A DNA stretch of 21,650 nucleotides, taken from contig CALRDW010000015.1 of the NCBI GenBank assembly GCA_943355025.1, positions 1-21,650 of the forward strand, read 5' to 3'. Positions 1 through 21,650 of this stretch are shown one piece after another. Position numbers and translations under genes: made by a program. A model generated the notes under the pieces. That model worked only from the letters and a program-made list of their open reading frames with translations. It did not search any database and had not been told where the DNA came from. The DNA is from Candidatus Magasanikiibacteriota bacterium (GTDB lineage: Bacteria; Patescibacteriota; Patescibacteriia; Magasanikbacterales; 2-02-FULL-50-9b). How positions within the stretch are numbered: the stretch's first letter is position 1; every line of letters starts with the position of its first letter.

Positions 1-254
1 TGGCGTTGCTGGCGCGGTGGGGTGAATTAAACTTTAATTTTTCATTCTTTTTTAACTTTTATTTTTATTTTTACGGCGAAAAGTAACCTGCTGTGATGTA
101 GGCTGCCGTAAATTCCGACGCTAGAGCAGGGTGGAAATTGTAAATATAAATATATTTTTACACCACCGAAGCATGGGAGCATCTGTGGGAGCTGTGGAGC
201 ACTTATGGCTGTAGGGTAACTGTCGTATTTTATTTTGTCTCTCGGATTATTTAA

Positions 255-309
255 TGAAAATAAAAACCGTTTCTGCAGCAGACTCTTTGGAGAGTTCGAC
301 AGAAACGGT
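255..309 (-). terminator. Intrinsic terminator downstream of the 343..1347 gene
   Basis: 10-bp inverted repeat accgtttctg (266-275) / cagaaacggt (300-309) with a ~24-nt loop. On the minus strand it is followed by a T-run (plus-strand a-rich 255-266). It lies ~34 nt past the TAA at 343-345. Confidence 0.55.
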
Positions 310-342
310 TGTGTTCGCGCGTCCGGTGTGGCGCTTCAGGAT

Positions 343-1347
343 TTATTGAACTGCTACACGTGTGGTCTCCTCAAATTGCTGGATTACCCCGCTTCGCTGG
401 AGCACATACGGAATGACCTGTACTTTGCGCACGGTGACGTGTTTGTGTGCAAAGGCCTCGAGATCAGTCGCAATTGTTGCTGAATACTCGAGTTCTTCGT
501 GGCTAAAGACTTGAAATAATAGAATCGGTGACGTTCGGTTGCCGCGATCAGCAAGCGAATGGTCGACAACCTCGGCCGCGCGTTTAATATTCGCGATGTG
601 CTCGGCATTGCTCAGCAAGTCAGTGCGGTAGGTTAGGAAATCGCTTCCCACCCGCCATGGGCGAATATTCGAACCGCAGACAATTGTGCGCTCAGAGTGA
701 CGCTGAACCACAGATCCCGGCGACTGACGTTTGCGTCGGTAGCAGCTTGCGAGAAGCGCGAGATCATGGACGAGCTCGTCAGAGAGTTTGAGCGCTTTCG
801 CGCCACGCAGAAATCGCGCATTGCCATTTATTCCGCCGTCCGGCAGTGCGAAGTCCTCCAGACCAAACCACTCGAGTGTATCCGGACGCAGAATATCAAT
901 CGCCCCAGTAACAACATTGTACCGGCGAAGAAATCCCTGCACTGTATCGCCTGGGAATGCCAGTTTAATATTTTGCAGGAATTTGAGGCCAGCAGCAGTT
1001 GCCACCGCATCATTCTTCTCAAAGGCTGCGCATTCTGTGTGAATGCCAGGGAGGATCAGAAATCCTCGGCCGTTTTCCGCAGATGTTTTGATGGTGTTTT
1101 GTATCCGCAAAAGGTTGGCTTCGCCAGTATTTGGAATTCCGCCCGCAAGCGTGACATAACGTCCAGCATTATAAGGAAGAACACTTTCGGGGATCCGCCC
1201 ATCCATACAATCACTTTCTTGAATGCAATGTGTGGTGTTTGCAAGAAACAATTCGCACTCACTCGCCTCACCGATTCTTCGCTTTCGCGCAACTTCTGCG
1301 AGCGCTTCGAAGAGTTGAATCGTATTTTCAATGAAGTTCACTGACAT
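343..1347 (-). CDS. Hypothetical 334-aa protein with a beta-carbonic-anhydrase-like Cys-x-Asp-x-Arg ... His-x-x-Cys metal-site motif; paralog of 4450..5517
   Basis: Long ORF with ATG start at 1347 and its own promoter and terminator. C47-M-D49-G-R51-I-P-E-S and H103-T-E-C106 reproduce the beta-CA zinc-ligand pattern and spacing (CxDxR, 56 residues, HxxC). Compare E. coli Can C42/D44/R46/H98/C101 with RVPAE after the Arg. An Asn aligns with the RNxxN asparagine. The C-terminal ~200 aa is unassigned. Confidence 0.75.
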   Translation of the reverse strand: MSVNFIENTIQLFEALAEVARKRRIGEASECELFLANTTHCIQESDCMDGRIPESVLPYNAGRYVTLAGGIPNTGEANLLRIQNTIKTSAENGRGFLILPGIHTECAAFEKNDAVATAAGLKFLQNIKLAFPGDTVQGFLRRYNVVTGAIDILRPDTLEWFGLEDFALPDGGINGNARFLRGAKALKLSDELVHDLALLASCYRRKRQSPGSVVQRHSERTIVCGSNIRPWRVGSDFLTYRTDLLSNAEHIANIKRAAEVVDHSLADRGNRTSPILLFQVFSHEELEYSATIATDLEAFAHKHVTVRKVQVIPYVLQRSGVIQQFEETTRVAVQ

Positions 1348-1383
1348 GTGTGCCGCCGTTGGTTGTTCGTGTTCGGTAAGGTA

Positions 1384-1404
1384 GGGCCCTGACTTTCAGG
1401 GCCC
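1384..1404. promoter_or_regulatory. GC-rich stem-loop at the 5' end of the 343..1347 transcript; also a T-tailed hairpin when read on the plus strand
   Basis: gggccctga (1384-1392) / tcagggccc (1396-1404), a perfect 9-bp stem with a 3-nt loop. It sits a few nt downstream of the predicted minus-strand -10. On the plus strand it is followed by tttattg. Confidence 0.4.
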
Positions 1405-1407
1405 TTT

Positions 1408-1435
1408 ATTGTACCTGTTTATTTAAAAAAGTCAA
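1408..1435 (-). promoter_or_regulatory. Sigma70-like promoter for the 343..1347 gene (TTGACT-16-TACAAT)
   Basis: Minus-strand -35 TTGACT = plus agtcaa 1430-1435; 16-nt spacer; -10 TACAAT = plus attgta 1408-1413. Predicted 5' UTR ~60 nt. Confidence 0.5.
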
Positions 1436-1448
1436 GCTAGGGCAGTAT

Positions 1449-1494
1449 AAAAAAGAAAAAGCCCACGTTCAGAATTTGAGGTTCTGAACGTGGG
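1449..1494 (-). terminator. Intrinsic terminator of the NfeD-flotillin operon
   Basis: 13-bp perfect stem cccacgttcagaa (1462-1474) / ttctgaacgtggg (1482-1494) with a 7-nt loop. Followed on the minus strand by a T-run (plus-strand aaaaaagaaaaa 1449-1460). Lies 58 nt past the stop at 1552-1554. Confidence 0.75.
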
Positions 1495-1551
1495 CTTCAC
1501 GGTGTTCTGGTTAGAACCCGTGATGGGCCTGGGGCCGAGACTGATGCTACC

Positions 1552-3471
1552 CTAGACAGATGCGCTGTTGCCTTTGCTGGCCTTTGCTTCTGCCGGGGCA
1601 GCGGTCGCACTTTCGCGTCCGTGCGTAGCAGGCGCATCACCCGACTTTTTGACGCCGACGTGTTCCGCAACTGCACTGACGAGGTCGCCCATTTTTTGCA
1701 GGCTCTGTTCGATCGCATTGGTCGTTTTCGGCCCAGCTGAGCCCAGGAAACCTTCAATCATGCGAGCGCTTGATGTGCCCTGCATGAACGAGTCCTGGAT
1801 TTTTGCGAGGTCGCTCGGCGAGCCGATGAGCGTTGCTGTGACTTTCTCGAACAAATGAACCGAGGCCTGAGCTGTCGCGATCCGCACATCAGCCTCGCGG
1901 TTGATGTGGAGCTGCGCGATCACAAACTCTTGCGCAGCTTTACCATTTTTATCACGAGCTTCGAGCTCGGGAATCAAAACGTCGGTAACGCGGGACTGGT
2001 CAACTTTGACCTGCTCCGCCTGAACTTGAATCGGCACGAGAGCCAATGCTTTTTCGCCTTCCGCCTTTTTAACGTTGGCATTCGACTCAGCGTCAGCTTT
2101 CTTTTCGACCGCAATGGCGTCAGCCGTCGCCTTCGTTGTGATGGCTGATGCTTCTGCTTCTGCCGCCTTCTTTTTCGCGTCGGCCTCAGCGTTCAGCTTG
2201 TAGGCCGCGCCATCCGCCGCACGCTGCGTGGAGACGTAGGCTGTTTCAGCTGTTGCTTGCGCCGTAATGACCTGCTTTTGCTTGTCACGTTCGGCCGTGG
2301 CCACAATCCCGACAGTGATCACTGCCTGGTTTGCTGTTTCGCGCTCAGCTTCCGCCAAAGCGCGTGCTGTTTCAGCATTAACACGGACCGTTTCCGCAGT
2401 GGCAACCGCTGCCTGACGCTCCCGTTCAGCAACTTCGACGCTCTGATCAGCAACCGTAAGCGCGCGCTTCTTTTCTTTTTCCGCAACTTCCGTTGCCTGC
2501 GAGCGAACTTGCTCGGCAACGTCGAGCTGCTGCTGCTTGTTTACTTCCGCCAGCTGAACAGTTCGTTCAGAATCAATGCGTGCCGTTCCAGCCGCCTGGT
2601 TCTGTTCTGCGTTGACCTGAGCAATTTTTGATTTCTGATTTGCTTCGGCAACAGCTTGCTGCTGCTCGAGCGCCAGAATATCTTGGCGGGTTTTCACGTC
2701 CTGAGTTTTACGTGCCAGCTCACCTTCGCGTTCTCTTTGATTTTGGATCGTCTGGGCCGCCTGGGTGACTTCGGCAATCGTCTGCAATCCTTGCGCATCG
2801 AAGATGTTGTCCCTGCGGAGATTTTTCGGATCCGTTTGATCGAGTTTTGAGATCGTCGCTGTTTCAAGCGTCAATCCGTTGTGGGCAAGATCTCCTTCGA
2901 TCATCAGTGTGACTTGCTTGATGAACTCATCACGCTGGGTGTTGAGCTCTTCAAGTGTCTTCGTCGCTGCCACATTGCGCAGCGCCGACACCAATTTGTC
3001 TTCGACAAGCGATGTCACAAATGCGTCGTTGTTCATTTGATCACCAAATGAACGCGCGGCGCTTTTGATGCTTTCTTCGACAGGCGGAACCCGAACGAAG
3101 AACTCTGCTTTGATGTCAGCCCGCAGCTTGTCTTTCGTAATGAGAGCATCAACGCCCTCACGTTTAACCTCGAGCCGTTTCGAGCCGAGTTGTACCGTGA
3201 CAATTTGATGAATGACAGGGAACACAATTGCGCCGCCGTCTTGAACAACTTTTATACCACCCATGCCCGTGCGGACAAATGCCTCATTGGCTTTCGTCTT
3301 TACGTACAGTTTGGTGATAATAAGTAGGAGCGCTGAAACGAGCGTCAGCACAATGCCGACGACGATCAGGATGGAGGTTGGGAGGCTCCCGATTGGGTGC
3401 CCCATAATGCTCGCGGCGATTGGCCCCGCGATAAACGCAATTCCGAGAAACATGAGTAGGCCGAGTGGCAT
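1552..3471 (-). CDS. Flotillin-like SPFH/band-7 family protein (YqiK/FloT type), 639 aa
   Basis: N-terminal TM helix, then an SPFH core (GGIKVVQDGGAIVFPVIHQIVTVQL...). About 300 aa of Ala/Glu/Gln-rich coiled-coil (EA repeats) follow. GGAG Shine-Dalgarno ~8 nt upstream of the ATG at 3471. Immediately preceded by an NfeD-like gene, as in yqiJ-yqiK and yuaF-floT operons. Confidence 0.9.
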   Translation of the reverse strand: MPLGLLMFLGIAFIAGPIAASIMGHPIGSLPTSILIVVGIVLTLVSALLLIITKLYVKTKANEAFVRTGMGGIKVVQDGGAIVFPVIHQIVTVQLGSKRLEVKREGVDALITKDKLRADIKAEFFVRVPPVEESIKSAARSFGDQMNNDAFVTSLVEDKLVSALRNVAATKTLEELNTQRDEFIKQVTLMIEGDLAHNGLTLETATISKLDQTDPKNLRRDNIFDAQGLQTIAEVTQAAQTIQNQREREGELARKTQDVKTRQDILALEQQQAVAEANQKSKIAQVNAEQNQAAGTARIDSERTVQLAEVNKQQQLDVAEQVRSQATEVAEKEKKRALTVADQSVEVAERERQAAVATAETVRVNAETARALAEAERETANQAVITVGIVATAERDKQKQVITAQATAETAYVSTQRAADGAAYKLNAEADAKKKAAEAEASAITTKATADAIAVEKKADAESNANVKKAEGEKALALVPIQVQAEQVKVDQSRVTDVLIPELEARDKNGKAAQEFVIAQLHINREADVRIATAQASVHLFEKVTATLIGSPSDLAKIQDSFMQGTSSARMIEGFLGSAGPKTTNAIEQSLQKMGDLVSAVAEHVGVKKSGDAPATHGRESATAAPAEAKASKGNSASV

Positions 3472-3552
3472 TGGATTCTCCAGTGTGCTGCATTTTTACC
3501 TGCAGCGGTGAAAACTTACAAACAGGCTTGTCGATTACTACTGTTCATCGAC

Positions 3553-4281
3553 TCAGCGGGAAGACAGCGTCGACGGAACATCCGCTGACACTGTATAGAT
3601 TCGCCGAAGCGAATCGTAACTTTGGATGAGAATAGGGCTGCCTTTTGTGAGCGCTCCATTCGTCGTTTTGCATCCAATTTGTTGTAGGTCACCACGCAAA
3701 TCGCGGACCTGCGCCTGACCGTAATTTTCATCAACACTAAGCGTCACAATGCCGCAGCAGCCGACCAGTTGATCGGCGGTAAGTGCGTAGGTTTCTGTTG
3801 TCGGCAAAATCCGGGCAACAAAGCCTGCGATCAACCGATGGATCAGAAGCGAAAGAGCTCCAGCGCCAACCAGCGAAATCCATACGCCGACTTCAATTGA
3901 CATGCCGCTTTCCGTCAGCACTTTGTTGCCGCAGTAACCTGCGGCGCCAAACACCAACATGAGCAGCATGAGCGAAACGGTAATTGGCACTTTGCCAATA
4001 CCGAGAATGACCAGCAATCCTCGAGGCAACGAGGTCCGAGCGCCACGCACTTGCGGAGCGAGATCGGGCCGCAGGTGCTTCAATTGATTGTGATCATCAT
4101 CATGATCATGGTCGTGGTGCGCATCATGGCCACCCAACGAGTGACCGAGGCCGCTATCATGACCGATGTCATGTCCAGCGCTGTCGTGCCCACCACCCGC
4201 GGCAACTCCAAGTGCCAGGACAATTCCCAGCAGAAGTGGAATTTCGAACACGAGATTTTGCCAGAGTAACACGGTGTCCAT
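3553..4281 (-). CDS. NfeD-like membrane protein (YqiJ/DUF1449-type flotillin partner) with a His/Asp-rich loop, 242 aa
   Basis: TM helix, then a 33-residue His/Asp/Gly-rich segment (GHDSAGHDIGHDSGLGHSLGGHDAHHDHDHDDDH). Three more TM helices follow, then a C-terminal ~70-aa Gly/Val-patterned segment typical of the NfeD OB-fold beta-barrel. GGAG Shine-Dalgarno 8 nt upstream of the ATG at 4281. An 81-nt gap separates it from the flotillin gene. Confidence 0.8.
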   Translation of the reverse strand: MDTVLLWQNLVFEIPLLLGIVLALGVAAGGGHDSAGHDIGHDSGLGHSLGGHDAHHDHDHDDDHNQLKHLRPDLAPQVRGARTSLPRGLLVILGIGKVPITVSLMLLMLVFGAAGYCGNKVLTESGMSIEVGVWISLVGAGALSLLIHRLIAGFVARILPTTETYALTADQLVGCCGIVTLSVDENYGQAQVRDLRGDLQQIGCKTTNGALTKGSPILIQSYDSLRRIYTVSADVPSTLSSR

Positions 4282-4349
4282 TTGATATCTCCGTTGAGTT
4301 GTGAAGGTTCTGGAAAGCGCTCAGACGGATACTCCGATAAGCGCACTAA

Positions 4350-4378
4350 TTTGTATCAGAATTCGGCTTGGTTGTCAA
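4350..4378 (-). promoter_or_regulatory. Candidate promoter of the NfeD-flotillin operon (TTGACA-17-TACAAA)
   Basis: Minus-strand -35 TTGACA = plus tgtcaa 4373-4378; 17-nt spacer; weak -10 TACAAA = plus tttgta 4350-4355. Sits directly downstream of the terminator of the 4450..5517 gene. Confidence 0.4.
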
Positions 4379-4381
4379 GAT

Positions 4382-4467
4382 AAAAAAAGAGCCGCCCTAC
4401 CCATGTGCCAGTGCGGCAAACGGGTGAGGCGGCGAGCTTCTCGCGTGGGTTATCGCGCGAGAAGCTC
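4382..4467 (-). terminator. Composite 3' structure and terminator of the 4450..5517 gene
   Basis: A perfect 12-bp inverted repeat gagcttctcgcg (4434-4445) / cgcgagaagctc (4456-4467) has the TAA stop (4450-4452) in its loop. A second imperfect hairpin gccgccctaccc (4391-4402) / gggtgaggcggc (4422-4433) is followed on the minus strand by a T7 run (plus a-run 4382-4388). Confidence 0.5.
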
Positions 4468-5517
4468 AACGGTGTAATCGCTGTCAACAATTGCAGGAAC
4501 GAAGTCGAGTCTGTCGAATACGTCAGGAGCGCAAAGATGAGCAACATCGCGCATGGTTTGCACGATATTTCGAGCGGAAATCTCTGCGAGGCCGCGCATG
4601 TCTGTATCGTCGAACGGAACTTGAGGAAGCAACAGCGCTCTGCTAGATCTGGTTGGATCTTGGAGAAGATTTTGCCGCAATACTCCAATGCCAACGCGCG
4701 CTGATTCCGCGATTCCACCAAAACGGTGGTCGACAACTAGGGCGAGCGTTGTCAAATCTGCTCCGCCAACGCGACCGCCCATGACAAATATGCGTTCGCA
4801 GTGTTCGCGGGCAAGATGCGCTGCGATTTCGGACTGGAGAAACCATCGGTGTCCCTCCGCGAGCACCAACAGATCCTCGACAACACCGCCATTCATTTTC
4901 GCGAATGCGCGACATATGTCAGCTTCTGTTAAGTGCGCAAGAGAGATCCACTGGTTTTCCTGTGCTGAAAATACGTAGACTTTTCCGTCGTCCGTATCAT
5001 ATTTTGCAAGCACGGGAGTGATGCGCAGCGTGTGCGGCAGGCATTCGATATTTCGCACGAACTCCATGGCTGAATTGAACGCAGCGGTTTTGTCGCAATT
5101 ATGAAATGCACAACCAAGGTCGCGATCATTTCCCGATTCGTGGAGCATAACAGGGAGTAGGAGTCCTTGTTTTTTGCTCGTTTGTTGTGCGCGACGTGCG
5201 CGGCCAATCAAATCATCCTGGAATGTACTGAGACCGAATAACGGCGGGACACTTCCGAAGAAACGGTAGGGTTGATAACTACCCAAGGGTAGTCCCAAAC
5301 ATTTTCCGCTGAGCATTCTCCCATCGCCACAGCGTGTTACTGCTATGGAATTATTAAGCCTGTGTAGTGTAGCTACTCTGCGTGCCTCTTCTGCGAAAAA
5401 CTGATCTTGTGTGTGACGCGTGATGCCTAAGTAGTAGGCCCGTAAATCCTCCGGAAGTTGGTGGCGATGTGCCAGCGCTGGGGAAATAGTTCGTCCGATT
5501 CCCGCGGCCAAATTCAT
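4450..5517 (-). CDS. Hypothetical 355-aa protein, divergent paralog of 343..1347 with CGDGR ... H ... C motif
   Basis: The ATG at 5517 has a GAGGAG Shine-Dalgarno 7 nt upstream. The TTG at 5589 listed in the ORF track lies upstream of the predicted promoter and TSS. The protein shares C-G-D-G-R, GLLLPVMLHE and CAF blocks with the 343..1347 product (CMDGR, GFLILPGIHTE, CAAF). It carries a ~7-residue insertion between the His and the second Cys. Confidence 0.7.
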   Translation of the reverse strand: MNLAAGIGRTISPALAHRHQLPEDLRAYYLGITRHTQDQFFAEEARRVATLHRLNNSIAVTRCGDGRMLSGKCLGLPLGSYQPYRFFGSVPPLFGLSTFQDDLIGRARRAQQTSKKQGLLLPVMLHESGNDRDLGCAFHNCDKTAAFNSAMEFVRNIECLPHTLRITPVLAKYDTDDGKVYVFSAQENQWISLAHLTEADICRAFAKMNGGVVEDLLVLAEGHRWFLQSEIAAHLAREHCERIFVMGGRVGGADLTTLALVVDHRFGGIAESARVGIGVLRQNLLQDPTRSSRALLLPQVPFDDTDMRGLAEISARNIVQTMRDVAHLCAPDVFDRLDFVPAIVDSDYTVELLAR

Positions 5518-5592
5518 TGAGACACTCCTCGAAATGTGTTGGAGGTTTATAGACAAAGCCGAACGAAAAAGTTTTTCGGGCGGCAACAACTC

Positions 5593-5620
5593 ATGCTACT
5601 CCAGCCACGCGAGGCGTCAA
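5593..5620 (-). promoter_or_regulatory. Sigma70-like promoter of the 4450..5517 gene (TTGACG-16-TAGCAT)
   Basis: Minus-strand -35 TTGACG = plus cgtcaa 5615-5620; 16-nt spacer; -10 TAGCAT = plus atgcta 5593-5598. Predicted leader ~68 nt ends in the GAGGAG Shine-Dalgarno. Confidence 0.45.
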
Positions 5621-5653
5621 GGGTATGTAAATAAATCGCTTTACATGTTTTCT

Positions 5654-5662
5654 TGTGGATAA
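5654..5662. promoter_or_regulatory. Perfect DnaA-box 9-mer TGTGGATAA
   Basis: Exact match to the reverse complement of the TTATCCACA consensus. Located between the promoter of the 4450..5517 gene and the terminator of the TPR-like gene. Confidence 0.3.
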
Positions 5663-5670
5663 GTTTTTTT

Positions 5671-5728
5671 AAAAAAAAGAAGCCGCTGACAGATACCTCA
5701 TATGTTAAGTATGAAGACTGTCAGCGGC
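5671..5728 (-). terminator. Intrinsic terminator of the TPR-like gene 5735..6580
   Basis: 11-bp perfect stem gccgctgacag (5682-5692) / ctgtcagcggc (5718-5728) with a 25-nt loop. Followed on the minus strand by T8 (plus aaaaaaaaga 5671-5680). Confidence 0.6.
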
Positions 5729-5734
5729 GACTGG

Positions 5735-6580
5735 TTAGAAAGATCCTGAGAAGACGATGCCGGTGTAGCCAGGGGTCGCGGTTGGCGCAAGGCGGAAGTT
5801 TGTCTGCTGCTGCTTGCTTGCTGTTGGCGGTTTTGCTTGCGAGGGTGGGCCCAAATAATCCCACACGCCCCACGCACCAATGCCGACTGCTGCCACTGCG
5901 AGTCCGATTGAAACAAACTGCTCTGTGCGCGCAGAGCGAACAAGTCCGTCGTACCGATCCTTATCGGCTTGCACAACTACGGCCGTCCCGAGCGCGTCGC
6001 TTGCCGTGCCTCGTGCGACAATGTATGTCGTCAGTGATGCAACCCCGAGCACAGTTGCTGCGCCGAATTTCACAAGTGGAAGCTCAGGGGCGGCTGCTGG
6101 CGGATCAGATTCGCGCACTGTTGCGGTTGGCGCATGACTGAGATCAATCAATTTTTGTCGCGCAGTCGCTTCTGCAAGTTCAACCGCGGCGACGCGAGCT
6201 TTGAGCGCGGTGTAGCGCGCGGCAGCATCGAGCTTCATGTCGTCGGCAGCGCCCATGAAATTTTTGACGCGGTCGTAGATTTCAATCGCGCGCCAGAGAT
6301 TACCAAGCGCCTCATAGGCTCGCCCCGCGTTGTAGAGCATGGCCGGCTTGCCGGTCAGTTCAAACAGATGCAGATAGGCCCACGCTGCTTTTTCAAAGAG
6401 CTTCGCGTCGAAATCTTCTTTTGCTTGGGCTGCTTCTTTTTCGTATTGGTTTACAATGCTCGGCGCTGCTGCTGCGGGGGCTGATGTTTTACGACCCGCC
6501 GCCGAAGCGTTCGTTGGTGCCAGCGTGATGCTTGCCGCCGCATAACAGACAAGTGCTGTGCACAATGGCTTGTACCGCAT
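5735..6580 (-). CDS. Secreted or membrane-anchored TPR-like hypothetical protein (281 aa from ATG 6580)
   Basis: The ATG at 6580 is preceded by a GGAGG Shine-Dalgarno (plus cctcc 6585-6589). The N-terminus MRYKPLCTALVCYAAASITLAPTNASAAG looks like a signal peptide with AXA-type cleavage. A helical TPR-like segment (AAWAYLHLFELTGKPAMLYNAGRAYEALGNLWRAIEIY) follows. There are two C-terminal hydrophobic helices. The upstream in-frame ATG at 6619 has no Shine-Dalgarno. Confidence 0.7.
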   Translation of the reverse strand: MRYKPLCTALVCYAAASITLAPTNASAAGRKTSAPAAAAPSIVNQYEKEAAQAKEDFDAKLFEKAAWAYLHLFELTGKPAMLYNAGRAYEALGNLWRAIEIYDRVKNFMGAADDMKLDAAARYTALKARVAAVELAEATARQKLIDLSHAPTATVRESDPPAAAPELPLVKFGAATVLGVASLTTYIVARGTASDALGTAVVVQADKDRYDGLVRSARTEQFVSIGLAVAAVGIGAWGVWDYLGPPSQAKPPTASKQQQTNFRLAPTATPGYTGIVFSGSF

Positions 6581-6689
6581 GATTCCTCCAGTATTCTGTG
6601 GAGCCCGAAAGTGGGTCATCAGAATAAATCACGGTAACACAAAACCGCGAGTTTGGCAAGGCCAGAGGGAGTCGAGCCCCAGGCCTCCG

Positions 6690-6718
6690 TTGACACAAAA
6701 AAAGAGCTCTGGTACTAT
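6690..6718 (+). promoter_or_regulatory. Sigma70-like promoter of rpsB-tsf (TTGACA-17-TACTAT)
   Basis: TTGACA 6690-6695; 17-nt spacer; TACTAT 6713-6718. Gives a ~105-nt structured leader before the rpsB ATG at 6829. Confidence 0.6.
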
Positions 6719-6828
6719 GCACACATTATTCATCCAAATCACCCGGCTGTTTTTAATACATCCACGCGCGACCTGCCAGGGAAACCTGGTCCGCGCAGTG
6801 AGGCCGGCGTAGTTAAAAGGTTACAATT

Positions 6829-7581
6829 ATGAAAGTCCCAGAATTATCAGACATGCTCACAGCGGGCATGCACTTTGGTCATCGTTCAGAACGCTGGCAC
6901 CCGAAGAGCAAGCCGTATTTGTTTGGCGAGCGCCAAGGTATCCATGTAATTAATCTTGAAATCACTCAAGAGAAACTTGCAGAAGCGAGTGAATTCGCAA
7001 AGAGCCTTGCTATGCAGGGCAAAACAATTTTGTTTCTTGGCACAAAGCGTCAGGCACAAGAAGTAATTAAGCAGGAAGCAACGCGGTGCGGCATGCCATT
7101 TATTATCGAAGGTTGGATCGGAGGACTCGTCACCAACTTTGAAGAAATCGGCAAGCTTCTCGAACGCTATCGCAAGATGCGTGCAGATCGCGAAAGTGGC
7201 GCATGGGACAAATACACCAAGAAAGAGCGCTCGGTACTTCAGGCAGAATATGAAAAGAAGAGTGTAAATCTTGAGGGCGTAAGCTCACTCAAGCGCATTC
7301 CTGATGCAGTGTTCATCGTTGATATTCGCAACGAAAAAACTGCAATTGAAGAAACCATTACACGCAAAGTTCCAACAATTGCGATGACAGATACAAACGT
7401 GAATCCGGAACTCGTTACATACGCAATTCCAGCAAACGATGACGCGGTAAAATCAATTGCGCTCGTTGCATCATGCATCGCGGACGCAATTCTCGAAGGT
7501 ACAGCGCAGCGTCCAGCAGCACCAGAGCCGGTTGCAAAGCATCGAACGGATGCAGCACCAATAGTTACTGTTCGCCAATAA
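6829..7581 (+). CDS. rpsB: 30S ribosomal protein S2
   Basis: 250 aa. The N-terminus MLTAGMHFGHRSERWHPKSKPYLFGERQGIHVINLE matches the conserved S2 start (GVHFGHQTRRWNPKM...IHIINL). Shine-Dalgarno aaagg 8 nt upstream. Followed by tsf. Confidence 0.95.
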   Translation: MKVPELSDMLTAGMHFGHRSERWHPKSKPYLFGERQGIHVINLEITQEKLAEASEFAKSLAMQGKTILFLGTKRQAQEVIKQEATRCGMPFIIEGWIGGLVTNFEEIGKLLERYRKMRADRESGAWDKYTKKERSVLQAEYEKKSVNLEGVSSLKRIPDAVFIVDIRNEKTAIEETITRKVPTIAMTDTNVNPELVTYAIPANDDAVKSIALVASCIADAILEGTAQRPAAPEPVAKHRTDAAPIVTVRQ

Positions 7582-7620
7582 TTCTTCAACCACAAAAACT
7601 ACAAACGTTATCCAACTTGT

Positions 7621-8214
7621 ATGATCGATACAAAGCTCATTGCAGAAGTTCGTGAAAAAACGGGCGCAGGAATTGTTGATGTAAAATCGGCGCTTGAGGA
7701 GGCGGGTGGAAATGCGGAAGTCGCGATGGAATTACTTCGCAAAAAAGGAATCGCAAAGGCAGGCAAAAAATCTGATCGCGTTGCGGGCGAGGGAATCGTG
7801 TATTCTTACATTCACAACAATAATAAAATTGGTGTGCTCGTAGAATTACGATGCGAAACAGATTTTGTTGCGCGAAATGAAGCGTTCGTGCAGCTCGCGC
7901 GCGATGTCGCAATGCACATTGCTGCGATGAATCCGCTCTACCTCGACGAATCACAGGTTCCACAAGAAGTTATCGATAAGGAGCGCGAAATTTATAAGGC
8001 AGAAATGGAAGGTTCAAACAAACCAGAAGAAATCATGGTAAAAATTCTTGATGGTAAAATCGCAAAGTTTTATACAGACGCTTGTTTGTTAAAACAGCCA
8101 TTCATCAAGGACGAGGCCGTGACAATCGAAGAACTTGTTAAGACTTCCGGCGGACGCATGGGCGAAAATATTCATGTAAAGCGCTTCGTGCGTTTTCATC
8201 TCGGACAGGAATAA
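7621..8214 (+). CDS. tsf: Elongation factor Ts (short form, 197 aa)
   Basis: The N-terminal UBA-like segment LIAEVREKTGAGIVDVKSALEEAGGNAEVAMELLRKKGIAKAGKKSDRVAGEG is the conserved EF-Ts signature. Conserved rpsB-tsf order. The length indicates the short (Thermus-like) EF-Ts lacking the duplicated core subdomain. Confidence 0.92.
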   Translation: MIDTKLIAEVREKTGAGIVDVKSALEEAGGNAEVAMELLRKKGIAKAGKKSDRVAGEGIVYSYIHNNNKIGVLVELRCETDFVARNEAFVQLARDVAMHIAAMNPLYLDESQVPQEVIDKEREIYKAEMEGSNKPEEIMVKILDGKIAKFYTDACLLKQPFIKDEAVTIEELVKTSGGRMGENIHVKRFVRFHLGQE

Positions 8215-8242
8215 TCTTTCGCTCTGTCGCCTCGTGCGAATA

Positions 8243-8277
8243 GAAACAAAAACCGGCCTCAGCGGCCGGTTTTTTTT
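8243..8277. terminator. Bidirectional intrinsic terminator between tsf and the convergent 8289..8687 gene
   Basis: aaccggcc (8251-8258) / ggccggtt (8264-8271) stem with loop tcagc. Flanked by an A-run upstream (8243-8252) and T8 downstream (8270-8277). Confidence 0.8.
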
Positions 8278-8288
8278 GCGGAGCAATT

Positions 8289-8687
8289 TTAGGCAGTACG
8301 AAAGTCTATTGATTGGTCACGACTCAAAATTTCTTTTTCGTGTAACAGCCCAATTAGTTTGAAATTAAATACATCTTGGCGGCCCAATTTCATGCCAAAG
8401 CCATTATGAAAGGCATTCGTCTCTGCGCGGAATCCCTTGAACTCCTGTTTGAATTCTTTGAGATCTGCTTTAATTCCAGCCACATCTAACTTTGATTGAA
8501 CGGCATCAATCTTTAATTGAGCGACATCTGTCTTAAGCTCCAAGAGATCTGCTTGGATTGCGGTAAAGTGTTCCTCAAGCTCAGTATCGAGCTTTTTAAA
8601 ACGTTCAGAAGCTTCAGTTCTGAATGACTGAAGTTCTGTGAATATTGCCTCGAGTGTGATTTTTTTCTGGCCCTCCTTATGGGTCAT
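8289..8687 (-). CDS. Small coiled-coil hypothetical protein (132 aa from ATG 8687)
   Basis: The ORF-track N-terminal extension to 8807 would run through the DnaA-box cluster and the gap promoter. The internal ATG at 8687 is downstream of a minus-strand extended -10 (gTGaTATGCT, plus 8726-8735). The sequence is heptad-rich (LDTELEEHFTAIQADLLELKTDVAQLKIDAVQSKLDVAGIKADLKEFKQEFKGF). Confidence 0.5.
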   Translation of the reverse strand: MTHKEGQKKITLEAIFTELQSFRTEASERFKKLDTELEEHFTAIQADLLELKTDVAQLKIDAVQSKLDVAGIKADLKEFKQEFKGFRAETNAFHNGFGMKLGRQDVFNFKLIGLLHEKEILSRDQSIDFRTA

Positions 8688-8782
8688 ACAATGCGTGTTA
8701 GTGAATGATGTCGATTCTTGGATTGAGCATATCACGCTGAAAATGGTGCACAAGGGGCAAAAGTTGATAACTAAACAGTCGT

Positions 8783-8853
8783 TGTGGATAAGAAAAAAGT
8801 TATCCACTCGATTGAGTCTTTTTCATAGTTTATCCCTTTGGTAATCTGGATAA
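8783..8853. promoter_or_regulatory. Cluster of four DnaA-box-like 9-mers overlapping the gap promoter
   Basis: TGTGGATAA 8783-8791 (perfect) and TTATCCACT 8800-8808 (1 mismatch) form an inverted pair separated by gaaaaaag. TTATCCCTT 8830-8838 has 2 mismatches. TCTGGATAA 8845-8853 has 1 mismatch and abuts the extended -10. Confidence 0.4.
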
Positions 8854-8854
8854 G

Positions 8855-8863
8855 TGCTATAAT
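8855..8863 (+). promoter_or_regulatory. Extended -10 promoter of gap (TGcTATAAT), leaderless configuration
   Basis: TG 8855-8856 plus TATAAT 8858-8863. The ATG at 8872 lies 8 nt after the hexamer, so the TSS falls at or 1-2 nt before the start codon. No Shine-Dalgarno and no clear -35. Confidence 0.5.
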
Positions 8864-8871
8864 GTCGACAC

Positions 8872-9894
8872 ATGTTTTTATTTTCTATGCCAACTCGTGT
8901 TGCAATTAATGGATTCGGTCGTATCGGGCGTCAGGTTTTTAAAGCTGGATTTGGTCGCAAAGGAATTGAGTTTGTTGCGATCAATGATTTGTGCGACGCA
9001 GAAAATCTGGCCTATTTATTGGCAAATGATTCAGTATATGGCGCATGGCCACACAAGGTTTCGGCGAAGAACGGAATGCTACTTGTTGACGGCGTGAAAA
9101 TTCCTGTGCTGGCTGAAAAAGATCCAGCGATGTTGCCATGGGCGAAATTAAAAGTCGATGTTGCGATTGAATCAACAGGCCGATTTACAGACGAGGCAGG
9201 TTTGCAAAAACATATCACAGCAGGCGCGCGCAAGGCGATTTTATCAGCGCCAGCAAAGGGTGGTGGCGTTCCAACATTTGTACGCGGCGTTAATGATGCT
9301 GGTGGTATTGGCGGCGCAAAAATTTTGAACAATGCGAGTTGTACAACGAACTGCGTTGCGCCCGTGACCGCAATTATTCATTCGAGGTTCGGGGTTTTGA
9401 AGGCGGCAATGACCACAATTCATTCTTATACCGCGGATCAAGCACTCGTCGACGGCCCTCATAAAGACGTTCGACGAGGTCGGAGCGCAGCGCTCAATAT
9501 GATTCCAACTTCGACCGGCGCTGCAATTGCCGTGACTGAAACGATTCCGGAACTGAAGGGCTTGTTTGACGGAATTTCGATTCGCGTTCCAACGCCGGTT
9601 GGTTCGCTGTCAGATTTTACCTTTATTACAAAAAAGAAAACGACCAAAGAAGAGGTGAATACTGTGCTGCGCGCTGCGGCCAAAGAAAAGCGTTGGAAAG
9701 GAATTCTTGAGGTGTCGGAAGGCGGACTTGTTTCACACGACATTGTTGGAAATACAGCGAGCGCGATCGTTGACCTTGAATTTACGCAAGTGGTGGGCGG
9801 TGACCTCGTGAAAATTCTTGCATGGTATGACAATGAGTGGGGTTATTCGCATCGATTGATTGAGATGGTTGAGCTCGCAGCGAAATCAAAATAA
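8872..9894 (+). CDS. gap: Glyceraldehyde-3-phosphate dehydrogenase, type I
   Basis: 340 aa with Rossmann start RVAINGFGRIGRQV, active-site SCTTNC and C-terminal WYDNEWGYS. An alternative ATG at 8887 (MPTRVAING...) would need a leader. The ATG at 8872 fits the leaderless promoter geometry. Confidence 0.93.
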   Translation: MFLFSMPTRVAINGFGRIGRQVFKAGFGRKGIEFVAINDLCDAENLAYLLANDSVYGAWPHKVSAKNGMLLVDGVKIPVLAEKDPAMLPWAKLKVDVAIESTGRFTDEAGLQKHITAGARKAILSAPAKGGGVPTFVRGVNDAGGIGGAKILNNASCTTNCVAPVTAIIHSRFGVLKAAMTTIHSYTADQALVDGPHKDVRRGRSAALNMIPTSTGAAIAVTETIPELKGLFDGISIRVPTPVGSLSDFTFITKKKTTKEEVNTVLRAAAKEKRWKGILEVSEGGLVSHDIVGNTASAIVDLEFTQVVGGDLVKILAWYDNEWGYSHRLIEMVELAAKSK

Positions 9895-9909
9895 CTAATG
9901 AGGCGAACT

Positions 9910-11061
9910 ATGGCTTTACGAACACTTTTTGATGCGCCGATTGTTAAAGGCACGCACGTTTTGGTCCGCATTGATTCTGATGTTGAGATTATAAAAGGAA
10001 AAATTTTTGGGGAGTCCGCTTATCGGCTGGACTCCGCATTGCCAACATTGAAATACCTCTTAAAGAAGAAGGCTATCATTACCGTAATGGGACATTGCGG
10101 CCGCCCGAATGGAAAAAAAGTTGCAGCGTTGTCGCTGGCTCCAGTGCAAAAATATCTCGAAAGTAAACTCAAAGCAAAGTTGAATTTTTTGCCAAACACA
10201 CGGTTTGATGCGCGCGAGGAATTGAATGATGCGGATTATGCTCGAGAACTTGCCGCCGGTCAAGAGATTTTTATCAATGAGTCGTTTGCAAATGCACATC
10301 GTAAACACGCGTCGACAGTTGCGATTACAAAAATTCTTCCGTCGTTTGCTGGGTTACAATTTGAAAAAGAATTATGTGAACTTGCCTGTGTTCGTGATGC
10401 GGCCGAACCACCTACCGCACTTATTATCGGCGGCGCAAAAATTGAAACGAAAGTCCCAGTCATCGCACGATTTCTTAAATCTGCACGACATATTTTTATT
10501 GTGGGCGCGTCAGCGAATGCTTTTTTTGCAGCTCGTGGAATGCAGATTGGTGATTCACTCGTATCAAAAGAATCTATTATTGCGGCGCGAAAATTTTTGT
10601 CGCACGAAAATGTGTGTGTACCGATTGATGTAATTGTTGGACAGAAAAAAGGAGGGTCAAAATTTCGCGCAGTTGCGCTTCCTGAGCATGGCGCGGAAAA
10701 AAAGTTTAAGATCTGCGGCTCGGGTGAAGCAATTTTGGATGTTGGTCCAGCCACACTTCTCTTGATGTCGGAAAATATTGCGAGTGCACAAACAATTATT
10801 TGGAGTGGCCCTGCAGGACTTTTTGAGCGCGAACCGTTTCAACTTGGCTCTGCGCGGATTGCGAGACTGCTTTCATACGCAGGGCGCACTGGCACGCACG
10901 TTGTCGCGGGCGGTGGTGAAACTGTCACAAATATTTTGCAGAATAATATGTCGAAAGGGTTCGCGCACATTTCAACGGGCGGTGGCGCGATGCTTGAATT
11001 TTTAGGAGGCGTGGAGCTTCCTGCAATCAGGGCTTTGACGCAAAAAAAGTTAAGAATGTAA
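9910..11061 (+). CDS. pgk: Phosphoglycerate kinase
   Basis: 383 aa from ATG 9910, which has a GAGG Shine-Dalgarno 6 nt upstream. The ORF-track ATG at 9898 overlaps that Shine-Dalgarno. Follows gap with a 15-nt gap. PGK hallmarks: VLVRIDSDV N-terminal substrate-binding region, the GGA..E hinge motif (GGAKIETKVP) and the C-terminal GGGA motif (STGGGAMLEFL). Confidence 0.92.
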   Translation: MALRTLFDAPIVKGTHVLVRIDSDVEIIKGKIFGESAYRLDSALPTLKYLLKKKAIITVMGHCGRPNGKKVAALSLAPVQKYLESKLKAKLNFLPNTRFDAREELNDADYARELAAGQEIFINESFANAHRKHASTVAITKILPSFAGLQFEKELCELACVRDAAEPPTALIIGGAKIETKVPVIARFLKSARHIFIVGASANAFFAARGMQIGDSLVSKESIIAARKFLSHENVCVPIDVIVGQKKGGSKFRAVALPEHGAEKKFKICGSGEAILDVGPATLLLMSENIASAQTIIWSGPAGLFEREPFQLGSARIARLLSYAGRTGTHVVAGGGETVTNILQNNMSKGFAHISTGGGAMLEFLGGVELPAIRALTQKKLRM

Positions 11062-11094
11062 AGAATTTTGGCAATGCGCAGCGCACAACATCTC

Positions 11095-11123
11095 TTGACT
11101 AGGCACGGTTTTTGTGGTATATA
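11095..11123 (+). promoter_or_regulatory. Sigma70 promoter with extended -10 (TTGACT-17-TGgTATATA)
   Basis: TTGACT 11095-11100; 17-nt spacer; TG 11115-11116; TATATA 11118-11123. Downstream GAGGA Shine-Dalgarno 11151-11155, 8 nt before the ATG at 11164. Confidence 0.6.
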
Positions 11124-11163
11124 GTATTTCAACTTCCGTACAATCGGATTGAGGAATTGAACA

Positions 11164-12024
11164 ATGGAAACGCTTGAGGTGCTAGGACTGATGATTCTTA
11201 CTGTTGCTGCTGCGGTTGTGGCGAGCAGGCTTATGAACCGAGCTCAGCGTGCCAGAGAGGCCGAAGAGGTGAAGAAATTCGAAGCTGACAAGAAGCGGCG
11301 TATGACTCCGGTTGTACCAGCGGCAGCCGTGGCCGCGGTAGCTCCTGTGTCAGATGTCGGCGAGGATCATACGGAATTGGGGGCCGATGCAGACGACGAT
11401 GAATCCGAAGAGGTCGTTGAAAAGGAAGAAGATCGCTTTGAAAAGATCGAGCTCTTTTTTAGCGGTATTACCAAGGATGGCCGGTATTTTCGTTTGAAAC
11501 TTCGGCTCAGCGATGTCCTAATGTTTACATCGGCATACGACCGCGCATTCCAGGACGAGGAATCGGAGACGTTCGAGGAATTTGCGTGTGAAGAACTCGG
11601 CACCATGCTTGAATCGTGCGTTGATGCATACGCAACGACGCGAACGTATCAGCAGCTGGTTGATAGTCGAGCGGATTTCGCTTACGAGATCGAAGTGTTT
11701 TTCGCGGGGCTATCGAACGCAGATGGCATTGCGAATGGGTATGCCTGTAGTCTTGCTCCTGATTCTGAAGCTGAGGAGGATGCAGAAGATCTGGGCTGGA
11801 ATTACAAAAAGTTTTTCTCGGTTCGGTGGATTCGTTCGGACACTGGTGCAATTTACAGGGCGCATTACGTACGGATCGCACAGCAAGCGGCGGTGGTTGC
11901 TCCTGCGACGACTGCAGAAGAAGCTGAGGGCGGCGCGGACAAAAAACCAAGCGATGTCAGTGCCCCATCAAAATTGGCAGCAGCAGCACGCGCACAGCTC
12001 GGGGTCGAGCTCACCGCGTGTTGA
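11164..12024 (+). CDS. Hypothetical acidic protein with N-terminal membrane anchor (286 aa)
   Basis: One N-terminal TM helix (LGLMILTVAAAVVASRL), then a highly acidic and low-complexity N-terminal half (DADDDESEEVVEKEED) and an Ala-rich tail. Strong promoter and Shine-Dalgarno upstream, intrinsic terminator downstream. Locally GC-rich (~56%) relative to neighbours. Confidence 0.6.
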   Translation: METLEVLGLMILTVAAAVVASRLMNRAQRAREAEEVKKFEADKKRRMTPVVPAAAVAAVAPVSDVGEDHTELGADADDDESEEVVEKEEDRFEKIELFFSGITKDGRYFRLKLRLSDVLMFTSAYDRAFQDEESETFEEFACEELGTMLESCVDAYATTRTYQQLVDSRADFAYEIEVFFAGLSNADGIANGYACSLAPDSEAEEDAEDLGWNYKKFFSVRWIRSDTGAIYRAHYVRIAQQAAVVAPATTAEEAEGGADKKPSDVSAPSKLAAAARAQLGVELTAC

Positions 12025-12048
12025 AAAAAGTTCTTTGGTGAATGATGT

Positions 12049-12105
12049 GGCGATTGTTGAAACACTCTTTGTGAGAATTTCAACAATCGCCTTTTTTATT
12101 TTTTG
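12049..12105 (+). terminator. Intrinsic terminator after the 11164..12024 gene
   Basis: 14-bp perfect stem ggcgattgttgaaa (12049-12062) / tttcaacaatcgcc (12078-12091) with a 15-nt loop, followed by ttttttattttt (12092-12105). Confidence 0.75.
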
Positions 12106-12147
12106 CGAATACTGTATACTTTAAAAATCTTTAATACTCTTGTTCTT

Positions 12148-12996
12148 ATGACTTCCTTCGATTCCTGCCCATGTGGCAAAAAATGCTCTGAAAAAGGTGC
12201 GTGTGAAATGTGTTCAACCGATGCTGGCGGAGGACGATGCGGTTCATCTATTGGTGGCCGCCGTAACATGCACGCGATTGTTATTTTATTTTTAGTGATC
12301 GCGCTCGGAACGTACGCTGCAAAAAATATCAAACAGATGCGTTATATAGGTAAGCCTGACACAGGTCCACACACAATCATGGTTTCGGGCGACGGAAAAG
12401 TTACTGCTACACCGAACATCGCCGTAACAAACGTTGGACTTGTAACAGAAAAAACAAATGTCGCAGATGCACAGCTCGAAAATTCTCAGAAAATGAATGC
12501 GCTCATCGTCGCGATGCAACAACTCGGCATTTCGAAAGAGGATATTCGTACAGCGCAGTATCAAATTTATCCGAAGTATTCCTACGATCAAAAAACAGGG
12601 AGCTCGATTACGGGGTATACCGTTACACAAAGCGTTGAGGTAAAAATTCGTGACCTTACAAAAATTTCGCAGGTTCTTGCAAGTGCAGGGTCAGCAGGTG
12701 CGAATCAAGTCAGCGGTGTTCAATTTACAGTCGAGGATCCAAAAGTTCTCCGGGCAGAGGCTCGTGAAGAGGCGGTTGCTGACGCAAAAGAAAAGGCAGT
12801 AAAACTTGCAGCAGAGCTTGGCGTCGAGCTTGGAAAGCTTATTAGTTACAGTGAGACAACTAATAATAATGCGCCGTATCCGCAGATGATGATGCGGGAT
12901 TTAAATGTTGGTGCGTCACAGGAAGGCACGCCGAATATTCAATCAGGCACACTTGAAATCACTTCTGAAGTTTCGATTACCTACGAGATTGAATAG
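12148..12996 (+). CDS. SIMPL/DUF541-family (YggE / BP26-like) periplasmic protein. Start is uncertain: ATG 12148 adds a Cys-rich tail; ATG 12268 begins at the TM helix
   Basis: The C-terminal 230 aa show the SIMPL pattern of YggE-like 26-kDa periplasmic proteins (TVTQSVEVKIRDLTKISQVLASAGSAGANQVSGVQFTVEDPKVLRAEAREEAVADAKEKA). A hydrophobic signal-anchor MHAIVILFLVIALGTYAA begins at 12268. The ORF-track start at 12103 precedes the likely -10 (TATACT 12115-12120). Confidence 0.7.
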   Translation: MTSFDSCPCGKKCSEKGACEMCSTDAGGGRCGSSIGGRRNMHAIVILFLVIALGTYAAKNIKQMRYIGKPDTGPHTIMVSGDGKVTATPNIAVTNVGLVTEKTNVADAQLENSQKMNALIVAMQQLGISKEDIRTAQYQIYPKYSYDQKTGSSITGYTVTQSVEVKIRDLTKISQVLASAGSAGANQVSGVQFTVEDPKVLRAEAREEAVADAKEKAVKLAAELGVELGKLISYSETTNNNAPYPQMMMRDLNVGASQEGTPNIQSGTLEITSEVSITYEIE

Positions 12997-12997
12997 T

Positions 12998-14230
12998 ATG
13001 AAAATAACATCCGTCAAAGCGCAGGAAGTTTTGGATTCACGCGGGAACCCAACGGTGCGTGTTTTTATGACGGTCGGAAATAAAATTTTAAGCACTGCGT
13101 CGGTGCCGAGTGGGGCATCGACGGGTTCACATGAAGCACTTGAACTTCGCGATGGTGATAAAAAAAGATTTGGCGGCAAAGGTGTTTTGAAAGCTGTGCG
13201 GAATGTTGAAAAGATTATTGCGCAAAAACTTTTGGGCATGGATGTTCGTCGGCAGCGCGCGATTGACGAAATAATGCTGAAGCTCGACGGAACAAAAAAT
13301 AAATCGAAGCTTGGCGCGAATGCGATTTTGGGTGTTTCGCTTGCAGCAGCGCGCGCGGGAGCGGCGGTAAATCAAACCGAGCTGTGGCAGTATTTGCAAA
13401 AAACATTTCGTCTCAAATCAGGCGCGAAATTTCCGCACCCAACCATGAATGTCATCAACGGTGGTGTGCACGCAGACTCTGGTTTGTCGGTTCAAGAATT
13501 CATGCTCATTCCACAGCAGAAAAAATTTGCGGAGCGCGTGCGCGTTGGCGCGGAAGTTTTTGCAGCACTTAAATTGTTGCTTAAAGCTGAGGGCTATGCG
13601 GTTGGCGTTGGCGATGAGGGTGGATTTGCGCCACATCTCGGTGGCTCAGAGAAAGCGTTGCAGATTTTGATGACCGCGATTCAGCGAGCCGGGTATAAGC
13701 CGGGCTCGGACGTGAAATTAGGTATGGATGCGGCGGCATCGGAATTTTACGACAAAGGTTTTTATAATTTTGAAGGAAAGAAAAAAACAGGTGATCAGAT
13801 GATTGATATGATTGCGGGTTGGACGCAAAAATATCCGCTCGTGTCTGTCGAAGATCCGCTTCACGAAGATGATTGGGAGCACTGGAAGAAATTTACGGCA
13901 AAGCTTGGTCATGCGATTACGATTGTTGGCGACGATCTATTTGTTACAAATGTTGAACGATTAAAAATGGGCATTGAGAAAAAAGTTGGAAACGCGATTT
14001 TAATTAAATTGAATCAGATTGGCACACTCTCAGAAACAATTGATACGATACAACTCGCGCAAAAACATAAGTACAAAGTTTCGATTTCACATCGCTCGGG
14101 AGAAACAGCGGATACGTTTATCGCGGACCTCGCGATTGCGGTCGGCGCGGATTTTTTAAAGTCAGGGTCGTTGTCTCGGAGTGAGCGTGTCGAAAAATAT
14201 AATCGAGTTATGGAAGTCGAGCGGGGTTGA
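12998..14230 (+). CDS. eno: Enolase (phosphopyruvate hydratase)
   Basis: 410 aa from ATG 12998, 1 nt after the SIMPL stop. The N-terminus MKITSVKAQEVLDSRGNPTV matches the canonical enolase start (EILDSRGNPTVE). Conserved SHRSGETED-type motif present as SHRSGETADT. The ORF-track start at 12905 would overlap the upstream gene in another frame. Confidence 0.95.
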   Translation: MKITSVKAQEVLDSRGNPTVRVFMTVGNKILSTASVPSGASTGSHEALELRDGDKKRFGGKGVLKAVRNVEKIIAQKLLGMDVRRQRAIDEIMLKLDGTKNKSKLGANAILGVSLAAARAGAAVNQTELWQYLQKTFRLKSGAKFPHPTMNVINGGVHADSGLSVQEFMLIPQQKKFAERVRVGAEVFAALKLLLKAEGYAVGVGDEGGFAPHLGGSEKALQILMTAIQRAGYKPGSDVKLGMDAAASEFYDKGFYNFEGKKKTGDQMIDMIAGWTQKYPLVSVEDPLHEDDWEHWKKFTAKLGHAITIVGDDLFVTNVERLKMGIEKKVGNAILIKLNQIGTLSETIDTIQLAQKHKYKVSISHRSGETADTFIADLAIAVGADFLKSGSLSRSERVEKYNRVMEVERG

Positions 14231-14255
14231 CAAAATCCCGAAATTTTGTTAGATT
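14227..14255 (+). promoter_or_regulatory. Candidate promoter overlapping the eno stop (TTGACA-17-TAGATT)
   Basis: TTGACA 14227-14232; 17-nt spacer; TAGATT 14250-14255. Followed by GGAGG 14274-14278 and GTG 14285. Confidence 0.4.
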
Positions 14256-14284
14256 TGAGACCAACATTCCTTTGGAGGAATATC

Positions 14285-15106
14285 GTGCTCAATCGGACTC
14301 GATCATTAAAAAAGAAAATTCGTGATTTGCGCGTGGAAGTGTTCGCATTTCGTGTTGCCGATGCGTTTGAGTGGCTTCATCAGAATTCGAGCGTAAGTTC
14401 TGTTGTTAACTACATGACCAAACAGCCGGGTTATTCCAGTTCGGTTGGTCTTTTGTTGGCATGCGTGGCGATGATCTTGGTGCTTGCTTTCATGGCAGTA
14501 ACTGGTCGGCCATTTGCGTGGTATGCCACGGCCCTCGTTGCTCTCGTGGGAGTCGGCGCATTTGTCTCAGCGCTGATTGTTTGTTTATGCGCCGTTCTTT
14601 CGATGCGCGAATCGCGACTCAGCGAAAAAGAACGATCTCAGATTGGTCGTTTGCACGCCTCTTTCCGGGAAATACAGTCCGCGGCAAAAAAAGCTGAGCG
14701 ACAGTTTCATGCAACAGCCGTGATCAAAGCGCTGCATCGTGGCGAGAAGATTTCGCAGGGTGACGTGTTCGAGCGTTCAGTGACGCTGGTTGACGCAGCC
14801 ATGATTGAGGTAATGACCGAATTTCAGGTACTCAGCGATGTATGTCAGAAAACCTGCGTTACTAAGATTGCTGAGCTGCCCGTCGAAATAATTCATACTG
14901 CAGCGGATTTCCCTATTGTTCCTATTCACCTGAGTAGAATAGCGGATAGCCTTGTGGCTTATGAGAAAGCCGTGGCCGATGCGTCTGCTGGCGGAGACGA
15001 GGCAAAAAAGAGTGTTGATGAGGCGCTGCAACGATTCGAGCAATCTCTAAATACTCTCGTGGAGTTTGGCGGAGTCATGGCTCAGAAAGTCCCTGCTCTA
15101 GCGTAA
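14285..15106 (+). CDS. Hypothetical membrane protein (two TM helices, C-terminal soluble helical domain), 273 aa from GTG 14285
   Basis: The GTG at 14285 has a GGAGG Shine-Dalgarno 6 nt upstream. The ORF-track TTG at 14246 lies within the promoter. Two hydrophobic helices (LLLACVAMILVLAFMAVTG; ALVALVGVGAFVSALIVCLCAVL). No recognisable family. Confidence 0.6.
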   Translation: MLNRTRSLKKKIRDLRVEVFAFRVADAFEWLHQNSSVSSVVNYMTKQPGYSSSVGLLLACVAMILVLAFMAVTGRPFAWYATALVALVGVGAFVSALIVCLCAVLSMRESRLSEKERSQIGRLHASFREIQSAAKKAERQFHATAVIKALHRGEKISQGDVFERSVTLVDAAMIEVMTEFQVLSDVCQKTCVTKIAELPVEIIHTAADFPIVPIHLSRIADSLVAYEKAVADASAGGDEAKKSVDEALQRFEQSLNTLVEFGGVMAQKVPALA

Positions 15107-15137
15107 TATGCGTCGATCTTTAAACGAAATCAGTTGG

Positions 15138-15177
15138 AAACCGTGATGACTTCAAAGTTACCACGGTTTTTTTATTT
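15138..15177 (+). terminator. Intrinsic terminator after 14285..15106
   Basis: aaaccgtg (15138-15145) / cacggttt (15162-15169) stem with a 16-nt loop, followed by tttttttattt (to 15177). Confidence 0.55.
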
Positions 15178-15180
15178 ATG

Positions 15181-15189
15181 TGATACAAT
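15181..15189 (+). promoter_or_regulatory. Extended -10 promoter of gpmI (TGaTACAAT), leaderless configuration
   Basis: TG 15181-15182 plus TACAAT 15184-15189. The ATG at 15199 is 9 nt downstream. No Shine-Dalgarno. Confidence 0.5.
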
Positions 15190-15198
15190 TGTTGCTGT

Positions 15199-16761
15199 AT
15201 GCCAACACCATTTAAACCAACGGTTCTTATTATCAACGACGGCTGGGGCGTTGCGCCTGACAGCGATGGAAACGCAATCACGCGTGCAAAAACATCAAAC
15301 TTTTCAAAGTGGGTACGGACGTATCCAGCGATGACAATTAAATCTTCAGGAGTTGAAGTCGGATTGTCGTGGGGTGAGATGGGAAATTCTGAAGTTGGGC
15401 ATTTAAATATCGGAGCAGGGCGCGTGTATTATCAAACACTTCCACGCATTGGAAAAGAAATTGGGGATAAAAGTTTTTATCAAAACGCAACACTTTTGAA
15501 AGCTGCGGAGTACGCGAAAAAAAATAACAGCAAGCTACATTTATTCGGAATTGTTTCTGCAGGAAATGTTCACGGATCAGACGAACATTTATTTGCACTT
15601 CTTGGATTTTGTAAAACACAAGGATTGAATAATGTTTTTGTTCATGCAATTCTTGATGGGCGTGACTCGAAATTTGATTCTGGCAAAATGTTTATTGAAC
15701 GCACGATTGCGAAAATGAAACAGTTGGGTGTTGGGAAAATCGCAACGCTTGGCGGACGATTTTATGCGATGGATCGAGATAATCGGTGGGATCGAGTTGA
15801 AAAAATGTATCGCGTTATGACGGAGGGCGGAGTGTCGGCTGGTGAACCGCTTGCTGTAATTCAAAAATCATACGACGCAAAAGTTTTTGACGAAGAATTT
15901 ATTCCAGTGGTCATAGATCCAGCAGGCAAAATAGAAAAAAATGATGCGGTGATATTTTTTAATTTTCGACCAGACCGCGCACGTGAAATTGCGAAAGCAT
16001 TTGTATCTCCGGATTTTGATAAATTTCCGCGCGAAAAAATTGATCCGCTTTTTTTTGTAACCATGACCGAATACGAGAAGGGTTTGCAAACGGAGGTGTG
16101 TTATCCGCCAGAGGTGATACAGATGACGCTTGCTGAGACGCTGTCCAAAGCCGGCAAGACGCAATTTCATATTGCGGAAACAGAAAAGTACGCGCATGTG
16201 ACATTTTTTTTGAACGGGACGATTGAAGAGGCGTGGCCTGACGAAGACCGTGCGATTATTCCATCGCCGAAAGTTGCGTCATATGCAGAGGCTCCAGAAA
16301 TGTCGGCACTCGATGTTGCAAAAGCGGTTGTCAAAGCTGTTGAGTCGGATAAATACGATTTTATTGTGATCAATTTTGCAAATGCGGATATGGTTGGTCA
16401 CACAGGGGACGTGGCGGCGACAGTAAAGGGCGTAGAGGCGGTTGATAAAGCAATGGGAATGGTTGTGGCGATAACGCTCGCGAAAAATGGCGCGATATTT
16501 ATTACTGCGGACCACGGTAATGGCGAAGAGGTTTTAAATTTGCGTACAGGCGAAAAAGATAAGGAGCATTCGACGAATGCAATCCCATTTTTGTGCATTA
16601 GCAAAGACTGGGAAGGCCAGACTGGTCCCGCAGGAGAGGTTCCAGACGGGGATTTGACGCTCGTGCAACCTGTTGGCATGCTTGCGGATGTTGCGCCAAC
16701 GATTTTGAAAGCAATGGGGGTTGAGCAGCCGAAGGTTATGACGGGGAGACCGTTGATTTGA
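15199..16761 (+). CDS. gpmI: 2,3-bisphosphoglycerate-independent phosphoglycerate mutase (iPGM)
   Basis: 520 aa. N-terminal VLIINDGWG, GNAI and GEMGNSEVGHLNIGAGRVYYQ (Mn-binding iPGM signature). C-terminal ITADHGN with a second metal site. Confidence 0.93.
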   Translation: MPTPFKPTVLIINDGWGVAPDSDGNAITRAKTSNFSKWVRTYPAMTIKSSGVEVGLSWGEMGNSEVGHLNIGAGRVYYQTLPRIGKEIGDKSFYQNATLLKAAEYAKKNNSKLHLFGIVSAGNVHGSDEHLFALLGFCKTQGLNNVFVHAILDGRDSKFDSGKMFIERTIAKMKQLGVGKIATLGGRFYAMDRDNRWDRVEKMYRVMTEGGVSAGEPLAVIQKSYDAKVFDEEFIPVVIDPAGKIEKNDAVIFFNFRPDRAREIAKAFVSPDFDKFPREKIDPLFFVTMTEYEKGLQTEVCYPPEVIQMTLAETLSKAGKTQFHIAETEKYAHVTFFLNGTIEEAWPDEDRAIIPSPKVASYAEAPEMSALDVAKAVVKAVESDKYDFIVINFANADMVGHTGDVAATVKGVEAVDKAMGMVVAITLAKNGAIFITADHGNGEEVLNLRTGEKDKEHSTNAIPFLCISKDWEGQTGPAGEVPDGDLTLVQPVGMLADVAPTILKAMGVEQPKVMTGRPLI

Positions 16762-16831
16762 TTTTCAACAGGATTCGGAAGTTTATAAGTAGTACAATAC
16801 AGTGATTCAACTTAGACTCAAAAGTAAAAAC
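16762..16831 (+). repeat. Copy A of a ~70-bp intergenic direct repeat that starts immediately after the gpmI stop codon
   Basis: ttttcaacaggattcggaagtttataagtagtacaatacagtgattcaacttagactcaaaagtaaaaac is ~93% identical (about 5 mismatches in 70) to 21577..21647. Both copies begin 1 nt after a stop codon (TGA here, TAA there). Confidence 0.7.
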
Positions 16832-16894
16832 CAATACTTCTCAGGGAGAGATAAACAGGAACTCCCGTCGAAGTAATAGTTTTTACTTTTGAGT
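16816..16894. other. Long composite hairpin overlapping the 3' end of repeat copy A; candidate structured RNA or recombination site
   Basis: Outer 16-bp stem actcaaaagtaaaaac (16816-16831) / gtttttacttttgagt (16879-16894). Nested tacttc (16835-16840) / gaagta (16870-16875) and gggag (16844-16848) / ctccc (16862-16866). About 27 bp of pairing in total. No T-run follows. Confidence 0.55.
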
Positions 16895-17106
16895 ATACGT
16901 TCATTCAAGTGTTATACTGCTCCCATGCTTCCTAATCCTTTTCAAAAACCTCTCACAGAGTTTAAAGACACAGATCCTCTTAATTGACGTCCAATTCGCG
17001 AAATGGGATCGAAATGGCCAGCACGCACACTTGAATGCATATAGGCCGCGGAGTTAAATTCGGAATATTGGAGTTGGGGTAGGCAAAGTACGTCGAGGTT
17101 TGTTTT

Positions 17107-17135
17107 TTGTCCCCGCGGTGCAGCTTTGCTATACT
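17107..17135 (+). promoter_or_regulatory. Promoter of the pap2-manC-mltG-queA operon (TTGTCC-17-TGcTATACT), near-leaderless
   Basis: -35 TTGTCC 17107-17112; TG 17127-17128; TATACT 17130-17135. The ATG at 17146 is 10 nt downstream. No Shine-Dalgarno. Confidence 0.5.
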
Positions 17136-17145
17136 GCAAACCACT

Positions 17146-17658
17146 ATGTTCGAAACACTTAAAGTTATTGATTTTGCGATTTTTGAAAAAATTCATGCTG
17201 CCGTGGTGCGCAGCACTTTTGCTACAACATTCGCTTGGGCCTTTCATTACGCGGCAGTTGGTGTATTTGTTGTCGCCTGTTTAGCGTATTTATATAGTCA
17301 TCGTGCCGAACGGAAGCATGTTTACGTCATTGTCGCCTCGGCACCTCTCGCGTATCTGCTCAGTCGTTTGATCGGCTTCATCCATTTTCGGCCGCGCCCA
17401 TTCGTTACCTTGAATTTTGTTCCGCTCGTCAACGAATCGCCACTTTCAAAATCATTTCCGTCGAGCCACACGATTGTTGCGTTTGCAGTTGCCTCGGCAA
17501 TTTACAGTTACAATAAAAAATGGGGCCTCATCGCGCTCGTGCTTGCTGCGTGTATCGGTATTGGCCGCGTGCTTGTTGGCGTGCACTATCCATCCGACGT
17601 GCTTGCCGGCGCGGTGCTCGGCGTGCTAGTATCATGGCTCGTAAAACGATTCGTATGA
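17146..17658 (+). CDS. PAP2-family phosphatase (undecaprenyl-diphosphate / lipid phosphatase type), 170 aa
   Basis: All three PAP2 motifs are present: K-x6-RP (HFRPRPF), PSGH (FPSSHT), SR-x5-H-x3-D (GRVLVGVHYPSDV). Multi-TM. The ATG at 17146 fits the promoter. The ORF-track TTG at 17107 is the -35. Confidence 0.8.
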   Translation: MFETLKVIDFAIFEKIHAAVVRSTFATTFAWAFHYAAVGVFVVACLAYLYSHRAERKHVYVIVASAPLAYLLSRLIGFIHFRPRPFVTLNFVPLVNESPLSKSFPSSHTIVAFAVASAIYSYNKKWGLIALVLAACIGIGRVLVGVHYPSDVLAGAVLGVLVSWLVKRFV

Positions 17659-18719
17659 CACCGACAGTAATCGTAATTCGCGCGGGCGGCAGCGGTTCTC
17701 GTTTATGGCCGCTTTCGACCGCTGACATGCCGAAACAATTTATTCCCGTTTTGTCTGAGCAATCTCTTTTGCAAGAAACGTTTGAACGCGTTCGAGAATT
17801 TGGTGCGGATAACATTTTTGTTACAACAAACGTGCGTTATGTTGGTCTTGTTGCCGAACAAATTCCGGAACTTGCTCTGTCGCATATTATTGCTGAACCG
17901 CTCAAGCGAAATACGGGGCCGGGGATTGCGTTTGAAACGGCGATGCTTCGCGAATTTTTTCCGGAGGCTGATCCGATTATTGCGAGCATTCCATCGGACG
18001 ACCATGTTGCACATCCAAGAATGTTCGTTGATTCTGTTCGGCAAATTGCCGCGCATTTACGTTTGCACCCAGAACACATTGTCATGCCTGTGATCGCTCC
18101 TGAGGCGATTGATCCTGGGTTTAGTTATGTGCGTGCGGTTGGTGAAACGGCGGACGCAGAATTTGGTGAAATTACGGATTGGGTTGAAAAACCAGACATT
18201 GAAACGTGCGGGGCAATGCTCGAAAGCGGTGAGTGGTTTGCGCACACAGGCATGTATTTTTGGCAATTATCAACCGTGTCGCGCGCGTTTGAGGAGATTG
18301 CACCAGACGTGTGGCGCATCGCGCAGAATGTTGCAGAGGCCGTAGTGCAACAGGATAGCGCTGCTGCGGCCGCGTGTGCTGCAGAATTTCCAATCATTTC
18401 GATTGAGTCGCTTCTTACAAAACAATTTTCAAACAAGGCAAGTTACCAGGCGGGTGCGTGGGGATGGTCAGATGTGGGAAAATGGCTCGTTGTAAAGTCA
18501 TTGCTTGCTGCGGATGCGGATTCGAACGCTGCGTCCTGCGACGCTGTAAAGTTTGTTAATTCGCAAAATAATTTAGTGTACAGCGCAAAGCAAAAACCTG
18601 TCGTGTGTGTTGGTGTTGAAAATTTAGTAATTGTGGAGACCGCGAAACATTTGCTTGTGTGTCACGCGAGTGAATCTCATCGCATCGGTGCAATTTTAGA
18701 AGATTTAGGAACGGTATGA
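17655..18719 (+). CDS. Mannose-1-phosphate guanylyltransferase-like sugar-phosphate nucleotidyltransferase (354 aa, no C-terminal cupin domain)
   Basis: The N-terminus MTPTVIVIRAGGSGSRLWPLS is the ManC/CpsB-type NTP-transferase G-loop. Its ATG 17655-17657 overlaps the pap2 TGA 17656-17658 (ATGA coupling). The ORF-track start at 17520 would read through pap2 in another frame. Confidence 0.85.
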   Translation: MTPTVIVIRAGGSGSRLWPLSTADMPKQFIPVLSEQSLLQETFERVREFGADNIFVTTNVRYVGLVAEQIPELALSHIIAEPLKRNTGPGIAFETAMLREFFPEADPIIASIPSDDHVAHPRMFVDSVRQIAAHLRLHPEHIVMPVIAPEAIDPGFSYVRAVGETADAEFGEITDWVEKPDIETCGAMLESGEWFAHTGMYFWQLSTVSRAFEEIAPDVWRIAQNVAEAVVQQDSAAAAACAAEFPIISIESLLTKQFSNKASYQAGAWGWSDVGKWLVVKSLLAADADSNAASCDAVKFVNSQNNLVYSAKQKPVVCVGVENLVIVETAKHLLVCHASESHRIGAILEDLGTV

Positions 18720-19711
18720 AACGGTTTTTGCGTTACGCCTTAATTTTGATTCTGCTCTGCGGAATTTTAGCATGGTGGGGGAGCAAAACAAATTCTGGCA
18801 CGATTCAAATTGCAGCGGGTGATACAGTTAGTGCTGTTGGAAATAAGCTTGAACGCGCGAAAATAATAAAGTCCGTATTTATTTTTCGCGTCGCGTATAA
18901 AGTTTTTGGCGGCAGTGCGCATGTATATCCTGGTGCGATTGATATTCGCGGTACTTGTTCATTGCGCTGCGTCATTCACGAAGTGACGTCGCCCGACGCG
19001 CGACTCGTTCGCATTACGTTTAAAGAAGGTGAGGACCTTCGTGATTTAGCTCGGCTACTTACAGAAAAAATACCAGCGCACGTAAGCGAGTTTACAAAGC
19101 TAGTCGGTGTGCCTGCGCATATCCCAACGACGCACGCAGATTATGCGAATGATTTTATTTTTTTAAAAGACGTTCCAAAAAATATTAGCATTGAAGGGTA
19201 TTTATTTCCCGATTCATATGACGTTGCGCCAACTGCGGGTGTGGATCAACTTGTTCGCGTCATGCTAAGAAATTTTGACCGCAAATTTACGCTTGATATG
19301 CGTAATCGAGCAGCAGCGCAGCATCATTCAATTCATGAAATTGTAACCATGGCGAGTATTTTGGAAAAAGAAGTGCGTGGAACAGAGGACAGAAGACTTG
19401 TTGCTGATTTACTGTGGCGACGCATTGGCAAAGGGATCGGATTGCAGGTTGATTCATCAGTAAATTATGCAAGCGGAAACGAAAATAGATTTACGAGCGC
19501 TGTGGATCGCGCACAAGCATCGCTGTGGAATACTTATAAGTATAAAGACTTGCCTGTTGGACCAATTGGAAATCCTGGAAGCGATGCGCTTGAGTCAGCC
19601 CTGAATCCGGCGCCGAATGACAACTGGTTTTATCTCACGTCGCCCGATGGTGCGGTGCATTACGCGCGTACGCTTGAGGGGCACATCGTGAATAAAAAAT
19701 ATTTGAAATGA
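18716..19711 (+). CDS. mltG: Endolytic murein transglycosylase MltG (YceG family)
   Basis: N-terminal TM anchor. YceG motifs ILEKEV, LQVDSSVNYA and NTYKYKDLPVGPIGNPGSDALESALNP. ATGA overlap with the upstream gene (ATG 18716, TGA 18717-18719). Confidence 0.88.
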   Translation: MKRFLRYALILILLCGILAWWGSKTNSGTIQIAAGDTVSAVGNKLERAKIIKSVFIFRVAYKVFGGSAHVYPGAIDIRGTCSLRCVIHEVTSPDARLVRITFKEGEDLRDLARLLTEKIPAHVSEFTKLVGVPAHIPTTHADYANDFIFLKDVPKNISIEGYLFPDSYDVAPTAGVDQLVRVMLRNFDRKFTLDMRNRAAAQHHSIHEIVTMASILEKEVRGTEDRRLVADLLWRRIGKGIGLQVDSSVNYASGNENRFTSAVDRAQASLWNTYKYKDLPVGPIGNPGSDALESALNPAPNDNWFYLTSPDGAVHYARTLEGHIVNKKYLK

Positions 19712-20766
19712 AAACGAGCGATCTCGATTACGAACTTCCAGAAGGGCAGATCGCACAGCATTCGGCGCACCCACGCGACAGCTCGCGATTATTTGTATTT
19801 GATACTGCATCAGGCAGTGAATCGCATTTTCAATTTCGAGACTGCATAAAATTATTCCGCCGTGGAGATTTATTAGTCTTCAATAATTCAAAAGTTTTTC
19901 GTGCGCGGCTCGTAGCGACAGACGACCGCGGCGGAGAAGTAGAGATTTTTTTTCTGCGGCCATCACTCGGCGGTTGGGAATGTTTAGGAAAGCCTGGGAA
20001 ACGCCTTGGTGTCGGCTCGCACATTAATTTTACAAAAACTGTTACCGGTCGTGTTACTCAGCGATTTGAAAACGGAAGATTTATTTTATGTGTTTCGCGT
20101 GCTGGAAAAACTTTGACAGATAAACAAGTGCTGGCGTTTGCAAATAAACATGGCGAAATTCCGATTCCGCCGTATGTTGGCGAAAAACCAAAGCGCTTTT
20201 CAGATTATCAAACCGTGTATGCAAAACTAACAGGGTCTGTTGCCGCTCCAACTGCAGGATTTCATTTTACAACGCGACTGCTCCGCGCTTTGAGGGCCAA
20301 AGGTGTGCGTACGGCCGAAGTTACGCTACATGTTGGTATCGGAACGTTCCAACCGATTAAAGTCGATACCATTGAGGAGCACGAAATGCATCATGAGTGG
20401 GTAGAAATTTCGGGTGCTGCCGCGCGAGCAATCACGAGCGCAAAAAAAAATGGCCGCCGTGTTATTGCTGTTGGTACAACGACGGTGCGTGCGGTCGAAT
20501 CATGGGCAGCTTCTGGCGCCGATGCTCACACAGCATGGAGCTCGGACGTAAATTTATTTTTAACGCCGGGGAAAAAATTTAAAATTATAGATGCGCTCAT
20601 TACAAATTTTCATCTCCCGCGATCAACATTGTTGCTCTTGGTTTCTGCATTCATCGCGCAAAAAACAGGGGGCGATGGACTTGCTACTTTAAAAAAAATG
20701 TACGCAGAGGCAATTGCACGAGGCTACCGATTTTATAGTTTTGGGGATGCGCTGTTGATAACCTAG
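19708..20766 (+). CDS. queA: S-adenosylmethionine:tRNA ribosyltransferase-isomerase
   Basis: 352 aa with QueA hallmarks: DLDYELPEGQIAQHSAHPRDSSRLFV, IPPYV, AAPTAGFHFT, VTLHVGIGTF, AVGTTTVRA. ATGA overlap with mltG (ATG 19708, TGA 19709-19711). Confidence 0.93.
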   Translation: MKTSDLDYELPEGQIAQHSAHPRDSSRLFVFDTASGSESHFQFRDCIKLFRRGDLLVFNNSKVFRARLVATDDRGGEVEIFFLRPSLGGWECLGKPGKRLGVGSHINFTKTVTGRVTQRFENGRFILCVSRAGKTLTDKQVLAFANKHGEIPIPPYVGEKPKRFSDYQTVYAKLTGSVAAPTAGFHFTTRLLRALRAKGVRTAEVTLHVGIGTFQPIKVDTIEEHEMHHEWVEISGAAARAITSAKKNGRRVIAVGTTTVRAVESWAASGADAHTAWSSDVNLFLTPGKKFKIIDALITNFHLPRSTLLLLVSAFIAQKTGGDGLATLKKMYAEAIARGYRFYSFGDALLIT

Positions 20767-20787
20767 TCGTGTACTTTGCAGAATGTT

Positions 20788-20796
20788 TGTTATACT
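20788..20796 (+). promoter_or_regulatory. Extended -10 element TGtTATACT upstream of the last gene
   Basis: The 9-mer tgttatact is identical to that at 16910-16918. The ATG at 20815 is 18 nt downstream. No Shine-Dalgarno. Confidence 0.45.
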
Positions 20797-20814
20797 GTAG
20801 ACAATTGTTCCTTT

Positions 20815-21576
20815 ATGAAAAATCCTGCCAAACTTACGCTTTTTATCAGTTTGTTTACAATTGTTTTTTTTGATCTACGTGCTCTTGGTTCTGGCATGCT
20901 GTACGATGTAGAATCGTTAATTGAAAATCTTGGCGGCGTTACCTATTTGTATTCAACAATTGGAACTATTTTTGCAATTTTTGGTGCGTTTACTATTTTA
21001 TCAGAGTGGGAACGATGGAAGGCGCTTGTGTCAGCTGTTAAAGATGAAGTGAGGTCGCTTCAAGAGCTGTGGCTGTGGTCAAAGCATTTTCCGTTATCAG
21101 TTCGAAAGAGATTCCGCCAGCTTCTCAAAGCGTATGTTTTGAGTGTACAGAGTAAGGGCTGGATGCTGCTTGAAAAAGGACAGCGACATAAGTCAGTTGA
21201 TGATATTTTGTCGCAGATGCACGATGAAATTTTTTTACTTGCGAAGGACAAAACTCATTTGCTCGATACATCATTTTCGCTTTTTACAGAGCTCTTAAAA
21301 TATCGAAACGAACGATTGAATTTGAGCGCCGCAAATATGCCTGCGATTTTACGCAACGTATTTATTTTGTCGGATGCTTTGCTCATAGGCCTCTCACTTT
21401 TTATCGGTGTGCGTAGCATTTCTCTCGCATATATTTTTACACTTGCGGTTGCAGTGCTCGGCTATTCAATTTATTTGCTCATAGATGACCTCGATCATCC
21501 TCTTCAGGCGGGTGGGTGGCATTTGACGACGAAAGATTACGAGGAGTTGTCGAGGACGTTCGAAGAGGAATCGTAA
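20815..21576 (+). CDS. Hypothetical integral membrane protein (TM, ~110-aa helical soluble region, two C-terminal TM helices), 253 aa
   Basis: The ATG at 20815 follows the extended -10. The ORF-track TTG at 20776 precedes it. Hydrophobic helices LTLFISLFTIVFF, IGTIFAIFGAFTIL, ILSDALLIGLSLFIGV and LAYIFTLAVAVLGYSIYLLI. No family recognised. Confidence 0.6.
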   Translation: MKNPAKLTLFISLFTIVFFDLRALGSGMLYDVESLIENLGGVTYLYSTIGTIFAIFGAFTILSEWERWKALVSAVKDEVRSLQELWLWSKHFPLSVRKRFRQLLKAYVLSVQSKGWMLLEKGQRHKSVDDILSQMHDEIFLLAKDKTHLLDTSFSLFTELLKYRNERLNLSAANMPAILRNVFILSDALLIGLSLFIGVRSISLAYIFTLAVAVLGYSIYLLIDDLDHPLQAGGWHLTTKDYEELSRTFEEES

Positions 21577-21647
21577 TTTTTCAACAGAATTCGGAAGTTT
21601 ATAAGTAATACAATACAGCGATTCAACATATACTCAAAAGTAAAAAC
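21577..21647 (+). repeat. Copy B of the ~70-bp direct repeat, starting right after the stop codon of 20815..21576. It ends at or just before the window end (21650); the last three bases diverge from copy A
   Basis: tttttcaacagaattcggaagtttataagtaatacaatacagcgattcaacatatactcaaaagtaaaaac aligns base-for-base with 16762..16831. The partner arm of the hairpin seen in copy A would lie beyond the window. Confidence 0.7.
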
Positions 21648-21650
21648 TAT

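Follow-up and report, generated by a model that had tools for sequence, protein, structure and literature searches.

A divergent CsoSCA2-type carbonic anhydrase homologue encoded beside a YqiJ-flotillin gene pair in probable CPR bacteria

The carboxysomal carbonic anhydrase CsoSCA (CsoS3; PDB 2FGY, 8THM, 9G4T) has an N-terminal domain of ~140 aa, which contains a Rubisco-binding peptide and assists hexamer formation, and an active site composed of C173, D175, R177, H242, C253, H397 and E399 (PMC9164163 Table 2). H397 has been proposed as a proton shuttle. Non-carboxysomal homologues, termed CsoSCA2, were described from genomes by Sutter, Kerfeld and Scott (2022; PMC9164163) and reported in CPR phyla, Candidatus Uhrbacteria among them. 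These proteins are ~350 aa long, their N-terminus being shortened to about 40 aa in two short helices, comprise one active and one defunct beta-carbonic-anhydrase-like (beta-CA-like) domain with all CsoSCA active-site residues, and are encoded away from carboxysome genes (PMC9164163).

Bacterial flotillins are known from the gene pairs encoding YqiJ-YqiK in E. coli and NfeD2-FloT in B. subtilis, in which the gene for an NfeD/YqiJ-like membrane protein is followed by one for a flotillin-type SPFH protein with an N-terminal membrane anchor; a literature search found no carbonic anhydrase partner of a flotillin. A beta-CA-like protein genetically tied to a membrane protein is found in the DAB complexes, where the beta-CA-like subunit DabA and the PF00361 membrane subunit DabB carry out vectorial CO2 hydration. 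CsoSCA has been reported as the closest structural homologue of DabA.

Within the window (the whole stretch of 21,650 nucleotides analysed here), two genes, A and B, flank the genes for a YqiJ-like protein and a flotillin. A check of the open reading frames placed all four genes as follows, on the minus strand throughout, and in three predicted transcription units:

255..310, minus strand: intrinsic terminator predicted downstream of gene A, with a hairpin at ~310..265 and a U-run behind it
343..1347, minus strand: gene A, encoding a soluble 334-aa beta-carbonic-anhydrase homologue of the CsoSCA2 type (flotillin-linked A-clade)
1408..1435, minus strand: promoter-like sequence TTGACT-16-TACAAT ahead of gene A (10/12 matches in the consensus scan)
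1458..1498, minus strand: intrinsic terminator predicted downstream of the flotillin gene, with a 17-bp stem and a T-run behind it
1552..3471, minus strand: flotillin-like SPFH gene of the YqiK/FloT type, 639 aa (Band_7, E 5.6e-9)
3553..4281, minus strand: gene for a YqiJ-like (NfeD-like) membrane protein, 242 aa (YqiJ_N, E 2.3e-7)
4350..4378, minus strand: possible yqiJ-flotillin promoter (TTGACA-17-TACAAA; spotted by eye)
4382..4433, minus strand: intrinsic terminator predicted downstream of gene B, with a hairpin and U7 behind it
4450..5517, minus strand: gene B, 355 aa, soluble CsoSCA2-type beta-carbonic-anhydrase homologue (ORF)
5593..5620, minus strand: promoter-like sequence TTGACG-16-TAGCAT ahead of gene B (9/12 matches in the consensus scan)

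These predictions agree with a preliminary description of the locus, which had proposed three separate units with promoters and terminators. The hairpin after gene A folds with -27.5 kcal/mol (z -3.3) and the one after gene B with -35.7 kcal/mol (z -4.4; 0/200 shuffles fold as well), while the candidate yqiJ-flotillin promoter is weak, failing the -10 rule of the scan; the gap between these two genes, which share a strand, is 81 bp. At a related locus, L002, the position homologous to the gene A promoter reads TTGACA-16-TACAAT (11/12 matches), and an equivalent post-flotillin terminator lies at 3251..3279. Because a strong terminator and a promoter of its own separate A from the flotillin gene both here and in L002, the two genes are adjacent but probably not co-transcribed. 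A TTG extension of gene B to 5589 is possible but unlikely, since the promoter-like site at 5593..5620 favours the ATG at 5517. The other genes of the window include rpsB, tsf and glycolysis genes; no carboxysome or Rubisco families were found in it, and in particular none of the cso (csoS2, csoS4, shell) or cbb (cbbLS) genes, in contrast to the setting of carboxysomal CsoSCA. PADLOC gave no defence-model match for A, B, the flotillin, the YqiJ-like protein or a 294-aa neighbour.

Judged by sequence comparison, A and B are very divergent, carboxysome-free relatives of carboxysomal CsoSCA. An exhaustive HMMER search yielded 178 family representatives, mostly of ~350 aa, and the Pfam model CsoSCA_cat (PF20686) is matched by 45 of 66 family members, whereas A and B, too divergent for the Pfam CsoSCA models, individually have no Pfam match at E <= 1 and no NCBIfam match. 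CsoSCA2 was originally collected through the Pfam CsoSCA model, and the placement of A and B in it was made by profile-profile comparison and fold. The family profile matched the CsoSCA structures 8thm (E 9e-20, chain residues 126-448) and 2fgy (E 1e-18), with ordinary beta-CAs ranking after them. Aligned to an independent bulk CsoSCA2 profile, B scored 99.4% in hhalign (E 5.5e-21, 320 columns); it has a homologue, P0003, that is 40% identical, and the published description of CsoSCA2 fits it in full. A alone reached an hhalign probability of only 39.5% against the bulk family. The A-type proteins apparently form a new subfamily, undetectable by Pfam, with an H-x2-C spacing and a gene directly downstream of the YqiJ-flotillin pair. 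The initial view that no described family was involved has to be given up, as both proteins belong to CsoSCA2, a family with published members in Candidatus Uhrbacteria (PMC9164163).

The AlphaFold2 model of A (pLDDT 90.3, pTM 0.88) shows the beta-CA alpha/beta fold and is matched to CsoSCA by Foldseek (E about 1e-12); since a profile of the A-clade alone finds no PDB relative, this good model owes much to an alignment in which bulk-family sequences predominate. Its N-terminus consists of two short helices (2-26 and 28-37). Profile and structure matches of A and B to carboxysomal CsoSCA run over the full length and both domains, at a sequence identity of only about 16-18%, but the N-terminal domain is missing: the catalytic Cys is C47 in A and C63 in B, and the match to 8thm starts at chain residue 126. 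The C-terminal 150-200 residues, once thought to be of unknown fold, are the defunct second beta-CA-like domain of CsoSCA, with a conserved His and Glu that match H397 and E399. Neither A nor B has transmembrane segments.

A and B share 22% identity over 206 residues (BLASTP, E 3e-5), and of the clear paralogy first claimed for them a remote one is left. The motifs on which that claim drew were confirmed: A has CMDGRIPES and GIHTECAAF, and B has CGDGR and MLHESGNDRDLGCAF. Residue mapping gave counterparts in both proteins for all seven CsoSCA active-site residues, with predicted sites C47, D49, R51, H103, C106, H217 and E219 in A and C63, D65, R67, H126, C136, H239 and E241 in B. Across diverse homologues, Cys-x-Asp-x-Arg ... 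His ... Cys and the later His are invariant (66/66), and the Glu two residues past that His is kept in 62/66. The pattern in A and B is no product of chance, and the conserved ligands together with the matching fold support both as beta-class carbonic-anhydrase-like zinc proteins. The His and the second Cys are spaced x9 in B, as in 106/148 family representatives, and x2 in A and its clade, elsewhere only in P0121; the H-x2-C of the A-clade thus departs from the H-x9/10-C of CsoSCA2, in a loop whose length is a variant feature and no formal criterion of the family. What had been described as an insertion in B is therefore the family norm, and the short spacing of A the rarer state.

The flotillin matches NCBIfam FloT (E 9e-17, under the curated cutoff), has hydrophobic segments at residues 1-59 that form an N-terminal membrane hairpin, followed by a long Ala/Glu-rich region, and shares 57-58% identity with its counterparts in L002 and L006. 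Its YqiJ-like partner has three or four hydrophobic segments and a conserved His/Asp-rich loop at ~residues 30-66; seven His residues are invariant across the three homologues. The locus differs from those of YqiJ-YqiK and NfeD2-FloT in this strongly His/Asp-rich loop and in the third, soluble enzyme gene that consistently follows the pair.

The order YqiJ, flotillin, A-type gene on a single strand recurs in the window, in L002 (where the A-type product, P0004, is 32% identical to A), and on the P0006 contig and in L006, a Candidatus Uhrbacteria MAG. At L088, yqiJ is absent from the contig and the flotillin gene is represented by its 3' part alone; the A-type member there, P0005, has an in-frame stop. 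The A-type gene lies directly downstream of flotillin in 4/4 known lineages of the A-clade, all probably of one CPR group, and the outer flanking genes differ; the recurrent linkage to YqiJ and flotillin thus holds for the A-type. The window itself probably comes from a Patescibacteria (CPR) organism with kinship to Candidatus Uhrbacteria. Across these loci, identities are 30-36% for the A-clade, 38-39% for YqiJ and 57-64% for flotillin; RpsB is 73% identical between the window and L001. The only close homologue of B adjoins rpsB-tsf with no flotillin nearby, and 0/80 other family loci have a gene for flotillin or YqiJ inside a distance of 6 kb. The bracketing of the flotillin module by A and B, suggested earlier as a design, is half coincidence. 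The adjacency is unmentioned in the account of CsoSCA2 (PMC9164163), from which the A-clade differs in this respect.

We favour, with moderate confidence, the reading that A and B are CsoSCA2 carbonic anhydrases, with B standing alone and the A-type functionally tied to the YqiJ-flotillin scaffold. Both would be soluble cytoplasmic zinc enzymes, compact and carboxysome-independent, each with two beta-CA-like domains fused into a pseudo-dimer. The sole active site would lie in the first of these, with zinc bound by Cys, His and Cys and the zinc-bound water positioned by the Asp-Arg pair, and the defunct second domain would contribute the conserved His and Glu. CO2 + H2O <-> HCO3- + H+ is predicted to be the most likely reaction. 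B would act as a cytosolic copy, while the A-type may be recruited to, or regulated at, a flotillin microdomain on the cytoplasmic membrane face, where its reaction would provide or consume bicarbonate and protons beside membrane transport or energy machinery.

We think it less likely that both proteins are free cytosolic CsoSCA2 enzymes and that the adjacency of A and flotillin is inherited CPR synteny with no physical or functional coupling. The predicted terminator and promoter that separate the two genes would fit this, as would the small number of lineages (four, with L006 from Candidatus Uhrbacteria), the lack of a flotillin link in B and the bulk family, and the activity of carboxysomal CsoSCA without partners, as cited in PMC9164163. 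Yet the three genes stay in order although their outer flanks are different at every locus, this order survives deep divergence of the A-clade and YqiJ proteins, and the link is present in every known A-clade member, all of which argues for coupling. That one or both proteins are instead non-catalytic zinc-binding proteins, which might for example sense CO2/bicarbonate or serve the flotillin scaffold as a structural partner, seems improbable: the A-clade is extremely divergent and fast-evolving next to its flotillin neighbour, its His-Cys loop is altered and P0005 has a stop, but all seven catalytic residues, including Asp-Arg and His/Glu, are kept in A, B and both clades, which is not expected of a protein that lost catalysis. 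Hydrolysis of another small molecule on a beta-CA fold, such as carbonyl sulfide or carbon disulfide, had also been raised, and we regard it as highly improbable. Matches to such hydrolases are limited to one domain or to the shared zinc-motif region, with ordinary beta-CAs equally good or better, whereas CsoSCA, a proven carbonic anhydrase, is matched over the full length; the His equivalent to the proposed proton shuttle is invariant, no sulfur-metabolism genes were found nearby, and nothing favours COS or CS2 over CO2 hydration.

The constant position of the A-type gene beside the scaffold genes is a hint that a bacterial flotillin may have an enzyme as its client; retention of a soluble enzyme gene next to yqiJ-flotillin across deep divergence makes such a client concrete and testable, and bears on the roles of bacterial flotillins and their pairing with NfeD/YqiJ proteins. 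Cage-like assemblies have been shown for eukaryotic flotillin and HflK/C, and a bolder, unlikely version would have a YqiJ-flotillin cage on the cytoplasmic membrane face enclose or dock the A-type enzyme, for which the His/Asp-rich cytoplasmic YqiJ loop might deliver or buffer zinc. If true, this would be a membrane-attached compartment for CO2/bicarbonate conversion in ultrasmall CPR bacteria, following the carboxysome logic of a carbonic anhydrase inside a protein enclosure without shell or Rubisco, and the first case of a bacterial flotillin with an enzyme client that is genetically hard-wired to it.

Upstream neighbours in the bulk family include a Proton_antipo_M protein at 14/63 loci, ATP synthase epsilon at 7/63 and SulP at 4, a family-wide theme of membrane partners which suggests that CsoSCA2 works at the membrane. 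Some bulk genes thus follow a PF00361 gene, as in DAB, but no such gene (Proton_antipo_M) was found in the window, where the membrane partner is a scaffold and not an ion-translocating subunit, and A and B keep the His that is Leu in DabA. The comparison is relevant to CO2, bicarbonate and pH handling in genome-reduced CPR bacteria, and to the origin of DabA-type vectorial carbonic anhydrases from CsoSCA-like ancestors. CsoSCA2 proteins are widespread; flotillin is the A-clade neighbour, and elsewhere the neighbours include ATP synthase, a NuoL-like antiporter subunit or SulP.

The locus that holds A (the gene and protein of 343..1347) and B (that of 4450..5517) was confirmed as four minus-strand open reading frames, together with transcription signals that are predictions only:

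343..1347, minus strand: A, open reading frame of 334 aa
1435..1408, minus strand: promoter-like site 5' of A, TTGACT-16-TACAAT
1498..1458, minus strand: predicted terminator 3' of the flotillin gene, 17-bp stem
1552..3471, minus strand: SPFH/flotillin protein, 639 aa (Band_7, E 5.6e-9; NCBIfam FloT, E 9e-17, below cutoff)
3553..4281, minus strand: YqiJ-like (NfeD-like) membrane protein, 242 aa (YqiJ_N, E 2.3e-7)
4450..5517, minus strand: B, open reading frame of 355 aa
5620..5593, minus strand: weaker promoter-like site 5' of B, predicted

Stable hairpins with a U-run are also predicted 3' of B (z -4.4) and of A (z -3.3). Three further public assemblies (L089, L090 and L091; ENA ERZ27280297, NCBI GCA_943359715.1 contig CALRIC010000026.1 and Logan ERR5863107) contain this locus with its genes in unchanged order and a flotillin protein that is identical, so that the arrangement is not an assembly artefact. 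Neither A nor B matched Pfam, NCBIfam or PADLOC, and neither has a hydrophobic segment; the YqiJ-like protein has three or four and the flotillin an N-terminal hairpin. For the flotillin, no sequence relative was found in the PDB at E <= 1e-3. Between rpsB and B (5735-6619, minus strand) lies a gene whose 294-aa product has a single weak TPR-like repeat and, at the C-terminus, a hydrophobic segment; no family assignment was found for this protein, and it is unrelated to the 392-aa product at the same position of L001, the locus of the B homologue P0003.

The proposed paralogy of A and B is real but remote (BLASTP, 22% identity over 206 residues, E 3e-5). Word-indexed searches returned only A itself for A and, for B, the single homologue P0003 (40% identical), while a word-indexed profile search gave 6 matches. 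HMMER, run exhaustively with a profile built on A, B and P0003, recovered 178 cluster representatives, mostly of ~350 aa, and a scan of genome contigs one true relative, in the Uhrbacteria MAG locus L006; a further candidate, L007, was discarded as a 30-residue match at chance level.

The reading of A and B as beta-carbonic anhydrases proved right, on profile, fold-model and active-site residue matches to the carboxysomal carbonic anhydrase CsoSCA. PDB searches with single sequences yielded only noise, and the profile of the A-clade (A, P0004, P0005 and P0006) alone found no relative; the family profile matched 8thm (E 9e-20, chain residues 126-448 of 462) and 2fgy (E 1e-18), with ordinary beta-carbonic anhydrases, COS hydrolase and CS2 hydrolase far below the CsoSCA structures. 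Pfam PF20686, the CsoSCA catalytic domain, was matched by 45 of the 66 aligned members and Pro_CA by 10. From an alignment of three sequences, AlphaFold gave no usable model (pLDDT 42); with the 66-sequence alignment, the AlphaFold2 model of A reached pLDDT 90.3 and pTM 0.88, and Foldseek returned three CsoSCA entries at E ~1e-12. Since family profile and model both match CsoSCA, the additional C-terminal residues, previously taken to be of unknown fold, correspond to its defunct second beta-carbonic-anhydrase-like domain.

Nor is the family undescribed, as the preliminary description had held: Sutter, Kerfeld and Scott (2022, PMC9164163) gave the name CsoSCA2 to non-carboxysomal CsoSCA homologues, a compact form with a ~40-residue two-helix N-terminus, one active and one defunct domain and the full set of active-site residues, listed CPR phyla as carriers, among them Candidatus Uhrbacteria with three genomes, and described the family as unstudied. 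Precisely this pair of N-terminal helices is seen in the model of A. A single further paper uses the name.

The CsoSCA active-site residues C173, D175, R177, H242, C253, H397 and E399 (PMC9164163 Table 2), among which the zinc ligands have been confirmed (PMC12646314), have as counterparts C47, D49, R51, H103, C106, H217 and E219 in A, and C63, D65, R67, H126, C136, H239 and E241 in B. Across the 66 sequences, C47, D49, R51, G69, H103, C106 and H217 (A numbering) are invariant and E219 is kept in 62. As an independent check, a comparison profile was built from the bulk family only, i.e., CsoSCA2 members other than the A-clade and B. B matched it at 99.4% (E 5.5e-21), A alone marginally (39.5%) and the four-member A-clade profile at 97.3% (E 2.4e-11). 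Of 148 representatives, 106 have nine residues between the His and the Cys (x9) and 13 have ten (x10), x2 being confined to the A-clade and P0121; given this rarity, the canonical-looking HxxC of A is an unusual state within the family.

What appears to be new here is the association with flotillin, which is borne out for A but not for B. Of 1.84 billion clusters, four represent the A-clade, the other three being 30-36% identical to A, and A-type genes repeatedly follow a yqiJ-flotillin pair:

L002: YqiJ_N protein (236 aa), Band_7 protein (643 aa), P0004
P0006 contig: YqiJ_N protein (228 aa), Band_7 protein (629 aa), P0006
L006, Candidatus Uhrbacteria MAG RIFOXYB2_FULL_45_11: order as in the P0006 contig
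L088: flotillin gene truncated at the contig end, then P0005 after 152 bp

L006 and P0006 probably represent one lineage. The outer flanks differ (Cpn10 and Wzy_C in L002, a peptidase and BacA in L006, B in the window), and the divergence between loci is deep, the flotillins being 57-64% and the YqiJ proteins 38-39% identical. The main rival explanation is synteny without coupling, which gains from the separate predicted transcription units of the flotillin and A-type genes (in L002, as in the window, a terminator and then a promoter lie between them) and from the narrow taxonomic sampling.

The preliminary description had both genes bracketing the flotillin module, of which the recurrent link stands for A-type but not for B. 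P0003, from a related organism, adjoins rpsB-tsf, as B does (RpsB identity between window and L001, 73%), and its downstream neighbour is a convergent gene:

L001 5843-7051, minus strand: NiFe-hydrogenase large-subunit-like (HycE/NuoD-like) gene

Within 6 kb, a flotillin or YqiJ homologue was found at 0 of 80 bulk-family metagenome loci. Half of the bracketing is thus coincidence, and a conserved design of two carbonic anhydrases around the module is rejected, B's homologue lying elsewhere. The other x2 variant, P0121, proved not to be flotillin-linked; it sits after the ATP synthase operon. In L088 (1472-2489), P0005 stops at residue 260 and the homologous frame continues directly beyond (...SLKR*GNSREPICFFVV...); the in-frame stop may come from a sequencing error, mark a pseudogene or be recoded.

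Neither flotillin, SPFH nor Band 7 is mentioned in PMC9164163, literature searches pairing carbonic anhydrase with flotillin or NfeD gave nothing relevant, and we found no prior description of the association. A and B would bind zinc and catalyze reversible CO2 hydration, and A-type would be recruited to a flotillin microdomain on the cytoplasmic side of the membrane, presumably in a CPR, Uhrbacteria-like host. CsoSCA is reported in a 2026 preprint to be the closest structural homologue of DabA; H397 of CsoSCA has been proposed as proton shuttle, and DabA has Leu at that position. As the equivalent His is invariant in the family of A and B, an ordinary, non-vectorial carbonic anhydrase is favored.

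The YqiJ-like protein carries a conserved His/Asp-rich loop at residues ~30-66 (4084-4194, minus strand; GGGHDSAGHDIGHDSGLGHSLGGHDAHHDHDHDDDH), in which the homologues from the window, L002 and L006 have seven invariant His. Judging from an Arg/Lys cluster ahead of the next membrane segment, the loop probably points into the cytoplasm. It could be a metal-binding site, encoded near a zinc-enzyme gene that is two positions along the cluster. Elsewhere in the window, the product of 20776-21576 (plus strand) has a Bestrophin-like domain (PF14023, E 2.9e-26); the bestrophins, a group of anion channels, include bicarbonate-permeable ones.

Membrane ion or energy machinery is the common theme among neighbors of bulk CsoSCA2 genes, which fits a membrane-proximal role for A-type. 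Upstream of 63 bulk loci we found PF00361 Proton_antipo_M at 14, all of one lineage, ATP synthase epsilon at seven, SulP at four and Pro_CA_2 at three; downstream neighbors include SulP (4) and P-II (4). A CsoSCA2 start 2 bp past atpC is seen for P0152 and in L003, and P0121 is preceded by atpD-atpC and a small ORF. A place directly 3' of the F1Fo ATP synthase operon is recurrent for CsoSCA2 (7 of 63 metagenome loci); named loci are:

L003 8354-9674
L092 7144-9077
L093 942-2875

This adjacency suggests a carbonic anhydrase co-expressed with ATP synthase in CPR-like genomes. In L008-L031, from one metagenomic lineage, PF00361 Proton_antipo_M (DabB/NuoL-like) is followed by CsoSCA2 and a small ORF, some loci ending with SulP; examples are:

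L010 4418-5956, 5992-7041, 7278-7628
L008 4304-5866, 6004-7071, 7160-8746

The arrangement looks like a DAB-like inorganic-carbon pump with CsoSCA2 in place of DabA. Tandem full-length CsoSCA2 pairs occur in L031 (5980-8520), L029 (15-2253) and L004 (10001-12245), so that the family has further paralogue pairs of the kind that A and B form.

Follow-up and report, generated by a model that had tools for sequence, protein, structure and literature searches.

The window analysed here, the whole 21,650-nt stretch of a Candidatus Magasanikiibacteriota contig (CALRDW010000015.1 of assembly GCA_943355025.1), carries two direct copies of a repeat, each of which begins where a gene ends. Copy A follows gpmI, which encodes a 520-aa 2,3-bisphosphoglycerate-independent phosphoglycerate mutase (Pfam Metalloenzyme and iPGM_N), while copy B follows the gene for a bestrophin-like membrane protein and is cut off by the end of the window. 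The features of the two copies are as follows.

16759-16761, + strand: TGA stop codon of the iPGM gene, which adjoins copy A directly and lies at the ancestral stop position
16762-16983, + strand: copy A, the full repeat unit of 222 nt, identical at 189 of 222 positions to copy B (positions 1963-2183 of contig L003), with one gap
16762-16948, no strand assigned: imperfect palindrome of 187 nt (left arm 16762-16848, loop 16849-16861, right arm 16862-16948)
16816-16894, no strand assigned: inner perfect 16-bp stem with apical stems and loop, an exact match on both strands
16889-16918, + strand: promoter-like site in the right arm, with -35 TTGAGT (16889-16894), an 18-nt spacer and -10 TATACT (16913-16918)
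16925-16987, + strand: truncated ORF of copy A, an ATG and 19 further codons (MLPNPFQKPLTEFKDTDPLN) closed by TGA at 16985-16987
16949-16983, + strand: non-palindromic 35-nt tail, codons 9-20 of the ORF, aligned in both copies
21574-21576, + strand: TAA stop codon of the bestrophin-like gene, adjoining copy B, at a natural C-terminus (alignment with 11 homologues)
21577-21650, + strand: first 74 nt of copy B, the rest lying beyond the window end (full copy, L003 1962-2183)

Elsewhere in the window, an SPFH/Band_7 gene (1552-3471, - strand) is paired with a gene for a YqiJ_N membrane protein (3553-4281, - strand). No Pfam family scored above its curated cut-off in the ORFs at 343-1347, 4450-5589, 5735-6619 and 8289-8807 (all - strand) or in those at 11164-12024 and 14285-15106 (both + strand).

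The initial annotation had described the repeat as about 70 nt long, and blastn within the window recovered this stretch at the same place (16762-16831 against 21578-21647, 93% identical, E = 2e-25). Copy A starts, as had been stated, at the base following the gpmI TGA, and copy B starts one or two bases past the TAA, the number turning on whether one counts an extra T at 21577. Exact-protein look-ups led to overlapping contigs in other assemblies of this organism, and copy B was completed with contigs L003 (from another sample) and L001. Contig k141_329289 from ENA covers the window from position 41 to 64 nt past its end, and L003, which reaches 330 nt beyond the stop of the bestrophin-like gene, is the sole contig that runs past copy B. 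None of the contigs reached through queA, the bestrophin-like gene, gpmI or the Band_7 gene extends beyond the left end of the window. Compared over their full length, copy A and the completed copy B are 85% identical (E about 1e-68 to 1e-70, by query direction). The G+C content of the unit is about 36%, and that of the surrounding 400-nt composition window is 0.40.

A local duplication created during assembly, which had been named as a possible source of the apparent identity, is ruled out, because the two copies differ and each is reproduced in independent assemblies: an independently assembled contig from another sample contains copy A without a single difference over 400 nt, and the 74 nt of copy B within the window are identical in L003. 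A fold-back chimera or other assembly artefact was rejected on the same grounds and because the arms of the palindrome are imperfect. At the boundaries of the unit, TTGA stands on both sides of copy A (16758-16761 and 16984-16987), which may be chance or a target duplication; copy B has no equivalent. We found no target-site duplication consistent across both copies, although with n = 2 copies this is weak evidence. In the A/B alignment, both copies have TAA where the unit ends on the right, and a TAA/TRA target model requires a mismatch in copy A.

The palindrome matches its own reverse complement at 70% over 191 nt. Folding the + strand of 16750-16965 gave a main hairpin of 59 bp whose outermost pair joins 16770 to 16939, well above the total of about 27 bp of pairing first estimated. 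The 16-bp stem at its core is exact, as previously reported (ACTCAAAAGTAAAAAC at 16816-16831 and its complement at 16879-16894, with 47 nt between). Copy A folds with a dG of -71.4 kcal/mol as RNA (z -8.0) and -36.5 kcal/mol as DNA (z -6.6); its folds span z -5.6 to -8.0, and both strands fold equally well. The palindrome has terminal inverted repeats, TTTTCAACAGGATTCGGAAG and CTTCCTAATCCTTTTCAAAA, which agree at 17 of 20 positions on our reading of the 4-arm alignment described below. The ends of the full 222-nt unit, in contrast, are not mutual inverted repeats, and the terminal inverted repeats are confined to the 187-nt palindrome. Nothing on the left side of the palindrome mirrors the 35-nt tail: there the two copies are flanked by coding sequences unrelated to each other.

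An intrinsic terminator is a short G+C-rich stem directly followed by a U-tract. The element has only TTTT (16939-16942) after the A+T-rich base of its 59-bp hairpin, and a terminator scan finds no site within it. The earlier statement that this is not a canonical terminator stands, and the accompanying one that no T-run follows is nearly right, these four bases being the only exception. Terminator-like hairpins of the canonical kind lie elsewhere in the window: one at 1458-1498 (- strand), after the Band_7 gene, has 17 bp and a T-run, and an 11-bp hairpin at 8248-8274, between tsf and a convergent 172-aa ORF, has A/T runs on both sides. The organism therefore appears to use ordinary terminators.

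Such a stable hairpin directly 3' of stop codons on the transcribed strand could be a structured RNA conserved for its fold, whether it acts as a small RNA, marks a processing site or serves as a stabiliser in the 3'-UTR. The stability of copy A (z -8) agrees with this idea, as does one compensated pair in the apical stem, which reads GGGAG/CTCCC in A and GGGGG/CCCCC in B. We compared the two copies arm by arm in an alignment of A-left, B-left and the reverse complements of A-right and B-right (96 columns). All four arms are identical in 52 of the 96 columns, 17 columns are old left/right asymmetries common to both copies, and 18 columns are private to one arm (A-left 1, B-left 3, A-right 3, B-right 11). 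The apical pair is the sole compensated change, and 11 of the 18 single-arm changes cluster in the right arm of B, where they disrupt the 16-bp stem. One compensated pair against 18 single-arm changes since the copies split gives no sign of selection for pairing; with two sequences this is a weak test, and nothing in it points to selection on an RNA fold.

Extending the contig also revealed that the hairpin has decayed in copy B (dG -48.8 kcal/mol, z -3.5). When copy B is placed on the structure of A, 48 pairs are unchanged, 3 are changed on one side and still pair, 10 are broken and 1 falls in a gap. The right arm of A is complementary to the left arm of B at 28 of 28 positions, better than to its own left arm, which points to decay from a perfect DNA palindrome. 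The simplest reading of these comparisons is that a more perfect ancestral DNA palindrome has been decaying independently in each arm. That both strands fold equally well also argues against a structure selected as RNA. Rfam gave no match to the element at the gathering threshold (the weaker scores, 24-28 bits where 211 is required, were chance resemblances to models of microRNA precursors with long hairpins), a tRNA and tmRNA scan found none, and nothing homologous occurs in relatives. We therefore consider a selected structured RNA very improbable, and the small-RNA, 3'-UTR or stabilising role proposed initially would be at most a passive consequence of transcription, given the lack of an Rfam family and of a compensatory excess and the decay of copy B.

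On its right side, the repeat holds a promoter-like site together with the initial 20 codons of an ORF that looks coding. The site was found by a consensus scan and is a consensus match only; its -10 is preceded by TGt (16910-16912), and copy B has a matching site at L003 2089-2118. The ATG at 16925 lies 6 nt past the -10, which ends at 16918, and this is the geometry of a leaderless mRNA. The minimum-free-energy fold of copy A leaves neither the -35 nor the -10 nor the UG of the AUG unpaired. The two copies are homologous as far as 16983, and the ORF of copy A stops one codon later, at codon 21. In copy B, the matching ATG opens an ORF of at least 56 codons (L003 2125-2292) that is still open at the contig end.

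Because this frame is long and its codon usage coding-like, we take the copy B ORF to be real. Under a codon-usage log-odds model built from 19 genes of the window, it scores +13.0; windows of 56 codons score 14.7 +/- 5.6 in frame in real genes, -23 +/- 9 off frame and -11 +/- 9 antisense. Beyond the repeat, the remaining 36 codons reach +5.95, whereas their other two frames give -2.3 and -25.6. Random sequence of this composition would stay open for 55 codons with a probability of about 0.03. A word-indexed homologue search and Pfam gave no match to the copy B ORF, an exact look-up in the protein collection did not contain it, and tblastn found no match in phages and plasmids and nothing significant in the loci of relatives. 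Nothing in this 56-codon fragment appears to mark it as a transposase.

The host PAP2 gene downstream of copy A has an arrangement that resembles the site in the element. A promoter-like TTGTCC-N17-TATACT preceded by TGc (window 17107-17145) ends 10 nt before its ATG, and this arrangement from promoter TGCTATACT to ATG is conserved in a relative, L081 (about 14570-14600). The conserved placement of this promoter near the ATG makes the promoter-start geometry look native to the lineage, and suggests that leaderless or near-leaderless mRNAs may be usual in this lineage of Patescibacteria.

GpmI homologues that carry an organism name belong to Candidatus Magasanikbacteria, Candidatus Uhrbacteria and the 'Patescibacteria group', at about 61-64% identity, and closer relatives reach 76-84%. 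We compared the window with five related loci (about 64 kb of distinct sequence), whose GpmI is 78-84% identical. The gene order gap-pgk-SIMPL-eno-gpmI is kept in all five, and L075 and L081, whose sequences reach far enough upstream, have rpsB-tsf in place as well. The C-terminus of GpmI falls at the same residue in five of five relatives (MTGRALI, MTGRALM or MTGRSLI), and the element was found neither after gpmI nor elsewhere in their ~64 kb. Relatives that lack the element, together with the unchanged ends of GpmI and the bestrophin-like protein, argue that the lineage gained it right after ancestral stop codons.

The DNA 3' of gpmI differs in every relative (L074 11564-15949, L075 11561-14091, L081 11561-14596, L082 and L083), and holds a pair of genes of ~110 and 700 aa, a 736-aa gene on the opposite strand, or a DUF6922/AbiEii pair. 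By this comparison the 3' flank of gpmI is, in the relatives, a probable hotspot of gene turnover and rearrangement. The idea that a post-gpmI gene of the relatives survives, as a relic, in the short ORF of copy A was rejected, as their ~110-aa proteins are unrelated to it. In L074 (GCA_023246805.1, GpmI 83% identical), long intergenic palindromes lie at 7676-7900 and 12441-12600, with arms of 55 and 49 nt. These stretches fold at z -11.2 and -8.6, with the neighbouring terminator hairpin included in the folds, and each palindrome sits between a U-run terminator hairpin and a promoter (TGGTATAAT or TGGTATACT) just before the next ATG. The L074 palindromes have no sequence kinship to each other or to the element in the window, and the four other relatives contain no comparable long intergenic palindromes.

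The relatives also bear on the suggestion that the copies are recombination sites, of the integron attC or att kind, that bound a mobile 4.8-kb block from the PAP2 gene to the bestrophin-like gene. Integron attC sites span about 57-141 bp between R'' and R' cores (RYYYAAC ... GTTRRRY) and form an array next to intI. The two direct repeats do flank this block, each follows the stop of an ORF as attC sites do, and TTTCAAC at the left end fits the inverse core RYYYAAC at 6 of 7 positions. However, PAP2-manC-yceG-queA is syntenic in L081 with no flanking repeats, so the two copies do not bound a mobile block; the genes in question are housekeeping genes, the right end has no GTTRRRY core, the unit, at 187-222 nt, is longer than attC sites usually are, the window encodes no integrase, and the repeat itself contains a promoter-like site and a gene start. 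We give an attachment or recombination site next to no credence. Reconstruction of an empty site from L081 was tried and rejected, since only the PAP2 promoter could be aligned.

Only two copies of the unit are seen directly, and we looked for others in sequence collections and in the way contigs break. A profile of A and B matched copy A at 3e-76 in nhmmer and, over 670 kb, found the known copies only. Two 60-nt nhmmer matches in Planctomycetaceae MAGs were judged to be chance, the matching strand having stops in three frames. Among GTDB representative genomes, a degenerate 20-mer for both termini gave 53 loci, all of them chance matches of 20-25 nt. In JGI metagenomes, a 22-mer from the right end had 0 matches and a 19-mer from the left end 7 chance matches; two patterns had 0 matches in IMG/VR, and blastn with the element found no match in phage and plasmid collections.

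Contig ends, in contrast to these searches, fall repeatedly inside both copies. In Logan unitig and contig files, every 31-mer of an accession is distinct by construction (PMC12424806). Logan contigs of two runs end at 16822, inside copy A, and one starts at 16954, where its first 30-mer ends at the repeat boundary, 16983. Breaks in copy B fall at 21603 (run ERR5863128) and 21606 (run ERR5863107), and one MEGAHIT contig and the source contig of the window itself also end within copy B. The longest runs shared among A, B and their reverse complements are 25 or 28 bases, with no common 31-mer, and neither copy shares a 31-mer with the remaining window. As breaks occur inside the copies despite this, other sequences must share 30-mers with A and B. 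We infer that these are further copies or strain variants, and strain variants could cause some of the breaks. In ERR5863128, the shared 30-mer at copy B begins with TAAT, that is, with the TAA stop, which hints that a second sequence joining at this break would likewise follow a TAA. The left end of the window is also an assembly stop, with one contig ending at 41 and two at 643; positions 1-41 are very A+T-rich and hold no copy of the element.

These breaks weigh on a second alternative, a non-mobile segmental duplication, by which the 222 bp would be the native 5' region of an ordinary gene after copy B, copied once into the spacer between gpmI and PAP2. Such an origin would fit the fact that two copies only are seen directly, the asymmetry of the unit, which ends inside a coding sequence, and the rearrangement hotspot downstream of gpmI in relatives. 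Similarity between A and B cannot, however, explain contig breaks in both of them. Both left boundaries lie exactly at the stops of unrelated genes, which would not be expected twice for a random junction, and a divergence of 15% would need an old duplication kept with no obvious function. We regard a single duplication of this kind as distinctly unlikely.

The unit resembles several known families in part. Correia elements (CREE) of Neisseria are intergenic, about 100-160 bp long, with inverted-repeat ends, outward sigma-70 promoters and insertion at TA; once co-transcribed, they form hairpins to which RNase III binds or which it cuts (PMC2649163). The window unit is likewise palindromic and intergenic, carries an outward promoter-like site and adjoins TRA stops. 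It differs in that it has no sequence similarity to CREE, pairs through almost the whole of its 187 bp, has an asymmetric 35-nt coding tail and no demonstrated TA duplication, resides in a host of the Patescibacteria and is seen in two copies, against more than 100 for CREE. ERIC/IRU elements of Enterobacteria and Yersinia are imperfect palindromes of about 127 bp that lie in transcribed intergenic regions and affect the stability of flanking mRNA. Like them, the window unit is a long imperfect palindrome in transcribed spacers near stop codons that folds equally on either strand; unlike them, it is longer and has a promoter-like site and an ORF start, and the two are unrelated in sequence.

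The left end of insertion sequences offers a further comparison. IS200/IS605 elements have a subterminal hairpin at the left end, insert 3' of a fixed 4-5-nt target and carry a Y1 (TnpA) or TnpB gene. Here the hairpin is present, the left flanks of A and B differ (TTTGA and CGTAA, which share no target tetranucleotide), and the 56-codon ORF fragment has no Pfam match. To our knowledge, the N-terminus of the copy B ORF is also unlike those of Y1 transposases. At the left end of IS200, one hairpin acts as a terminator that stops incoming transcription, and another sequesters the start region (PMC4513863). The window element similarly would set a left-end hairpin against incoming transcription and hide its own start in an inverted repeat, and neither has a target-site duplication; it differs in that a single predicted 59-bp hairpin would do both jobs and that the mRNA would be leaderless. 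REP/BIME sequences are G+C-rich palindromes of 20-40 bp, often tagged GTAG/CGTC (PMC3733652). The window palindrome has 187 nt, about 36% G+C and no GTAG/CGTC tag.

Among the four candidates named by the initial annotation, a MITE-like element is the closest to the evidence: the palindromic unit, its inverted termini, its restriction to one lineage, its absence from relatives and the indirect signs of further copies agree with that proposal, whereas the 35-nt tail, the promoter-like site and the ORF start do not. MITEs are marked by small size, terminal inverted repeats, a target-site duplication, many dispersed copies and an autonomous IS with the same ends. The unit, at 187-222 nt, is below about 500 bp and has only a 20-codon ORF start at its right end. 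Prokaryotic MITEs (reviewed in PMC3184786 and PMC10969869) have in common with it that they are small, intergenic and lineage-restricted, with a long stem-loop and terminal inverted repeats, here those of the 187-nt palindrome; the window unit differs in its asymmetry, in the two copies seen directly and in having no target-site duplication common to both.

In its plain form, the MITE explanation holds that the 187-bp palindrome is mobile and non-autonomous, moved by an unseen transposase in trans into TA/TNA-type targets such as stop codons, and that the outward promoter and start codon are carried incidentally, as in Correia elements. Much of the evidence agrees with this. The unit is palindromic throughout, with termini that agree at about 17 of 20 positions, its size lies within the MITE range, its interior has stops in all six frames, relatives lack it, and both copies lie at a TRA stop codon, with TAA also at the right end of each. 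Moreover, L074 has other long intergenic palindromes, and Correia elements generate promoters, one of which supplies the A of an ATG (PMC2649163). Against it, homology between A and B extends 35 nt past the right inverted repeat, this tail is in frame with an ORF that is still coding-like beyond the repeat, the 187-bp unit has no clean target-site duplication, and it has no known parent IS. A plain MITE is unlikely in our view.

In the interpretation that we favour, at about even odds, the 222-nt unit forms the left end of a gene-bearing element that is multi-copy, confined to this lineage and probably mobile, and copy A is a solo remnant of it. The repeat, its palindrome, the spacing of the promoter-like site and ATG, the coding-like ORF, the truncation in A, the absence from relatives and the pattern of decay are observed, and mobility, additional copies, promoter activity and leaderless translation are inferred. 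The palindrome would, on our reading, be inherited from a more perfect ancestor and be decaying, and would not be maintained by selection for an RNA fold. The element is most likely new in sequence and ordinary in kind, akin to palindromic intergenic repeats or the hairpins of IS ends.

A gene-bearing element of this kind would work as follows. At the DNA level, transposition or duplication would carry it to the first position after a stop codon. Copy A, after gpmI, would have retained the hairpin, the promoter and 20 codons, while copy B would still have its ORF downstream. When the upstream operon is read through, both arms would be transcribed, and the predicted 59-bp hairpin would form at the 3' end of the upstream mRNA, where it may impede polymerase and 3' exonucleases or be a substrate for RNase III. 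The same hairpin would bury both promoter hexamers along with the UG of the AUG, which are paired in the fold, so that the start would be shielded and transcripts from outside would be unable to translate the ORF of the element. By contrast, the spacing from the -10 suggests that transcription from its own promoter would begin at or near the A of the ATG; these transcripts would lack the left arm and be translated leaderless.

A bolder version of this interpretation sees the unit as a stop-codon-seeking hairpin cassette of Patescibacteria, one of a set of mobile terminator-promoter modules that rewire operons, with the L074 palindromes as further families. Such a cassette would land after a TRA stop, its long hairpin would end the upstream message, and its leaderless promoter would restart transcription. 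We regard this as a long shot.

A full-text literature search on miniature inverted-repeat elements in Patescibacteria returned two unrelated papers, and we found no description of repeat elements of the Candidate Phyla Radiation. If our favoured interpretation is right, the unit is a concrete case of a small element able to end the transcript before it and to provide, within a streamlined genome, a promoter for leaderless mRNA. In addition, the element explains the fragmentation of assemblies of this organism at its copies, which is useful to know in binning and finishing such genomes.
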